Shown: one piece after another, positions 1 through 64,000 of the stretch
Numbering within the stretch: position 1 is the stretch's first letter
Layout of the letters: each line of letters opens with the position of its first letter
Origin: Alteraurantiacibacter sp.
GTDB taxonomy: Bacteria; Pseudomonadota; Alphaproteobacteria; Sphingomonadales; Sphingomonadaceae
Reading direction: 5' to 3'
Assembly: GCA_965213545.1 (NCBI GenBank)
Contig: CBDBZL010000002.1
Location: 268,855 to 332,854, forward strand
Length of the DNA stretch: 64,000 bases
Made by a program: the position numbers and the translations under genes
The notes under the pieces: generated by a model
Seen by the model: the letters and a program-made list of their open reading frames with translations, nothing else
Database searches by the model: none
What the model was told of the DNA's origin: nothing

Positions 1-2090
1 TCGTGGGCCGCCTTTCCTTCCCGCTTCAACAGTTCAGAGCGCTCGATCCGGTTGCCGATCGCGGTCGCCAGCTCGGCTGGATCCTCGGGCGTGACCAAGG
101 CGCCGGTATCGTCGCCGACCACTTCAGGCACTCCGCCTACCGCCGTTGCCACGACAGGCAGCCCCGTCGCCATTGCCTCGAGCAGCACCAGCGGCATTCC
201 CTCTCGCCGGGAGGGCAGCACGAAAAGGCTTGCCCTTCGGTATAGATCGCGCATGTCGTCGCGCGACAGGTGCCCGGCAAGTTCCACGCGGCTGGTCAGC
301 CCGAGATCGGCAATTTGCCGACGCAGGTTCGCTTCCTCGTTGCCCTCGCCCGCGATCACCAGGCGGCTTTTCCTCGTCTCCGGTCGAGCCAGGGCTGCGA
401 GCAGGACGTGAAAGCCCTTGACGATAAGCAGCCTTCCTGCCGCAACCAGCAGGCCGGGCTCATGGCGTCCCTTCGGCCCAGGCGTCCAGAAGCGCGTATC
501 GACCCCGTTCTCGATTACCTCGACACAGATGTCCGGAGCAAGCCCTGTCACTTTGTCCGCCAGCTCTTGCGATACCGCGGTAACCTGGTCCGCGCTTTGC
601 AGCCATCCGGGCAGGCGGGCGCGCAAGGCCGGGCTGGCTTCATGATAATCCGAGCCGTGGAAGGACAGGACAAGGCGAAATCCAAACACCCTCCGCAACG
701 CCAGGAAATAGATCGTCTGTCCGCGGACGTAGTGGAGGTTGACGATATCGGGTCGAAGCCGAGCGAGCCGTGCGGCCAGTTTGGCCATAGCGAAAGATGC
801 TTTGATCAGCGCCCCCGCGGTCGGCCGACCGGTTTTGCTGACTCCGGCCTCAAGCTGCAGGCGCCAGTCACCACCCGTCCCAGCGCCATCGGGCCAGGCG
901 GTCACCACGGCATGGCCTTCCCCACGCAGATGGTCCGTGAGCTGGTGCACGACGCCCTGCACCCCCCCGCGATCGCTTTTTTCGGCGGCGCTGAAAATTA
1001 ACACGCGCATCGCCCCTTCAAGCGTGCCTTTGCGTTCGCGTGTCTTTCCCCGGCTCCGCTTTACCCGCCCCCGCCGCCGCTCGGGCGTATGGGTGAGCGA
1101 ACGCCGCAGTCCTGCGGGAAGCAGCGTATTGCCGACGTGGAAGACCATTTCGCCGGGCGAGACCTTGCCGCGCGATAGGGCCTCGCGCAGCAGCGGTAAG
1201 AATGCGCCTTTGTCGCGTGTCTTCTCGGCGCGAATACTCGCTTGGGTCAGGCAATAGCCGCCGTAAGCGCGCCGCGTCACCAGGTCGCGCCGCTCCCTGA
1301 TCCAGTCGACATCGCGCCTCCAGCCTGCTTGGTTGCTGATCCGCTTGCGCCCATCGTCCATAGAATAGGTCGAGAGCACTTCGTCGCGGACATAATGAAG
1401 CGACACCCCCTCCACGCCGTCCGCCTTCAGCAACCAATCGAGATCGACATAGCGATCAAGTTCCTCGTCGAAGCGAACCTGGTCGAACAAGGCTTTGGGC
1501 ACGAGCATGGTCGAGGTCTGGATGGCCCCGCGTACGTTCGGGCCTCCGCGCGTGAACAGATATTCGCTCAGCGTCTGGTTTGGCCTTGGATAGCGCGCCG
1601 GCCAAACGAACCGCGCCCCGTTTCCCACCGCCTCGAAGCGGCATGAGATGATCGGCAGACCGCCCTTGAAGCTTAGCGCCAGAGCGAGCTGCTTCTCGAG
1701 CTTTTTGGGTTTCCAGCTATCGTCATCATCAAGAAAGGCGATCCAATCTGCTTTGGCTTCGTCGACGCCCGCGTTGCGAGCCCCCGCATTGCCGCGGCGC
1801 TGCTTGAGGACCACGACCCGCAACCGCGGATCGCGCTGGCGTTCGAGCAGGTCCGCGGTTTCAGCATCCGGCCCATCGACGACCACGATGACCTCGATAG
1901 CGTGCAATGTCTGCGCGAGCGCGGAGGCAACCGCCTTGGCGGCGAGCCGCGGCCGGCCCAGCGTCGGGATGACGACCGAGATCTGCGGCGGATCACCGTG
2001 CGTTCCCGGCCCAATCTCGTCGCAAGAAGATACGGCTGGCGGCGTTTCGAGCGCCTGCTCCCCCTCGCCCGAAAAATGTCGGTCCGTCAC
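1..2090 (-). CDS. Two-domain glycosyltransferase: N-terminal GT2 module fused in frame to a C-terminal GT4-type module; the 3' end runs off the left edge of the window
   Basis: Codon-by-codon hand translation of the minus strand from GTG at 2090 to the in-frame ATG at 1010 is open (TAG at 2096-2094 closes the frame upstream). Below 1010 the frame was read less strictly but stayed open to position 1. GT2 motifs: PQISVVIPTLGRP, IEVIVVVDGPD, AFLDDDD. Basic linker RRRGRVKRSRGKTRERK. Then MRVLIFS... and REGMPLVLLEAMATGLPVVATAVGGVPEVV (GT4 E-x7-E region). Absent from the ORF track, apparently because no stop lies inside the window. Confidence 0.8.
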   Translation of the reverse strand, partial: MTDRHFSGEGEQALETPPAVSSCDEIGPGTHGDPPQISVVIPTLGRPRLAAKAVASALAQTLHAIEVIVVVDGPDAETADLLERQRDPRLRVVVLKQRRGNAGARNAGVDEAKADWIAFLDDDDSWKPKKLEKQLALALSFKGGLPIISCRFEAVGNGARFVWPARYPRPNQTLSEYLFTRGGPNVRGAIQTSTMLVPKALFDQVRFDEELDRYVDLDWLLKADGVEGVSLHYVRDEVLSTYSMDDGRKRISNQAGWRRDVDWIRERRDLVTRRAYGGYCLTQASIRAEKTRDKGAFLPLLREALSRGKVSPGEMVFHVGNTLLPAGLRRSLTHTPERRRGRVKRSRGKTRERKGTLEGAMRVLIFSAAEKSDRGGVQGVVHQLTDHLRGEGHAVVTAWPDGAGTGGDWRLQLEAGVSKTGRPTAGALIKASFAMAKLAARLARLRPDIVNLHYVRGQTIYFLALRRVFGFRLVLSFHGSDYHEASPALRARLPGWLQSADQVTAVSQELADKVTGLAPDICVEVIENGVDTRFWTPGPKGRHEPGLLVAAGRLLIVKGFHVLLAALARPETRKSRLVIAGEGNEEANLRRQIADLGLTSRVELAGHLSRDDMRDLYRRASLFVLPSRREGMPLVLLEAMATGLPVVATAVGGVPEVVGDDTGALVTPEDPAELATAIGNRIERSELLKREGKAAH

Positions 2091-2253
2091 GTGCTACCCA
2101 AATTCCACGCCGGAAAGGCGCGCGTTGTCGGAATATGGTGAACGCATCTTTTGATAAGTCGCCCCCGTCCGACTGGTTCCAGTGTTGGGTTCGACTTTTT
2201 CGCTATTGTTCAATTGCTTGCGCCAGGAAGGACGAAGCTTAAGGGTGGCACGA

Positions 2254-3447
2254 ATGCCTCCGACCTATCTGCTCCCCCATTTGGCGGAACAACGCGGCTT
2301 ATCGGGCCGCATCGTCCGGCGGCTGCGTTGGCTGCACGACCGGATAGGGACGCGGCTGATCGATCGCGGCTTCCCGCCCGCGCTCCTGCGGTACCGGTTC
2401 AGGCAAACGGTCGCGGCCGATCGCGCGGCTTGCGGGGTCGAGACCGTGCACCCCGCCGCTCGGGACGCCGTCCCGCTGGCCGGCGGGTTCGACCGCGTAG
2501 AGGATCTTCCGGCCGAGCGAGGCTGGTGGCCATTTTCCTTCCGCGAAGTCACTCAGCGCAAGCTCGAGCCAACCTGTATCCTGACATTCGCCGATGCCCG
2601 CGTGATGGCGCTGCGTACGGGGCCGGCGGAGGAATACACGCCGGCCCTCATCGATCGAGCAGGGCGGGCGATCGCCATGCGTGAGATGCGTTACCGCCCG
2701 GATCACGGGGCGCTGGCTCGGCGCAAGCCCGACCTGGCGCTCGATGATGCGCTGTGGATCGCTGAACGGGTGTTCGACAATTATTCGCATTGGTTGACCG
2801 CCCACCTGCCCAAGCTGGTGCTTATGCGCGATAGGGGCGAGCTGGCCGGTTTGGTTCTGCCTGCCGGCCGTCCCGCTTGGCTGGATACCTCGCTGCGCCG
2901 GGTCGGCATACAGCCGGACAATCACGCGCAGCTGCCCAGCCCGGGCGTGCTGGCGGCCTCCCGGCTCCGCGTGATCGGGTGCGACCGGTTCCGCCCGGAA
3001 CTGCTGACTGCCGCGCGCGAAGCGGTCAACCAGCGTGATGCGAACGGGTCCGATGGCCGGGTGTTCGTCAGCCGCCGGCAAGCCAAGGGGCGTACCTTGC
3101 TGGAAGAGGGCGAGCTCGAACCGCTGCTGCGCGATCGTGGATTCGAGCTCGTCGCCATGGAACGCCTGTCCTTCGACGAGCAGGTGGAGTTGATGGCGCG
3201 CACGAAAGTGCTGCTCGCGCCGCACGGGGCGGGGCTGGCCAACATGTTGTTCTGCCCGCCCGGCGCGCTCGTCTGCGAGATTGCCGACCCCGCCTATCCC
3301 AACCCCAATTTCTACGCCATGGCCGCAGCGCTCGGTCATCATTACCACTACATCGCTGGCCGTGGGGTGGGCGCGCGCCATCCCTTGCGGCAGGATCTTT
3401 CGGTTTCGGTCGAAAAGGTGCGGACCTTCCTGGACACGCTGGCGTGA
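2254..3447 (+). CDS. DUF563 / GT61-type glycosyltransferase
   Basis: Track ORF 2182..3447; ATG at 2254 (MPPTYLL) preferred. C-terminal block KVLLAPHGAGLANMLFCPPGALVCEI is typical of DUF563/GT61 enzymes. Confidence 0.65.
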   Translation: MPPTYLLPHLAEQRGLSGRIVRRLRWLHDRIGTRLIDRGFPPALLRYRFRQTVAADRAACGVETVHPAARDAVPLAGGFDRVEDLPAERGWWPFSFREVTQRKLEPTCILTFADARVMALRTGPAEEYTPALIDRAGRAIAMREMRYRPDHGALARRKPDLALDDALWIAERVFDNYSHWLTAHLPKLVLMRDRGELAGLVLPAGRPAWLDTSLRRVGIQPDNHAQLPSPGVLAASRLRVIGCDRFRPELLTAAREAVNQRDANGSDGRVFVSRRQAKGRTLLEEGELEPLLRDRGFELVAMERLSFDEQVELMARTKVLLAPHGAGLANMLFCPPGALVCEIADPAYPNPNFYAMAAALGHHYHYIAGRGVGARHPLRQDLSVSVEKVRTFLDTLA

Positions 3448-5363
3448 GCGGGCTGTCGATCATCATTCCATGCCGCAACACCGGTGACTGGCTGGCGCAG
3501 ACGATCCGAAGCGCGCTGGCTCAGACCCGTCCGCCCGACGAGATTATCGTGGTGGATGACGGCTCGACCGACGACAGCGCTTCGATCGCCACTTCCTTCA
3601 GAGCGCCTGTGCGGGTGGTAGCGGGACCGGCGACGGGCGCGGCCGACGCGCGCAACCACGGTGGCAAGCTGGCCACGGGCGAGCGGCTGATGTTCCTCGA
3701 TGCCGACGATCTTTTGACCCCCCCCACCCTCCATCATCTCTCGCAGGCGCTTGATGATGCGCCGCGTGCCGGCTTGGCGATCTGCCCCTGGGACCGTTAC
3801 GAGTTCGAGGGTTTCGGCTGGATCGCCACGCCTCCCACCGCCGCCCTGCCCCGCCCCGGGCAGGACCGGCTCGCGGCCTGGCTGACGGGGTGCTGGTCCC
3901 CGCCCTGCTGCATCTTGTGGACGCGTGCTGCTTTCGAGCGCTCGGGCGGTTGGCTGCAGGAAGCAGGTCTGGATGATGACGGCAACCTGCTGCGCCGGGC
4001 GCTGGCACGGGGCATCGATGCGGTCGATGCCCCGCACGGCCTGGCGCTTTACCGCCGCTTGCCAGGGGAGGCGCGCTCCTACAGCGCCCGCCGGCTCGAG
4101 CCTTTCGGCCTGCGCTCGCGCCTCGCTTCGCTGACAGACACCGCTAACGAGCTCGAGCAAAGCGGTGCCCTGCCGCTCTACCGGGCTCCCTTGAACGAGG
4201 CGCTGGCCGCGCTCCATGAGGATGCCAGGACCGTGGCCGCGATCGCGGCCACGGTCGGCGACCTCATCGCGCGGATCGGCGGCGCCCGCCGAACGAGGTC
4301 CAGGATCCACGCTCGTGCCGGGCGCTTGGGCGCCCAGGCCTCGGCCTGGGTTCGCGAGCGGACCACGCCTCCAAGATGCGTGCCCGATCCCAGCCACCAA
4401 GGGTCTCGCCAAAGACTAGCGCATCGCGCTGCGGACGCATGGGACGCCGCCCGAGTAAGCGTAATCATTCCCACATATAACCGGGCGCAACTCGTTGAAC
4501 GAGCTATCGCCAGTGTCCTTCGCCAGACGCATCCGGCGATCGAGGTTATCGTGGTCGACGACGGCTCGACCGACGAGACGCCCGCCCGCCTCGCGCGGAT
4601 CGGCGATGCCCGGGTCAAGGTGATCCGGCAGGACAATGCGGGGGTGGCCGCCGCGCGCAACCGGGGGATAAAGGAAGCAACAGGCGATTTTGTCTCCTTC
4701 ATCGATTCGGACGACGAGTGGCGCGACGACAAGCTGGCCAAGCAGCTTGCCGCGCTATCCGATGCGCCCAGCCATGTCGGGCTTTGCGTCACCGGTGGGT
4801 TCGCGGTGACTGACGGCGGAGTGCATGAACGGCGGTGGTCGCCGTCGGGTCGTCTGTTCGAGCCGTTGCTGGTCGAAAACACCATCTTCATGGGCATCGG
4901 CGCGCTGGTCCGATCTGGTGTGTTCGAGGCGGTGGGCGGCTTCGATCCGTCGCTTCCGGCTATCGAGGACTGGGACTGGCTTCAGCGTGTCGCGCGTCTC
5001 TACGATTTCGTCGCGGTCGATGAGCCCCTCATCACCTACCACGACGCTGATCAGCCGGGCCGCCGCTCGACCCGCTTTCGCGCCAACCTGGACGCGCGCG
5101 AGATGCTGTGGCGGCGTAACCGTCACGCGCTTCGGCGCGCCGGGCTGGCGCAGCGCTACCTGCTCGAAAGTGCGCGCCGTGAACTGCGCGAGAGCGACGG
5201 GCTGGACGGGCGCGGGCGGCGCCTGGTCCTGCGCGCGCTGGCGGAACGGCCGCAGAACATCGCGCTAATGCCCTGGCTGTCTTACATGGCGATGCCCTTC
5301 GCCATGCGCGCCGCCCTGCGACAGGTCGATGCAAAGCGGAGAAAGCTCGTCGTCCGGGAGTGA
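3444..5363 (+). CDS. Tandem GT2-GT2 glycosyltransferase (two complete family-2 modules in one ORF)
   Basis: GTG at 3444 overlaps the upstream stop (GTGA). Module 1: LSIIIPCRNTG, IIVVDDGSTDDS, FLDADD. Module 2: VSVIIPTYNRA, VIVVDDGSTDET, FIDSDD. Confidence 0.85.
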   Translation: MSGLSIIIPCRNTGDWLAQTIRSALAQTRPPDEIIVVDDGSTDDSASIATSFRAPVRVVAGPATGAADARNHGGKLATGERLMFLDADDLLTPPTLHHLSQALDDAPRAGLAICPWDRYEFEGFGWIATPPTAALPRPGQDRLAAWLTGCWSPPCCILWTRAAFERSGGWLQEAGLDDDGNLLRRALARGIDAVDAPHGLALYRRLPGEARSYSARRLEPFGLRSRLASLTDTANELEQSGALPLYRAPLNEALAALHEDARTVAAIAATVGDLIARIGGARRTRSRIHARAGRLGAQASAWVRERTTPPRCVPDPSHQGSRQRLAHRAADAWDAARVSVIIPTYNRAQLVERAIASVLRQTHPAIEVIVVDDGSTDETPARLARIGDARVKVIRQDNAGVAAARNRGIKEATGDFVSFIDSDDEWRDDKLAKQLAALSDAPSHVGLCVTGGFAVTDGGVHERRWSPSGRLFEPLLVENTIFMGIGALVRSGVFEAVGGFDPSLPAIEDWDWLQRVARLYDFVAVDEPLITYHDADQPGRRSTRFRANLDAREMLWRRNRHALRRAGLAQRYLLESARRELRESDGLDGRGRRLVLRALAERPQNIALMPWLSYMAMPFAMRAALRQVDAKRRKLVVRE

Positions 5364-5396
5364 GCCCCCCGTGCAGCTATGCCTTGACCACAGGTC

Positions 5397-6362
5397 TTAT
5401 ACCGGGACCCTGCTGCCCTTCAGCAAAGCGTCGAAATAGGCAATTGTCTTGGGCAGGCCTTCCTTGAGCGGCGTGCGGGGCTGCCAGCCATCGAGGCTCT
5501 CGCGGGCCAGGGTGATATCGGGTCGGCGCTGCTTGGGATCGTCGGACGGAAGGGGCTTGCGCTCGAGTACCGAGGCGGACCCGGTCAGATCGAGAATGGT
5601 CTCGGCAAGCTCGAGAATGGAGAACTCGCCCGGATTGCCCAGGTTGACCGGCCCGGTGAACTTGGCAGGCGTCTTCATGAAACGCACGAAAGCTTCGACA
5701 AGGTCGTCGACATAGCAAAAGGAGCGGGTCTGGCTGCCATCGCCATAGATGGTGATCGGCTCGCCGCGCAGCGCCTGGACGATGAAGTTGGAGACCACCC
5801 GCCCGTCTTGCGGATGCATCCTGGGACCATAGGTGTTGAAGATGCGCGCCACCTTGATCTCCAGCCCGTGCTGCCGGTGGTAGTCGAAGAACAGCGTCTC
5901 GGCGCAGCGCTTGCCCTCGTCGTAGCACGAGCGGGTTCCCACCGGATTGACGTTGCCCCAGTAGCTTTCGGGCTGCGGATGGACGATCGGGTCGCCATAG
6001 ACTTCCGAGGTCGAGGCTTGGAAGATGCGCGCGCCCGTCCGCTTGGCGAGCCCCAGCATGTTGATCGCGCCGTGCACGCTGGTCTTGGTGGTCTGCACCG
6101 GATCGTGCTGATAGTAGATCGGCGATGCGGGGCAGGCGAGGTTGTAGATCTGCCCGACCTCAACGAATAGCGGGAAGGTGATGTCGTGGCGCTTCAGCTC
6201 AAAGCGCGGGTTGCCGTGATGGTGCGCGACATTGTCGTGGCTGCCGGTGAAGAAGTTGTCGACGCACAGCACATGCGCGCCATCGGCGATCAGCCGGTCG
6301 CACAGGTGCGAGCCCAGAAAGCCCGCCCCGCCGGTGACGAGAATGCTTTGCCGTCCATACAT
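5397..6362 (-). CDS. UDP-glucuronate decarboxylase (UDP-xylose synthase)
   Basis: ATG at 6362 ([24 protein letters not shown]). Near-continuous UXS hallmarks: [62 protein letters not shown]. Confidence 0.9.
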
Positions 6363-6782
6363 GTCCCAGGCCCTCGCAGCTTTCAAACCCCCGGAGCAAC
6401 GCACGACACCCGGCATCGACCCTCCGACAGCCAAGCTGGAAGGCGAGCCGGGTAAAGATCGCAAGCAAATTCGGTTAGGAAGCCGCGGTAATCCATTGAC
6501 GGGACGGACCCTCTGCTCCGCGACAGCTTGGGCCTATCCGCCCGGACAGCCCGCGTTACCGGCCGCGCCGCCGTGATTATCGCCGCCTCGTCCCTGCCTA
6601 TCGAGCTATCGCGGCGTTGGACGAGGCGCAGTGGCTTTCCATAGGCTTGCCAAGGTGATAGCGGCGCGGGCGAGTTTCTTCCCGGATTAGAAAAGGGGCA
6701 TTTTCCATTGAGACCCGCTCGGGGGCGTGATCTGGTCAGACTGGGTGTGCCGCCGCACCTTGCCCGATAATGCCGCCCCATA

Positions 6783-7586
6783 ATGAAGGGGGATGACCGG
6801 ACCGATCTGGTGATCGTCGGCGCGCAGAAGTCGGCGACCACCACCTTGTTCGATATGCTTGCCCAGTCGCCTCGGATCGCAGCAGCGCGGCCAAAGGAAC
6901 CCCACTTTTTCAGTACCGTGGACGACTGGCGATCGCGGCTCGACGAGTATCATCGCATTTATCGCGGGCAAACCGGGTTCCTACGCCTGGAGGCATCCAC
7001 CAGCTATACCTTCTTCCCGCACCGCCGGCCGCAAATCTGGAACGACCTCAAGGAATATAATCCCGAAATCAGGGTCATCTATATCATCCGCAAGCCGACC
7101 GACCGGATCCTATCGCATTACCGGCATAGCCTCAGACGCGGCTATACGACGAAAGGTCTGCACGAGTTCGTCGCCGAGTACCCGCTGGCAATCGCAATCT
7201 GCCGATATCACTCGCAGATCGAGCCCTATCTCGAGACGTTGGGGGGGGACAATGTGCTCCTCCTTACCTTCGAGGAAGTGGTCTCGCGACAGGCCGGGAC
7301 GCTCGCGCGCATCGCCCGGTTCGCGAGCTTGCCGCAGGCCTCCCTGGAAGAAGCGGGGCATATCCACGCGAACCGCAGCGAGAATCTGGAACATTATCGC
7401 CTGATGAGGCTGGGCAAGCTCAGCCGGGCGATCGATACCCTGGCCACGCGCCGCAGAGCGGCCCGCGCCGCCGCAACGATCATGCCTCCAGACCTGGCGA
7501 GCAGGATTATCGAGCAGCTGGAACCCGAGATCGCCGGAATGGAACGCCTGATGCAGCGCAGTTTCGGGAACTGGCGTATACCCTAA
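6783..7586 (+). CDS. PAPS-dependent sulfotransferase family protein
   Basis: 5'-phosphosulfate-binding loop VIVGAQKSATTTL and 3'-phosphate-binding motif IRKPTDRILSHYRH; 267 aa. Confidence 0.75.
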   Translation: MKGDDRTDLVIVGAQKSATTTLFDMLAQSPRIAAARPKEPHFFSTVDDWRSRLDEYHRIYRGQTGFLRLEASTSYTFFPHRRPQIWNDLKEYNPEIRVIYIIRKPTDRILSHYRHSLRRGYTTKGLHEFVAEYPLAIAICRYHSQIEPYLETLGGDNVLLLTFEEVVSRQAGTLARIARFASLPQASLEEAGHIHANRSENLEHYRLMRLGKLSRAIDTLATRRRAARAAATIMPPDLASRIIEQLEPEIAGMERLMQRSFGNWRIP

Positions 7587-7606
7587 GATCGCCGGAAGCC
7601 GTCAGC

Positions 7607-8794
7607 TCAGGCCGCGCGTTCCATCCCCGGTTTTAGGACCACCTTGGTCCAGCTGTCCTGCTCGTCATGGAAGCACTGGTAGCCACGCGGGCCATCCTCC
7701 AGCGGCAAGCGATGCGAGATGAGGAAGGTGGTGTCCACCTCGCCTTTCTCGATCTTCTCCAGCAGCGGCTTGAGATAGCGTTGAACATGCGTCTGCCCGG
7801 TGCGCACCTGGACGCCCTTTTCCATCAGCGCGCCGAGTGGAAACTTGTCGGTCATCCCGCCATAGACCCCCGGGATCGAGATCTTGCCGCCGAAGCGCAC
7901 CGCCAGGATGGCTTGCTTGAGCGCCGCGGCCCGATCGGCGCCCACGCCCACGGTCTGCTTGACGATGTCGATCATGTTGTCGATCGCAAAGCCGTGCGCT
8001 TCCATGCCCACGGCGTCGATCACCGCATCGACCCCGATCCCGCCCGACATTTCCATCAACGCCTCGCGCACGTCGGTCTCGCGGAAATTGATGATGTCGG
8101 CACCCAGCTTGCGGGCCAGTTCGAGCCGGTGCGGATAGTGGTCGATGGCGATTACTTTGGCCGCGCCCATCGCGATGGCCGACTGGATCGCGAACAGGCC
8201 GACCGGACCGCAGCCCCATACCGCCACGGTATCATCGGGCTGAATGTCGGCATTTTCCGCCCCCATCCACCCGGTGGGCAGGATGTCGGACAGGAACAGG
8301 ACCTGGTCGTCCTCCAGATGGTCGGGGATCACGATTGGTCCCACATCCGAGAACGGCACGCGGACATATTCCGCCTGGCCGCCTGAATACCCGCCGGTAA
8401 GGTGCGAATAACCGAACAGCCCCGCCATTGGGTGGCCATATTGCTTGGCCGACATATCCTGCTTTTCGGCCGGGTTGGAGTTCTCGCACGCCGAGAACTG
8501 CTCGACATGGCAGTGGAAACATCCGCCGCAGCTGATTGTGAAGGGCACCACCACGCGCTGCCCTTTTTGCAGCGTGCTCTTTGCGCCGGTCTCGACCACT
8601 TCGCCCATGAACTCATGGCCCAGCACATCGCCTGCCTGCATTGCGGGAATGACGCCATCATAAAGGTGCAGGTCCGAGCCGCAGATGGCGGTCGAGGTGA
8701 CCTTGATCACCGCATCGCGCGGATTGACGATTTCGGGGTCGGACACGGTTTCCACGCGCACATCCTTGGTTCCATGCCAGGTGAGGGCACGCAT
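7607..8794 (-). CDS. Zinc-dependent alcohol / formaldehyde dehydrogenase family protein
   Basis: CGSDLHLY, GHEFMGEVVE, structural-zinc Cys cluster CGGCFHCHVEQFSAC, Rossmann VAVWGCGPVGL. Its ATG overlaps the upstream stop (TGATG at 8796-8792). Confidence 0.85.
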   Translation of the reverse strand: MRALTWHGTKDVRVETVSDPEIVNPRDAVIKVTSTAICGSDLHLYDGVIPAMQAGDVLGHEFMGEVVETGAKSTLQKGQRVVVPFTISCGGCFHCHVEQFSACENSNPAEKQDMSAKQYGHPMAGLFGYSHLTGGYSGGQAEYVRVPFSDVGPIVIPDHLEDDQVLFLSDILPTGWMGAENADIQPDDTVAVWGCGPVGLFAIQSAIAMGAAKVIAIDHYPHRLELARKLGADIINFRETDVREALMEMSGGIGVDAVIDAVGMEAHGFAIDNMIDIVKQTVGVGADRAAALKQAILAVRFGGKISIPGVYGGMTDKFPLGALMEKGVQVRTGQTHVQRYLKPLLEKIEKGEVDTTFLISHRLPLEDGPRGYQCFHDEQDSWTKVVLKPGMERAA

Positions 8795-9465
8795 CAGGCG
8801 GTCTCCTTCTCATGTTGCTTGGCGGCACGCGTCTGATCCGCTTGCCTGGCGGAGGTGGCGATCTCACCGGTCTCCATCAGCATCTTGAAACGCTTGAGGT
8901 CATGGCGGGCCTGGATCGCGGGTTCGCGCAGGAAGGCCTTGGCGATCACCCGGCCTAGCTCGCCTCCGGGTGGCTTGTAGGCGATGATAAGCGAGACGCG
9001 CGTGCCGCGTTCGCCCGGCGCGTCGGTGAATGTGACCCGGCCCTCGGTGTCGATGTCCGAGCCCTCGATCGAGCGCCAGGCGATGAGTTCGCCCTCCTCC
9101 TCGCGCACGATTTTGGTCTCCACGTCCACCGTGCGGCCTGCGGGTGCCTTGATCGTCCAGACCGCATGGCCGCTTGCCGCATCCTTCACCTCGATCTGTT
9201 CGAGGTTTTCCATGAAGGAGGCAAGATTGGTGAAATCGCGCCAGAACGAGAACAGTTCATGGCGCGGTTTGCGGATGGTGACCGTGCGGCCGACGACATC
9301 ATATTTGCCGAACGAGCGCCGCTGGGTGAAGCCGGGCGCATCATCACCCCAGTCGCGATCTTCGCTGCTCGCACGCCGAGCGGCAAGCACCGCGCCCAGT
9401 GCCACCCCGCCGAGCGCCAGGCCCACTGCGGCCAGCCCGGCGCCTTCTTGCTTGTCCTTCGTCAT
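8794..9465 (-). CDS. Membrane-anchored SRPBCC (cyclase/dehydrase, START-like) family protein
   Basis: ATG at 9465 preceded by AAGGAGA. N-terminal TM helix GLAAVGLALGGVALGAVLAA, then an SRPBCC-like body (ELFSFWRDFTNLASFMENL ... WRSIEGSDIDTEGRVTF). Confidence 0.7.
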   Translation of the reverse strand: MTKDKQEGAGLAAVGLALGGVALGAVLAARRASSEDRDWGDDAPGFTQRRSFGKYDVVGRTVTIRKPRHELFSFWRDFTNLASFMENLEQIEVKDAASGHAVWTIKAPAGRTVDVETKIVREEEGELIAWRSIEGSDIDTEGRVTFTDAPGERGTRVSLIIAYKPPGGELGRVIAKAFLREPAIQARHDLKRFKMLMETGEIATSARQADQTRAAKQHEKETA

Positions 9466-9517
9466 GAGAATCTCCTTGTGATCAATAGGATGCATGGCCG
9501 CCCGGTTTCGTTCCGCC

Positions 9518-10090
9518 TCAGCGTCGCAGCAGGTCGATCCGGTAATTTTCGTGGCAAGTCTCATCATGAACCGACCAGGATGCGGCATCGGCAAACAGGC
9601 GTGCCGCTTGTGCGCCGCCAACCGGCAGATCGTTCTCCCCGGTCCAGTTGACCAGCAGGCACGTGCTGCCACCGGCCAGCGTAGAATGAGCGCGCCGTGC
9701 GGTCGCGGCAATTTCCCCGGCGGAAAGGAAGTAGAGGACTTCGGAAAAGATGATGAGGTCGAACTCGCCCGGCGGCCAGTCACCGGGTATCTCGCGGCGC
9801 TCGAAGCGCACTTGGGGCAAGCCGCCAAGCCGGTCGCGCGCGCGCTCCAGTGCCGTCTCCGAGACATCGATCGCCAGCAGCATCTCGCAGCGCGGCGCAA
9901 GCATGGCCGTAAGAAGGCCCGTCGCGCAGCCTATCTCCAGACCGTGCCGGTATCGGGCGTCGGCCAGCGCGGCTAGGGTCTGCGAACGCTTGTCGCGCTC
10001 ATAAGCGCTGTGCTCCAGGTCCCACGGATCGGTTCCATCGGCGAACAACCGATCGAAGGTGGTCCGCCGCTCGCTCTTGCGCTCAGCCAC
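9518..10090 (-). CDS. NodS-like class I SAM-dependent methyltransferase
   Basis: GTG at 10090 overlaps the upstream stop (GTGGCTGA). DPWDLEHSAYERDK, SAM motif I GLEIGCATGLL, LLAIDVS, IIFSEVLYF. Confidence 0.7.
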   Translation of the reverse strand: MAERKSERRTTFDRLFADGTDPWDLEHSAYERDKRSQTLAALADARYRHGLEIGCATGLLTAMLAPRCEMLLAIDVSETALERARDRLGGLPQVRFERREIPGDWPPGEFDLIIFSEVLYFLSAGEIAATARRAHSTLAGGSTCLLVNWTGENDLPVGGAQAARLFADAASWSVHDETCHENYRIDLLRR

Positions 10091-10823
10091 GGATGAAGAG
10101 TTCCGGCCACAAGGCGAAATGCTCGGCCAGCGCGGCAGGCATGACGAAGGCATCGGGATCATCGGGGATCAGCCTGGTCATTTGCGAGCGGTGCGCCGCC
10201 ATGGCGCGGCGCTTCTTCATCACCAGGTCGGGATCGCCCGGTTCGAACCGGGTCAACTCGGGCACTGGGTGCGAAAGCGCGCCGAACCTGCCCCACACCG
10301 GAAACTCCCACAGCACGGCGCCAAGGCGGCGAGCCAGCCGCCCGGCGATGGCGGCAGCGGCTTGATGATCGCAGTGAGGATCGTGCCGCCAGGTGGTCCA
10401 TATGCTGCACACGCGAAGATCGCGCCCCCGTTGCTCGAGCGCGTCCAGCCGTTCGGGATCGAGCATATCCGCCGTGCTGCTGCCATCGGGAAGCGAAAGC
10501 CGTTCCATCAATACGGGCCGCTCGCCGACCAGCAGCGTCAGAGCCTCGGCCAGCTCAGCGCGGCGGATGGTAGCCAGGCGCTCCCGGCTGGTGGCGCGCG
10601 ATTTGGGATGCGAGCCTTCGCCATCGGTCAGCAGGACAAGCATCAGGTCGCGCCCCGCCCGTGCCGCGGCCGACAGCGCCATCCCGCAGCCGAGCGTCTC
10701 ATCGTCGGGGTGGGGGATAACCAGCATCAGTCCGCCCGGCGGGGAAAGCTCGTCCAGGCTGACCTCACGCGCCTGACGGGTCAGTGCCAAAAGCGCGCCC
10801 TCGGCAACCTGCGGGACGCTCAC
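10083..10823 (-). CDS. PIG-L / LmbE family N-acetylglucosaminyl deacetylase
   Basis: GTG at 10823 overlaps the upstream stop (GTGA). Signature LMLVIPHPDDETLGCG, then LTDGEGSHP and WRHDPHCDH. Confidence 0.8.
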   Translation of the reverse strand: MSVPQVAEGALLALTRQAREVSLDELSPPGGLMLVIPHPDDETLGCGMALSAAARAGRDLMLVLLTDGEGSHPKSRATSRERLATIRRAELAEALTLLVGERPVLMERLSLPDGSSTADMLDPERLDALEQRGRDLRVCSIWTTWRHDPHCDHQAAAAIAGRLARRLGAVLWEFPVWGRFGALSHPVPELTRFEPGDPDLVMKKRRAMAAHRSQMTRLIPDDPDAFVMPAALAEHFALWPELFIRG

Positions 10824-11911
10824 AGCGCCTCCGCCATACCGCCCGCCGCGATGAGCCCTGCCGCCGCCCGCGCGCGCTTGGCGTCGGGCGCCGCCTGGCA
10901 CACGAACAGCGCCAGATCGCGGCGTATCCGCTCGATCGCGGTTCCCTCGACATGCGCCGCCATGCCCAGCGCCCGCTCGCATTGGGCGATGACCGCAAGG
11001 CAGGAGCGTTCGGTAACCTCGCGCGCCAGCAAGGCCAGTGCCGCCTTTTGCGGGTCAGCGTCCTTCGCTTCGACCGCATAGGCCGCTCGCAGGATCCACA
11101 GCCGCGCAGTCTCGATCGCGATCGCAGCACGCACAATGCGGTCGCGCTGATGCGGGTCATCCTGCCTCCCGGATGCCACCAGCGCCTCGATCATCGCGGT
11201 ATGAAGCGCTTCCGCCGCGCCCAGATGCGCCGCGCAATAACGCCACACCCCGCCCTCGAAATGCGGTTCGCGCGTGTAGTCCCCCGCCTGACCGAGACGC
11301 GCGTCATCGCCAAGTTTCAGACCGCCGAAATCATATTCGCCCGACCGCGTCGCCCGCATCCCCGCCATTCGCCAGGGCTGAGCATCGGCGCGTGCGGGAT
11401 CGTCGGCCGGCACCACCAGCATCTGCACCCCCTCGCCCATCCTCGCGATCACCACCGCCGCGCCGATAACCCCCAGACCCGAGGCGAACCGCTTGCCGCC
11501 CACCAGCACCAGCTGGTCCCCGGTAACCTCCAGCGCCAATGGTCGCGCGGGCGTATCGGCACCCCACACCCCCAGCATGACCCCGTCTCGAACGTCGGCG
11601 AAGACCCGATCGCGCAGGGCCGGGGCGGCATAGAGGTCCACCAGCTTGGCCGCGTTCATATGGCCTTCGAACAGCCGTGCGACCGACAGATTGGCCCGCC
11701 CCATGTTTCTAAGCGCCAGGAAGGCAGCTTCGGTCGCACCAGGCTCGCAGCCCCACCCGCTGCCCCCGGCAATGGTCGGCAGGCACGCGCGCAACCAGCC
11801 TGCCTCGCGAAGCGATGCGACATCGGCAAGCAGACAGCCATCGGTCCGATCGGCCAGATCCGCCCGTCCGGTGATGTCGGCAATGAGCGTGTTCGCGCTG
11901 GGATCAGGCAT
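10820..11911 (-). CDS. Acyl-CoA dehydrogenase family protein
   Basis: 363 aa. ACAD-like middle and C-terminal regions (VLVGGKRFASGLG, MRATRSGEYDF, AAHLGAAEAL). ATG overlaps the upstream stop (ATGCCTGA at 11911-11904). Confidence 0.7.
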   Translation of the reverse strand: MPDPSANTLIADITGRADLADRTDGCLLADVASLREAGWLRACLPTIAGGSGWGCEPGATEAAFLALRNMGRANLSVARLFEGHMNAAKLVDLYAAPALRDRVFADVRDGVMLGVWGADTPARPLALEVTGDQLVLVGGKRFASGLGVIGAAVVIARMGEGVQMLVVPADDPARADAQPWRMAGMRATRSGEYDFGGLKLGDDARLGQAGDYTREPHFEGGVWRYCAAHLGAAEALHTAMIEALVASGRQDDPHQRDRIVRAAIAIETARLWILRAAYAVEAKDADPQKAALALLAREVTERSCLAVIAQCERALGMAAHVEGTAIERIRRDLALFVCQAAPDAKRARAAAGLIAAGGMAEAL

Positions 11912-13124
11912 CGAGCAGAAGGTCCGCCCCGTCGCCTGTCGCGTTCGCCTCGACCAACAGCGCCTCGGCCTTCGCCAGTTCGCTGGCGACCTGGTCCTGG
12001 CGCATGCGCGGTCCGGTCAGCGAGGGATCACGCCCCAGCGCCTGCGCGAAGCGGGCCGCACGGTCCGGTTCCGGCGCAAGGCCATTCCAAAGCTCTGCCC
12101 GGCGATGCAGCAGCGCTATCGGCACCAGGTCATCGTCGCACAAAGGGTTGGCGCTGGTCGCGCGTTCGCTCAGCGCATCGCTCACCCCGCCCGGCGTTCG
12201 CCCCTCCGTCCGGCCCGATGTGACCACCAGCGCATCATCGCGGCAGACGATGGTCATCCCCGCCTCGCCCGCCAGTCGCGCCAAGGCCTTGTCCTCGCCC
12301 GACTTGGGCGTAGGCAGCCCACCCAGCGCACGGTAGCAGCGGGTGCTGATCGCCAGGCTCGCGGCCAGCGCGGGGATAGCAGCGGGAAGCCCGTCATGTC
12401 CGGTCCACAAATGCCACAGGCTGGCGCTGCACGCCTTGTAGGCCCGCTCCAGCGCGCCGCACTCGTGGACGCTGGCGGGCAGCCGGGACAGGTCCGCCTC
12501 GTCGATGGTCACCGCACCGCAGACCAGGTCGGCTCCCTCCCTGAGCGCCGCTAGTTTGACCGCCAGCCAGGCGGGATCGACACGGCTGTCGGCATCGGTG
12601 GTGAGCAGATTGCCGCCCGGTGCCAGCATCGCCGCCAGATCGAGCGCCAGACGGCGAGCGAAGGGAGCAAAGCGCATCTCATCGGCGAAAAGCGTGTCCG
12701 CCACCAGCACATGGCGTCTGGCGTTACGAGCCCAGTCGAGGATCAGCGCGGACGAGGCATCATGGGAGTCGTTGACCACGAAAACCACCGCGCCGATGAC
12801 CTCAACGCGCTTCATCGCCGCATCGAGCGCCGCCAGACTGGCAGGCAGCAGCGCCTCTTCGTTGCGGACGGGCACCGCGATGGCGAACGACACCGGCGCC
12901 TTAACGGTCGAACGCACCTGATCGATGCGAGCGCGGCCAGTGAATGGCGGGGCAGCGAGCAGGCTCTTGATCACATCCTGATCGAGCGGTTCGGGTTCTG
13001 CTTGCTGACGAAAAGTGCGACCGGTCTCACCCACGTCCGGTGCGACAAAGGCGTCCTTCGGCAATCGGCCGACAGAAGATGCCCCGCCAAGCGGAATGAA
13101 CATCATCGGCGGTTCCCTTGCCAC
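11904..13124 (-). CDS. Family 2 glycosyltransferase
   Basis: [39 protein letters not shown] (DxD). Start could also be the ATG pair near 13106/13103. Confidence 0.75.
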
Positions 13125-13479
13125 CGACCATGGCGAGCAAAGACATCTGATGCCTCATCACGACAAGTTACCCGCGCGTTCGCGCCCGGCCACAGAAAGG
13201 ACCGTTCGTCCGGTAGGGGGCGGTGCGAACGATATGGGCAAGCCGAGGTGGCTGCGACAGCCAAAAGACACCTCCCAAGTGTGGTTTGTGAAGGACGGTT
13301 CCCGCGCAAAGACAAGCGATGAAATGCTCTCGCGTTCCAGCAAGCCCCCTGACAGCGCTTGGCCGTTGCCACCCTCTCACGGCCACCTTGCTTGCGTCCA
13401 CCATGCGTGCTGCCTAAGGAGCCAGCCGTCATTTCCACCACGCGCATTCAACATCAGCACGCATCAGGGGCGCCGCAGC

Positions 13480-14709
13480 ATGGGCAAGATTAAGGTCGCA
13501 AATCCCGTCGTCGAGATCGACGGCGACGAGATGACGCGGATCATCTGGCAGTGGATCCGCGAGCGTCTGATCCTCCCCTATCTCGATATCGACCTCAAAT
13601 ATTACGACTTGGGGATAGAGAAGCGCGACGAGACGCGTGACAAGATCACCGTCGAGTCTGCCGAGGCGATCAGGCAATACGGCGTCGGCGTCAAATGCGC
13701 GACCATCACGCCGGACGAAGCGCGGGTCGAGGAATTCGGGCTGGCCGAGATGTACCGCTCGCCCAACGGCACGATCCGCAACATCCTGGGCGGCACCATT
13801 TTCCGCGAGCCCATCGTCATCGAGAACGTGCCGCGGCTGATCCCCGGCTGGACCGACCCCATCGTGGTCGGCCGCCATGCCTTCGGCGATCAGTACCGGG
13901 CGACTGACATGCTCGTGCCCGGCCCCGGCAAGCTGCGCCTCGTGTTCGAGGGCGACGACGGCAAGGTTATCGACCGCGAGGTCTACGAGTTCAAGGAACC
14001 GGGCGTCGCAATGGCGATGTACAATTTGGACGAATCGATCCGCGATTTCGCCCGCGCCAGCCTGAATTACGGGCTCGATCGCGGCTGGCCGGTTTACCTG
14101 TCGACCAAGAACACCATCCTCAAGAAGTATGACGGGCGCTTCAAGGACCTGTTCCAGGAGGTGTTCGATACCGAAGGCTTCGCGCAGAAGTTCGACGAGG
14201 CGGGGATTGAATACCAGCACCGGCTGATCGACGACATGGTGGCCTCGGCGCTCAAGTGGAACGGCAAGTTCATCTGGGCCTGTAAGAACTATGACGGCGA
14301 CGTCCAGTCCGACCAGGTGGCGCAGGGCTTCGGCTCGCTGGGCCTGATGACCTCGGTGCTGATGACCCCCGACGGCAAGACCGTGGAGGCCGAGGCCGCG
14401 CACGGCACCGTCACCCGCCATTTCCGCCAGCACCAGGAGGGCAAGGCAACCTCGACCAACCCCATCGCCTCGATCTTCGCCTGGACCCGCGGCCTCATGT
14501 ATCGCGGCCGCTTCGATGGCACGCCGCAAGTGGTCAAGTTCGCCGAATCACTGGAGCGCGTCTGCGTCAGCCGGGTCGAGAGCGGACAGATGACCAAGGA
14601 CCTCGCGCTGCTCATCGGCCCGGGCCAGAACTGGCTGACCACCGAGCAATTCTTCGAGACCATCGTCGAGGGGCTGGAGGCGGAGATGGAGACGAAGGGG
14701 TTGGGGTGA
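13480..14709 (+). CDS. icd: NADP-dependent isocitrate dehydrogenase (homodimeric type)
   Basis: [26 protein letters not shown]..., [20 protein letters not shown]; about 409 aa. Confidence 0.95.
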
Positions 14710-14712
14710 CGG

Positions 14713-15648
14713 CTAAACGGCCAGACCTGCCTCTTCAAAGTAGGCCTCATCCACCTCGCGAATGTGCAGCACGGCCCTATCGCGACAGCCGACGTTGAAC
14801 TTAATCATCAACCGGACAAGCTGCTGACCGTCAATCAACACGATGCGCTGACCAAGGTCCTTTGCGGTCTGCCGCGCTGATGGCGTAAAATCCGACGTAG
14901 TGACAAAAATACCTTTGTGAGCTTTTTTTAAGTTCAGCGCGCCATAAAAGTCTCGGATATGTGAGGGCGCTATGTTGTTTCCCGTCCTGTAGCGTTTGGC
15001 TTGCAGATAGATTTGGTCAACACCGAGCGAGTCTTGATCGATGACGCCGTCAACGCCGTCGTCGCCTGCTTGACCAAGGGCACGACCGGGATTTTCAGAC
15101 GATCCGCCATAGCCCATCGATATCAGCAGATCGACGATCAGGTGCTCGAAGAATGTCGGCGATGCGGCTTGAATATAGTCGAGCAGCGTAGCCGCAAGCG
15201 CATCATCCAATCGGCGGTGTGCTTGCTCAAGATTTTCATCCGGAGTTGTTGCAACCTCGCCTGTATCAATATCGTCCTCGGCTGACGACAACTGCTCAGT
15301 CTTATCTTTGGTCCGCGAACGGAAATCTTGAAACTCAGGGTATATTTCAAGGTGCTTTATGTTTATCTTGATATTCGGATCGGCGAGCACGCCGCGACCG
15401 CGATCGGTCAATTCGTACCATCCCCGTTTCCCGTAAATGATCAGCGCCGCTTGCTTGAGGTAAGTACGCGCCCAGTGCGCGCGGTTGAAAATGCGGGTTT
15501 GACCACTTGCGAGGGGCTCGTTCCGCTCTTCCTGAGTGAGGTTGAATTGGTCCGCGAGCTCTTCGACCACTTCCGACATCTTGCGGGGTTTGTCGGCGGC
15601 GGCTGCCAGCACTGGACGCATAAGAGCCTGAAAATCCGGAACCGCCAT
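14713..15648 (-). CDS. mrr: Mrr-type (type IV, modification-dependent) restriction endonuclease
   Basis: ATG at 15648. Mrr_N winged helix (MAVPDFQALMRPVL...), catalytic core GDDGVDGVIDQD...IYLQAKRY, GIFVTTSDFT. GC is about 40% on the two 60-nt lines I counted, against about 65% in flanks. Confidence 0.9.
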   Translation of the reverse strand: MAVPDFQALMRPVLAAAADKPRKMSEVVEELADQFNLTQEERNEPLASGQTRIFNRAHWARTYLKQAALIIYGKRGWYELTDRGRGVLADPNIKINIKHLEIYPEFQDFRSRTKDKTEQLSSAEDDIDTGEVATTPDENLEQAHRRLDDALAATLLDYIQAASPTFFEHLIVDLLISMGYGGSSENPGRALGQAGDDGVDGVIDQDSLGVDQIYLQAKRYRTGNNIAPSHIRDFYGALNLKKAHKGIFVTTSDFTPSARQTAKDLGQRIVLIDGQQLVRLMIKFNVGCRDRAVLHIREVDEAYFEEAGLAV

Positions 15649-15756
15649 GAAAACCCCTCGCCGACCATCAGTTCGGAAATGCCTATGGGGCTGACTTGTC
15701 TTAAAGTGAAGCATCCACCGATTTGCGCTGATTTCGGAAGCCGCTAAGGCCCCCCC

Positions 15757-17355
<1,599 letters not shown>

Positions 17356-17381
17356 GCCGGACGGGTCTGGGGCGTCGGTCG

Positions 17382-18017
17382 CTACCCGACCGGCTCCATC
17401 CCCTGCCGCTCGAGCGCCATCCTGACGCCTTCGTCCCGTTCCATCCGCTTGCGATGCTCGATCAGCGAAGGGTAATCGCTCGCCGATAAGGGCGTCTGGT
17501 CGAGCCAGCGGGTCAGCACATAGAGAAAGGCGTCGGCGAAGCTGCGCTGGCCGAGATACCACTCGCCGCCGTTCTCCTTGAGGTTCGCTTCCATCCGCTC
17601 GTAGTGACCGGCGAGCGTCTCGTAGGCCTTGCGCTTGACCTCCTCCTGCGCGCTTTCGCTGTCGGCGAAGCGGGCGGCGGCGAAGTGGGGGCCGTAGGCG
17701 GCGTGGACCTCGCTCGTCATGTAGGCCAGCGCCTCGCCCTCCTTGCGGCCGAGCCGCTCGTCGCGCGAATATTCCTCGGTGCCCTCACCGCCATATTCGG
17801 TGCCAAGCCAGGTCAGGATCGCGGCGAGCTCGGTCAGCACATCGCCGTCATCGAAGCGGATCGCGGGCACCTTGCCCTTGGGATTGATCGAAAGATACGC
17901 ATCCTTCTTGTGCGCGCCATATTCCATGTTCTCGATCTCGATCGGTGCATCGAGCCAGGCAACCGCGATATTCGCCGCCAGCGAGCAGGTTCCGGGCATG
18001 GTGTAGAGGGTGGTCAT
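17382..18017 (-). CDS. Glutathione S-transferase
   Basis: ATG at 18017 with AGGAGA upstream. MTTLYTMPGTCSLAANIAVAW, INPKGKVPAIRFDDG; 211 aa. Confidence 0.85.
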   Translation of the reverse strand: MTTLYTMPGTCSLAANIAVAWLDAPIEIENMEYGAHKKDAYLSINPKGKVPAIRFDDGDVLTELAAILTWLGTEYGGEGTEEYSRDERLGRKEGEALAYMTSEVHAAYGPHFAAARFADSESAQEEVKRKAYETLAGHYERMEANLKENGGEWYLGQRSFADAFLYVLTRWLDQTPLSASDYPSLIEHRKRMERDEGVRMALERQGMEPVG

Positions 18018-18156
18018 TGTCGGTCTCCTTTCCCTCAGGAATGCACGGGCCGTATGCGATGATCCCATGTCGCGCGCCCCGGACAAAGCAGGCGCGCGTC
18101 CCATGGGTCTGAAAGCACGGTTGCCCCGCCCGCCCCCCTGACCTAAGCCCTGCCCA

Positions 18157-19926
18157 ATGCACGGCGGCCATATCTCCCCCGTAATGTCCGACGCGCTCGT
18201 CATTCTGGGGGCGGCGGGGATCATCATCCCGGTATTCGCCCGGTTCCGTATTACACCGATCATCGGCTTCATCCTGGTCGGCCTCTTGGTGGGGCCGTAT
18301 GGTCTGGGGCGGATGGTTTACGAGTTCGCGTGGCTCAGCCATTTCACCATCACCGATCCCGAGCGGCTCGAACCTTTCGCCGAATTCGGCATCATCCTGC
18401 TGCTATTCGCGGTCGGGCTGGGATTGTCCTTCAAGCGGCTGTGGACCTTGCGCAAGCTGGTGTTTGGCCTGGGTGCGCTTGAGCTTCTGATCATCGGCTC
18501 GCTGTTGGCCGCGGTGCTCTCGATGATGGGCCAGTACTGGACCGGGGCGCTGGCCATCGGCCTGGCGCTGGCGCTGTCCTCCACCGCGCTGGTCCTGCCA
18601 ATCTCGGGCACCACCACCCCGGTCGGGCGCGCGGCGCTCTCGATGCTTTTGTTCGAGGATATCATGATCGTGCCGATCATCTTCATGCTCGGCGCGCTTG
18701 CCCCTTATGCCGCGGAAGGAGGGCTGACCGGTCTGTTCGATACGGTTTGGCAGGGCGTCCTGGTGGTGGGTGCGATGATGATCATCGGCCGCTATGCGCT
18801 TCCGCGCCTGTTCGCGCAGGCCGCACGCACCAAGAGCCCCGAGCTGTTCCTGGCCGCCAGCTTGCTGGTGGTGATCGGTGCCAGCCTGGCGACCGCGCTG
18901 GTCGGTCTGTCGCCGATCGTGGGCGCGCTGGTGGCCGGGCTGCTGATCGCCGAGACCGAGTATCATACCGAAATCGAAGGCATCATGGAGCCGTTCAAGG
19001 GGCTGGCGCTGGGCGTCTTTCTCATCACCGTGGGCATGAGCATCGATGTGATGACGATCTGGGAGAACCTCGCCATCATCACAGCTGCGGTCGTCGGCGT
19101 GCTGGCGCTCAAGGCGCTGGTGACGGGGATCCTTCTGCGCGCGATGGGGGCGCGGCGCAGCACCGCGCTGGAAACCGGCATCCTGATGGCCAGCCCGTCG
19201 GAAATGACGCTGATCGTGCTGGCAGCGGCCACGCAGGCGCTGCTCATCCAGCCGGGCACCGCCCAGTTCTGGCAGATCGTCACCGCGATCGGCCTGACCA
19301 TCACGCCGCTGCTCGCCTTGGTCGGGCGGTGGAGTGCGCGCCGGGTGGATGCCGCACCCGATCTGGGGCGGGCTCCGGGTGATCCCGACCGCCCGCGGGT
19401 CATCATCCTGGGCTTCGGACGCGTCGGCAGGTTGGTCGCCGAGATGCTCGACCGCCACGGCCAACCCTACACCGCGGTCGATGCCGATCCCGATCTGGTT
19501 GCCGCCGGACGGCTCGAAGGCTTCGATGTCACATTCGGCAATGCCACCAAGGAAGACGTGCTGACCAAGCTGGGTGTCGCGCGCGCTCCGGCGATCATCC
19601 TGACCATGGACGAGCATATCCTTGCGCAGCGGCTGGTGCGCAGATTGCGCGACGAGCATCCCGATCTCCCCATCATCGTGCGTGCGCGCGACGCGGACCA
19701 TGCCGCCGATCTCTATCGCAGCGGAGCCAGCACCGCGGTTCCCGAGACGCTCGAAAGCTCGCTCCAGCTCTCCGAAGCCGTGCTGTTCGATCTGGGCGTG
19801 GCGGCCGGTCCGGTAATCGCCTCGATCCATGCCAAGCGTGATGAATTGCGCGAGTCGATCAAGGAAGGAGGCGATCTCGAGCACAAACCGGCGCTGCGCA
19901 CTTCGACCGCGGTCTCGGTTCCGTGA
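18157..19926 (+). CDS. CPA2-family monovalent cation:proton antiporter (KefB/KefC-like) with C-terminal TrkA-N domain
   Basis: Multi-TM N-terminal region (GFILVGLLVGPYGLG). C-terminal Rossmann VIILGFGRVGRLVAEML. Confidence 0.85.
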   Translation: MHGGHISPVMSDALVILGAAGIIIPVFARFRITPIIGFILVGLLVGPYGLGRMVYEFAWLSHFTITDPERLEPFAEFGIILLLFAVGLGLSFKRLWTLRKLVFGLGALELLIIGSLLAAVLSMMGQYWTGALAIGLALALSSTALVLPISGTTTPVGRAALSMLLFEDIMIVPIIFMLGALAPYAAEGGLTGLFDTVWQGVLVVGAMMIIGRYALPRLFAQAARTKSPELFLAASLLVVIGASLATALVGLSPIVGALVAGLLIAETEYHTEIEGIMEPFKGLALGVFLITVGMSIDVMTIWENLAIITAAVVGVLALKALVTGILLRAMGARRSTALETGILMASPSEMTLIVLAAATQALLIQPGTAQFWQIVTAIGLTITPLLALVGRWSARRVDAAPDLGRAPGDPDRPRVIILGFGRVGRLVAEMLDRHGQPYTAVDADPDLVAAGRLEGFDVTFGNATKEDVLTKLGVARAPAIILTMDEHILAQRLVRRLRDEHPDLPIIVRARDADHAADLYRSGASTAVPETLESSLQLSEAVLFDLGVAAGPVIASIHAKRDELRESIKEGGDLEHKPALRTSTAVSVP

Positions 19927-19969
19927 ACCTGCGCCCGCCTGGCGCGTTGATGGTCTAAGGAGAACAGCA

Positions 19970-20137
19970 ATGAGCAAGAATGACGATCCTACAAAGCCAC
20001 TATCGAATGATGAGAAGTTCAAGCCCAAGAACGTTGCGGACGGAACCAAGGACAAGGGCCGTGTCGAGCAGAACATGAAGGACGTCGCGCGTGGCAGCGA
20101 GGGCGACAGGCGCCGCTCGGCGCAAAACCGCACATAG
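19970..20137 (+). CDS. Small (55 aa) highly hydrophilic Lys/Asp-rich protein, function unknown
   Basis: ATG at 19970, 6 nt after AAGGAGA. MSKNDDPTKPLSNDEKFKPKNVADGTKDKGRVEQNMKDVARGSEGDRRRSAQNRT. No family recognised. Confidence 0.4.
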   Translation: MSKNDDPTKPLSNDEKFKPKNVADGTKDKGRVEQNMKDVARGSEGDRRRSAQNRT

Positions 20138-20186
20138 GCGAACCCGCCGGACGTTCTGCTTGCCTCGCGCGATGTGGACGCCCCCC

Positions 20187-20201
20187 GTTCCACACTTGTT
20201 C
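20187..20201 (+). promoter_or_regulatory. Alphaproteobacterial LexA (SOS) box GTTC-N7-GTTC upstream of recA
   Basis: GTTCcacacttGTTC, 106 nt upstream of the recA start; matches the direct-repeat LexA operator described for Rhizobium and Rhodobacter. Confidence 0.7.
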
Positions 20202-20306
20202 TGTTGAGCAGGAGACGTTAAGGCCGTTCGGCAGAACCGGTTAGCCCTGTTCAAGCACTAGGGTGCGTGTCATGGCGGGACGATTGACGGCGGGGGAGAG
20301 TGACGA

Positions 20307-21350
20307 GTGAGCGTTGATCGGCAAAAGGCGCTCGACGCAGCGCTGGCGCAGATAGACCGGGCGTTCGGCAAGGGCTCGGCGATGAAGCTGGGCAGCCGCG
20401 AGGCGATCAATATCGAGTCGATATCTACCGGTTCGCTCGGGCTTGATATCGCGCTGGGGATCGGCGGATTGCCGCGCGGCCGGGTGATCGAGATCTATGG
20501 CCCCGAAAGTTCGGGCAAGACAACGCTGGCGCTGCACGTCATCGCCGAGGCTCAGCGGGGCGGCGGCACCGCGGCCTTTGTCGATGCCGAACATGCGCTC
20601 GATCCGGCCTACGCGAAAAAACTGGGCGTCGATATCGACGAGCTCATCGTCTCGCAGCCCGACACCGGCGAGCAGGCGCTGGAGATTGCCGATACCCTGG
20701 TGCGCTCGAACGCCATCGATGTGCTGGTGGTCGATTCGGTCGCCGCGCTGGTGCCGCGCGCCGAGATCGAAGGTGAAATGGGCGATTCGCATGTCGGCCT
20801 GCAGGCGCGGCTGATGAGCCAGTCGCTCAGGAAGCTCACCGGTTCGATCAGCCGCTCCAAATGCATGGTCATCTTCATCAACCAGCTGCGGATGAAGATC
20901 GGCGTGATGTACGGCAATCCCGAAACCACCACCGGGGGCAACGCGCTCAAGTTCTACGCCAGTGTCCGGCTCGACATCCGCCGCACGGGCCAGATCAAGG
21001 ATCGTGACGAGATCATCGGCAACTCGACCAGGGTGAAGGTCGTCAAGAACAAGGTCGCACCGCCGTTCAAGCAGGTCGAGTTCGATATCATGTACGGCCA
21101 GGGTATCTCCAAGCTGGGCGAAATCATCGATCTAGGGGTCAAGGCCGGGCTGGTCGAGAAATCGGGTTCGTGGTTCAGTTACGACAGCATCCGGATCGGT
21201 CAGGGCCGCGAGAATGCCAAGCAATACCTGAGGGATAACCCCGAAACCAGCGACAAGCTCGAAACCGCGATCCGCCGCCGGACCGACGAGGTGGCCGAGG
21301 AAATGATGACCGGACCCGAAGGCGCCGAGGATATGGACGGCGAGGATTGA
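20307..21350 (+). CDS. recA: Recombinase RecA
   Basis: [18 protein letters not shown], Walker [19 protein letters not shown]. Confidence 0.97.
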
Positions 21351-21526
21351 GCGGTTATAGCCTGTTGTTGCATGAGATGTCTTCGATCTACCGCGTACAT
21401 ATGACTTAGACGTGTTAAGATAGTCTAAACAGCTAACTAGGCATTGATACTTGTCCTGTAATAGCACATGTCTTCGTTTGTTGGTGGCTGCGTTCTTTCT
21501 ATATTAACTAATCGGCCTTAATGGCT

Positions 21527-21548
21527 CCCCATGTTTCATGACATGGGG
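21527..21548 (+). other. Perfect 8-bp stem-loop (CCCCATGT-ttcatg-ACATGGGG) ending 5 nt before the GTG start at 21554
   Basis: Read directly. The 3' arm contains the only G-run that could act as a Shine-Dalgarno for the downstream ORF. Confidence 0.3.
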
Positions 21549-21553
21549 CAGAA

Positions 21554-22087
21554 GTGAGCTATAAAAGCGTCTTGATCGCCAGCATCGCAGGCTGTTTGCT
21601 CGGCGGTTGCGCGACGATCGTCAACGGCACCAGTCAGGATTACCAGATCAGGTCCGATCCCGAAGGCGCGGTCGCGACGCTCTCCAACGGCCAGTCTTGC
21701 ACAACCCCTTGCGAAATATCGCTCAAGCGGCGCCACGACCAGCGGGTCGATTTCGAGCTCGACGGATACCAGTCATCTTACGTGCTCGTGCAAAGCCGGA
21801 CGGGCGGGGCATTCGCCGGCAACCTGTTGGCAACCGGCATCATCGGTGGGGCGATCGACGGCGCAAATGGTGCAAGCAATCATCTGTATCCCCGCCCGCT
21901 GACCATTCGCCTGGTACCCAACGGCGGTGCGGGCGAGGCAGTGCTGCTCGATCAGAAAGGCGCCGAACTCGCCACAGTTGCTGCGCATAACGCCAAGGTT
22001 CGCGACGATCTGCGCGAATCGCTGGGTGCCGATGCCGTCGGAGATAACGAGCCGAGCGAGGCCACGGCAAGACCCGGCACGCGCTGA
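21554..22087 (+). CDS. PEGA-domain lipoprotein
   Basis: Lipobox IAGCLLGGC; literal PEGA motif (IRSDPEGAVATLSNGQSCTTPCEISL). Confidence 0.6.
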   Translation: MSYKSVLIASIAGCLLGGCATIVNGTSQDYQIRSDPEGAVATLSNGQSCTTPCEISLKRRHDQRVDFELDGYQSSYVLVQSRTGGAFAGNLLATGIIGGAIDGANGASNHLYPRPLTIRLVPNGGAGEAVLLDQKGAELATVAAHNAKVRDDLRESLGADAVGDNEPSEATARPGTR

Positions 22088-22255
22088 CGGGAACAGGGGC
22101 GAGCGACCGCTGGGCAATACCTTCGATTGATCGTGTCGTTCGGGGCATTATGAGACCTTAGCTGGGGCGGGTCAGCGCGGTGTCTCCCCGTTCCGTGGCA
22201 CCGGCACCCGCTTGCCGCGCTTGTCGCTAGGGTGCGGACTGACTAACTCGGCACG

Positions 22256-24928
<2,673 letters not shown>

Positions 24929-25010
24929 GGCCGCTGTCACCCTTGCGGCCGCGCCGGGCGCGCGCCATAGCAAGACGCGCACCCCACCCATTGCGAAAGC
25001 GCCTGATCCG

Positions 25011-25250
25011 ATGAAGGTCCGCATTCATGTCAGCCTGAAACCCGGCGTGCTCGATCCGCAGGGGCGCGCGGTGCATCATGCGCTCGAAGGACTGGGCTTT
25101 TATGGGGTGAATGATGTGCGGATCGGCCGGCTGATCGAACTCGACGTCGATGCAGACACCACCCCCAATGCGCTCGATGCGATGTGTCGCAAGCTGCTCG
25201 CCAACCTGGTCATCGAGGATTACCGCATCGAGCCGGTCGGGAACAGCTGA
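25011..25250 (+). CDS. purS: Phosphoribosylformylglycinamidine synthase subunit PurS
   Basis: [21 protein letters not shown]; 79 aa; stop overlaps the purQ start. Confidence 0.9.
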
Positions 25251-25927
25251 TGGCGTTTCGCGCCGCCGTCGTCACGCTGCCCGGGTCCAACTGCGACCGC
25301 GATCTCGCCGTGGCCCTAAAAAAGGTGACCGGCGCGGCTGCGATCAGGGTCTGGCACCGGGACGCTGAACTGCCCGACCGGATCGATCTGGTCGCCCTGC
25401 CCGGCGGCTTTTCCTATGGCGACTACCTGCGCGCCGGCGCGATGGCCGCGGTCAGTCCCATTATGAACGCGGTGAAACGGGCGGCCGAGCGCGGAGTGGC
25501 GGTGGTGGGTATCTGCAACGGCTTTCAGGTGTTGACCGAGGCCAGGCTGCTCCCCGGCGCGTTGATGCGCAATGCGGGGCAGGACTTCATCTGTCGCACC
25601 GCGGCGCTGCGGGTGGAGAACACTCGGTCGCTGTTCACCTCGCGATATGATGCAGCGCGCCCGATCCATCTTCCGCTGGCGCATCATGACGGCAATTACT
25701 TCGCCGATAAGCAAACGCTCGACCGGCTCGAGGGTGATGGCCGGGTGGCGTTTCGCTATCTGGAAACGGGCAACGGCTCGCAGCGCGATATCGCCGGCAT
25801 CCTCAATGAACGCGGCAACGTGCTGGGAATGATGCCGCATCCCGAACGCGCGGTCGAAGCCGAACATGGCGGAACCGATGGGCGGGCGCTGTTCGAAGGC
25901 GTGATCGCCAGCCTGGTCTCGGCTTAA
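25250..25927 (+). CDS. purQ: Phosphoribosylformylglycinamidine synthase glutaminase subunit PurQ
   Basis: [41 protein letters not shown]. Confidence 0.92.
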
Positions 25928-26034
25928 GGGACAGGCCCCGATCGCTTCTGGGTGACCGTGTCGTTAAAGTTGGCAAGGATGTGCGCGGAACCTTCGCTTC
26001 GCCACCCCCCGTGGCAATCCTGGCGCGCGTGACC

Positions 26035-27246
26035 CTAACCCGATCCCTGCCTGACCAGGGCCGCCACGCCGGGAAGGTCCTTGCCCTCCATCCATTCCAG
26101 GAACGCGCCGCCCGCGGTGGAGACGAAAGTGAAGTCCTCGATCACCCCTGCCATCGCCAGTGCCGCCACGGTATCGCCGCCGCCCGCCACCGACACCAGC
26201 GATCCCTCCTGCGTCAAGGCGGCAGCCGTGCGCGCCAGCGCCACCGTCGCGGTCTCGAACGGCGGTGTTTCGAAGGCGCCCAGCGGCCCGTTCCACACCA
26301 CGGTTCGGCAGGTCTTGAGCACGTCGGCCAGCGCCTCGGTCGCCTGCGGGCCGATGTCCAGGATCATCTCGTCGGCCGCCACCTCATGCACATTGCAGGT
26401 GCGCAAGGAGGCGGGATTGGCGGCGAATTCCTTTGCCACCACAACATCATAAGGCAGGTGGATGGTGGAGCCTGCATGCTCGGCGGCCTGGATGATGTCC
26501 TCCGCTTGCGCGGTAAGTTCATGCTCGGCGAGCGAGCGGCCGATCGGCACACCGCGCGCGGCGAGGAAGGTGTTGGCCATTCCCCCGCCAATCACCAGGT
26601 GCGCCACCTTGCCGGCCAGATGACCGAGCACCTCGAGCTTGGTCGAGACCTTTGCTCCGCCGACCACCGCGCATACCGGCGGCTCCGGACTGCCGAGCGC
26701 CTTGTCGAGCGCCTCGAGTTCGGCCTGCATCGCGCGACCGGCATAGGCGGGCAGAAGCTGCGCCAGTCCCACGGTGGAGGCATGTGCGCGGTGTGCGGCG
26801 GAGAAGGCATCGTTGACGTAGAAATCGCCATGTTCCGCGATGGCTGCGGTGAACGCGGGGTCGTTGGCCTTCTCGCCGGGCCAGAAGCGGGTGTTCTCCA
26901 GCAGCCCGATATCCCCGCCCTGCATGATGGCGAGCGACTGGGCCACCACCGGTCCCGAGACCTCGGAGATGAACATCACCTCGCGCCCGAGCACGCGCTC
27001 GACATCGCCCTGAATGATGCTGGTCGACATGGTCGAATTGCGCTGCCCCTTGGGCCGACCGAAATGCGCGAGCAGCAGCACCTTGGCTCCCGCGTCGGCC
27101 AGTTCCAGAATGGTCGGCGCGACCGCCTGCACGCGCGTCAGGTCGCTGGCCTGGCCTTCATCCATCGGCAGGTTCAGGTCGACCCGCAGCAAGGCGACCT
27201 TGCCGGCGATGTCGTAAAGATCATTCAGTGTCTTGAACGCAGCCAT
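26035..27246 (-). CDS. pgk: Phosphoglycerate kinase
   Basis: ATG at 27246. VALLRVDLNLPM, LLAHFGRPKG, FYVNDAFSAAHRAHAS, VVWNGPLGAFE. Confidence 0.95.
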   Translation of the reverse strand: MAAFKTLNDLYDIAGKVALLRVDLNLPMDEGQASDLTRVQAVAPTILELADAGAKVLLLAHFGRPKGQRNSTMSTSIIQGDVERVLGREVMFISEVSGPVVAQSLAIMQGGDIGLLENTRFWPGEKANDPAFTAAIAEHGDFYVNDAFSAAHRAHASTVGLAQLLPAYAGRAMQAELEALDKALGSPEPPVCAVVGGAKVSTKLEVLGHLAGKVAHLVIGGGMANTFLAARGVPIGRSLAEHELTAQAEDIIQAAEHAGSTIHLPYDVVVAKEFAANPASLRTCNVHEVAADEMILDIGPQATEALADVLKTCRTVVWNGPLGAFETPPFETATVALARTAAALTQEGSLVSVAGGGDTVAALAMAGVIEDFTFVSTAGGAFLEWMEGKDLPGVAALVRQGSG

Positions 27247-27338
27247 CGAGCTCTCCCTGGGTCCGACCTTGGATACGGCGCCCCTCTTGCCCGCTCCGCC
27301 GCCATCCGCAAGCGCGTGATGCGGCAATGGGCATGCTG

Positions 27339-27875
27339 TCACGCGCCGGCGATCGCGATAGTGTCACCGATGGCGATCTCACCGGGGACCAGCACCCGGG
27401 CACGCACGCCGCCGCGCCAGTCGGGGGTGAGCACCGCGCGCAGGCCCGGGGAAACCTCATCCATCCGCCGACACGGTTCGCATTCCATGCTCACTTCGAG
27501 CAGCACCTCCTTGCCCACCGCCAGCACCGTACCGGCGGCGCGGGGCAGGCGCAGGCTTTCAACCAGCAGGTTGGCGCGCCGCTTCCACCAGGGTTCGTCG
27601 GCACCGATCTGGGCCATCGCCGCGCGCCAGCTATCCATTTCGATCAACGTCACCGCATAGCCCGGCCGCCGCTTGCGCTGGGCGAGCGCGCCGCGAAAAT
27701 CCCCCTCGACACCTGCCTCCAGCGAGATCGCGGCGCGTTTGGGAAGGACGATGTCGCCGCGCGAAACGGCACGGATGGCGATCCCGCCGAGCCGCCCCGC
27801 CTCGACCTCGCCCGACTTCAGATCAGCCTCGCCATCGCCTGTGCGGTGTCGATCATCCGATTGGAAAAGCCCCAC
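27339..27875 (-). CDS. MOSC domain-containing protein
   Basis: GVEGDFRG, VTLIEMDSW, MECEPCRRMD. The only canonical in-frame start (ATG 27875) lies 58 nt inside the gap coding region. Confidence 0.65.
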   Translation of the reverse strand: MGLFQSDDRHRTGDGEADLKSGEVEAGRLGGIAIRAVSRGDIVLPKRAAISLEAGVEGDFRGALAQRKRRPGYAVTLIEMDSWRAAMAQIGADEPWWKRRANLLVESLRLPRAAGTVLAVGKEVLLEVSMECEPCRRMDEVSPGLRAVLTPDWRGGVRARVLVPGEIAIGDTIAIAGA

Positions 27876-28825
27876 TCGTTGTCATACCATGAAACGACGC
27901 GCGCCAGCTTGCCTTCGAGCACCGCGGTTTCCTGCGAATCCACGGTGGAACTGGCTGGCTGGTGATTGAAGTCGGAACTGACCAGCGGCTTGTCGGTGTA
28001 GTCCAGCACGCCCTTCATCGGCCCGGTGGCGGCAGCCTTGAGCGCCTTGTTGATCTCCTCGACCGTGGTGTCGCGCGAGGGTGTGAAGACCAGGTCGACC
28101 AGCGAGACGTTGGGCGTGGGCACACGCACGGAGGATCCGTCGAGCTTTCCCTTGAGATCGGGCAGCACCAGCCCAACCGCCCGCGCCGCGCCGGTGGTGG
28201 TGGGGATCATGTTGAGCGCCCCCGCCCTTGCCCGCCGGGGGTCCTTGTGGATCTGATCGAGTATGCGCTGATCATTGGTATAGGAATGGATGGTGGTCAT
28301 GAAACCGCGCTCTATCCCCACCGCCTGATGCAACACCTTGGCCACCGGCGCGAGGCAGTTAGTGGTGCAGCTGGCGTTCGAGACGATGACGTCATCGGCG
28401 GTCAGCGTGTCGTGATTGACGCCATAGACGATGGTCGCGGTCACTTCCTTGGCGGGGGCGGAAATCAGCACCCGCTTGGCACCCGCACTAAGATGCGGCG
28501 CGGCCTCGGAATGGGACTGGAAGAAGCCGGTACATTCCAGCACGAGTTCGACGCCCATCTGCTTGTGCGGCAGCTTGCCGGGCTCACGCTCGCTGGTCAC
28601 CGCGATCCGCCGGCCGTTGATTTCCAGACTGCCGTCCTTCGCCTGCACCGAGCCGGGGAAGCGTCCATGGATCGAATCGAAGCCGAACAGCAATGCGTTG
28701 GCCTCGGCGTCGGCCAGGTCGTTGATGGCGACAAGCTCGAGATCGTGGTCGGTCCGCTCGAGGATCGCGCGCGCGACCAACCGCCCGATGCGTCCGAACC
28801 CGTTGATCGAAACCTTGGTAGCCAC
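27818..28825 (-). CDS. gap: Glyceraldehyde-3-phosphate dehydrogenase
   Basis: INGFGRIGRLVAR, SNASCTTNCLAP, WYDNEWGFSNR. Confidence 0.95.
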   Translation of the reverse strand: MATKVSINGFGRIGRLVARAILERTDHDLELVAINDLADAEANALLFGFDSIHGRFPGSVQAKDGSLEINGRRIAVTSEREPGKLPHKQMGVELVLECTGFFQSHSEAAPHLSAGAKRVLISAPAKEVTATIVYGVNHDTLTADDVIVSNASCTTNCLAPVAKVLHQAVGIERGFMTTIHSYTNDQRILDQIHKDPRRARAGALNMIPTTTGAARAVGLVLPDLKGKLDGSSVRVPTPNVSLVDLVFTPSRDTTVEEINKALKAAATGPMKGVLDYTDKPLVSSDFNHQPASSTVDSQETAVLEGKLARVVSWYDNEWGFSNRMIDTAQAMARLI

Positions 28826-28844
28826 TGACCGGAACTCCTTGTTA

Positions 28845-30830
28845 TTACCTAATCTTTTCCATGATTCGGGGCAGCACAGCTTCGACCGTGAAGCCGAAAT
28901 GCTGCATCAGATCATCCCCGGGGGCCGAAGCGCCGAAACGATCGATCCCGACACAAAGACCATCGGCGCGCGTGTACCGTTCCCAGCCAAGCGTGGCCCC
29001 TGCTTCGAACGAGACCCGCAGGATCTTGCCCGGCGGACCGTCGGGCAGCAGATCGGCGCGGTAGGCTGCATCCTGCTCGTCGAACAGTTCCCAGCAGGGC
29101 ATCGATACCACATCGGCGCCGATATGCTGCTTCTCGAGCGCGTCGGCCACCGCAACGGCCAGCGCCACCTCCGAGCCCGTGGCGATAAGGATGACCCGGC
29201 GTGCCGCTTTAGCCGCGCGCAGGCGATAGGCCCCTTTCGCGCTAAGATTGCCGCTCGCATCGTCGCGCAGCGCCGGGACGTTCTGCCTGGTCAGCGCGAG
29301 CACGGTGGGGCGCCCGGTCTGCGCCAGCGCAAGCTCCCAGCATTCGGCGGTCTCCAGCGCGTCCGCGGGACGCATCACCAGCAAATTGGGGATCGCCCGA
29401 AGCGAAGCGAGGTGCTCGATCGGCTGATGGGTGGGTCCATCCTCGCCCAACCCGATCGAATCATGCGTCATGACATAGATCGCACGCACCTGCTGAAGCG
29501 CCGACAGACGGATAGCGGGCCGGCAATAATCCGAGAAGATGAGGAACGTGCCGCCATAGGGGATGACCCCGCCATGCAGCGCCATGCCGTTCATGGCCGC
29601 GCCCATCCCGAATTCGCGGATGCCGTAGTAGATATAGCGGCCGGCGTAATCCTGTGCGGTGAGCGGCGTGGTGGATGGGGTCTTGGTGTTGTTCGAGCCG
29701 GTGAGGTCGGCCGAGCCGCCGATAAGCGCAGGGATGCTTTGCGTCAGCACCGCCAGCGCCGCCTCGCTCGCCTTGCGCGTCGCCATGGTGGGCTTGGTGG
29801 TGGCAAGATCGCGCTTGTAGTCGGCGAAGTCGGCAAGATCGGGCAGATCGCCCGCCAACCGCGCAGAGAACTCGTACCGGCGGTCATCCGCCGCCAGCCG
29901 GTCCTGCCACTGGCCATGCGCGGCCCGTCCGCGCTCGCCCGTTGCGCGCCAGTCGTCCAGCACGTCTGCGGGAATGTCGAAGGCTGGATGGTGCCAACCC
30001 AGCGCCTTGCGCGCGGCGGCCACTTCGGCCTCGCCCAAGGCGGCGCCGTGCGTGGCCGCGGTGCCCTGCTTGCCCGGCGAACCCTTGCCGATCACCGTGC
30101 GGCAGGCGATCAGCGAGGGGCGCGGGTCGGCCAGCGCCTCGTCGAGCGCACGGCGCACATCATCGGCGTCGTGGCCATTGCATCGCGAGGTATGCCAGCC
30201 GGCGGCGGCATGGCGCGCAAGCACGTCCTCGCTGGTGGAAAGATCGGTCGCGCCGTCGATGGTGATCCGGTTGTCGTCCCACAATACGTTGAGACGCCCT
30301 AGCTGGAGATGGCCCGCCAGGCCGACAGCCTCATGATTGACCCCTTCCATCAGGCAGCCATCACCCGCGATTGACCAGGTGCGATGGTCGACCAGCGCGT
30401 CACCGAACTCGGCATTGAGATGGCGCTCGGCGATCGCCATCCCCACGGCCATCGCCAGGCCCTGTCCCAGTGGACCGGTGGTCGCCTCGACACCGTCGAG
30501 CAGGAAATTTTCTGGATGGCCCGCACATAACGAACCCAGCTGACGGAAACCGCGAATATCGTCCATTGTCGGGCGCGCATAACCGGTCAAATGGAGCAGC
30601 GCGTAGATCAGCATCGAGCCGTGACCGGCCGAAAGCACGAACCGGTCGCGGTCGGGCCAGTCGGGCGCGGCGGGGTCGAACTTGAGATATTCGCCCCACA
30701 GCACGCTGGCCGCATCGGCCATTCCCATCGGCATTCCCGGGTGGCCCGAATTGGCCGCCTCCACCGCGTCCATTGCCAACGCGCGGATTGCATTGGCCAT
30801 CCGCGCGAGGCGATCGGGGGCAAGGCTCAT
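28845..30830 (-). CDS. tkt: Transketolase
   Basis: NSGHPGMPMGMAD, DRFVLSAGHGSMLIY, GDGCLMEG, THDSIGLGEDGPTHQPIE. Confidence 0.95.
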   Translation of the reverse strand: MSLAPDRLARMANAIRALAMDAVEAANSGHPGMPMGMADAASVLWGEYLKFDPAAPDWPDRDRFVLSAGHGSMLIYALLHLTGYARPTMDDIRGFRQLGSLCAGHPENFLLDGVEATTGPLGQGLAMAVGMAIAERHLNAEFGDALVDHRTWSIAGDGCLMEGVNHEAVGLAGHLQLGRLNVLWDDNRITIDGATDLSTSEDVLARHAAAGWHTSRCNGHDADDVRRALDEALADPRPSLIACRTVIGKGSPGKQGTAATHGAALGEAEVAAARKALGWHHPAFDIPADVLDDWRATGERGRAAHGQWQDRLAADDRRYEFSARLAGDLPDLADFADYKRDLATTKPTMATRKASEAALAVLTQSIPALIGGSADLTGSNNTKTPSTTPLTAQDYAGRYIYYGIREFGMGAAMNGMALHGGVIPYGGTFLIFSDYCRPAIRLSALQQVRAIYVMTHDSIGLGEDGPTHQPIEHLASLRAIPNLLVMRPADALETAECWELALAQTGRPTVLALTRQNVPALRDDASGNLSAKGAYRLRAAKAARRVILIATGSEVALAVAVADALEKQHIGADVVSMPCWELFDEQDAAYRADLLPDGPPGKILRVSFEAGATLGWERYTRADGLCVGIDRFGASAPGDDLMQHFGFTVEAVLPRIMEKIR

Positions 30831-31044
30831 TGCGGGATACTCCGGGCGATAGGGCGTATGATTCGGCGCGCGCGCATCCTTTCGCCAGCCTGCCCACGCC
30901 CGTCAAGCTGGCGACCTGCGCAAGGTCGGCGTATTGGGGCAGCGTTCATCAGCGACCACTCCTGCACGCCAGGTTCGCACTTATTCGCAAGAGTTGCCGG
31001 CAAATGCTTCACCGGCCAGCGGTTTTGTGTCTTATGGCTGAGGG

Positions 31045-31236
31045 ATGGACGAGGGACGACTGGATCGTGCAATCGCGCGGATTGAAAGCGCGGCACGGCG
31101 CATCACCGCTGCCGGCGCCAACCTAGGCACCACCGCTTCGGCAAGCGAGCTGGCCGAACGCCACGAACGGTTGCGCGGCCAGGCGGCGGCGGCGCTGGAA
31201 GAACTGGACCGGCTCATTCTCGAACTCGACCGTTAG
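31045..31236 (+). CDS. DUF4164-like coiled-coil protein (usual upstream partner of zapA in Alphaproteobacteria)
   Basis: 63 aa, helical and charged (LDRAIARIESAARRI ... LEELDRLILELD); position relative to zapA. Confidence 0.55.
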   Translation: MDEGRLDRAIARIESAARRITAAGANLGTTASASELAERHERLRGQAAAALEELDRLILELDR

Positions 31237-31276
31237 ACTGGCAACGCAGATGACCCGGAAGAACGAGCGCAATGCC

Positions 31277-31603
31277 ATGAGCGATGTCACGCTGACCATC
31301 GGTGGCCGGCGCTACAAGCTGGCCTGCGCGGCGGGGGAGGAGGCGCATGTCGCCAGGCTCGGCGAAGCGGTCGATGCGCGGATCGCCGCCCTGCCCGGCA
31401 GCACGCGCCAGTCCGAAGTTCAGACGCTGCTCTATGCCAGCTTGCTGCTGGCCGACGAGCTGCATGCAGGCGAGGACCGCGCCGATCAGCCCGTGGATCA
31501 GCGGGCACCTAATGACATGGCATTCGCAGATCCGCTCGAGCAACTGGCGGATCGTCTGGAAAAGCTCGCCGAAACGCTTGAGCGCAGCGCCGCCAGTCCC
31601 TAG
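31277..31603 (+). CDS. zapA: Cell division protein ZapA
   Basis: MSDVTLTIGGRRYKLACAAGEEAHVARLGEAVD; synteny with 6S RNA and 5-FTHF cyclo-ligase. Confidence 0.75.
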   Translation: MSDVTLTIGGRRYKLACAAGEEAHVARLGEAVDARIAALPGSTRQSEVQTLLYASLLLADELHAGEDRADQPVDQRAPNDMAFADPLEQLADRLEKLAETLERSAASP

Positions 31604-31667
31604 ATGTAAACATGGCGGGACTGCCCGGTACGAGCCAATCGAATATCCCTGAGGCTATAAGCAATCC

Positions 31668-31850
31668 ATTGGGAGCTGTCCCTGCCCGCGTTTGCCGGTT
31701 CGTCCGGGAGGCATGGGCATACGGCGCCCACCTGACGTCGAGGCGTCAGAGGATTTCGCGGCGACCGACCCATGGTGGTTCCGTCACACCCGGTCGCCGT
31801 TGTGGAAGCTATGGGCAGACCATGACCATGCACCGCGGGCACGGCTCGTC
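31668..31850 (+). ncRNA. ssrS: 6S RNA (SsrS); ends approximate
   Basis: Non-coding 250-nt gap between zapA and the 5-FTHF cyclo-ligase gene, which is the conserved zapA-ssrS-ygfA arrangement. Closing stem GAGC..UGCCCGCG (31673-31689) pairs with CGCGGGCA..GCUC (31834-31847). Internal hairpins CUGACG-ucgagg-CGUCAG and GGCGACCG...CGGUCGCC. Confidence 0.65.
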
Positions 31851-31855
31851 GTGAC

Positions 31856-32443
31856 ATGACCGAGACGATCGCCGAGCAAAAGGCGCAATTGCGCAAAACC
31901 CTGCGCCGGGTACGCCGCGAGCACGTCGCCAACCTGCCCCCGGAAGTGTGCGCGCTGGTGTTCCGTACCCCGCCCTCGCCGATCCGCGACCTGATCGCGC
32001 CGGAAGCCGTGATCGGGCTCTATCACGCCACGTTGGCAGAGGCGCCCGCGTCTTCCTATGCCCAGTTCTTCCATGAGAAGGGCTATAGGATCGGGCTTCC
32101 CCGTATAGCCGGGGAAGAAGGGGAGATGGACTTTGGCCAACATAGCGATCCCTATGGGTACAGCGACCTGGAGCCTGGCCCCAGAGGCATATTGCAGCCT
32201 GGCGCTGGTGCTGCAAAGTTGGTGCCCGAAGTCCTGTTCGTTCCCGTGCTCGGCTTTACCTTCACGGGAGCCCGGCTGGGCCAGGGCGGTGGCCATTATG
32301 ATCGCTGGCTGGCTTCCCACCCCGCCAGGCTGGCGATCGGGCTTGCCTGGGACGTGCAGAGGCTCGACAGCCTGCCTCAAGAGGATCACGACATGACGCT
32401 TGGTGCTATCATCACCCCCAGCCGCCTCTACGGGCCGTTCTGA
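31856..32443 (+). CDS. 5-formyltetrahydrofolate cyclo-ligase
   Basis: KAQLRKTLRRVR..., FVPVLGFTFTGARLGQGGGHYDRWL. Confidence 0.8.
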   Translation: MTETIAEQKAQLRKTLRRVRREHVANLPPEVCALVFRTPPSPIRDLIAPEAVIGLYHATLAEAPASSYAQFFHEKGYRIGLPRIAGEEGEMDFGQHSDPYGYSDLEPGPRGILQPGAGAAKLVPEVLFVPVLGFTFTGARLGQGGGHYDRWLASHPARLAIGLAWDVQRLDSLPQEDHDMTLGAIITPSRLYGPF

Positions 32444-32682
32444 TGCGCACGCGGCCGACCTGGCGCATTCCTTTCGGGGTTTTGGCCTTGCTGATCGGCA
32501 TCATCGTCTACACGATGGGGGTGGTGCTGCTTTCGCCGCTGATCGAGCGTCTGCCGGTCTGGGCGCAAACCATCATCTATCTGGTTCTTGGAATCGTGTG
32601 GCTGTTGCCGCTGCGAGGCTTCCTGATCTGGATGGAAACAGGCCGAACCCGCCCGCCGCCGCCATCCTCGTCAGTCGAATAG
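32443..32682 (+). CDS. Small two-TM membrane protein (DUF2842-like)
   Basis: 79 aa; two hydrophobic helices; ATG overlaps the upstream stop (TGATG). Confidence 0.5.
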   Translation: MRTRPTWRIPFGVLALLIGIIVYTMGVVLLSPLIERLPVWAQTIIYLVLGIVWLLPLRGFLIWMETGRTRPPPPSSSVE

Positions 32683-32691
32683 GGCCGCGCC

Positions 32692-33474
32692 TTGCCCGAG
32701 CTGCCCGAAGCCGAGGCCAATCGCCGCCGGATAGAGGCGATGTGCCTCAACCGCACGATCGAAGACGCTTCGCCGGGCGATAACGTGAAACACCTCGAAT
32801 TGCCCGAAGACAATGAGCGCAAGCGCTTGATCGGGGGACAATTCACGCAGGCTCGCCGGCATGGCAAGATGGTCTTTGCCGGCAGCGCGTCCGGACCGTG
32901 GATCGCGGTCCACCTGGGCATGACCGGCCGCCTCGAGCCACGCGTCGAAGGCGAGGAGCCGCCGCCCGACGCCAAGTTCGTCATCCGCTTCGAGGGCGGT
33001 ACCCGGATGTACTTCCTCAACAAGCGCAAGCTGGGCTGGTTGAGAGTGATCGAGGATCCGGACAGCTTCATCGAAGAGAACAGCTATGGACCCGATGCGC
33101 TAAGCATATCACACGAGCGGTTTTGTAGCCTACTTGCCGCCACGAGAGGCGCGGTCAAGGCGCGGCTGATGGATCAGAAGAAGCTGGCGGGCCTGGGCAA
33201 TCTATGGTCGGACGAGATATGCTTTGCCAGTGGTGTGGCGCCCGCGCGTTGCGGTAGCGACCTTTCGCCAGCGCAATGCGCCAAGGTGTTCACGACCATG
33301 CGCGATGTGCTCGGGCGGCTAATCGAAGTGGCTTCGAACCGTGACCGGCTGCCTGGCGATTGGCTGATCCATCATCGCGAGAAAGGCTCCGGCTGCCCGC
33401 GCTGCAAGGGAACTATCGCCTCGCGCACGATCGGCGGCCGCACGTCATATTTCTGCGACACGCATCAAAAATGA
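32692..33474 (+). CDS. Fpg/Nei family DNA glycosylase
   Basis: N-terminal (M)PELPEAE catalytic motif (TTG start); C-terminal zinc finger CPRCKG...YFCDTHQ. Confidence 0.8.
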   Translation: MPELPEAEANRRRIEAMCLNRTIEDASPGDNVKHLELPEDNERKRLIGGQFTQARRHGKMVFAGSASGPWIAVHLGMTGRLEPRVEGEEPPPDAKFVIRFEGGTRMYFLNKRKLGWLRVIEDPDSFIEENSYGPDALSISHERFCSLLAATRGAVKARLMDQKKLAGLGNLWSDEICFASGVAPARCGSDLSPAQCAKVFTTMRDVLGRLIEVASNRDRLPGDWLIHHREKGSGCPRCKGTIASRTIGGRTSYFCDTHQK

Positions 33475-33508
33475 GCGTCGTTCATTATCGGGCTTTGGGG
33501 CTTGGAAG

Positions 33509-33585
<77 letters not shown>

Positions 33586-33660
33586 TTGGGCAGGCGGCGC
33601 GTCTAGGGCGGGGCTCGTGGCCTGTCAATCCATGCACACGAAGCCCGCTTCAGCCCAGCC

Positions 33661-35091
33661 TCACCCTGCCAGGATCGACCCCGGTGCTTCGATCAGGCGC
33701 TTCAATTCCTGGACGAAGGCGGCGGCGTCATAGCCATCCACCACCCGATGATCGCAGCTGATCGAGATGTTCATCAATTTGCGCTTCTCGAGACGTTCGC
33801 CGCCCATTCCATCGGCAACGAAAGCCGGGCGCTCGATAATGCGATTGGGGCCGATGATGGCCACCTCGGGCCGGTTGATCACCGGCGTAGTAGCGATCCC
33901 CCCCAGAGGCCCGAGCGAGGTAATGGTGAGCGTGGAGCCTGACAATTCTTCTGACCTGGCCTGACCGCTGCGCGCCGCCTCGGCCAGCCGGCCTATCTCG
34001 CGGGCAAGCTGCCACAGGTTTCGCGCATGGGCATCGCGGATCACCGGGACCATCAGCCCCGCATCGGTTTGCGTGGCGATCCCCATATGCACCGCGCCGT
34101 GGCGGGTGACGATGTTCGCTTCCTCGTCATAGCGCGCATTGATCATGGGAAAGCCGGGCAGCGTCCGGCAGATCGCCGCGATCAGCAACGGCAACACGGT
34201 AAGCTTGGGCCGCTTGCCATCGGCGCCGACCCCGCGCGTGCCGTTGAGGTCAGCGCGCAGCCGTTCGAGCGCGGTCACATCGCACTCTTCGACATAGGTG
34301 AAATGCGGGATGTGGCGCTTGGAGGCGGCCATGTTCTCGGCGATGCGGCGCCTCAAGCCGATGACTTTGACGGGCTCGTCCGGCCTGGTCGGCGCGGCAG
34401 TTCCATAGCCCCGGGGCGCGGAGTAGCTCAGGAAGGCGTCGAGGTCGCCGTGACGCACGCGTCCTTCCTCGGCCGGCTTCACCTGCGCCAGATCGACCCC
34501 CAGATCGCGCGCGCGCTGGCGCACTGCAGGGCTGGCCAGCACCTTGCCATGTGCCCGGCCGCCCTCGTCCTGCGACCCGTCTGGGCTGTGCGATGGCTTG
34601 GACGCGGCGGGGCCGGACGTGTAACCGGAGGCATGCGGCGTTTTCAGCTCTGACGCTTCCAGCGCATCCTCGACATCGGAAGGATCGGATGTCTCGACCT
34701 CGATCCGCGTTGCTACCTGATCCGATCGCGGGCCGGGCGCGGACGCGGCTTGCGCTTCACCGTCACCATCAGCTGGTCGATCCACCTCGCTCGCCCGCGA
34801 GGTTCCGCCGTCGCACACCGAACCCGCCGCGTCCCCGGTCTTCGCAGCGCCGCCAGTCTCGATCACCACCAGCGCCGAGCCGATGGCGACGATATCACCC
34901 ACCTCGCCGCCGACCTCGAGCACGGTGCCGGCAACCGGGCTTTCCATTTCCACGGTGGCCTTGTCGGTCATCATGTCGGCCAGGCGCGCATCTTCGGCCA
35001 CCTCGTCGCCCGGTTTCACGTGCCAAGCGACGATCTCGGCCTCGGTGATCCCTTCGCCGATATCGGGCAGGTTGAAGGTGAAGCGTGCCAT
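33661..35091 (-). CDS. bkdB: Dihydrolipoamide acyltransferase (E2) of the branched-chain 2-oxoacid dehydrogenase complex
   Basis: ATG at 35091. Lipoyl domain FNLPDIGEGITEAEIVAWHVKPGD...MTDKATVE; catalytic SCDHRVVDG. Confidence 0.9.
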   Translation of the reverse strand: MARFTFNLPDIGEGITEAEIVAWHVKPGDEVAEDARLADMMTDKATVEMESPVAGTVLEVGGEVGDIVAIGSALVVIETGGAAKTGDAAGSVCDGGTSRASEVDRPADGDGEAQAASAPGPRSDQVATRIEVETSDPSDVEDALEASELKTPHASGYTSGPAASKPSHSPDGSQDEGGRAHGKVLASPAVRQRARDLGVDLAQVKPAEEGRVRHGDLDAFLSYSAPRGYGTAAPTRPDEPVKVIGLRRRIAENMAASKRHIPHFTYVEECDVTALERLRADLNGTRGVGADGKRPKLTVLPLLIAAICRTLPGFPMINARYDEEANIVTRHGAVHMGIATQTDAGLMVPVIRDAHARNLWQLAREIGRLAEAARSGQARSEELSGSTLTITSLGPLGGIATTPVINRPEVAIIGPNRIIERPAFVADGMGGERLEKRKLMNISISCDHRVVDGYDAAAFVQELKRLIEAPGSILAG

Positions 35092-35116
35092 GCGAAGTCC
35101 TTGAAAATGGGCGGCG

Positions 35117-36178
35117 TCAGACCGCCGACGCCAGCCGGTCAACCGCTTCGCCGATGCGGATCGGGCCGGGAAAATAGGCCCATTCCAGACTGTGCGGATA
35201 AGGCGTGTCGAAGCCGGTCACGCGCTCTACTGGCGCCTCCAGATGATAGAAGCAGCGCTCGGTAACCAGCGCCGCCAGCTCGGCGCCAAAGCCCGAAGTG
35301 CGTGTCGCCTCGTGAACAATCAGACATTTGCCGGTCTTTTGCACCGACTTTTCCACAGCCTCGATGTCGACGGGAACGATGGTGCGCAGATCGAGGATCT
35401 CAGCGTCCACGCCCTTCTCGCGGCAGACGCTCTGCGCGACGTGAACCATCGTGCCGTATGCAAGCACGGTCATCGCCTCGCCCTCGCGCACCACCCGCGC
35501 GGTGCCCAACGGTATGGAGTAGTGCCCTTGCGGAACCGCAGCGCCCGGATGACCCTTCCACGGCTTGGCGGGGCGGTCGTAATAGCCGTCGAACGGGCCG
35601 TTATAGATCCGCTTGGGCTCGAAGAAGAGCACCGGATCGTCATCCTCGATCGCGGCGATGAGCAGGCCCTTGGCGTCATAGGGCGTGGAGGGGATAACGG
35701 TCTTGAGGCCGCACACATGGGCAAAGATCGCCTCGGGGCTCTGCGAATGCGTCTGGCCGCCGAAGATACCGCCGCCGAACGGTGAGCGCACGGTCATGGG
35801 CGCGACGAATTCACCCGCCGAGCGGTAACGCAGCCGCGCCGCCTCGCTGATCAGCTGGTCCAGCCCAGGGTAGATATAGTCGGCGAACTGGATTTCGGGA
35901 ACCGGGCGCAGGCCATAGACCCCCATCCCCACCGCCACGCCGATGATGCCGCATTCCGAAATCGGTGTGTCGAACACGCGCGTCTTGCCAAACCGCTCCT
36001 GCAACCCCGCGGTGCAGCGGAAGACACCGCCGAAATAACCAATGTCTTCGCCCAGCAGGATGACCGAAGGATCACGCTCGAGCATGATGCCCAGCGCATC
36101 ATTGATCGCCTCGATCATGCTCAGATCGCGGGTGGACATTTGCTCGTCCGGGCGGACCTCCTGAACGCCGGTCGCCAT
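35117..36178 (-). CDS. bkdA2: Branched-chain 2-oxoacid dehydrogenase E1 beta subunit
   Basis: LLGEDIGYFGGVFRCT, RVFDTPISE, FADYIYP. Confidence 0.92.
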   Translation of the reverse strand: MATGVQEVRPDEQMSTRDLSMIEAINDALGIMLERDPSVILLGEDIGYFGGVFRCTAGLQERFGKTRVFDTPISECGIIGVAVGMGVYGLRPVPEIQFADYIYPGLDQLISEAARLRYRSAGEFVAPMTVRSPFGGGIFGGQTHSQSPEAIFAHVCGLKTVIPSTPYDAKGLLIAAIEDDDPVLFFEPKRIYNGPFDGYYDRPAKPWKGHPGAAVPQGHYSIPLGTARVVREGEAMTVLAYGTMVHVAQSVCREKGVDAEILDLRTIVPVDIEAVEKSVQKTGKCLIVHEATRTSGFGAELAALVTERCFYHLEAPVERVTGFDTPYPHSLEWAYFPGPIRIGEAVDRLASAV

Positions 36179-37497
36179 CAGCCGTGCTCGTCCTGCGCCT
36201 GCTGGGCAGGATCGCCGTCGGGATATTTCACTTGCCGCTCATGCACCGCCTGACGCGCCTGTTCCTGCAGGTGCCAGGGCATCTTCTCGTAGACATCCTC
36301 GAACATGGTGCGGAAAGGCTGATGCAAGCCGTGTCCCAGAATGCCGTTCTTTTCCGCCTGCTTGATGGCCGTCCTTACCTCAGCGTCGAGCTCTGCATCC
36401 ATCGCCTCGTGCGCATCTTTGGACCATTCGTCCAGCGCGATCAGATGCCGCTTCAGCCGGGCGATGGGATCGCCAAGCGGCCATTCCGCATGTTCTTCCG
36501 CGCTGCGATAGACGCCCGGATTGTCCGAGGTGGAATGGCCCTCCGCCCGGTAGGTGAAGAACTCGATCAGGGTCGGCCCATGGTTCAGCCGCGCCCGGTC
36601 TGCCGCCCAGCGCTCCGCCGCATAAACCGCCAGCGCGTCATTGCCATCGACCCGCAGCCCGGCGATGCCATAGCCCACCGCGCGCGCGGCAAAGGTGGTG
36701 CGCTCAGCTCCGGCAAAGCCCGAAAAGCTCGAGATGGCCCACTGGTTGTTGATGACATTGAGAATGCAGGGCGCGTTGTAGACCGCGTTGAAGGTCATTG
36801 CCGAATGGAAATCCCCCTCGGCGGTAGAGCCCTCGCCCACGAAGGCGGCGGCGATCCGGCTATCCTGGGCGATGGCGCTGGCCATGGCAAAACCCGTCGC
36901 CTGCGGAAGCTGGGTGGCCAGATTGCCCGATATGCTGAAGAAATTGTGGCTGCGCGCGGAATACATGATCGGCAGCTGGCGTCCCTTCAATTTGTCCGCC
37001 CGGTTGGAATAGATCTGGTTGATCATCTCGACCAGCGGGTAGCCGCGCGCGATCAGGCAGCCCTGCTGGCGATAGCTGGGAAAGACCATGTCGTCGAATT
37101 CGAGCGCATGGGTGGCCACCACGCTGGTTGCCTCCTCGCCGGTGCACTTCATGTAGAAGCTGGTTTTGCCCTGCCGCTGGGCGCGGTACATCCGGTTGTC
37201 GAAGGCCCGCACCAGCGCCATTTCGCGCAGGAACCGGCGCAACAGGTCGGGTTCGAGCTGGGGGTTCCAAGGTCCGTGCGCCCGATCATCCTCGCCCAGC
37301 ACGCGGACCAGATCGGTCGTCAGTGCGTGGGTTTCGGCAGGGGCGCAATTTTCCTCCGGCCGGGACTGCGCGCCCGCGGTGGGCACCCGCAGGTGCGAGA
37401 AATCGACCTCGTCGCCCGGGCGGAAATTGGGCTCGGGCACATGCAGCGCAAGCCGGGGACGGTTGCGCCGCGCGCCGCCCGCTTCCTCCTCGCCCAT
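36178..37497 (-). CDS. bkdA1: Branched-chain 2-oxoacid dehydrogenase E1 alpha subunit (TPP-dependent)
   Basis: RAFDNRMYRAQRQGKTSFYM, YRQQG, GEGSTAEGDFH, INNQWAIS. ATG at 37497 preferred over 37512. Confidence 0.9.
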   Translation of the reverse strand: MGEEEAGGARRNRPRLALHVPEPNFRPGDEVDFSHLRVPTAGAQSRPEENCAPAETHALTTDLVRVLGEDDRAHGPWNPQLEPDLLRRFLREMALVRAFDNRMYRAQRQGKTSFYMKCTGEEATSVVATHALEFDDMVFPSYRQQGCLIARGYPLVEMINQIYSNRADKLKGRQLPIMYSARSHNFFSISGNLATQLPQATGFAMASAIAQDSRIAAAFVGEGSTAEGDFHSAMTFNAVYNAPCILNVINNQWAISSFSGFAGAERTTFAARAVGYGIAGLRVDGNDALAVYAAERWAADRARLNHGPTLIEFFTYRAEGHSTSDNPGVYRSAEEHAEWPLGDPIARLKRHLIALDEWSKDAHEAMDAELDAEVRTAIKQAEKNGILGHGLHQPFRTMFEDVYEKMPWHLQEQARQAVHERQVKYPDGDPAQQAQDEHG

Positions 37498-37568
37498 CCT
37501 CAACCCTCTCAAACGGCGCCGCGTATGGCTGCCGGAATATTGGTTGCGCCCGAAACGGTCAAGCCGCG

Positions 37569-38552
37569 CTAAACCGCCACTGGCGCGCGCAGCGCGGCTT
37601 GCGGGTGGTAGTCCGTAACCGCGAAATCCTCGATCCTATAGGCAGATATATCGGGCGCATCATGCAGGATGGCAAGTCGCGGCGCACCCGCCGGAATGCG
37701 CCCGAGCTGCTGTTCCACCAGCTCTTCATGGTTGAGATAAAGATGCGTATCACCGCCGAACCACACCAGCTCGCCGGCATCGTAACCGGCTTGCCGGGCG
37801 ATCATCCCGGTCAGCAGCGCGGCCCCGAACAGATTGAACGGCAGGCCCAGCGCGACATCACAACTGCGTTGGTAGAGCAGGCAGTTCAGCCGGCCGCTCG
37901 CATCCGGGGCGTCGGGATTGGGGCCGGGGCCGACATGGAAGTGATAGGTCTTGTGACAGGGCGGAAGCGCCATGCGGTCGAGCTCGGCGACATTCCAGCC
38001 TTCGATGATATGGCGTCGCCCCGCAGGATCGCGCCGCAACCCCTCCACCACGCGCGCCACCTGGTTGATCCCCGGGCCGCGCCGATAGAGCCCGCCGCCG
38101 TCCGGCTCATAGGTCGGCCAGTTAGTCCACTGCCTGCCGTAAACGGGGCCAAGATCGCCCCAGCGCGCGGCAAAGGTCTCATCTGTCACGATGCGCCGCT
38201 CGAACTCGTCCTGGGCGATATTCTCGCCCGTCTCAGTCCGATAGCGCTCCAGTGGCCAGTCGCTCCAGATCGTCACCCGCTGCTCGAGCAGCGGGCGGAT
38301 ATTGGTCTGGCCCGAGAGAAACCACAGCATCTCGCGCGCCGCGGTCTTCCAGTACACCCGCTTGGTGGTGAGCAGCGGAACATGCCCATCGCCAATATCG
38401 AACCTGAGACTGGTGCCGAACAGCGCGCGGGTACCCACGCCCGTGCGCTCGATCCGCTCGTGTCCCTCCTGCCATACTCGTCGCATCAGTTCGAGATATT
38501 GCCATTCCCAATGGCGCTCGGCACGAACGGTAGGCGGGCTTGCAGGGTTCAT
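37569..38552 (-). CDS. thyA: Thymidylate synthase (ThyA, long form with small-domain insertion)
   Basis: DRTGVGT-type block IERTGVGTRALFG, EMLWFLSG, LGPVYGRQW, catalytic LPPCH, DTHLY. Confidence 0.93.
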   Translation of the reverse strand: MNPASPPTVRAERHWEWQYLELMRRVWQEGHERIERTGVGTRALFGTSLRFDIGDGHVPLLTTKRVYWKTAAREMLWFLSGQTNIRPLLEQRVTIWSDWPLERYRTETGENIAQDEFERRIVTDETFAARWGDLGPVYGRQWTNWPTYEPDGGGLYRRGPGINQVARVVEGLRRDPAGRRHIIEGWNVAELDRMALPPCHKTYHFHVGPGPNPDAPDASGRLNCLLYQRSCDVALGLPFNLFGAALLTGMIARQAGYDAGELVWFGGDTHLYLNHEELVEQQLGRIPAGAPRLAILHDAPDISAYRIEDFAVTDYHPQAALRAPVAV

Positions 38553-38659
38553 GAGCGGCCAGCGCTAGCACCGCAGTTGTGCGCTTGCCAGCCTGCACCC
38601 CCGCTCGTATAGCCCCGCCTCTGCCGCCCGCCGAGCGCGTCTCGCGGGCCTGATCCGGT

Positions 38660-38736
38660 CGGGGAGTAGCTCAGCCTGGTAGAGCACTGTCTTCGGGAGG
38701 CAGGGGCCGGAGGTTCGAATCCTCTCTCCCCGACCA
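38660..38736 (+). tRNA. tRNA-Pro (anticodon CGG)
   Basis: cggggagtagctcagcctggtagagcactgtcttCGGgaggcaggggccggaggttcgaatcctctctccccgacca; perfect 7-bp acceptor stem; 77 nt including CCA. Confidence 0.95.
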
Positions 38737-38897
38737 AAATGATCTTTCAGCAGCCATAAGGTCCAAATGTCTAACGCCTTTACGACTGTGTACGTTAAAG
38801 GGCAGCGCTATTGAACTAGGTAGCACCCATGGCGAATGGCACGCATCGTACGAAGTTCGGGGATGTGTGTGCGCGGTTATGATGTAAGCTTGGGCGC

Positions 38898-40550
38898 GTG
38901 ACCCGGAGAAACACCGCCGCGCGCTGGTCGCACTCCAAGCATCGCTGGCTGGCCATCATCGGCGGGATTAGCCTTGTCGTGTGGGGACTGTCGAGTCTTA
39001 CCCATATCGCCATGGTGCTGTCCGGGCCGCAGCAAGCACGGTTCTTGCCGTCCGCCGCCACGGTGTCTCTCCAATCTCCAAGGGGCACGGCCGATCACGC
39101 AGATACTCGGCGAGCGCAACATCGACCGGGCAGTGGCGGTCAAGACCGTGGCGGCCCCGGGGGGCGGGGTGATATGGCAGGTAACCAGCCAACCGATGGC
39201 CCCGCGCCGTTATTTTCAGCCCGGCGATGGCAGCGAGGTGGCCGATGGTGACCGGCGGCAGGCTGTGTTCCTGGCTCGTCACTATCTGGCTACCGACCGG
39301 CCGGTGACATCCGCCATCCTGCAGACCGAGTTCGACGGCGACTAACCCTGGGTCAACCGGCTGCTTCCCGTGTGGAAACTGACGTTCCAGGGCGAAGACG
39401 GGCTTACCGCTTACGTCCACACCGAAGCCTCGAGCCTGGCGGCGGTCAACAACCATACCAAGAACGTGCTGCAGGGAATCTTTCGTGCGCTTCACTCTTG
39501 GGAATGGGTACCCGAGCGGATGGATTGGCTGCGGGTCGTTGTCATGGCGCTGATGGTGGGAAGCCTGCTCGCATTGGCGGTGACCGGGATCGCCATGCTG
39601 GTGGCAATTCGCCGCCGCAAGCGTCTGCCGGGAAGCCGGGGCTGGCGCCGGGTGGCGGGCTATGTGCTGGGATTGCCGCTTATCATGTTCGCCGCATCGG
39701 GCATTTATCATCTGGTGCAATCGGCGCTGGTGCCGCCGGGCAGCCAGCTCAGGATGGGCGCTCCGCTTGCTGTTGCCGATGGCGACTGGCCGGTCGAGCG
39801 GGACTGGACCGCGCTTTCTGGTGGTCGGCAGGTCACTTCGATGGCGTTGGTGGAAGGGGTGATGGCCGTCCGCGCTATTGCCTCGGTCTGGCTCAACCGG
39901 ACGCGCCCGGCGGTGGCGGCGGCGGCGGCGAGCATGATCATGGCCCTGGCGAAGCACGAGGCAAGGACGCCGCCGCAGCGCGCGCGGACGAGCACGGATC
40001 GCACGATAATACCGCAATGATCGCCGATAGCACGTTGCCCACGACAGACGTCGAGATCCGCGAGGCGCGCTTCGCCGGATTATAGCCCGACGGACCCGCG
40101 ATCTATCTCCACGCTGCTACCGGCGAGGTGGCCAACCGGGGTGAACGCGACATCGCGCTCGATATCGCCCGCCGCTTCTCGGGCGCATCCGATGAGGCGG
40201 TAACGGGCATCGAACTGGTCACCCGGTTTGGATCCGAATATGATTTCCGGAACAAGCGGCTCCCGGTCTGGCGGGTGGATTACGGCGCTCCGGTCGATGC
40301 CAGATTCTATGTCGATCCATCGGCCGGCGTGCTGGTCGACCTGGTGGCCGACTGGGAAAAGCCCGAGCGCTTCGTATTCAGCATGGTCCACAAGTGGAAC
40401 TTTTTGTTCCCGGTCGGACGTTTGTTGCTCAACATCGTGGTCGCCGCCATGGTCATCGGGCTCATCGGCTTCATGGCCGTGCTGGGTCTCCGGATGGACC
40501 TGGCGCGCCGGTTGCGCGAACGGCGTCGATCGGCATTGGGGGCGGGTTAA
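38898..40550 (+). pseudogene. Disrupted PepSY-associated TM (PiuB-like iron-regulated membrane) protein gene
   Basis: Coherent protein only if four lesions are bridged. Frame 0 to frame 1 switch near AAGGGG 39080-39085. In-frame TAA at 39343-39345 inside EFDGD*PWVNRLLPVWKLTF, whose paralogous second module reads GSEYDFRNKRLPVWRVDY. Frame 1 to frame 0 switch near AAGGGG 39854-39859. In-frame TAG at 40083-40085 (FAGL*PDGPAIYLHAATGEV). Confidence 0.6.
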
Positions 40551-40591
40551 GCTCGCGAAGCGGTAACGAAGCGGGCTTGCTTGTCAGAAAC

Positions 40592-40963
40592 CTACCAGCG
40601 CTTTCGCCCCGACTTGCTCGAACGCGCCGGCGTCGCCCCCAGACGCGAAGGCCACCAGCGGGCGAACAGGCTGAGGACGAACGGCCAGAACAACGTATAG
40701 GCAATATCGGAAATCATACCGCGCAGCGCCGGCGACCCGAAGAAAAAGTCGAGCGCTTCATTGATCGCCTCGGCTGCCACCACCACCGCGAACGGGCGAA
40801 ACCCGGCCAGCGGCCAGCGCGCGATCAGCGAGGCGGCAAGCAGGATGGCAAGCCCTGCATGCATGTGCAGGACAGGGTCCTCCAGCCCGCTTTCCATGGC
40901 GATCATGTCCAGCGATGCGCGCAGCCAGTCCAATGCGCTCATCAGGTCCGCCGCTAGTGCCAT
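40592..40963 (-). CDS. Hypothetical small membrane protein
   Basis: 123 aa with 3 predicted hydrophobic helices; no family recognised. Confidence 0.35.
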   Translation of the reverse strand: MALAADLMSALDWLRASLDMIAMESGLEDPVLHMHAGLAILLAASLIARWPLAGFRPFAVVVAAEAINEALDFFFGSPALRGMISDIAYTLFWPFVLSLFARWWPSRLGATPARSSKSGRKRW

Positions 40964-41128
40964 AACCCGGCGCGCTTCGCGTCTTGACGGCGCATGTCAA
41001 GGCTCGCCCCCTTGCGGGGGTTGGACGTCTATGGCCGGGGACAGTCCTGTAAACTGCTTGAAATGCACGCACCCAGTGGCCATTGCACCAGCGCTGCCTG
41101 TACGCGCGCTGCCACCCGGACGAAAGCG

Positions 41129-42634
41129 ATGGACCCGAGCCCCCGCGTCGATAATGACGAAAGCGATCGGCTGCACGAGGAGTGCGGCGTATTCGGCATC
41201 ATAGGCGCGGCCGAAGCCGCCGCCGCTGCGGCGCTCGGCCTGCATGCCCTGCAGCATCGCGGGCAGGAAGCGGCGGGTATCACCAGTTTTGATGGTGCCG
41301 AATTCTATACTCGTCGCGGTCTTGGGCATGTGGTGGACAATTTCTCCACCGGAGACTCGATTGCCGAACTGCCCGGCTTCATGGCGTGTGGCCATGTCCG
41401 CTATTCCACCACCGGCGGCGCGGGGCTGCGCAATGTCCAGCCACTTTACGCCGACCTGGCCTTTGGTGGCTTTGCGGTGGCGCATAATGGCAATATCTCG
41501 AACGCGCGCACCTTGCGGCAGGACCTGGTACGCAAGGGCGCGATCTTCCAATCGACCTCGGACACCGAGGTCATCATCCACCTTATCGCCACCAGTCGGT
41601 ATACCGATCTGCTCGACAAGGTGATCGATGCCTTGCGTCTGGTCGAAGGGGCCTATTCGCTCGTCTGCATGACCCCCAAGGGCATGATCGCCTGCCGCGA
41701 TCCGCTCGGCGTGCGGCCGCTGGTAATGGGCCGGCTGGGCGATGCGCATGTGTTCGCCAGCGAGACAGTGGCGCTCGATGTCATCGGCGGCCAGTTTGTC
41801 CGCCAGGTGGAGCCGGGTGAGCTTATCGAGGTGGATTTCGACGGCAAGGTCACCTCGCATCGTCCCTTTGGTGATCACCGCCCGCGGCCATGCATCTTCG
41901 AACATGTCTATTTCAGCCGCCCCGATTCCATCTTCAACCGCCGCTCGGTCTATGAGACCCGCAAGCAGATTGGCGTGGAACTGGCGCGCGAGGCGCCGTG
42001 CGAGGCTGATATCGTGGTTCCGGTGCCCGATTCGGGCGTGCCGGCGGCGATCGGCTATGCCCAGCAGTCGGGGCTGCCGTTCGAGCTCGGGATCATTCGC
42101 TCGCACTATGTCGGGCGCACCTTCATCCAGCCATCGGACGGTGCGCGTCATGCAGGCGTCAGGCGCAAGCACAATGCCAACCGGATGCTGGTCGAAGGCA
42201 GGCGGATCGTGCTGATCGACGATTCCATCGTGCGCGGCACCACCAGCGTGAAGATCATCGAGATGATGCGCGATGCCGGCGCGCGCGAAGTCCATTTCCG
42301 CGTCGCCAGTCCACCGACGGGGCATAGCTGCTATTACGGTGTCGACACGCCCGAGCGCTCCAAGCTGCTTGCCGGGCGGATGGACCTGGCGGCAATGTGC
42401 GCCTTCATCAAGGCCGACAGTCTGGCCTTCGTCTCGATCGACGGGCTCTACCGCGCGGTCGGGCTGGACGGACGTGACCAGGCGCAGCCGCAATATTGCG
42501 ATGCCTGTTTCACCGGCGATTATCCTACCCGCCTCACCGATCTTGCCGCGCGGCAGGGCGATAGCGCACAACTTTCGCTCGCGGTCGAACCTGCCGGCGA
42601 TGAACGCGCTGACCTTGCTAGCAAGGTTGCCTGA
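41129..42634 (+). CDS. purF: Amidophosphoribosyltransferase
   Basis: Ntn catalytic Cys in HEECGVFGI, HRGQEAAGI, DSGVPAA, VLIDDSIVRGTT. Confidence 0.95.
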   Translation: MDPSPRVDNDESDRLHEECGVFGIIGAAEAAAAAALGLHALQHRGQEAAGITSFDGAEFYTRRGLGHVVDNFSTGDSIAELPGFMACGHVRYSTTGGAGLRNVQPLYADLAFGGFAVAHNGNISNARTLRQDLVRKGAIFQSTSDTEVIIHLIATSRYTDLLDKVIDALRLVEGAYSLVCMTPKGMIACRDPLGVRPLVMGRLGDAHVFASETVALDVIGGQFVRQVEPGELIEVDFDGKVTSHRPFGDHRPRPCIFEHVYFSRPDSIFNRRSVYETRKQIGVELAREAPCEADIVVPVPDSGVPAAIGYAQQSGLPFELGIIRSHYVGRTFIQPSDGARHAGVRRKHNANRMLVEGRRIVLIDDSIVRGTTSVKIIEMMRDAGAREVHFRVASPPTGHSCYYGVDTPERSKLLAGRMDLAAMCAFIKADSLAFVSIDGLYRAVGLDGRDQAQPQYCDACFTGDYPTRLTDLAARQGDSAQLSLAVEPAGDERADLASKVA

Positions 42635-42635
42635 A

Positions 42636-43367
42636 ATGACCAACGACACCGCCACCCGCGCGCTGGCCGGGCGCATCGCGCTGGTTACGGGCGCCAGCCG
42701 GGGCATCGGCGCGGCCACCGCCCGCGCGCTTGCAGCCGCCGGCGCGCATGTCGTGCTGGTGGCGCGCACGACGAAGGACCTCGAGACGGTGGAGGATGAG
42801 ATCCACGCCGCGGGCGGCACCTCCACCATCGCTCCGCTCGACCTGGCGCAGCCCGAAGCGATCGCCCGTCTCGCGCATGCCATTGCCGAGCGATGGAACC
42901 GGCTCGACATTCTGGTAATCGCCGCCGCCATGCTGCCCACGCTTACTCCAGTGACCCAGATCGAGGCCAAGCAGTTCAACCAGGCCCTGACGCTCAACGT
43001 GCTGGCGACGCAGGCGCTGCTTTCCGCATTTGATCCGCTGATGAAGCGCAGCGAGGTGGGCGCAAGGCTGATCGGGCTGACCAGTTCGGTCGGCTCGGCT
43101 CCGCGTGCCTTTTGGGGCGCTTATGCCGCATCCAAGGCCGCCTTCGAGACGCTGCTCGAAACCCATGCGCGGGAGATTGAGCGCATCTCCAAGACGCGCG
43201 TGGCGATTATCGATCCCGGCGCCACCCGCACCAAGATGCGCGCCCGCGCCTATCCGGGCGAGGCGCCCGAGACGGTGAAACCCCCCGAGGTGGTCGCCGA
43301 CAGGCTGGTCGCGTTGTTGGCCGAGCATTACGACACGGTTCACCGCGAGCGGGTGGCAGAAAGCTGA
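42636..43367 (+). CDS. SDR family oxidoreductase
   Basis: ALVTGASRGIGAA, catalytic YAASKAA. Confidence 0.8.
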   Translation: MTNDTATRALAGRIALVTGASRGIGAATARALAAAGAHVVLVARTTKDLETVEDEIHAAGGTSTIAPLDLAQPEAIARLAHAIAERWNRLDILVIAAAMLPTLTPVTQIEAKQFNQALTLNVLATQALLSAFDPLMKRSEVGARLIGLTSSVGSAPRAFWGAYAASKAAFETLLETHAREIERISKTRVAIIDPGATRTKMRARAYPGEAPETVKPPEVVADRLVALLAEHYDTVHRERVAES

Positions 43368-43400
43368 GCAGCGCGCAGCGCTTGCTGGCCCCTGCCAGCA

Positions 43401-44663
43401 TCACCCCTTGACCAATGTCACCTGGCTGACCTCGATCCCCCCGCCCCTGAAGCCGCCCTCGCAATACATCAGGTAATAGCGCCACAGATTGACGAAGCGC
43501 GCATCAAATCCGGGCGGCAAGCGGCCCTCTGCCACCGCGTCGTCGAAGTTCAGCCGCCATAGCCGCAAGGTCTCGGCATAATGCGCGCCTAGATCGGCCT
43601 GATCGGTCCAGGCAAGGCCACGTTGCTCGGCCAAGCGACGAAATTCGCTCGTGCGGATGAGCATTCCGCCCGGAAAGACATAGGCCTGGATGAAATCGGC
43701 GCTTCTTGCATAGGCTTCGAACAGGTCGTCGCGGATGGCGATGAACTGGAGCGCGGCGTGGCCGCCCGGCTTCAGGCAACGCGCCAGGCAATCGAGGAAG
43801 GCGGGCCAGTACTCTCGGCCCAGCGCCTCGACCATCTCGATGCTGGCCACCGCGTCATAACACCCTCGCACATCACGATAGTCCTGTTTGCGCCAGGTGA
43901 CCGAACCGGTGGCGGTGGCGGGCAGGGCGCGGGCGAAGGCAAGTTGGTCGTCGGACAGGCTGATTGCCTCGACGTCGGCCCCCGACCCCGCCGCGCAGTG
44001 TGCAAAGGCGCCCCAGCCACAGCCGATCTCGAGCACCCGGCTTCCCGGCCCGATCCGCGCCCGCCGCATCATCGCCGCAAGCTTGACCGCCTGCGCCTCG
44101 GCCAGCTGACCCGGCGAGGCGGGAAGCGCGGCGAACATCGCACTCGAATAGATCAACTGCGGGTCGAGCCAGCTGGCATAGAAGTCGCTTCCCAGATCGT
44201 AATGCGCGTGGATGTTGCGCGCCGCGCCGTGCCTGGTGTTGCGGTTGAGCCAGTGCATCGCGCGCGCCGCCAGCCGCCAGGGACCCTTGGCGCGCGCTGC
44301 GTCGCCCAGCGATTTGCCGTTAGTCATGAACAACGCGAATAGCGGGACGGGATCGGGCGATGACCATTCGCCCGCCTCCCAGGCCTGGTACCAGCCGGCC
44401 GAGCCGCCGGTCGCCAGTCGCAGCAAGGCGCGCCAATCTTGGATGGTCACCTCGCATACGAAGCCCTCACGCCGCCCGCCGACCAGGCGCCGCGTTCCAT
44501 CAGGCAGGACGGCGTGGATCGCCCCGCTGGCAAGGCCACTATCGATCCGGTCGAGCAGCTTGTGGAAACCGGGTGCCAGAATGCGCGCCAGTCGCCCGGG
44601 GCGCGCGCCGAACCTTGCACCCGAACGCAGCAGCGCGCCGCCCCTAGCCCCCGCTCGCGTCAT
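43401..44663 (-). CDS. Cyclopropane-fatty-acyl-phospholipid synthase family methyltransferase
   Basis: HYDLGSDFY, VLEIGCGWGAFA, FPGGMLIRTSEF. ATG at 44663 preferred. Confidence 0.8.
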   Translation of the reverse strand: MTRAGARGGALLRSGARFGARPGRLARILAPGFHKLLDRIDSGLASGAIHAVLPDGTRRLVGGRREGFVCEVTIQDWRALLRLATGGSAGWYQAWEAGEWSSPDPVPLFALFMTNGKSLGDAARAKGPWRLAARAMHWLNRNTRHGAARNIHAHYDLGSDFYASWLDPQLIYSSAMFAALPASPGQLAEAQAVKLAAMMRRARIGPGSRVLEIGCGWGAFAHCAAGSGADVEAISLSDDQLAFARALPATATGSVTWRKQDYRDVRGCYDAVASIEMVEALGREYWPAFLDCLARCLKPGGHAALQFIAIRDDLFEAYARSADFIQAYVFPGGMLIRTSEFRRLAEQRGLAWTDQADLGAHYAETLRLWRLNFDDAVAEGRLPPGFDARFVNLWRYYLMYCEGGFRGGGIEVSQVTLVKG

Positions 44664-44723
44664 GCGCCCCCTTTGCCTTTGCCAAGCGCACCGGGCAAGC
44701 CGCTCGCGCATTCGCACAAGGCC

Positions 44724-46115
44724 CTAGCGCTGCTTGTGCGCGCTCAGCGCCCTTGCGCGCGCCTGTTTGTGGCCGATCAGCTTGGGCGGATAGTCCGACG
44801 GGCGCTTCTCGTCGGGCGGATCGTGCAGCTGGTCATCGGCAAGCCCGGCCAGTTCGGGCACGTAGTGGCGGATGTAGCCGGCCGCATCGAACTTTTCCGA
44901 TTGCGAGAGCGGCGCCATGATCCGCACGAACATGTTGGCATCCACCCCGGTACCCGCCACCCATTGCCAATTGGTGCCGTTATTGCCGTAATCGGCATCG
45001 ACCAGGCAGTCCCAATACCAGCGTTCGCCATGGCGCCAGTCGATCAGCAGGTGCTTGATGAGGAAACTGGCGGCGATCATCCGCACCCGGTTATGCATCC
45101 AGCCAACCTGCCATAACTGCCGCATCCCGGCATCGACGATGGGATAGCCGGTGCGCCCCTGCTGCCAGGCCTCCAGCTCACCTGCGACCGTGTCATCGCT
45201 TGCAGGATCGCGCCAGAACCCCTCGTCGTAGCCGTCGCGATAGGACGCCTCAGGATAAAGGGGAAACTGGGCGATGACGTTTTGCGCATAGTCGCGCCAG
45301 ACCAGTTCGGAGCGATATGTCCGGGCGCCATCGCTGTCGTGCCCCGTCATCCGGTCCCACAACATGCGCGGGGAAACCTCGCCATGATGCAGGTGGGGAG
45401 ACATTCGGCTGGACCCATCGATCGAGGGGAGGTTGCGCGCATCGCCATAGTCCGACACCTGTTCGAGAAAGTCGTCGAACCGGGCCATCGCCGCCTTGGT
45501 CCCCCAGTCCCAGAATTCGCGGATACCGCCCGCCCAGTCCGGCTTGGTGGGAAGCAGCCCCAGATCGTCCAGCGGGATCGATACGGGCCAGGTGCCGGGC
45601 GGGCTTAGCTCGGGTTCGGGCAACAGGTCGAAGCCATCTATCGCCGCGAACATCGCATTCCTGAACGGTGTATAGACCTTGTATGGTGCGCCCGAATTGG
45701 TGGTCACGGTGCCCGGCGGCAGCAGGTAGTTGCCATCGTGCAGCACCAGCTCGAGCCTGTCCGCCAGCGCGGCCTCGGCCTCGCGCCACCACGGTTCGTA
45801 ATGATGCAATGCGTGCACCGCGCCCGCACCGGTGTCGGATGCCAGCTTGCACAACTCGTCCACAGCCTTTCCACGGAAGATCACCAGCTTTGAACCATGA
45901 CGCGCCAGATCGCGTTCGAGCGATTGCAGCGAATAATGCAGCCACACCCGCGTAGCACCGCCCAACCGGCGATCGCCCCACCGGTCCGAGCAGGGCACCT
46001 CGTCGTCGAGCACATAGACCGCAATGACGGGACCGCGCTCGGCGGCAGCACAGAATGCGGCCTGATCGACCAGGCGCAGGTCCCGCCGCAGCCAGACGAT
46101 TTGTGGTTGTGGCAT
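44724..46115 (-). CDS. Deoxyribodipyrimidine photolyase (cryptochrome/photolyase family)
   Basis: IVWLRRDLRLVDQ, TGYPIVDAGMRQLWQVGWMHNRVRM, DADYGNNGTNWQW. Confidence 0.9.
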   Translation of the reverse strand: MPQPQIVWLRRDLRLVDQAAFCAAAERGPVIAVYVLDDEVPCSDRWGDRRLGGATRVWLHYSLQSLERDLARHGSKLVIFRGKAVDELCKLASDTGAGAVHALHHYEPWWREAEAALADRLELVLHDGNYLLPPGTVTTNSGAPYKVYTPFRNAMFAAIDGFDLLPEPELSPPGTWPVSIPLDDLGLLPTKPDWAGGIREFWDWGTKAAMARFDDFLEQVSDYGDARNLPSIDGSSRMSPHLHHGEVSPRMLWDRMTGHDSDGARTYRSELVWRDYAQNVIAQFPLYPEASYRDGYDEGFWRDPASDDTVAGELEAWQQGRTGYPIVDAGMRQLWQVGWMHNRVRMIAASFLIKHLLIDWRHGERWYWDCLVDADYGNNGTNWQWVAGTGVDANMFVRIMAPLSQSEKFDAAGYIRHYVPELAGLADDQLHDPPDEKRPSDYPPKLIGHKQARARALSAHKQR

Positions 46116-46146
46116 TAGAAGTTACCTCGGCGTCTTCCCGGCGCTG

Positions 46147-47055
46147 CTAGCGGATGGCTGCGGGCCGGCACAAGGACCTGAGGATCGGCACGCTGAACCG
46201 GCCGCCCGAGCGCGGATCATCATAACGCGCATCGCCCAGCAGGATACCGCCGTCCGAGATGCGCAGAACCGGCGCGCGTGACCAGAACAGGAAGGCATCG
46301 ACCTGGCTCGATGCCTCACGTGCCGCATCGAGGTCGCAGGCATCGAGCGGCAGGTCGCCGAGCAGCTTGCCGTCGCGATAATAGCGGCCATCCCCGGCGA
46401 TGCCGATGGTGTCGCGGCGCCAGAAGGCGATGGGCTGAGGTGAAGCGATAGTATCGGGAAGAGAGGTCTCGAGCATGCGATCGGCCTGCGAGATCGCGTA
46501 GTTGCCACCAATGTAAGCGAGCGCTCCGGCCAGCGCGATCCGTGCAGGACCGCGCCAGTTTTCGCCACGTTTCTCGCGCCGCCGCGAGAGCCAGGTCGCC
46601 AGGCCCAGTCCTATCCATAGCCATATGTCGATGATGAACAGCGTATCGCCATAGAACCAGCGACTGGAGAACGGTTCCAATAGGCGGATGCCATAGACGT
46701 TGAGCCAGTCGAGCGCCGGATGCGTCAGGCAGGCGATCAGGGAAAGTGCATAGAGCCAGCCGAAGCTTACGGGCAGCCGCGCCTCGGGCCTGGTTCCGCG
46801 CCGGGTCTGCCAGCGATCGAACGCGGCCAGCAGCGCCGCCAAGATCAGGGGCAGCAGCACCCAGGCGACCGGGCCGTGCGTGATCCCGCGGCGGATCGCG
46901 AGGTGCTCGACCCCCTCGACCCACAAGAAGCAGGTGGCATCGACATCGGGCAGGTTGGCGCCGATCACCAGCGCGGGCATGGCGAGCCCCGTGCGCCGCT
47001 TGAGCCCCGCCTGGCCGATCAATGCGCCGACGAGGCCATGCGTCAGATTGTCCAT
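46147..47055 (-). CDS. Membrane-bound metal-dependent hydrolase (YdjM/DUF457 family)
   Basis: MDNLTHGLVGALIGQ, NLPDVD, GITHGP; multiple TM helices. Confidence 0.7.
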   Translation of the reverse strand: MDNLTHGLVGALIGQAGLKRRTGLAMPALVIGANLPDVDATCFLWVEGVEHLAIRRGITHGPVAWVLLPLILAALLAAFDRWQTRRGTRPEARLPVSFGWLYALSLIACLTHPALDWLNVYGIRLLEPFSSRWFYGDTLFIIDIWLWIGLGLATWLSRRREKRGENWRGPARIALAGALAYIGGNYAISQADRMLETSLPDTIASPQPIAFWRRDTIGIAGDGRYYRDGKLLGDLPLDACDLDAAREASSQVDAFLFWSRAPVLRISDGGILLGDARYDDPRSGGRFSVPILRSLCRPAAIR

Positions 47056-47155
47056 CGCCGCCGCCTAGCGTAGCCCAGATTTTATTGCGACCGCGGGACT
47101 TGTGCCTGGTCCCCTGCAGGTTACTCCCGCCGAAGCCTATCGCACAATGCGTACG

Positions 47156-48202
47156 TCAGATGGGGTCCGGTGCGGTTCCGGGGACGGTCCAGGTTTGACC
47201 CTTGGCGAGCAGATGCGCCAGGCTGGTGTCCTTGCCCGCCACTGCCTTGGCCCGCTCCTCGCCGACCACGCTTTCGAAAGTGGGCCGCGGATCGTCATAC
47301 AGCACGCCCAGCGCCATGGGAAAGGCGCCGAAGGGCAGTTCGACCAGCATATGGGCGATCGAGCGGTTCTTCACATTGTGCACGATCACTCCGGCCGCGC
47401 GCCAGTCGCCGTCAGGAATTTCAACCACGCGCAGCTCGAGCGTGTCGTGATCCAGCGTGATCCCCTTGAGCCCGCCCGTCTTCTCGCTGCCGAACAGCAT
47501 CGGCTGCCCATCCTCGAGCCATAGCTGACGGTCCTCGGCACCCTTGGGCGCTGCGAAGTCGTCGAACACGTCCTTGTTGTAGACGATGCAGTTCTGGAAG
47601 ATCTCGATGAACGCCGCGCCCTGGTGTGCGTGTGCTGCGATCAGCACGTCGGGCAGCCTCTTCGAGACATCGAACCCGCGAGCCACGAACCGCGCACCTG
47701 CGCCCAGGGCAAAGGCGCACGGGTTGGTCGGCCGGTCGACCGAGCCGTGCGGCGTGGAGGGCGAGCGCGTACCGACCCTGCTGGTCGGCGAGGCCTGCCC
47801 CTTGGTGAGGCCGTAGATCTCGTTGTTGAACAGCATGATCTGCATGTTCACGTTGCGGCGGAGCACATGCATCATGTGGTTGCCGCCGATCGAGAGCCCA
47901 TCGCCATCGCCGGTGACCAGCCAGACATCGAGCGCCGGGTTGGCCAGCTTTACCCCCGTCGCCACCGCCGGCGCGCGCCCATGAATGGTGTGGAAGCCGT
48001 AGCTCTCGATGTAATAGGGAAAGCGGCTCGAACAGCCGATCCCGGAGATGAAAACGGTGTTCGCCGGGTCCGCGCCCAGCTGCGGCAGCGTGCGCTGGAC
48101 GGCCTTGAGGATGGCATAGTCCCCGCAGCCCGGGCACCAGCGCACCTCCTGATCGGTCTCCCAGTCCTTGAGGGTGGTTTCGATTTTAACGGGTGCGTTC
48201 AT
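47156..48202 (-). CDS. korB: 2-oxoglutarate/2-oxoacid:ferredoxin oxidoreductase beta subunit
   Basis: RWCPGCGDYAIL, GIGCSSRFPYY, TGDGDGLSIGGNH. Confidence 0.9.
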   Translation of the reverse strand: MNAPVKIETTLKDWETDQEVRWCPGCGDYAILKAVQRTLPQLGADPANTVFISGIGCSSRFPYYIESYGFHTIHGRAPAVATGVKLANPALDVWLVTGDGDGLSIGGNHMMHVLRRNVNMQIMLFNNEIYGLTKGQASPTSRVGTRSPSTPHGSVDRPTNPCAFALGAGARFVARGFDVSKRLPDVLIAAHAHQGAAFIEIFQNCIVYNKDVFDDFAAPKGAEDRQLWLEDGQPMLFGSEKTGGLKGITLDHDTLELRVVEIPDGDWRAAGVIVHNVKNRSIAHMLVELPFGAFPMALGVLYDDPRPTFESVVGEERAKAVAGKDTSLAHLLAKGQTWTVPGTAPDPI

Positions 48203-48205
48203 GTG

Positions 48206-48547
48206 TCAATCCAAATCGCAAACTCTTTGCACAAAGTCGAACGTCAACTGTTCACCTGCAACGACGTTGGCGATCCTGAATACCGCTATATATCCTGCTG
48301 ATCTCCAAACATCAGAAGCAGTAGTCCTATCTCTGCGACGCATAACGGCAAATCCTTCTTGTATTAAAGCGTCAGCTTGAGCCCGAAACTTCGTTTGAGA
48401 CCGATCAAACTCGTCATCGTGATAATGTGTGCCGTTTGACAGAACGTCCCAAACGCAAGGAAGTGACTTACCATCAACTTCTGGGTGCCGCGGTGCACTG
48501 ACTTGAGCAAACCAACTACCTTGGTTCCCTTTAGCTTTAGCCCTCAT
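48206..48547 (-). CDS. Orphan 113-aa protein inserted between korA and korB
   Basis: ATG at 48547. TGA at 48208-48206 lies 3 nt before the korB ATG. GC was 45-50% on three 60-nt lines counted, against about 65% in flanks. No motif recognised (MRAKAKGNQGSWFAQVS...YHDDEFD...AGYIAVFRI...). Confidence 0.5.
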   Translation of the reverse strand: MRAKAKGNQGSWFAQVSAPRHPEVDGKSLPCVWDVLSNGTHYHDDEFDRSQTKFRAQADALIQEGFAVMRRRDRTTASDVWRSAGYIAVFRIANVVAGEQLTFDFVQRVCDLD

Positions 48548-48633
48548 TTTTTTGCCCTTAAAGTTGATTTGTCAGGCGGCACCGCGTCATCGCCATGAAA
48601 CGGCGCATGGGGATAGCTGCCATCATCATACCC

Positions 48634-50571
48634 CTACTCCAAAGTCGGTAACTGCAGCGCCTTCACCGGCACCACGCCGCCCTCATTGCCCTCGACGCCA
48701 TCGAAATACTTGCCGATCGCCTCCTCCAGTTCGGCGATCTGGAAAGGCTGCCCGCTGGTCTTGGTGAGGCTCTGGGCATCGACCAGATATTGGTCACGCA
48801 GCACGGTCTTGAACTGGCCGGTGTTCATCTCCGGCACCAGCACGTGCTCGAAGCCCGCCAGCAGCTCGCCCAGGTTGGCGGGCAGCGGCCAGACGTGGCG
48901 GACATGGATGTGGCTGACCCGCAGGCCTTTGTCGATCGCGCGGCGTACCGCCTGGCGGATGGGGCCATAGGTCGAGCCCCAGCCGACCACCGCTAGGTCG
49001 CCCGTCGCCTCGCCATAGGACACTTCCTGCGCCGCCACCGCGACACCCAGCACCTTGCCCACCCGCGCATCGGTCATCGCCTGGTGATTGGCCGGCGAAT
49101 AGTCGATATTGCCGGTGGTCGCATGCTTCTCGATCCCGCCCACCCGGTGCATCAGCGCGGGCGTGCCGGGCCGCACCCAGGCACGCGCGCCTTTCGCATC
49201 GCGCGCATAGGGCAGGAAGTCCGCGCCTTCGGGCAGCGTCTCCATGAAGCGCGCGGGGAACGGCTCGAACGTAACGGGATCGGGTACCTTCCAAGGCTCG
49301 GCGGCATTGGCGATATAGCCATCGGTAAGCAGCATCACCGGTGTCATGTGATGGACGGCGATGCGGACCGCCTCGATCGCGCAATCGAACGCGTCGCTGG
49401 GCGAACGAGCCGCGATCACCGGCATCGGCGCGTCGCCGTTGCGGCCATAGACCGCCTGATAGAGGTCCGACTGCTCGGTCTTGGTGGGCAGACCAGTCGA
49501 CGGGCCGCCACGCTGCGAATTGACGATCACCAGCGGCAGCTCGACCATGATCGCCAGCCCCATCGCCTCGGTCTTGAGCGCGATCCCCGGTCCGCTCGAG
49601 CTGGTCACCCCGAGCGATCCTGCATAGCTCGCGCCGATCGCCGCGCAGATCGCCGCGATCTCGTCCTCGGCCTGGAAGGTGGTGACGTCGAACTCCTTCA
49701 GCCGCGCCAGGTGGTGCAAGATGGCGCTGGCGGGCGTGATCGGATAGCCGCCGAAGAACATCGGCAGCCCGGCAAGCTGGGTACCCGCGACCAGCCCCAG
49801 CGACACCGCCTCGGCGCCGGTAATGGTGCGATAGAGCCCGGGTTCGGCCTGCGCGGCGGGCAACTGTCGCTGGCGCAGCGGACCGGGTCCTGATAGCTCG
49901 GCGGTCTCACCGAATGCATGCCCCGCATTGAGCGCGGCTATATTGGCCCGCGCGATCTCGGGCTTCTTGGCGAACTTGGCGTTGAGCCAGTCGATCACCG
50001 GCTGGCGGCGGCGGCCGAACATCCACAGAGCCAGCCCCAGCGTCCACATGTTCTTGGATCTGAGGGCATCCTTGTTGCCCAGCCCGAACTCCTTCACCGC
50101 CTCGATGGTCATCGCCGAGATGTCGAGCGAGAGCAGCGTCCACTTCGCCAGGCTGCCATCCTCGAGCGGATTGAGCTCGTAATGCGCCTTGTCCAGGTTG
50201 CGCTTGGTGAACTCGCCCTTGTCGGCGATCACCAGCCCGCCCGGCTTCAGCGCTTCGAGGTTCACCTTGAGCGCGGCGGGGTTCATCGCCACCAGCACGT
50301 CGGGTGCATCGCCCGCGGTGCTGATCTGGCGGCTGCCGAAATTGATCTGGAAGGCAGAGACGCCGAACAAGGTGCCCTGCGGCGCGCGGATCTCGGCCGG
50401 GAAGTCGGGGAAGGTGGCGAGGTCATTGCCCGCCAGCGCGGTCGCCAGCGTGAACTGACCGCCGGTCAATTGCATGCCATCGCCGGAATCGCCGGCAAAC
50501 CGCACGACGACGGAATCGATCTGGTCGGGCTCGGAGCCTTGCCCCGATTGATCGGACATTGCGGTTGCCAT
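48634..50571 (-). CDS. korA: 2-oxoglutarate/2-oxoacid:ferredoxin oxidoreductase alpha subunit
   Basis: RFAGDSGDGMQLTG, FPDFPAEIRAP, GYPITPAS. ATG at 50571 or 50559. Confidence 0.9.
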   Translation of the reverse strand: MATAMSDQSGQGSEPDQIDSVVVRFAGDSGDGMQLTGGQFTLATALAGNDLATFPDFPAEIRAPQGTLFGVSAFQINFGSRQISTAGDAPDVLVAMNPAALKVNLEALKPGGLVIADKGEFTKRNLDKAHYELNPLEDGSLAKWTLLSLDISAMTIEAVKEFGLGNKDALRSKNMWTLGLALWMFGRRRQPVIDWLNAKFAKKPEIARANIAALNAGHAFGETAELSGPGPLRQRQLPAAQAEPGLYRTITGAEAVSLGLVAGTQLAGLPMFFGGYPITPASAILHHLARLKEFDVTTFQAEDEIAAICAAIGASYAGSLGVTSSSGPGIALKTEAMGLAIMVELPLVIVNSQRGGPSTGLPTKTEQSDLYQAVYGRNGDAPMPVIAARSPSDAFDCAIEAVRIAVHHMTPVMLLTDGYIANAAEPWKVPDPVTFEPFPARFMETLPEGADFLPYARDAKGARAWVRPGTPALMHRVGGIEKHATTGNIDYSPANHQAMTDARVGKVLGVAVAAQEVSYGEATGDLAVVGWGSTYGPIRQAVRRAIDKGLRVSHIHVRHVWPLPANLGELLAGFEHVLVPEMNTGQFKTVLRDQYLVDAQSLTKTSGQPFQIAELEEAIGKYFDGVEGNEGGVVPVKALQLPTLE

Positions 50572-50735
50572 GCTCGTGTCGCAAAATCCATGCTGCGGCG
50601 TCCGGCCAAGCGCCCGTGATCGGACCGGTTGGCCGCGACCTAAGCCCGCGCCCGGCGGGGGACAATCAACTTTTTCTGTCGCCGGTTCAATCACCAGGAT
50701 GGAATTGGCGACGAGCTTTTCCTATCACCGGCGTG

Positions 50736-51218
50736 ATGAACAACCCCGATCCTGCCCGTTATCGCCCCTGTGTGGGCGCCATGCTCGTCAATCGCGATAA
50801 CCTGGTGTTCGTGGGCCAGCGGCTCGACAACCGGATCGGGGATCGCTGGCAGATGCCTCAGGGGGGAATTGATCCCGGCGAGGATTTGGAAGCGGCACTG
50901 CTGCGCGAAGTGGGCGAGGAAACGGGGGCCAAGCCCGAGCATCTGGAGGTGGTCACGCGGCTGGAGGAGGAATTATACTACGACCTGCCGACCGAGCTTC
51001 AGGGCAAGCTGTGGGGCGGACAATATGTCGGCCAGCGCCAGATCTGGTTCCTGGTCCGCTTCACTGGCACGGATAAAGATATAAACATTACCGCATATGA
51101 AGAACCCGAATTCGCCGCCTGGAAATGGGTCGCTCCGCAAGACGTGCCCGGTCTGATCGTGTCCTTCAAACGCCATATCTACGACGCGGTTCTGGAACGC
51201 TTTTCCCCGCTGATCTGA
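50736..51218 (+). CDS. rppH: RNA pyrophosphohydrolase (NUDIX)
   Basis: YRPCVGAMLVN, WQMPQGGIDPGEDLEAALLREVGEETG (Nudix box). Confidence 0.85.
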   Translation: MNNPDPARYRPCVGAMLVNRDNLVFVGQRLDNRIGDRWQMPQGGIDPGEDLEAALLREVGEETGAKPEHLEVVTRLEEELYYDLPTELQGKLWGGQYVGQRQIWFLVRFTGTDKDINITAYEEPEFAAWKWVAPQDVPGLIVSFKRHIYDAVLERFSPLI

Positions 51219-51274
51219 ACGGTTCGTGCCCGGCTATGGATATTGCGAAGTCAGAGTGTTCAGATTGAGCCCGC

Positions 51275-51305
51275 CAGGGGGAAAACCACAGGGGGCAAAC
51301 ACAGG
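51275..51305. repeat. Short tandem direct repeat CAGGGGGAAAAC / CAGGGGGCAAAC / CAGG
   Basis: Read directly in the lower-GC convergent spacer between rppH and the TPR gene. Confidence 0.3.
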
Positions 51306-51365
51306 TCCACATTGAAACCCTCACCCGAAGCGCGATCAGGTATGAGCGGAATGCTGTAGCCCGCT

Positions 51366-51863
51366 TCAGTTCTGCGCCGGTCCCCCGTCCTCGCGCGCCA
51401 CTTCGGCGGTCATTACAGGTGGCCCGCTTGCTAGCGCGGCGGCCAGTTGCATCGTCTCTGTGCAGCTTGTCCCGCACAGGCTCTCGAGCCGCGCCAGATT
51501 GGCCTTGGCCTTTTCCACCGCGCCCTTCTCGAGCAAGGCCTCGCCTTCGCCCGACATAGCGGCGAAATTGCGCGGATCGTGTTCCAGCGCCTCGCGGTAA
51601 TAGTGGATCGCCTTGCCTTGCAGGCCGGTCTGCCGCGCGGCTTCGGCAAGACCCAGATAGATCGGCGTATGTCCCGGATCGACCGCCAGCGCGGCCTCGA
51701 ACGCATCGACCGCGCCCTCGTGATCACCCGCTTCGAGCGCCGTCCTGCCCTCCTCGATCAACAATGCGGCGCGCGGGTCGGCCTCGCGCTCCTGCGAATG
51801 GCCTACACTCGCCGTAACCCCCACGAGCAGCGAAAGGGCGGCAGCGGCAGGCAGGAAGCGCAT
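51366..51863 (-). CDS. Secreted tetratricopeptide-repeat protein
   Basis: ATG at 51863 after AAGGAGA; signal peptide MRFLPAAAALSLLVGVTASVG; TPR-like helices. Confidence 0.7.
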   Translation of the reverse strand: MRFLPAAAALSLLVGVTASVGHSQEREADPRAALLIEEGRTALEAGDHEGAVDAFEAALAVDPGHTPIYLGLAEAARQTGLQGKAIHYYREALEHDPRNFAAMSGEGEALLEKGAVEKAKANLARLESLCGTSCTETMQLAAALASGPPVMTAEVAREDGGPAQN

Positions 51864-51923
51864 CACGGTCTCCTTAAGAGCGGGCAGGCGGAGCTGGCGA
51901 AGTCCGGCCATCGAGCGACAGGG

Positions 51924-53108
51924 CTAGCACGCGTTTTCTATACAGGCGATGAAAAAGCCGTCGGTCGCATCGTCGCGCGGGGTCAGGCGCCAGCCCGGCC
52001 CGTGCGCCCGGCCAAGCGGCAAAGCGAGCGGCACTAGGGATCGCCATTGCGGTTCGCGATCTAAGAAGGCGGCCATCTGGCCCGGCCCCTCCTCGTCGAG
52101 CAGCGAACAGGTGACATAGGTCAGGCTTCCTCCCGGCCTGACCAGCGAGCTACCCAGGGCGAGCAGATGCGCCTGAAGCGCCTTGAGCCGGGTAAGCGCA
52201 TCTTCGATAAGCCGCCAGCGGGCTTCGGGATTGCGGCGCCAGGTGCCCGTCCCCGAACAAGGCGCGTCGATCAGCACCCGGTCCGCCTTCCCCATCCACG
52301 GCGCGAGCGATCCGCGCTCCTTGTGCGGATCGAGCAGCACGCTCTGGCTAATCCGCGCTCCAGCACGATGCGCGCGTGGCGACAATCGGGACAGGCGACC
52401 GCGATCGGTATCGGCGGCGATGAGGGTGCCCTGGTTGCGCATCGCCGCGGCAAGCGCCAGCGTCTTGCCGCCGGCCCCCGCGCACAGGTCGATCACCAGT
52501 TCGCCCGGCTGCGCGCCCACTGCCAGCGCGGCAAGCTGACTGCCGCAATCCTGCACCTCGATCAGCCCGTCACGAAAGGCAGGCCATTGATCGACCTTGG
52601 TGCCACCCGGATAGCGCAACCCGTCGGGCGCACGAAGCGCTTCGCCAGGCTCGGGCAAGCCGATCGTGTCGCGGGTTGTCTTGAGCGTGTTCACCCGGAT
52701 ATCGAGCGGCGCACGCATTAACAGCGCGGCGGCGGCCTCGCCGGTTATGTTCGAGCGCGCCAGCCTTTCGCTCAGCCAAGCAGGAGCGATCCCCGCCTCG
52801 GCCGGCACTTCCTCCGGACCGATGGGGGGCGGGCCGTAGGTCGAGCCATCGAACAGACCGGCAAGCGCTTGATCCTGCGCGGCAAGGCGCAGGAACGCCG
52901 CCCGCCCGCTTTCGGGCACCGGTCCGCAGGTTCGGATCGCGTCATAGACCAGTTCGCGGATCGCGCGGCGGTCCTTCGATCCGGCGAAGCGGGCTTTGCG
53001 GAATGCGTCGGCAAGGATGCGATCGGCCGGCGGACCTTCGCCGCGGGCCGCGGCAATGACTCGGTCGACAATGTCGATGGCCGCCTGGAGACGGGCGGGA
53101 GGGGTCAT
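51924..53108 (-). CDS. RsmB/NOP2/Sun-family SAM-dependent RNA (cytosine-C5) methyltransferase
   Basis: VQDCGSQL, VIDLCAGAGGKT, IDAPCSGTGTWRRNPE, YVTCS. ATG at 53108 preferred; 53159 possible. Confidence 0.75.
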   Translation of the reverse strand: MTPPARLQAAIDIVDRVIAAARGEGPPADRILADAFRKARFAGSKDRRAIRELVYDAIRTCGPVPESGRAAFLRLAAQDQALAGLFDGSTYGPPPIGPEEVPAEAGIAPAWLSERLARSNITGEAAAALLMRAPLDIRVNTLKTTRDTIGLPEPGEALRAPDGLRYPGGTKVDQWPAFRDGLIEVQDCGSQLAALAVGAQPGELVIDLCAGAGGKTLALAAAMRNQGTLIAADTDRGRLSRLSPRAHRAGARISQSVLLDPHKERGSLAPWMGKADRVLIDAPCSGTGTWRRNPEARWRLIEDALTRLKALQAHLLALGSSLVRPGGSLTYVTCSLLDEEGPGQMAAFLDREPQWRSLVPLALPLGRAHGPGWRLTPRDDATDGFFIACIENAC

Positions 53109-53327
53109 CGAACTAGGGGGCGGGCGAAGCGCAGCGGGTTCGCCCTCAAGCGGTGCCACCAGTGCGCCATCTGCGGCATGAACAGCATCCGGTCATCAGA
53201 AGCAAGCGACACCCATGCTGTTCGAGATGCGCTATGGGAGACGGGCAGGCCTATCGTCGGCCGATATTGTCGGAGCGTGGGGCATGGTAGCGAAGTGCGA
53301 GCGCGCGCGCGCCAAGCCCCCAGCGCG

Positions 53328-54875
<1,548 letters not shown>

Positions 54876-56633
54876 TCAAAGCTCGAGCCGGACCCCGAGC
54901 CGGGCGGTGAACGGCCGGGCGGGCTGGATGTTGTTGTTGCCATGGGCGCTGGGATAATAGTCCTCGTCGAACAGGTTCTCCAGGTTGAGCTGAAGACCGA
55001 GCCGCTCGTTCAAGGTGAGATAGGCCGCGGCATCGACACGCCAGTAACCGGGCAGCACCGCGCTGTTCGAGAAGCTGGCGAACTGGTCGCTCTGGTGGAT
55101 CACCCCCAGCCCCAGGCCGAAGCGGTCGTTGAGGTCGAACCGGTTCCACGCGGTCACCTGATGACGCGGCAGTTGCTGCAGCCGCGCACCCGCCGCGCCG
55201 AAGGTGGAGTTGGTCAGCAGCTCGCCATCAAGATAGGTATAGCCAAGATTGGCCTGCCAGAACCCGGTAACCGCGCCCGCCGAGCCGATCTCGAAGCCCT
55301 CGACCCGGCTTTCGCCTGCCAGGAGGGTGAGCCCGCTATTGGCTGGATCGGGGGCGCGGGTGTTGGTGCGGTCGAGCCGGAAGATCGCGGCGTTCACCAG
55401 CAGATCGGCGGCGGGCGACCATTTCACGCCGACCTCGTAATTGGTGAAGCGTTCGGGCTCGAACCGGCTGTCGCCCGGGTTCAGGATCAGGAACTGGTCG
55501 CCCGCCTAGGGCAGGAAGCTGGTCGCATAGCTGGTTTCGCGGCGCGTATTGCCGGTTTCCTGGCGCATCGCCTCGACCCCGACCAGCAATGTCGAGGAGA
55601 AACCCTTGCCCCGCGCCTGCCAGACCAAGTTGGCCTGGACGACGGCGTTCTCCCGCTGCTGAGCGTCCTGGTAGCCATCCAGCGTGACCAGCGCGCCATC
55701 GGTGCTGACCGGAAGAAGGTTGGCATAGGCCTTGTCGTAATCCGCATAGTGGACGGTGATATCGGCATCGAGCCCGGGCGCGAAGCGGTGCTCGAAGCGC
55801 GCGCGGGCGATATGCACTTCGGCGCTCGAGCGGTTGAATTGCGGATCGCCGAAGAACGTCTTGTCGAACCCGCGCAGTGGCCTGCCGCCCAGCGATGGGA
55901 CGCCGCGATCGACCACTCGCGCATCGTCGTCATAGGAATAGCTTGCGGCAAGCACGCTTCGCTGTCCCAGCCGCAAGGTGGCGGCGGGCGATATGCCGAA
56001 GAAGCGGCCTTCGTAGAAATCGCGGTGGCTGTCGAACTCTTCATAGGTCGCGTTCAGGCGGGCGGCGACGTTGCCCGCCAGAGGCGCATTGCCATCTGCG
56101 AGCAGGGCGAAAGCGCCATGCGTATCGAGCGAGGCGGAACCCTGGGCGATGATCTCGTCCACCCGCGCCCGCTTGGACACACGGTTGATCGCCCCGCCAC
56201 CCGCGCCGCGTCCGAAGATGAGCGCATTGGCGCCCTTCAGCACCTCGACCCGCTCGATATTGTACAGCGGCCTATAATATTGCGCGTCATCGCGCAGCCC
56301 GTCGAGATAGAAGTCGGCGGTGGTTTCCTGCCCGCGGATGAACACCTCGTCGCGGTGGCCTTCGCCCGTCTCCAAGCTTACGCCGGGGACATAACGAAGC
56401 GCTTCGCTCAGCTGCCGGATCGACTGATCCTCGAGCTGGTCGGCGGTGATGAAACTCACCCCCTGGGGTACCTCGATCACGGGCGTCGGCGTCTTGGTGG
56501 CGCTTGACCCGTCATCGCTCGCATAGCGATCGCGTGCGGCCACCACGACGATGTCAGCCGGCAGATAGTCGCGGTCGCCGACCAATGCCGCATCGCTGGC
56601 CACCGCCGTCATCGGAGTGAGTGCGGGAAGCAT
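54876..56633 (-). pseudogene. TonB-dependent (siderophore-type) outer-membrane receptor interrupted by an in-frame TAG; N-terminal signal region looks truncated
   Basis: ORFs 55506..56633 and 54876..55427 share one frame and are separated only by TAG at 55508-55506 (SFLP*AGDQFLILNPGDSRFEPERFTNYEVGVKW). Plug motifs: EALRYVPGV, IERVEVLKGANALIFG. C-terminal barrel ends ...ARLGVRLEL. Upstream frame closed by TAA, leaving MLPALTPMTAVA with no charged n-region. Confidence 0.65.
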
Positions 56634-56758
56634 GCTACCAGCAAACCAGCGACACGCGAATTAACGGTCTTTCTGGCAATGCATTTCCCCCGGGTTCTGC
56701 AATCAAACCTCAATAGCGGGGGCCGTTACGCGACTGGTTCTCAATTGCAAGAAGCGGA

Positions 56759-56779
56759 AGAACTTTCTGCAAAAGTTCT
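56759..56779. promoter_or_regulatory. Perfect 8-bp inverted repeat AGAACTTT-ctgca-AAAGTTCT between the bdhA stop and the receptor gene start (operator or weak terminator)
   Basis: Read directly; lies in a lower-GC spacer. Confidence 0.25.
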
Positions 56780-56812
56780 ATGCTGGATCGTGATCGCCTC
56801 GGGCCAAGGGGA

Positions 56813-57568
56813 TCACTCCGCCGTCCAGCCGCCGTCGATCGTGTAATTGGCGCCGGTGATGTTCTGCGCCTCGGGGCGGCACAGGAACAAAGCCAGCGCC
56901 GCCACCTCCTCCACCTGGACGAATTTCCTGGTCGGCTGACGGGCCAGCAGCACCTGGTCCATCACCTCCTGCCGGCTCATCCCTCGGTTCTTCATCGTGT
57001 CGGGGATCTGCGCTTCCACCAGAGGGGTCCATACATAAGCCGGGCTGATACAGTTGGCGGTGATGTTGTCGGTCGCCAGTTCCAGCGCCAGCACCTTCAC
57101 CAGCCCGGCGATGGCATGCTTGGCCGCAACATAGGCGCTTTTGAATGGGCTGGCGGTAAGCGAATGGGCACTGGCGGTGCAGATGATCCTGCCCCAACCC
57201 GCCTGTTTCATGTGCGGCACTGCCAGCCGCGCGGTGTGAAACGCGGCCGACAGGTTGAGCGCGATGATGGCATCCCACTTGTCGGGCGGAAACTCCTCCA
57301 CCGGCGCGACATGCTGCATCCCGGCATTGTTGACGAGGATATCGACCGGCCCCGCCTCGGCCATCATTGCCTCGATCTCGGCGGGATCGGTAAGGTCGGC
57401 TGCCAGATGCCGCGCACTCAACTCGTCCTCGAGCCGGGCGATCTCGGCCGCTTCGCCGAACCCGTTGAGCAGCACCTCACCCCCCTCGGCGGCCAGGGCG
57501 CGCGCGATGGCCAGCCCGATGCCCGAGGTGGAGCCCGTAACAAGTGCGCGCTTGCCTTCAAGGAACAT
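56813..57568 (-). CDS. bdhA: 3-hydroxybutyrate dehydrogenase (SDR)
   Basis: ALVTGSTSGIGLAIA, NNAGMQHVAPVEEF, YVAAKHA, DGGWTA. Confidence 0.85.
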   Translation of the reverse strand: MFLEGKRALVTGSTSGIGLAIARALAAEGGEVLLNGFGEAAEIARLEDELSARHLAADLTDPAEIEAMMAEAGPVDILVNNAGMQHVAPVEEFPPDKWDAIIALNLSAAFHTARLAVPHMKQAGWGRIICTASAHSLTASPFKSAYVAAKHAIAGLVKVLALELATDNITANCISPAYVWTPLVEAQIPDTMKNRGMSRQEVMDQVLLARQPTRKFVQVEEVAALALFLCRPEAQNITGANYTIDGGWTAE

Positions 57569-57703
57569 GCTTCACTCCTTCAAATCGGGCGTCTAGGAAA
57601 ATCTCGGGCTCGCCAAGTAAGGGCGCAGCAACGCTTGTCCAGTTCGTCCTTGGAGGCGGGTAGGTATCGATGAGCGCCGGCAGGCATTTTGGGGGGTTAG
57701 ACA

Positions 57704-58603
57704 ATGCGGCTCAATCCGTTCAATCCGGGCAATGTCAGGGTGCGCGATCACGGCCGGGGCCGGGGTGGCGGCTTTCCAGGGGGCGGGGGCTTCCCGGGGG
57801 GCGGCGGGGGCAAACTGGGCTGCGGCGGATTGCTGGTCGTGGTGATCGGGGCGTTGTTCTTCGGTGTCGATCCGGCGCAGATGCTGGGCACGATGGACCA
57901 GACGAGCATGGGCGGCCCGCCCATCGCCGGTGCGCCACAAGGATCGCTGGAAGACCCGGCGCAGGCCTGCGCTGCCTATGAATACGGGGTCGAGAGCTGC
58001 AATGCGCTTGCCTCGCTCAACCAGACGTGGGAGCCCGTTTTTTGGCGCGCGGGCGTCCCGTTCGAACAGCCCACGCTCAACTTCTTCGCCGGCTCGGTCG
58101 GTTCGGCGTGCGGCCCGGCCTCCAGCGCGATGGGCCCGTTCTACTGTCCGGCCGACCGCGGCATCTATATTGATACCAGCTTCTATCGCCAGCTTGCCGG
58201 TCGGCTTGGCGCGGGTGGAGATTTCGCCCGCTATTACGTGATGGCGCACGAATATGGCCATCACATCCAGACGCTGACCGGTCTGTCCGATCAGATCCGC
58301 AGCGCCCAGCAGGCACGGCCGCAAGCCGCGAACCAGCTCAACGTGATGATGGAGCTTCATGCCGACTGCTATGCCGGGGTATGGGCGGGCAAGAACCGCA
58401 ACCTGATCGAACCGGGCGATTTTGAGGAAGGCATGACCGCCGCCAGCGCGATCGGCGATGATGCCATGATGCGCGGCTCGGGTCGGCAGGTGAACCCGGA
58501 AAGCTTCACCCATGGTTCAAGCGAGCAGCGTAGACAGGCGTTGCGGTTGGGAATGGAAACTGGCGATGACACGAGGTGCGATGCAATTCTCCAAGCCGGC
58601 TAG
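57704..58603 (+). CDS. YpfJ-family neutral zinc metallopeptidase
   Basis: Gly-rich N-terminus plus TM; PFYCPADRGIYID; HEYGHHIQ zinc motif. Confidence 0.8.
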   Translation: MRLNPFNPGNVRVRDHGRGRGGGFPGGGGFPGGGGGKLGCGGLLVVVIGALFFGVDPAQMLGTMDQTSMGGPPIAGAPQGSLEDPAQACAAYEYGVESCNALASLNQTWEPVFWRAGVPFEQPTLNFFAGSVGSACGPASSAMGPFYCPADRGIYIDTSFYRQLAGRLGAGGDFARYYVMAHEYGHHIQTLTGLSDQIRSAQQARPQAANQLNVMMELHADCYAGVWAGKNRNLIEPGDFEEGMTAASAIGDDAMMRGSGRQVNPESFTHGSSEQRRQALRLGMETGDDTRCDAILQAG

Positions 58604-59171
58604 TGCTAGCCGGACGATGATGCTGGCCGCCTGCGCGATGGCGGTTTTTGTCGGCTTTTCCACTCCCGCCATGGCGCAGGATGATGTCACCCAGGACAAC
58701 ACCAGCATCGGCGACGTGATGCTGACCCCGCTCACCGATCTAAACTTGGCAAAGGACCCGATACCCCCGGTCCTGGTGCGCGCCTATCATGCGCCTTACG
58801 ATGATATCGGCCTCTCCGATTGCAGGCGCGTGGGTCGGGAGATCGGCAATCTGGACGCGGTGCTGGGCGAGGATTTCGATACGCCGCGCGCCGAGCGCGA
58901 GGGCACTTCACCCGAGACCATGGCGCAAAAGGTGCTGGGCGGCTTTATCCCGTTTCGCGGCGTCATCCGCCATCTCTCGGGCGCCAATCGGCGCGAATAC
59001 GAGTTTCGCGAGGCAATTACCGCAGGGCTTATGCGGCGCGCCTATCTCAAGGGCCTGGGTCAGGCGATGGGCTGCGCCTATCCCGCGCGCCCCGCTCCCC
59101 CCGGGCTGATGGTCAATGCCGGCGATGACGAGCTTACCGTCGGCGAGGAAATACAGGTTGGAGCGGACTAG
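58581..59171 (+). CDS. Secreted hypothetical protein
   Basis: Signal peptide MQFSKPASASRTMMLAACAMAVFVGFSTPAMA. Start uncertain (58566, 58581 or 58617). No family recognised. Confidence 0.45.
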   Translation: MQFSKPASASRTMMLAACAMAVFVGFSTPAMAQDDVTQDNTSIGDVMLTPLTDLNLAKDPIPPVLVRAYHAPYDDIGLSDCRRVGREIGNLDAVLGEDFDTPRAEREGTSPETMAQKVLGGFIPFRGVIRHLSGANRREYEFREAITAGLMRRAYLKGLGQAMGCAYPARPAPPGLMVNAGDDELTVGEEIQVGAD

Positions 59172-59243
59172 GGGGACGATAGCTCCGCCGTTACACACTC
59201 TTACGATCTAGTTATCAACTGCGCCTGGTACGCGCCCGCGGCG

Positions 59244-61187
59244 TCAATAAACCCGCTTCTTGGGCTCGATATAGGCGATATCCTCGGTCAGCGTATATTC
59301 GTGGACCGGACGGTAATCGATCCGCACCTTACCGCCGCCATCGGCTGTTTGTCCGCCCCAGCCTTCGAACCATGCGGCGGTGTGCTTCATCCATTCGCCA
59401 TCATTGCGATCGGGGAAATCCTCGTGCGCATGAGCACCGCGGCTTTCCTTGCGGTTGGCGGCCGAATGCATCGTCACCTGCGCCTGTGAGATGAGGTTGT
59501 CGACCTCGAGCGTCTCGATGAGGTCCGAGTTCCAGATCAGCGACCGGTCGGCCACCGAGATGTCGTCCATCCCCCGATAGATCTCGGCCAGCTTGCGCTT
59601 GCCTTCCTCCATCAGCTCGGAATTGCGGAACACCGCGGCGTGCTGGCTCATTGCGCGCTGCATGTCCGCCCTAATCCGCGCGGTCGGCGTGCCGCCCGAA
59701 GCATGGCGAAAGTGATCGAGCCGATGCAGCGAGAACTCGGCGCTGCCGCTGGGCAGCTCGGCCTGGCTCGCACCGCTGGTCAGCTTGTCCTTGAGATGAA
59801 GCCCCGTCGCCCGGCCGAATACCACCAGGTCGATCAGCGAGTTGGAGCCCAGCCGGTTCGCGCCGTGAACCGAGACGCACGCCGCCTCGCCCACCGCGTA
59901 GAGCCCGGACACCACCGTCTCGGGATCGCCATCCGAACCGATCGTCACCACTTGCCCGTGATAATTGGTCGGGATGCCGCCCATGTTGTAATGCACGGTC
60001 GGTACCACGGGCAGCGGCTGGCGCGTCAGGTCCACGCCGGCGAAGATCTTGCCGCTCTCGGTGATCCCCGGCAGCCGCTCGGCCAGCACCTTGGGATCGA
60101 TGTGGTCGAGGTGGAGGAAGATGTGGTCGGAAGTGGGCCCGACACCGCGCCCGTCGCGGATTTCCAGCGCCATTGAGCGCGAGACCACGTCGCGGCTGGC
60201 CAGGTCCTTGGCGCTGGGCGCATAGCGTTCCATGAACCGCTCGCCCTCGCTGTTGGTGAGGTAGCCGCCCTCGCCCCGCGCGCCTTCGGTGATGAGCACG
60301 CCCGCACCGTAGATGCCGGTGGGATGGAACTGGACGAACTCCATGTCCTGGAGCGGCAGACCGGCGCGCAGCACCATCGCGTTGCCATCGCCCGTGCAGG
60401 TATGCGCCGAGGTGGCGGTATAATAGGCCCGGCCGTAGCCACCCGTCGCCAGCACCACCGCCTGCGCGCGGAACCGGTGGATGGCGCCGTCATCGAGGCA
60501 CAGCGCCATCACCCCCACGCAGCGCCCCTCGTGCATGATCAGGTCGATGGCGAAATATTCGATGAAGAAGTCGGCGTCGTATTTGAGGCTCTGCTGATAG
60601 AGCGCGTGCAGCATGGCGTGGCCGGTGCGGTCAGCCGCGGCGCAGGTACGCTGCACTGGCGGCCCCTCGCCCATGTTCTGCATGTGTCCGCCGAAAGGGC
60701 GCTGGTAGATCGTCCCGTCCTTGTTGCGGCTGAACGGAACGCCTGCATGTTCCAGCTCGTAGACGGCCTGAGGCGCCTCGCGCACCAGATATTCGATGGC
60801 GTCTTGATCGCCGAGCCAGTCCGACCCCTTGACCGTGTCATACATGTGCCACGACCAGTGATCGGGCGAATTGTTGCCCAGCGAAGCGGCGATCCCGCCT
60901 TGCGCCGCCACCGTATGCGAGCGCGTCGGAAAGACCTTGGAGATATTCGCGGTGCGCAGCCCTGCTTCGGCCGCGCCCATGGTGGCCCTTAGACCCGATC
61001 CGCCCGCGCCGACCACCACAACGTCATAGGTATGATCGATGATCGGGTAGGCCGGACTGCCGTTGGCTCCGGCACCGCCGCGCGGCGTGACGCGGCCCCA
61101 ATCCTTGGTCTGCTCGGGCGGCGCACCGGCCGGAGCGAAATCACGCTCATTGGGATCGGGCTGGTTCACCGGCGGCTCGGCTCCCAT
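59244..61187 (-). CDS. sdhA: Succinate dehydrogenase flavoprotein subunit
   Basis: [46 protein letters not shown] at 61187 overlaps the sdhD stop. Confidence 0.95.
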
Positions 61188-61603
61188 CAGCCCACTCCCC
61201 CCAGCGCCAGCCGGGCGATGGAGAACAGACCGAAGGCCGCGCCGCCAAATACCGCCAGATTGACCGCGGCCACCGCGGCGAACTTGTTGCCCGGCGTATC
61301 GACATAATCCTCGATCAGCACCTGCAGTCCCAGCCGTGCGTGCCAGAACACCGAGATGATGAGCAGCGCCAGCGCCGTCGCGGCCAGCGGGGAGGCAAGC
61401 CAGCCGGCCAGCGTCAGATAGGAAAGATCGGGCAGCAGGAGAAACGAGATGACGAGGAACAGCACCGTTACCAGATTGCCGATGGCGGTGAACCGCTGGC
61501 GCAACCAGTGATGCGCGCCCTCGCCTGCCGCACCCAGACCACGGACATGGCCTAGCGCGGTACCCTTGCCGCCATAGCGTTCCAGTGTGGTTCTTCTGCC
61601 CAT
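61187..61603 (-). CDS. sdhD: Succinate dehydrogenase membrane anchor subunit
   Basis: 138 aa; [11 protein letters not shown], three TM helices; position between sdhC and sdhA. Confidence 0.85.
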
Positions 61604-61617
61604 GGGCTTGTCTGGCC

Positions 61618-62037
61618 TTACTTGAGGAGGATCGCGGCCCAGAAGGCGGCGGTGAGAATGAGCCCGGAGGCGACCGAGACGATCGAGTGCGTTTTGTTGG
61701 TCTCGATCTCAAAGCCCGCGCCGATGTCCATCACGAAGTGGCGGATGCCCGAGGACATGTGGTTGAAGAACGCCCACGACAGGCCGACCAGCACGACGTA
61801 GCCCAGCGGCGAGGTCATCACAGCGGCGAAGGTCTCGTAAGCTTCCGGCCCACTGGCGAGCGCGCCCAGCCACCACAGCAGCACCGGCAGCCCTGCCAAC
61901 GCCATCGAGTCCCCCGAGACCCGGTGGAGGATGGAGGTCAGCATGTGCGGACCCCACCGCCAGATCGACAGATGGGGAGAAAGCGGGCGGTCTGCCATGT
62001 GTTGCGAAAGCTCTTGCTGAACGGCTGCGCGCTTCAT
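61618..62037 (-). CDS. sdhC: Succinate dehydrogenase cytochrome b556 subunit
   Basis: [25 protein letters not shown]. Start may be the internal ATG at 61998. Confidence 0.85.
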
Positions 62038-62148
62038 CTAGCGTAACATTGCCGCGAGACAAGGCGCACCTTGCCGATGCTGGCCGTTCGGCCGTATCGT
62101 TGGGCAAGACCACTTTCGCCGGTGGGACCGCGCGGCTAGAGATGCGCC

Positions 62149-62874
62149 ATGCCGACCATGCTTGTTACCGGATCGAGCCGCGGCATCGGCCGGGCCATCG
62201 CCCAAGCCCTGCGAGCCCGCGGCGTCCAGGTCATCGGCCATTCCAGCGGTGCGCGTGCCAGTGATGCACAGGATCGCGAGCTGATCCTGGCCGATTTCGC
62301 CGATTTCACCGCGCCCGCCGCCTTGTGGGCGCAGGTGCTCGAACGTGCGGGCGGGCAGGTGGATGCGGTTATCAACAATGCCGGCCTGTTCGCGCCAAAC
62401 CCGCTCGATGCGTCCGATATCGCGTGGCTCGACCACTGGGAAGAGACGCTGCGGGTCAATCTCACCGCCGCCGCGCAGCTGTCGCGTCTGGCGGTGCGTC
62501 ACTGGCAGGCGCAGGGGAGCGGCGGGCGGCTGGTCCACATCGCCAGTCGCGCGGGTCACCGCGGGGATTCGCCGGCGCACTGGCATTATGCGGCGGCGAA
62601 AGGCGGGATGCTGGCGATGCACAAGACCATCGCCCGCGCCTATGCCGGCGATGCCATCCTCAGCTACGCGGTCGCTCCCGGTTTCACCGATACCGCGATG
62701 GCGGGCGACTATCTCGCCAGCCGGGGCGGGGCCGCGCTGCTTACCGATATTCCGCTCGGAAGGGTGGCAACGCCTGAGGAGATCGCGGCGATCGCCACCT
62801 TCTGCGCGCTCGATGCGCCGCCCAGCATGACGGGCGCGGTGATCGACGCCAACGGAGCCAGCTATGTCCGCTGA
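62149..62874 (+). CDS. SDR family oxidoreductase
   Basis: MLVTGSSRGIGRAIA, NNAG, YAAAKGG. Confidence 0.75.
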   Translation: MPTMLVTGSSRGIGRAIAQALRARGVQVIGHSSGARASDAQDRELILADFADFTAPAALWAQVLERAGGQVDAVINNAGLFAPNPLDASDIAWLDHWEETLRVNLTAAAQLSRLAVRHWQAQGSGGRLVHIASRAGHRGDSPAHWHYAAAKGGMLAMHKTIARAYAGDAILSYAVAPGFTDTAMAGDYLASRGGAALLTDIPLGRVATPEEIAAIATFCALDAPPSMTGAVIDANGASYVR

Positions 62875-62895
62875 TCGGCGGTGGGGTGCACGCCG

Positions 62896-63801
62896 ATGAC
62901 CGGCTGGAAGCTCACCGCACGCGCTGCACGCCCGGTCGTCGAGGCGGCGCTGGCCGCGCATGGCGAGCGCGACGAGGAGGACGGCGAACTCGTCATTGGC
63001 GCGCGCGAGGACCCCGCCGAGCCTTCCGACTGGTTGCTCGAAGCATGGCTGTCACACCGTCCGACACGCCGCGACAGGGATCGCATTGCCGCGCTGTTCG
63101 GTCAGCCATCACCCGAATTGGTGCAGGAAAAGCTTCCCGAAACCGACTGGATCGCCGCCAGCCAGCAGAGCGCCGAGCCCGTTCGCGCCGGACCGTTCCG
63201 CATCCGCACACCCGACTTCGCTCCGAGCGACGAGGCGGGTCTGATCGAATTCGTCATTCCCGCCGCGCAGGCCTTCGGCACCGGTCAGCATGCCACCACC
63301 GCCGGCTGTCTGGAGATGCTGGCCCGGATGAAACGGCGCGGCGTTCGGCCCCGGAACCTGGCTGATATCGGATCGGGCACCGGCATCCTCGCCTTCGCGG
63401 CGCTTGCCTTGTGGCCCCGCGCCCACGCCAATGCGAGCGACAGCGATCCGGTCTGCCTGGAGGCGCTTTTCGCCAATGCACGGCGCAACGCCATTGCGCT
63501 AGGCGAGGGACGCGGCGAGCTTGCCTGTGCCACCGCCGAGGGCGTCGCCGGCCGGCTCCATGCCCGGCGCACGCCCTACGATCTGGTGATCGCCAATATC
63601 CTCGCGCGCCCGCTCATCACCCTGGCGCGGGACTTCGCCCGCCACACATCGCCCGGTGCGGATATCGTCCTTGCAGGGCCGCTTGACCGTCAATTTCCCG
63701 CCGTCGAGGCTGCCTATCGCAGGGCCGGCTTCCACCGGCGATCGCGCCTGGTCCGAGGAGAATGGGTGATCCTGTGGCTGCGCAAGCATTCGCGCGGTTG
63801 A
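62896..63801 (+). CDS. prmA: Ribosomal protein L11 methyltransferase
   Basis: AFGTGQHATTAGCLE, ADIGSGTGILAFAA, DLVIANIL. GTG at 62881 is an alternative start. Confidence 0.8.
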   Translation: MTGWKLTARAARPVVEAALAAHGERDEEDGELVIGAREDPAEPSDWLLEAWLSHRPTRRDRDRIAALFGQPSPELVQEKLPETDWIAASQQSAEPVRAGPFRIRTPDFAPSDEAGLIEFVIPAAQAFGTGQHATTAGCLEMLARMKRRGVRPRNLADIGSGTGILAFAALALWPRAHANASDSDPVCLEALFANARRNAIALGEGRGELACATAEGVAGRLHARRTPYDLVIANILARPLITLARDFARHTSPGADIVLAGPLDRQFPAVEAAYRRAGFHRRSRLVRGEWVILWLRKHSRG

Positions 63802-64000
63802 GGCGGCGGCCCTGGCTGGTTCCCGCCGTTCTTGCCGGCACGCTCGCGATTGCCGCGGCGATCTATTTCCTTGCTGGATGGATCGGCAGTTCGATCCCGC
63901 GCAATCCGCAATGGCGCGAGGCGGACCGGGGCGTCACCATTCTGGTCGAGACCAACGGCGTCCATACCGGCGTCATCATGCCCGCCGTCACCGCGCACAA
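63798..64000 (+). CDS. TIGR02117/DUF2459-like protein, 5' fragment (continues past the right edge)
   Basis: Hand translation: (L/M)RRRPWLVPAVLAGTLAIAAAIYFLAGWIGSSIPRNPQWREADRGVTILVETNGVHTGVIMPAVTAH. Start is TTG 63798 or GTG 63774. Absent from the track because no stop lies in the window. Confidence 0.5.
   Translation, partial: MRRRPWLVPAVLAGTLAIAAAIYFLAGWIGSSIPRNPQWREADRGVTILVETNGVHTGVIMPAVTAH

Follow-up and report, generated by a model that had tools for sequence, protein, structure and literature searches.

Four genes that overlap end to end on the minus strand of the window (the whole stretch of DNA analysed here, 64 kb in length) raise the question of whether they work together and, if so, what kind of compound they make. 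In the order of transcription, they encode a soluble glycosyltransferase of the GT2 type (GT-A fold) with a helical C-terminal extension (positions 11904–13106), a flavoprotein with the fold of the acyl-CoA dehydrogenases (ACAD) that belongs to a distinct clade and serves as the marker of the cassette (10820–11911), a zinc-dependent de-N-acetylase of the PIG-L/LmbE family (10083–10823), and a class I SAM-dependent methyltransferase (MT) of the NodS family (9518–10090). A preliminary description of this DNA claimed that these reading frames overlap at all three junctions, and on the minus strand this was seen exactly as claimed: ATGCCTGA contains the GT2 stop codon TGA (11906–11904), with the ATG start codon of the ACAD-fold gene at 11911; GTGA at 10823–10820 comprises the stop codon of the ACAD-fold gene and the GTG start codon of the PIG-L gene, and GTGGCTGA at 10090–10083 comprises the PIG-L stop codon and the GTG start codon of the MT gene. 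The sequence motifs that it quoted for the four proteins were all found as well. The short GTG starts yield proteins of 246 residues for PIG-L and 190 for MT, and their orthologues are annotated with 232–247 and 187–204 residues, respectively. The GT2 reading frame can be extended to a GTG at 13124; since the public databases hold an identical protein of 400 residues (P0270) that begins at the ATG at 13106, the latter is probably the start codon. No transmembrane helix was detected in any of the four proteins.

The same junctions, either abutting or overlapping, are present in other genomes. The order GT2, ACAD, PIG-L and MT was kept in 34 of 86 related loci, and all four genes lie within 5 kb in approx. 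52 loci. Outside Methylobacterium, all loci with sufficient flanking sequence contain the triad formed by ACAD, PIG-L and MT, and the loci that deviate from the cassette are without exception contig ends or paralogous loci of the Methylobacterium type; the triad is also found in Deinococcus and Phycisphaera, and the cassette in Phycisphaera and in plasmids of Deinococcus and Bradyrhizobium. More than 589 relatives in species genomes were confirmed among the matches listed, and the ACAD-fold family comprises 233 clusters (50% identity) at E<1e-30. Natural fusions (GT2–ACAD, MT–ACAD, ACAD–PIG-L, ACAD–PIG-L–MT and PIG-L–MT) cover every pair of neighbouring genes, plus MT and ACAD; for instance, PIG-L is fused to MT in Phycisphaera and to ACAD in P0175, P0223, P0258, P0260 and P0267. 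Given that overlaps of 4–8 nt are common in GC-rich operons, and that the window by itself shows no regulator, transporter or product, the four genes could be read as unrelated neighbours, or as a fragment of a lineage-specific secondary-metabolite cluster, whose overlaps reflect compact high-GC packing. This reading is refuted by the gene order, kept across at least three phyla, and by the multiple independent fusion architectures, which leave it a negligible probability. The cassette is a real and widely conserved unit, beyond chance adjacency, and the overlaps, the conserved order and the fusions support the earlier view of one coupled four-gene unit, whose families are indeed co-localised in many other genomes. 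It is also apparently unstudied: no description was found in the literature searched, among the NCBIfam equivalogs or among the PADLOC models, which agrees with the earlier statement that it has no assigned product, and no characterised pathway was matched. The only PADLOC result was a generic Rossmann cross-hit of MT and a neighbouring alcohol dehydrogenase to mad2, and no defence-system model was matched.

The strongest clue to the role of the cassette, absent from the earlier reading, is that it is found time and again in linkage with catalase and further stress genes. An HPII catalase is encoded within 8 kb of the cassette in 20 of 91 loci, a manganese catalase in 5, a DUF892 protein in 12 and Ku/LigD in approx. 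13, and any stress gene among these is present in 47 of the 91. The catalase gene is located directly upstream and on the same strand in Qipengyuania, Brevundimonas, Gluconacetobacter, Paracoccaceae, Novosphingobium and Sphingobium. Other neighbours include OtsAB/TreZ, Dps, universal and general stress proteins, and HWE kinases, those of the PAS-HWE type being present in 13 loci. A GGAAC-N15/17-CGTT motif was found upstream of DUF892 or GT2 in L012, L014, L027 and L068, and looser forms of ECF/EcfG-type promoters in other Rhodobacteraceae and Erythrobacteraceae. Since the cassette sits in stress islands, some of them with an ECF/EcfG-type promoter, the most likely role of its product is in the tolerance of oxidative, desiccation or stationary-phase stress.

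In the present window, no catalase, DUF892 or Ku gene was found within the 64 kb. The upstream region, which is divergent from icd (13107–13488, minus strand), is presumed to hold the operon promoter; it has no sigma-70-like site or Rfam match, and its coding strand carries three GGAAC pentamers versus 0.36 expected (P about 0.006), none of them followed by the canonical CGTT at N16-17 of an EcfG promoter. Downstream, the gene of an SRPBCC (polyketide-cyclase-like) protein with one N-terminal transmembrane anchor (8794–9465, minus strand; Pfam PF10604 and PF03364) begins 52 nt past the MT stop codon, with no terminator-like site found between them, and is probably co-transcribed with the cassette. 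Its stop codon is overlapped by one base, at 8794, by the start codon of a Zn-dependent alcohol dehydrogenase gene (7607–8794, minus strand; Pfam ADH_N and ADH_zinc_N), whose product is FdhA-like and not an equivalog (195 bits with NCBIfam TIGR02819, cut-off 637). In other Erythrobacteraceae, the SRPBCC gene belongs to a catalase-SRPBCC-ZnADH operon that adjoins the cassette, and the dehydrogenase gene is near the cassette in L003, L006-L010, L012, L014 and L018; in this window, the SRPBCC and dehydrogenase genes of the island appear to have been appended to the cassette operon.

The families proposed for the four proteins are correct by Pfam, in the case of GT2 through its orthologues: the protein from the window reaches 22.9 bits with PF00535, marginally under the cut-off of 23.3, and the orthologues pass it with 26–62 bits. 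GT2 has orthologues among the glycosyltransferases from Phycisphaera, Sulfitobacter and Roseivivax, and also in the fusions P0121 and P0203, where they form the N-terminal domain; its DxD (D-A-D) and E-D motifs are invariant in 64 of 64 orthologues. The best matches of its profile in the PDB were ArnC (3e-9), PcManGT and GtrB, which would fit the modification of a membrane or envelope glycoconjugate (a glycolipid, LPS or a polyprenyl-phosphate sugar), with GT2 acting on a lipid phosphate like ArnC, GtrB or DPMS, and the ACAD-fold enzyme on an acyl chain. The membrane-anchored SRPBCC protein of lipid-binding type that comes after the operon, and the several accessory glycosyltransferases of other lineages, speak for the same role. 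However, the similarity to ArnC and GtrB is confined to positions 34–167 of the profile, i.e., the common nucleotide-binding half, and the AF2 model of GT2 (pLDDT 87.6) matched only generic GT-A structures in Foldseek, with a TM of ~0.4. In addition, neither a transmembrane nor an amphipathic anchor was detected in the four proteins, the cassette is not accompanied by a conserved flippase, polymerase or transporter in the loci examined, the cassette is common to Deinococcus, Planctomycetota and Proteobacteria, with very different envelopes, and the catalytic glutamate for acyl desaturation is missing. An envelope role is unlikely. As a soluble protein with partial and generic similarities, GT2 was rejected both as a polyprenyl-phosphate glycosyltransferase (ArnC/GtrB/DPMS) and as a NodC-like enzyme.

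The PIG-L protein reaches 78.1 bits with PF02585 (cut-off 28.2); its HPDDE and HxDH motifs align with those of TT1542, and residues H38, D40, D41, E42, H150, D152 and H153 are invariant in 56 of 56 orthologues. Likewise, MT reaches 67 bits with PF05401 (NodS; cut-off 24), is 44% identical to its orthologue from D. radiodurans, and has ExGCxxG, D75 and SExxY motifs that are near-invariant to invariant in 74 orthologues, i.e., the catalytic residues of both enzymes are intact on alignment. The designation of MT as NodS-like stands for the family and fails for orthology: with the NodS equivalog NF041650 it reaches 81.6 bits versus a cut-off of 300, its closest solved structure is an unnamed methyltransferase, 4ISC (9e-27), followed by NodS 3OFJ (8e-16), and no nodA, nodB or nodC accompanies it. 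Gentamicin N-methyltransferases are among its weak PDB matches.

The mycothiol (MshA-MshB) and bacillithiol (BshA-BshB-BshC) pathways open with a glycosyltransferase and then a PIG-L deacetylase that acts on a GlcNAc glycoside, and the N-methyl-bacillithiol variant (NmbA) also has an N-methyltransferase. By this logic, the cassette would make a glucosamine-based low-molecular-weight redox buffer, the glycosyltransferase and PIG-L catalysing the first two steps and MT the N-methylation. The catalase and Dps genes to which the cassette is linked would suit a redox role, an association with redox or stress functions being common to both sides, and the only NCBIfam matches of PIG-L are BshB1/BshB2, Mca and MshB. 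Nevertheless, these matches are weak (22–33 bits versus cut-offs of 182–277), and PIG-L was rejected as the deacetylase of a thiol pathway; moreover, the glycosyltransferase is a GT2 and not a GT4 like MshA and BshA, and no cysteine ligase (MshC or BshC) was found at any locus examined. Nothing in these pathways corresponds to the ACAD-fold enzyme, which brings no ATP-dependent ligase chemistry, and the hosts of the cassette are mostly glutathione-using Alphaproteobacteria. A buffer of this kind is very improbable.

The ACAD-like fold attributed to the flavoprotein was confirmed, its AF2 model (pLDDT 95.7) showing the three domains of this fold, and the C-terminal ACAD domain of Pfam was matched with 24.5 bits (cut-off 22.4), the N-terminal and middle domains remaining under their cut-offs. 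Foldseek gave a TM of ~0.8 to both ACADs and group-D monooxygenases and does not separate the two. In the profile ranking of PDB structures, DszC (2e-27), MsuC and SCAD (5e-22) were followed by KijD3, DnmZ and ORF36 (1e-17 to 1e-19), and the best NCBIfam models were DszC (30 bits versus a cut-off of 850) and SfnB (28 versus 431). The R-D pair of the family aligns with that of the ACADs, and eight positions downstream lies Ala340 (Pro in the family consensus), at the position of MCAD Glu376/SCAD Glu368; the invariant Gly221 occupies that of IVD Glu254. The catalytic glutamate was thus not found at either of the positions which, following the established literature, we take to be canonical, and identity as an acyl-CoA dehydrogenase is ruled out. 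The protein resembles the DszC-type flavin monooxygenases at least equally, with which it shares the K-x-F-x-S-G motif, including a conserved equivalent (S144) of DszC Ser163. Unlike DszC, it has Gln339 at the position of the catalytic His391, no counterpart of Asn129, and an invariant signature of its own family (R79/E82/H84/N86, R338-Q339 and D343). The protein, which lacks the catalytic glutamate and has a glutamine in place of His391 of DszC, is set apart from the acyl-CoA dehydrogenases and, as judged from its sequence, is a distinct clade of flavoenzymes.

Neither a flavin reductase nor an ETF partner is linked to the cassette, and the catalase immediately adjoins it on the same strand in many lineages. 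Both observations would be in accordance with an oxidase that depends on O2 and whose by-product, H2O2, would account for the catalase, the cassette being catabolic or detoxifying for an external or damaged amino-sugar compound; ACAD-fold oxidases such as nitroalkane oxidase and acyl-CoA oxidase are known. However, the neighbours beyond catalase (DUF892, Ku/LigD, OtsAB/TreZ, Dps, stress proteins and HWE kinases) form a general-stress signature, a glycosyltransferase is biosynthetic, and neither a transporter nor a hydrolase is conserved. A catabolic cassette is, in our opinion, doubtful.

We lean towards the view that the products of the four genes are a single set of cytoplasmic enzymes, probably in physical association, that builds and tailors an amino-sugar glycoside with a role in stress tolerance; the cassette is usually sited beside catalase and other stress genes, and therefore it probably makes a modified amino-sugar compound for stress. 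The sugar, the acceptor, the order of the steps and the reaction of the flavoenzyme are all inferred. First, the soluble GT2 would transfer a HexNAc, with GlcNAc donated by UDP-GlcNAc as the most likely case, to an acceptor other than a lipid carrier. The PIG-L zinc enzyme, with intact catalytic motifs, would then strip the N-acetyl group and expose the C2 amine, as expected from the chemistry of its family. With low confidence, the ACAD-fold flavoprotein may oxidise this product, most plausibly at the freed amine, like the ACAD-fold amino-sugar N-oxygenases, or may act instead as an O2-using oxidase; the role of an acyl-CoA alpha,beta-dehydrogenase would be impossible for it. Finally, the NodS-family enzyme would methylate the amine or hydroxylamine. 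The cassette is part of a stress island with catalase, DUF892, Ku/LigD and trehalose genes across lineages, and in some of them lies behind an ECF/EcfG-type promoter.

The Nod-factor-like tailoring logic put forward in the preliminary description is a partial analogy. As with NodC, NodB and NodS, a GT2 would be followed by de-N-acetylation of GlcNAc and by SAM-dependent methylation by a PF05401 enzyme. In contrast, the GT2 of the cassette is soluble and not NodC-like, the deacetylase is a PIG-L and not a CE4 enzyme like NodB, the methyltransferase falls under the NodS equivalog cut-off, there is no NodA acyltransferase, an extra ACAD-fold flavoenzyme is obligatory, and the mostly non-symbiotic hosts carry it in the context of stress genes. 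The tailoring of aminoglycosides (GT4, the PIG-L 2'-N-acetylparomamine deacetylase, N-methyltransferases and an FAD dehydrogenase) also combines a glycosyltransferase, a PIG-L, a flavoenzyme and an N-methyltransferase; however, the cassette has no genes for 2-deoxystreptamine or another scaffold, its flavoenzyme has the ACAD and not the GMC fold, and it forms a small, conserved unit on the chromosomes of non-producers. KijD3, the ORF36 nitrososynthase, DnmZ and the DszC-type group D enzymes share with the cassette flavoenzyme the fold and the absence of the ACAD catalytic glutamate, and, as for the amino-sugar N-oxygenases, its genomic partner generates a sugar amine. Unlike in these N-oxygenases, the substrate would be a glycoside and not a TDP-sugar, and no reductase partner is linked.

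Tentatively, the four enzymes may form a metabolon, co-inherited with catalase and further stress genes in Alphaproteobacteria, Deinococcus and Planctomycetota, that makes an N-oxidised and/or N-methylated glucosaminide, for example a radical scavenger of the hydroxylamine or nitrone type, or a new redox or desiccation protectant; we hold this to be possible, with the balance against it. If true, the ACAD-fold member would represent a new class of flavin enzymes, with the amines of glycosides as substrates. Its invariant active-site signature, neither that of ACADs nor that of DszC, indicates that flavin chemistry of a new kind takes place on amino sugars. The cassette is present in at least several hundred bacterial species, including the stress-resistant models Deinococcus radiodurans and Methylobacterium, and every copy carries generic annotation only; its tight linkage to catalase, DUF892, Ku/LigD and trehalose genes suggests that the tolerance of oxidation or desiccation involves a small molecule or glycoconjugate that has gone unrecognised. 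Because it is small and soluble, and natural fusion proteins exist, the cassette lends itself directly to heterologous expression with LC-MS and to in-vitro reconstitution.

The glycosyltransferase complement of the cassette varies by lineage, with extra GT4, GT28-like and second GT-A genes, so that the product may differ between lineages or be an oligosaccharide. In Deinococcus, an N-terminal domain that has no Pfam match and is unrelated to the GT2 of the window stands where GT2 would be.

The four genes of the cassette, delimited by ORF and Pfam analysis, lie on the minus strand of the window and encode a GT2-like glycosyltransferase (13106, or GTG 13124, to 11904), an ACAD-like flavoprotein (11911 to 10820), a PIG-L deacetylase (10823 to 10083) and a NodS-like methyltransferase, MT (10090 to 9518). 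The stop/start overlaps originally read at the junctions, ATGCCTGA, GTGA and GTGGCTGA, are present at each of them in the same positions, and the Pfam search agrees with the family assignments made in the preliminary description (PIG-L, 78 bits; NodS, 67 bits; ACAD C-terminal domain, 24.5 bits). In the window protein the N-terminal and middle ACAD domains give weaker matches than the C-terminal one, and the window GT2, with 22.9 bits, falls narrowly below the Pfam cut-off of 23.3, which its orthologues exceed. ATG 13106 is the start of a public protein identical to the window GT2, and the short GTG starts of PIG-L and MT fit the annotated lengths of their orthologues, 232–247 and 187–204 aa, respectively. 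Two further minus-strand genes, encoding an SRPBCC protein and a ZnADH, follow MT after a gap of 52 nt with no terminator-like site in between, as occurs in Qipengyuania sp. (L003); the operon in the window is probably six genes long. Among the matches listed, the best relatives of the window organism (Erythrobacteraceae) belong to Qipengyuania and Erythrobacter.

A HMMER search for the ACAD-like protein through the full set of 1.84 billion representative proteins recovered 233 clusters (50% identity) at E<1e-30, and at least 589 relatives were confirmed when one genome per GTDB species was scanned. The loci compared using iterated HMMs were 80 from the matches listed in the latter scan, together with further ones from plasmids and chromids. 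The expectation that the four-gene order would be conserved held in this neighbourhood analysis: GT2>ACAD>PIG-L>MT was found exactly in 34 of 86 loci, and all four families were inside 5 kb in about 52 of them; the loci without PIG-L or MT are all contig ends (L022, L035, L052 and L060) or Methylobacterium-type paralogue loci. Replicons of Bradyrhizobium, Novosphingobium, Sphingobium, Komagataeibacter, Sulfitobacter, Roseivivax, Paracoccus and Jiella carry the cassette, as do chromosome II of Deinococcus radiodurans, a plasmid of another Deinococcus, and Phycisphaera mikurensis, where PIG-L and MT form a single protein. Other natural fusions are GT2-ACAD, GT4-ACAD, MT-ACAD, ACAD-PIG-L and ACAD-PIG-L-MT. 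A chance adjacency of the four genes was considered; nevertheless, the genes are coupled and co-inherited, and because natural fusions exist and the order is kept across three phyla, there is strong evidence that the cassette represents one functional enzyme set, whose members are, on the same basis, probably physically associated.

Some of the loci depart from this arrangement. In D. radiodurans, a 779-aa fusion joins an N-terminal domain to ACAD (L083:4738-7077); no Pfam family matches its first 400 aa, which bear no relation to the window GT2, and the original R1 annotation splits it into a 467-aa 'beta-glucosidase/hypothetical' and a 330-aa 'acyl-CoA dehydrogenase'. In this same locus a DEAD/DEAH helicase gene sits between PIG-L and MT. 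The Methylobacterium paralogue loci (L032, L036, L037, L041, L042, L049, L059 and L079, around 5300-11200) have MT and between one and three ACAD-like genes in tandem, but no PIG-L. Their neighbours are genes for cytochrome b561 and/or a molybdopterin oxidoreductase, joined in some loci by a luciferase-like monooxygenase; they may represent a separate system with the same flavoenzyme-MT pair at its core. Regarding the genes that flank ZnADH in the window, neither the sulfotransferase (6783-7586, plus), for which a NodH-like role was entertained, nor the UDP-glucuronate-decarboxylase-like (UXS-like) gene (5397-6464, minus) is conserved with the cassette across the 91 loci; on the Komagataeibacter plasmid, the cassette has a different TPR-sulfotransferase beside it. 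The nearby icd and Mrr-like gene are not conserved with it either. The latter is the C-terminal end of a 949-aa ORF (14713-17562, minus), which by eye looks like a real Mrr-like restriction protein, and the upstream extension appears to be an artefact antisense to a GNAT plus nitrilase-like gene (15757-17355, plus). 'Cluster 5', along with a number of further recurrent ORFs, was discarded as an antisense artefact of high-GC genes.

The main new result, previously unnoticed, is the association of the cassette with stress islands. Within the ±8 kb flanks of 91 loci, genes for an HPII-type catalase were detected in 20, for a Mn catalase in 5, for DUF892 in 12, for Ku/LigD modules in about 13 and for OtsAB in 3, so that at least one of these is present in 47 loci; by our own estimate rather than from control loci, a single-copy gene would be expected in far fewer than 1% of 17-kb windows taken at random. 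The cassette is genomically linked to stress genes. In Erythrobacteraceae a recurrent block reads ZnADH<SRPBCC<catalase< >DUF892>GT2>ACAD>PIG-L>MT, with catalase, SRPBCC and ZnADH forming an operon divergent from the other five genes (L006, L007, L009, L012, L014 and L018; e.g., L009:2068-10322). The catalase gene immediately precedes the cassette, in the same orientation, in Qipengyuania atrilutea, Brevundimonas, Gluconacetobacter, a Paracoccaceae MAG, Novosphingobium and Sphingobium, and downstream of the cassette in Sulfitobacter. Further neighbours include Dps, a universal stress protein, a 'general stress protein', TreZ, single-domain response regulators, one of them directly after MT in Paracoccus (L090:8197-8505), and PAS-HWE histidine kinases. 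Kinases of this type feed the alphaproteobacterial general stress response; they were found beside the cassette in 13 loci (cluster 11: L018, L030, L038, L050, L054, L058, L061, L062, L066, L071 and others; L085:14385-14972). No catalase, DUF892 or Ku gene occurs in the whole 64-kb window, and compared with the Erythrobacteraceae block its SRPBCC-ZnADH pair has moved directly behind MT.

Exact EcfG-type promoters (GGAAC-N15/17-CGTT) are present upstream of DUF892 or GT2 in L012, L014, L027 and L068, and looser ECF-type -35 elements in other Erythrobacteraceae and in Rhodobacteraceae; over all loci the exact pattern was not enriched (24 matches versus about 16 expected). In the window, the 382-nt region upstream of the cassette (13107-13488, minus) contains GGAAC three times on the coding strand, at 13338, 13302 and 13116 (0.36 expected, P about 0.006); the first is followed 16 nt later by GCTT, and the last overlaps the region annotated as the GT2 start. 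These 382 nt contain no canonical EcfG -10 element, sigma-70 match or Rfam element, and scanning 7000-14000 for sigma-70 promoters, terminators and Rfam families was uninformative. The sole GGAAC-N17-CGTT of the window (40396-40422, plus) lies inside an ORF (40128-40550), is a chance-level count and is probably no promoter.

The AF2 model of the ACAD-like protein (pLDDT 95.7) has a genuine ACAD fold, as had been proposed, but the catalytic residue is not kept. The invariant R331-D332 aligns, in the C-terminal domain profile, with the ACAD 'R-D' at SCAD 360 and MCAD 368, and the catalytic Glu368/Glu376 of these enzymes is eight residues downstream; there the window protein has Ala340 and the family consensus Pro, and the alternative IVD-type Glu position is an invariant Gly. 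No bona fide ACAD was found in the window or the compared loci to serve as an internal alignment control. In relation to DszC, its Ser163 aligns with the near-invariant S144 and its GTKHFCSG with the motif GGKRFASG, while its His391 corresponds to Gln339. Therefore, judging from these alignments, the protein does not appear to be a canonical acyl-CoA dehydrogenase or an enzyme of the DszC type, and by sequence it forms a clade apart, marked by invariant residues of its own (R79, E82, H84, N86, W116, K140, R224, R331-D332, R338-Q339 and D343). Foldseek did not assign a function: at a TM of about 0.8 the model is no closer to ACADs than to DszC, TdsC, MsuC, ORF36 and other flavin monooxygenases. 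The family profile ranks DszC first (2e-27), followed by MsuC, two 'flavin-containing monooxygenase' entries and short-chain ACADs (about 5e-22), with the amino-sugar N-oxygenases KijD3, DnmZ and ORF36 after them (1e-17 to 1e-19). The flavoenzyme would oxidise an intermediate of the pathway, and N-oxygenation is the most coherent guess, since the only ACAD-fold enzymes acting on sugars of which we know are amine N-oxygenases. A serious alternative is that it is an H2O2-forming oxidase, which would also account for the catalase linkage; a catabolic oxidase was among the rival readings considered.

The steps around this putative N-oxygenation can be proposed from the other three enzymes, whose catalytic motifs are intact. 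The window GT2, which would add a HexNAc to an acceptor, is the cognate glycosyltransferase of the cassette, and is orthologous to that of Phycisphaera, Sulfitobacter, Roseivivax and Novosphingobium and to the N-terminal domains of two fusion proteins (P0121 and P0203); other lineages have additional GT4, GT28-like or second GT-A genes, and Deinococcus a different N-terminal domain instead. Its D-A-D and E-D motifs are invariant in orthologues, and its AF2 model (pLDDT 87.6) shows a GT-A core with a helical C-terminal extension, for which Foldseek returned only generic GT-A relatives (TM about 0.4); the best sequence matches, ArnC, PcManGT and GtrB, align only over the nucleotide-binding half. 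No transmembrane helices are predicted in the four proteins, which are soluble; modification of an envelope glycolipid was also considered. PIG-L would then free the amine: HPDDE and HxDH align with TT1542 and are invariant in 56/56 orthologues. Finally, the NodS-family enzyme may methylate the nitrogen, or an N-OH; SAM motif I (ExGCxxG), D75 and SExxY are near-invariant to invariant in its orthologues. The product would help the cell to tolerate oxidative stress, desiccation or stationary phase.

Glycoside formation, de-N-acetylation and tailoring follow a known logic, and what is unusual here is the obligatory flavoenzyme, which has no counterpart in Nod-factor, mycothiol/bacillithiol or aminoglycoside pathways. 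Nod-factor and aminoglycoside tailoring are similar in logic, but the cassette lacks NodA/B/C, and its MT, although a member of the Pfam NodS family as first described, misses the NodS equivalog cut-off (81.6 versus 300). A thiol-type redox buffer was considered as the product, given that the first steps of mycothiol/bacillithiol synthesis are similar; nevertheless, the glycosyltransferases of those pathways belong to another family, the cassette has no Cys ligase, and its PIG-L is below the MshB and BshB equivalog cut-offs and is not a Mca equivalog (NCBIfam). Membership in these three systems thus fails on the defining features tested. In agreement with the earlier view that the cassette had no assigned product, it maps to no characterised pathway by NCBIfam equivalogs, PADLOC models or papers in the literature searched: PADLOC found no defence system, full-text searches (PIG-L/LmbE, NodS, ACAD, GT and stress contexts) returned nothing on it, and the main text of published GSR regulon studies mentions no such genes. 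The cassette is real, widespread and amenable to study, and it plausibly matters for stress tolerance, with a product and function that we infer throughout.

The closest solved structure to MT is 4ISC (9e-27), followed by NodS 3OFJ (8e-16). 4ISC, an uncharacterised structural-genomics methyltransferase of 164 aa, is much nearer to the cassette MT than NodS is, and the genome it comes from may also have this cassette.

Follow-up and report, generated by a model that had tools for sequence, protein, structure and literature searches.

Between korA and korB, the genes for two subunits of a 2-oxoacid:acceptor oxidoreductase, the Alteraurantiacibacter sp. DNA analysed here (a stretch of 64,000 nt, referred to as the window) carries a small AT-rich ORF, X, which is probably a passenger gene of mobile-element origin captured at the stop–start junction of the two subunit genes. 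X is a member of a new family of small proteins, previously without a name or characterisation, and the junction where it resides is a general insertion hotspot in this bacterial family.

The korA–X–korB locus and its probable translational coupling

The features of the locus are the following.

48634..50571, minus strand: korA, alpha subunit of the 2-oxoacid:acceptor oxidoreductase (TIGR03710, 637 bits; also POR_N, POR and PFOR_II)
48544..48633, minus strand: relic of the korA 3′ end lying beyond the TAG and still in frame with korA (29 codons and a TGA), recognised by tail comparison
48206..48547, minus strand: X, AT-rich ORF of 113 codons co-oriented with korA and korB, TGA at 48208-48206
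48200..48208, minus strand: X/korB stop–start junction, TGA-CAC-ATG, with the korB ATG at 48202
47156..48202, minus strand: korB, beta (TPP-binding) subunit (TPP_enzyme_C, E = 3e-28; TIGR02177, 252 bits; PorB_KorB)

The start codon of korA is more likely the ATG at 50571 (MATAMSDQ...) than the GTG at 50694, with orthologues beginning MATA.... The nearest relatives of the window genome encode the KorB proteins P0052 and P0053, whose identity to the KorB of the window is at least 90%.

An earlier sequence-only reading of this DNA had described X as a low-GC ORF whose TGA lies 3 nt before the korB ATG. We confirmed its coordinates (48547-48206), its co-orientation, the position of the TGA and also the low GC content, which is the deepest trough in the window (0.471, the minimum for any 340-nt segment in the 64 kb; z = −4.8). 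X has a GC content of 0.474 and a GC3 of 0.386, as compared with 0.664 and 0.841 for korA and 0.649 and 0.851 for korB, and this GC3 is the lowest among the 53 long ORFs in the window (median, 0.78). Codons ending in A or T amount to 69 of 113 in X, 92 of 645 in korA and 51 of 348 in korB. The ORF having the second-lowest GC3 (32403-32783) was considered as another wedge of this kind and rejected as an artefact of reading the wrong frame of DNA whose GC is normal. Members of the X family residing inside host operons or in high-GC phages have GC3 values of 0.39–0.56, against 0.71–0.88 for their neighbours, and the GC3 stays low after divergence to 40–60% identity, which simple vertical residence in genomes of 65% GC does not explain.

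The same reading had seen no recombinase, terminal repeats or TM segment, and our searches agree with it: no terminal or inverted repeats bracket X, no TM segment was found in X, and there is no integrase among the called genes or the neighbours of the kor loci. We found no terminator at the X locus, and 1 kb of sequence yielded a single weak promoter-like match (9/12), against a chance expectation of 0.4. The korA–korB junction had no match in Rfam, and the reading of it as an RNA element was rejected.

The gap of about 430 nt noted earlier between korA and korB is 431 nt long, but only ∼345 nt of it are insert. korA ends at an in-frame TAG (48636-48634), by which the ancestral C-terminal tail has been shortened by 29 residues, and we rejected the 86 nt at 48633-48548 as insert DNA or spacer, as they are in-frame relic korA coding sequence. 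Read-through of this relic gives GYDDGSYPHAPFHGDDAVPPDKSTLRAKK followed by a stop, which aligns with the KorA tails of nine relatives (L010, L011, L013, L014, L018, L023, L034, L057 and L076), where the pattern is ...LE[S/A/Q]GHDDGSYPDAPFHGDGA...AVNQ and a stop. When compared with the stretch just beyond the end of the korA alignment in L010, L014, L046, L057 and L034, the relic shows 78–81% nucleotide identity. As the relic is still undecayed, the TAG is recent.

The TGA of the relic (48546-48544) overlaps the start codon of X as ATGA. The relic also contains the sequence AAGGG, 7 nt 5′ of the X ATG, as well as a mini-ORF of 23 codons in another frame (48629-48558). At the other border, nothing stronger than GGA stands in the place of a Shine–Dalgarno sequence 5′ of the korB ATG, as had been noted before; some X orthologues end in ...TTGAGGTAA, providing a GAGG. 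The RNA around the X/korB boundary has no unusual structure (z = +1.03). Judging from the arrangement of the codons, TGA-CAC-ATG is likely to be a termination–reinitiation site leading from X to korB, and it is plausible that the translation of korB depends on this coupling.

In the expression scheme that we propose, X lacks both a promoter and a terminator and would rely on the kor promoter for its transcription, with ribosomes translating korA, X and korB one after another. At first, while korA still had its long tail, the ATGA overlap would have coupled X to it, and since the appearance of the premature TAG the coupling may operate through the weak AAGGG site or through the 23-codon ORF acting as a bridge. 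korB, its own Shine–Dalgarno sequence presumably lost, would be translated by reinitiation 3 nt past the X stop codon, so that an imprecise loss of X would be costly.

Occurrence of X and occupancy of the kor junction

We observed X in none of the 80 related species-representative korAB loci, and its carriers are dispersed over the KorAB tree beside X-less relatives. This comparison, which had been proposed in the sequence-only reading, did not reveal an ORF universally present with native codon usage. In eight other lineages (L001/2/3, L004, L008, L094, L095, L097 and L100) X occupies the identical korA–korB slot; the kor-slot members come from at least three divergent subclades and recur in Erythrobacteraceae. 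The kor junction accounts for 8 of the ∼20 resolved contexts of X in a sampling that was seeded from a kor member, and the strong association of X with Kor could reflect a functional tie instead of a permissive site.

Outside the kor operon, one relative of X lies between murC and murB, with gaps of 0 and 4 nt (L096). Others are found in a prophage having a tape-measure gene (L007), in three phage contexts with TerL, portal and TMP_2 nearby (L090, L091 and L092), and on a plasmid with IS21, an integrase and a PIN/AbrB pair (L093). Defence genes adjoin X relatives in three neighbourhoods of the ∼10 non-operon contexts: KwaA and KwaB (Kiwa) in L091; the type IV enzyme GmrSD (E = 1e-96) and a GajB-like helicase, directly downstream of the X relative, in L009; and the C-terminus of a DrmMI/type IIG methyltransferase (E = 2e-32; DISARM-like), located 13 nt upstream of the X relative, in L101.

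The kor junction accommodates many tenants. Its empty type, a 4-nt ATGA overlap, was seen in 40 of the 79 measurable korA–korB junctions, while 23 of the 79 contain inserts of 72–525 nt that belong to at least eight unrelated kinds, among them TM ORFs, secreted-type ORFs and MITE-like repeats. The many unrelated ORFs all keep the abutment of stop and start codons, and all the junction inserts are AT-rich. Three coupled ORFs are stacked in series at the junction of L094, and a 403-nt indel separates L049 from L060 at this position, within flanks that are 94% identical. By inspection, neither a shared attC-like inverted repeat nor a common boundary motif was seen among the junction cassettes.

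The divergence of X tracks the divergence of the host KorAB (Mantel r = 0.60, p = 0.004), which indicates that much of the history of X in the kor slot is old and partly vertical. X changes ∼2.2–3 times faster than KorAB, and L008 and L097 are close as hosts (0.15) and far apart in their X genes (0.64). L001 and L002 have 9.2 kb in common, in which the sole difference-free tract is a stretch of 579 nt centred on X, where ∼15 differences are expected. We withdrew a reading in which the kor flanks of the window, L001 and L004 were transferred together with X, as the raised similarity of their near-junction flanks is also seen in X-less relatives and does not single out X carriers; on the side of korA, the contrast of long-tail with short-tail korA is a confounder, as is, on the side of korB, an N-terminal type that X-less genomes have as well. 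The sequence-only reading of X as a horizontally acquired passenger is thus borne out as to its foreignness, given its absence from the 80 relatives, its composition and its mobile homologues, but not as a one-off acquisition, given the eight other lineages and the partly vertical history.

The X protein family

X had been called an orphan, and this description no longer applies: its relatives form ∼40 clusters at 50% identity (41 representative homologues) and are stand-alone proteins of ∼105–130 aa. Domain fusions were looked for in the longer members and none was found, the astacin/CUB match of P0044 being spurious. That no known family is recognisable in X does hold, as the Pfam, NCBIfam, PADLOC and PHROG models matched neither X nor 43 relatives, and X gave nothing but a chance F-93_WHD match when compared with Pfam at E up to 1. 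PUA-type models matched none of the 43 members at E up to 0.1, and the profile of the family had no match among PDB sequences at E up to 10. A tblastn search of the INPHARED phage collection gave no match, a search of a plasmid collection gave one, and a metagenome scan using the close-family alignment gave two loci only.

Near-invariant positions of the family are G, G, W, A, P, C and Y, and the family-conserved residues G7, G10, W12, A14, P30, C31, Y42, Y86 and L101 are all kept in the X protein of the window. C31 (window numbering) is the only cysteine conserved family-wide, C110 being confined to the Erythrobacter-type clade, and no acidic or His residue is conserved throughout the family. 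The pN/pS values between X orthologues (0.28–0.39) indicate purifying selection.

We also carried out the structure prediction that had been suggested earlier. The AlphaFold2 model of the window protein is a small β-barrel (pLDDT 94.9, pTM 0.87), for which Foldseek found no significant match (best E = 0.17 in PDB and 0.02 in BFVD; TMq ≤0.45). The weak matches, all of them below significance, are PUA-like: Lon-N, SRA, YTH, ASCH, DUF3850 and CRBN. The conserved W12, F13, Y42 and Y86 would be compatible with an aromatic pocket that binds a modified base or nucleotide.

X resembles the PUA-superfamily readers (EVE, ASCH, SRA and YTH) in being a stand-alone, mostly-β protein of ∼110 aa with weak structural neighbours that are PUA-like, but it has no sequence match to the models of these proteins and its structural similarity to them is below significance. 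Stand-alone PUA/EVE proteins have been described as embedded in alpha-proteobacterial operons or located in defence contexts, the operon-embedded EVE proteins being slow-evolving and universally conserved in their operon (Bell, Wolf and Koonin 2020; PMC7641849). Like these proteins, the X family is found partly in conserved operons and partly beside type IV restriction, DISARM-like and other defence genes. X differs from the operon-embedded EVE proteins in its patchy occurrence and its faster change relative to KorAB. The adjacency to defence genes that characterises the fast-evolving PUA-like class is seen in the X family (GmrSD, DrmMI/type IIG, KwaA and KwaB).

Origin of the insert and its meaning

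If X is a captured passenger of mobile-element origin, as we prefer, its cassette would be inherited vertically within lineages and frequently lost, and it would sometimes be replaced or moved among relatives, with the conserved kor flanks as sites of homologous recombination. The product of X would most likely be a PUA-like module binding a (modified) nucleotide or nucleic acid, and would have a role in phage–host conflict; a part in the oxidoreductase seems improbable.

Classical morons have their own promoter and terminator, both of which X lacks. Phage-derived ORFans are known to join native operons, with operon-internal insertions being much rarer than additions at the ends (Price, Arkin and Alm 2006; PMC1480536). 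X is like these ORFans and the phage morons in its small size, atypical composition, phage-borne homologues and presumed use of a native promoter. It is unlike the ORFans in lying between two subunits of one enzyme, abutting a stop codon as well as a start codon, and in belonging to a family that repeats this placement, with nine lineages showing it at korA–korB and a single case at murC–murB. The junction units also recall the gene cassettes of integrons, which are promoterless single-ORF units, co-oriented, stackable (as in L094) and different between related genomes. Unlike integron cassettes, they have no integrase in the vicinity, their boundaries showed no shared attC-like inverted repeat by inspection, and they sit within a housekeeping operon, linked to one another through stop and start codons that overlap.

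The junction cassettes, with X as their recurrent member, might even represent an undescribed class, which could be called operon-junction cassettes, although we regard this extension as doubtful. Such cassettes would be ORFs without promoter or ribosome-binding site, lodged exactly at the stop–start junctions of co-translated genes, coupled on both sides and able to stack, L094 being an example. Replacement of the initiation signal of the downstream gene would make their loss difficult, and they would be exchanged among species via the conserved flanks; the X family occurs at murC–murB too, and its targeting may perhaps be active.

It was also suggested in the sequence-only reading that X might be a new accessory subunit. 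A lineage-specific factor for the assembly, protection or regulation of the 2-oxoacid:ferredoxin oxidoreductase, kept between korA and korB for working with their products, would fit the presence of X in the exact slot in nine lineages (including the window) from at least three divergent subclades, the co-variation of its divergence with that of KorAB, the purifying selection, and the stoichiometric co-expression that tight coupling would give. We nevertheless consider it unlikely, because X-family members occur outside kor (at murC–murB, in prophages, on a plasmid and beside restriction systems) and the same slot is taken elsewhere by unrelated TM, secreted-type or repeat inserts. All the 80 species-representative relatives have an intact korAB with no X. 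The protein has no ferredoxin-like Cys motif and no match to the POR, Fer4, PorC/KorC or delta/gamma subunit families, and the codon usage of X is foreign.

Free-standing homing endonuclease genes of T4-like phages, which take part in 'intronless homing', are typically found near terminase, portal and tape-measure genes (PMC2988022), and this is where the phage copies of X lie. X is also similar to them in being small, AT-rich wherever it is embedded, and sporadic among close relatives between highly conserved genes, with empty sites in the relatives; its stop/start boundaries are precise at two operon junctions, kor and mur, and in one strain pair, L001 and L002, the sole identity tract is centred on X (no difference in 579 nt). 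A self-propagating element of this type, whose product directly or indirectly promotes the copying of the cassette into empty stop–start junctions of conserved operons, appears quite unlikely to us all the same. X matches no nuclease family (GIY-YIG, HNH, LAGLIDADG, His-Cys, PD-(D/E)XK or EDxHD; Pfam, PADLOC and PHROG), its predicted fold is not nuclease-like, and the family has no conserved acidic or His residues. The same slot is used by unrelated ORFs with no conceivable nuclease role, from which it follows that the hotspot needs no activity encoded by X. Moreover, the divergence of X scales with that of the hosts, at deeper divergence co-conversion of the flanks does not single out X, and the lone recombination tract could be a coincidence.

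The protein could also be incidental, the insert serving as a translational spacer or attenuator, that is, an AT-rich, rare-codon ORF that tunes the number of ribosomes reaching korB and thus the KorA:KorB ratio. The rare codons AGA, AGG, ATA, TTA and CTA are enriched in X (9 of 113, as against 5 of 645 in korA and 3 of 348 in korB), and the AT-richness of all the junction inserts, the stop/start abutment kept by many unrelated ORFs and the unstructured RNA at the X/korB boundary point in the same direction. This explanation is very unlikely in view of the purifying selection on the amino-acid sequence, the confidently folded domain kept across phage, plasmid and chromosomal contexts, and the fact that a direct ATGA overlap suffices in 40 of the 79 relatives.

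That X is the decaying, non-functional remnant of an old insertion is scarcely credible: the new premature TAG in the korA tail does break the original ATGA coupling, and the exact X protein is missing from the public protein collection where neighbour proteins of the same genome are present, but the ORF is intact with every family-conserved residue kept, pN/pS is well below 1, the model made from X's own sequence has a pLDDT of 95, and the undecayed korA relic shows the TAG to be recent.

Foreign genes are known to ride on native operons, usually at their ends, and it is in its position that X differs. Here, a family associated with mobile elements recurs at the stop–start junction of the subunits of a central-metabolism enzyme, and once in a cell-wall operon. 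The same kor junction takes in many kinds of insert across a bacterial family, and korB, the second of the two subunit genes, has been left in the window without a ribosome-binding site of its own. The exact KorB protein of the window was found in the public collection, and the lack of the exact X protein there, with its same-genome neighbours present, flags an annotation gap. The X family, newly defined and with a confidently predicted fold, offers a testable link to DNA-modification-dependent immunity. If the arrangement is general, it would provide accessory or selfish genes with a simple positional route to constitutive expression and deletion resistance, and operon-internal junctions would be worth scanning for defence and anti-defence genes that island-based searches have missed.

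The korA-korB junction and the extent of the insert

In the window, the junction between korA and korB is composed of the following elements.

48636-48634, minus strand: stop codon (TAG) of korA, an alpha-subunit gene (TIGR03710 match at 637 bits, plus POR_N, POR and PFOR_II)
48544-48633, korA frame: probable relic of the ancestral korA C-terminal tail, 29 codons, undecayed
48547-48206, minus strand: X, an ORF of 113 codons, co-oriented with korA and korB
Three bases, CAC, minus strand, between the TGA of X and the korB ATG
48202, minus strand: ATG of korB, a beta-subunit gene (matches to TPP_enzyme_C and PorB_KorB)

By these matches, korA encodes the alpha and korB the beta subunit of a 2-oxoacid:acceptor oxidoreductase made of two subunits. 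GC and GC3 are 0.474 and 0.386 in X, versus 0.664 and 0.841 in korA and 0.649 and 0.851 in korB. We observed that the lowest 340-nt GC trough of the 64-kb window falls on X (0.471, z = -4.8), and that its GC3 is the lowest among the 53 long ORFs (median 0.78). AGA, AGG, ATA, TTA and CTA make up 9 of its 113 codons, versus 5 of 645 in korA and 3 of 348 in korB. Coordinates and composition thus bear out the low-GC 113-codon ORF that a sequence-only reading had placed in the korA-korB gap. The ORF with the second-lowest GC3 of the window (0.49; 32403-32783, plus strand) was rejected as a second foreign gene; its DNA has normal GC, and it is probably a wrong-frame artefact.

The gap of about 430 nt given in that reading includes, besides X, the 86 nt from the korA TAG to the X ATG, which are not foreign. 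When the korA frame is read past the TAG, these 86 nt encode GYDDGSYPHAPFHGDDAVPPDKSTLRAKK followed by a stop, which aligns with the KorA C-terminal tails of many relatives (...LE(S/A/Q)GHDDGSYPDAPFHGDGA...AVNQ, then stop); the DNA is 78–81% identical to the matching stretch in five related loci (L010, L014, L046, L057 and L034). Translation and nucleotide alignment therefore identify korA coding tail and rule out inserted DNA, which leaves only X, about 345 nt, as the insert. At the position of the in-frame TAG, relatives encode Ser, Ala or Gln. The relic frame is intact and is closed by a TGA that shares bases with the X ATG (an ATGA overlap, AAAAAATGAGGG), and the same arrangement joins korA and X in L004, a locus of another genome. 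This suggests that X was formerly coupled to korA, and that either the korA nonsense change is recent or the TAG is a sequencing error. Translation of X could now start with the help of a 23-codon ORF in another frame (48629-48558) and of an AAGGG 7 nt upstream of the X ATG.

The search of the junction gave no terminator, no Rfam match and no repeats bracketing X, the last in agreement with the sequence-only reading. No transcription signals of its own were found for X in the scanned junction, and its ends abut stop and start codons. As had also been noted, korB has no Shine-Dalgarno sequence in the window; the X orthologues of L001 (from the group of Erythrobacter sp. AP23 and relatives) and L004 end in ...TTGAGGTAA, giving GAGG ahead of korB. 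The RNA spanning the X stop and the korB start is unstructured (z = +1.03). We infer that X would be transcribed as part of the kor operon, and that translation of korB would reinitiate 3 nt past the stop codon of X. With such reinitiation, loss of X would be tolerated only through exact deletion or through recombination with an allele that lacks X, so that the cassette would persist in its position.

A collection of 15 billion proteins contains KorB and photolyase from this genome but not the exact X protein; the source annotation apparently left the gene uncalled or called it with different ends.

The korA-korB junction as an insertion hotspot

The korAB loci of relatives, a comparison that the sequence-only reading had proposed, were collected with the KorA C-terminal region as query and one genome per species, which gave 80 Erythrobacteraceae/Sphingomonadales loci. 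X homologues are missing from all 80 of them. Among the 79 measurable junctions, 40 are 4-nt ATGA overlaps and 16 more have gaps of at most 16 nt, while 23 (within L010-L089, about locus position 4190-4700) carry inserts of 72–525 nt with depressed GC. The inserts are of many unrelated kinds; all run in the same direction as kor, and their start and stop codons either adjoin or overlap the ones of korA and korB.

Kinds of insert in the korA/korB junctions
Two MITE-like palindromic repeat types: ...CGTCATCCCAGCGAAAGCTGGGATC... and ...TTCGCCCTGAGCCTGTCGAAGGGC...
Single-TM ORFs, 26–38 aa; those of L015 and L058 are homologous (E = 3e-9)
4-TM ORFs; L022 and L066 (E = 5e-13)
Other multi-TM ORFs, 134–137 aa
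Two signal-peptide-type ORFs

At another locus (L094, 1-860), the korA/korB junction holds a stack of three coupled ORFs. These are a small TM ORF, an ORF for a 116-aa 4-fold "beta-flower" protein (PF21784, E = 1e-11), and X, linked by TGATG overlaps. In L049 and L060, the korA/korB flanks are about 94% identical and the loci differ by a 403-nt cassette, which encodes a 134-aa multi-TM ORF and takes the place of the final korA codons and the GGAGG of korB; inspection of this cassette showed no target-site duplication. From the varied inserts, the stack and the 403-nt cassette, we concluded that the junction is a general, active insertion hotspot of Erythrobacteraceae, and X is one of its tenants.

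Distribution and history of the X family

X had been taken for an orphan, which it is not: exhaustive phmmer against 1.84 billion cluster representatives gave 41 homologues at E up to 1e-3, nearly all stand-alone proteins of 102–129 aa, and a word-indexed search of 5.8 billion proteins gave five relatives at 50–59% identity. Family members occupy the korA/korB slot in L001/L002/L003 (Erythrobacter sp. AP23 and relatives), L004, L008, L094, L095, L097 and L100; with the window, nine lineages have X in this slot. These members belong to at least three divergent subclades (an "Erythrobacter type" with a PRHPEVDG insertion, a P0045 type and a P0030 type, the latter two named after member proteins), and they are found in long-tail and short-tail korA backgrounds alike.

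Outside kor, the member P0013 (L096, 4001-4327) lies between murC and murB of the dcw cluster, its ATG directly after the murC stop TAG (0-nt gap) and with a 4-nt gap to murB; its GC3 is 0.46 versus 0.76–0.81 in its neighbours. Others reside on mobile elements: a Rhizobium prophage, adjoining the tape-measure gene (L007); three IMG/VR viral contigs with TerL and portal, TerL-gpA, or TMP_2; and a Roseomonas plasmid region with IS21, transposase, integrase and a PIN/AbrB pair. Defence genes are also found as neighbours. In L009, a member directly precedes a GmrSD enzyme of type IV (PADLOC E = 1e-96) and a GajB-like helicase; TraI and an AEP primase belong to the same island. Another member is 13 nt 3' of a DrmMI/type IIG methyltransferase C-terminus (L101, E = 2e-32); and a prophage member adjoins KwaA and KwaB. 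Third positions of X are AT-rich in host operons and high-GC phage (GC3 0.39–0.56 versus 0.71–0.88 in neighbours), whereas composition equals the surroundings in some mobile-element or defence contexts (L007, L009, L101).

Two further observations concern neighbourhoods. In L005 (5530-7339), an acetyltransferase gene and mutL enclose a small island of hypothetical genes, in which X shares 4 nt with the end of an unassigned 191-aa ORF; the neighbours of X there match nothing in Pfam or PADLOC. The window itself, in its second low-GC patch (14713-17562, minus strand), encodes a 949-aa protein with Mrr_N and Mrr_cat, of the type IV modification-dependent restriction type, with a long unassigned N-terminal region.

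X carriers lie dispersed over the KorA+KorB tree, and each of them has close relatives that lack X; the nearest to L004 is L016, which holds a different TM cassette. Divergence of X correlates with that of host KorAB (Mantel r = 0.60, exact p = 0.004), X changing about 2.2–3 times faster, with outliers such as L008/L097 (hosts close, 0.15; X genes far apart, 0.64). This pattern fits vertical inheritance inside subclades, together with many losses and one or more independent captures or replacements. Over 9.2 kb, L001 and L002 show about 5 differing sites per 200 nt (about 97.4% identical), and the sole difference-free tract is 579 nt centred on X (5950-6528; about 15 differences expected), which suggests recent lateral movement, recombination or a sweep around X. 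At deeper divergence, the raised similarity of the kor flanks near the junction among the window, L001 and L004 extends to X-less relatives.

A homing-like, self-propagating element would fit the patchy distribution, and the identity tract and the phage locations of the family are in its favour; however, X has no signature of a nuclease, and no X-driven propagation is needed for the hotspot to exist. The accessory subunit of Kor envisaged in the sequence-only reading is disfavoured by the absence of X from all the relatives scanned, by the non-kor contexts of the family and by the unrelated tenants of the same slot.

Predicted fold and possible function

X orthologues have pN/pS of 0.28–0.39 with synonymous sites saturated, which marks X as a genuine protein subject to purifying selection. 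The idea of a mere spacer or attenuator conflicts with this protein-level conservation, and a pseudogene with the intact, conserved ORF.

X has no match among Pfam, NCBIfam, PADLOC and PHROG models, none of 43 family members matches Pfam, and the longer members have no informative fused domain. The pattern common to the family is KAxGxQGSWFA...G..LPCV..W..Y.D...GYIAVF.V.NV...L.FD.V.R. The family has no name and is new here. Structure prediction, also proposed from the sequence-only reading, gave a confident AlphaFold2 model (15-sequence alignment; pLDDT 94.9, pTM 0.87) of seven strands and one helix. Foldseek against PDB and BFVD gave nothing significant (best E 0.17 and 0.02, respectively; TMq at most 0.45), and the family profile had zero matches to PDB sequences. 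Despite their non-significance, the weak Foldseek matches are coherent, all being PUA-like barrels: Lon N-domain, YTH, ASCH, DUF3850, CRBN and SRA domains (AbaSI, PvuRts1I, SUVH5/6, ScoMcrA-like).

Because of these PUA-like hints and of neighbours concerned with DNA modification and restriction, we tentatively suggest that X may be a small protein that reads or binds modified nucleotides or nucleic acids in phage-host conflict, a minority expectation. Such a role would parallel that of stand-alone EVE proteins (Bell et al., PMC7641849). Much firmer than this functional reading is that X is a mobile-element-derived passenger in a hotspot junction.

That ORFans, probably phage-derived, join native operons is a general phenomenon already known. 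Price et al. report that genes are added at operon ends far more often than they are inserted within existing operons (PMC1480536). It seems rather unlikely to us that X and the other tenants form a class of their own, operon-junction cassettes, whose targeting might be active. What is new is that members of one uncharacterised family have settled time and again, and with precise boundaries, at junctions between subunit genes, and that a single junction has many different tenants and is able to hold stacked cassettes.
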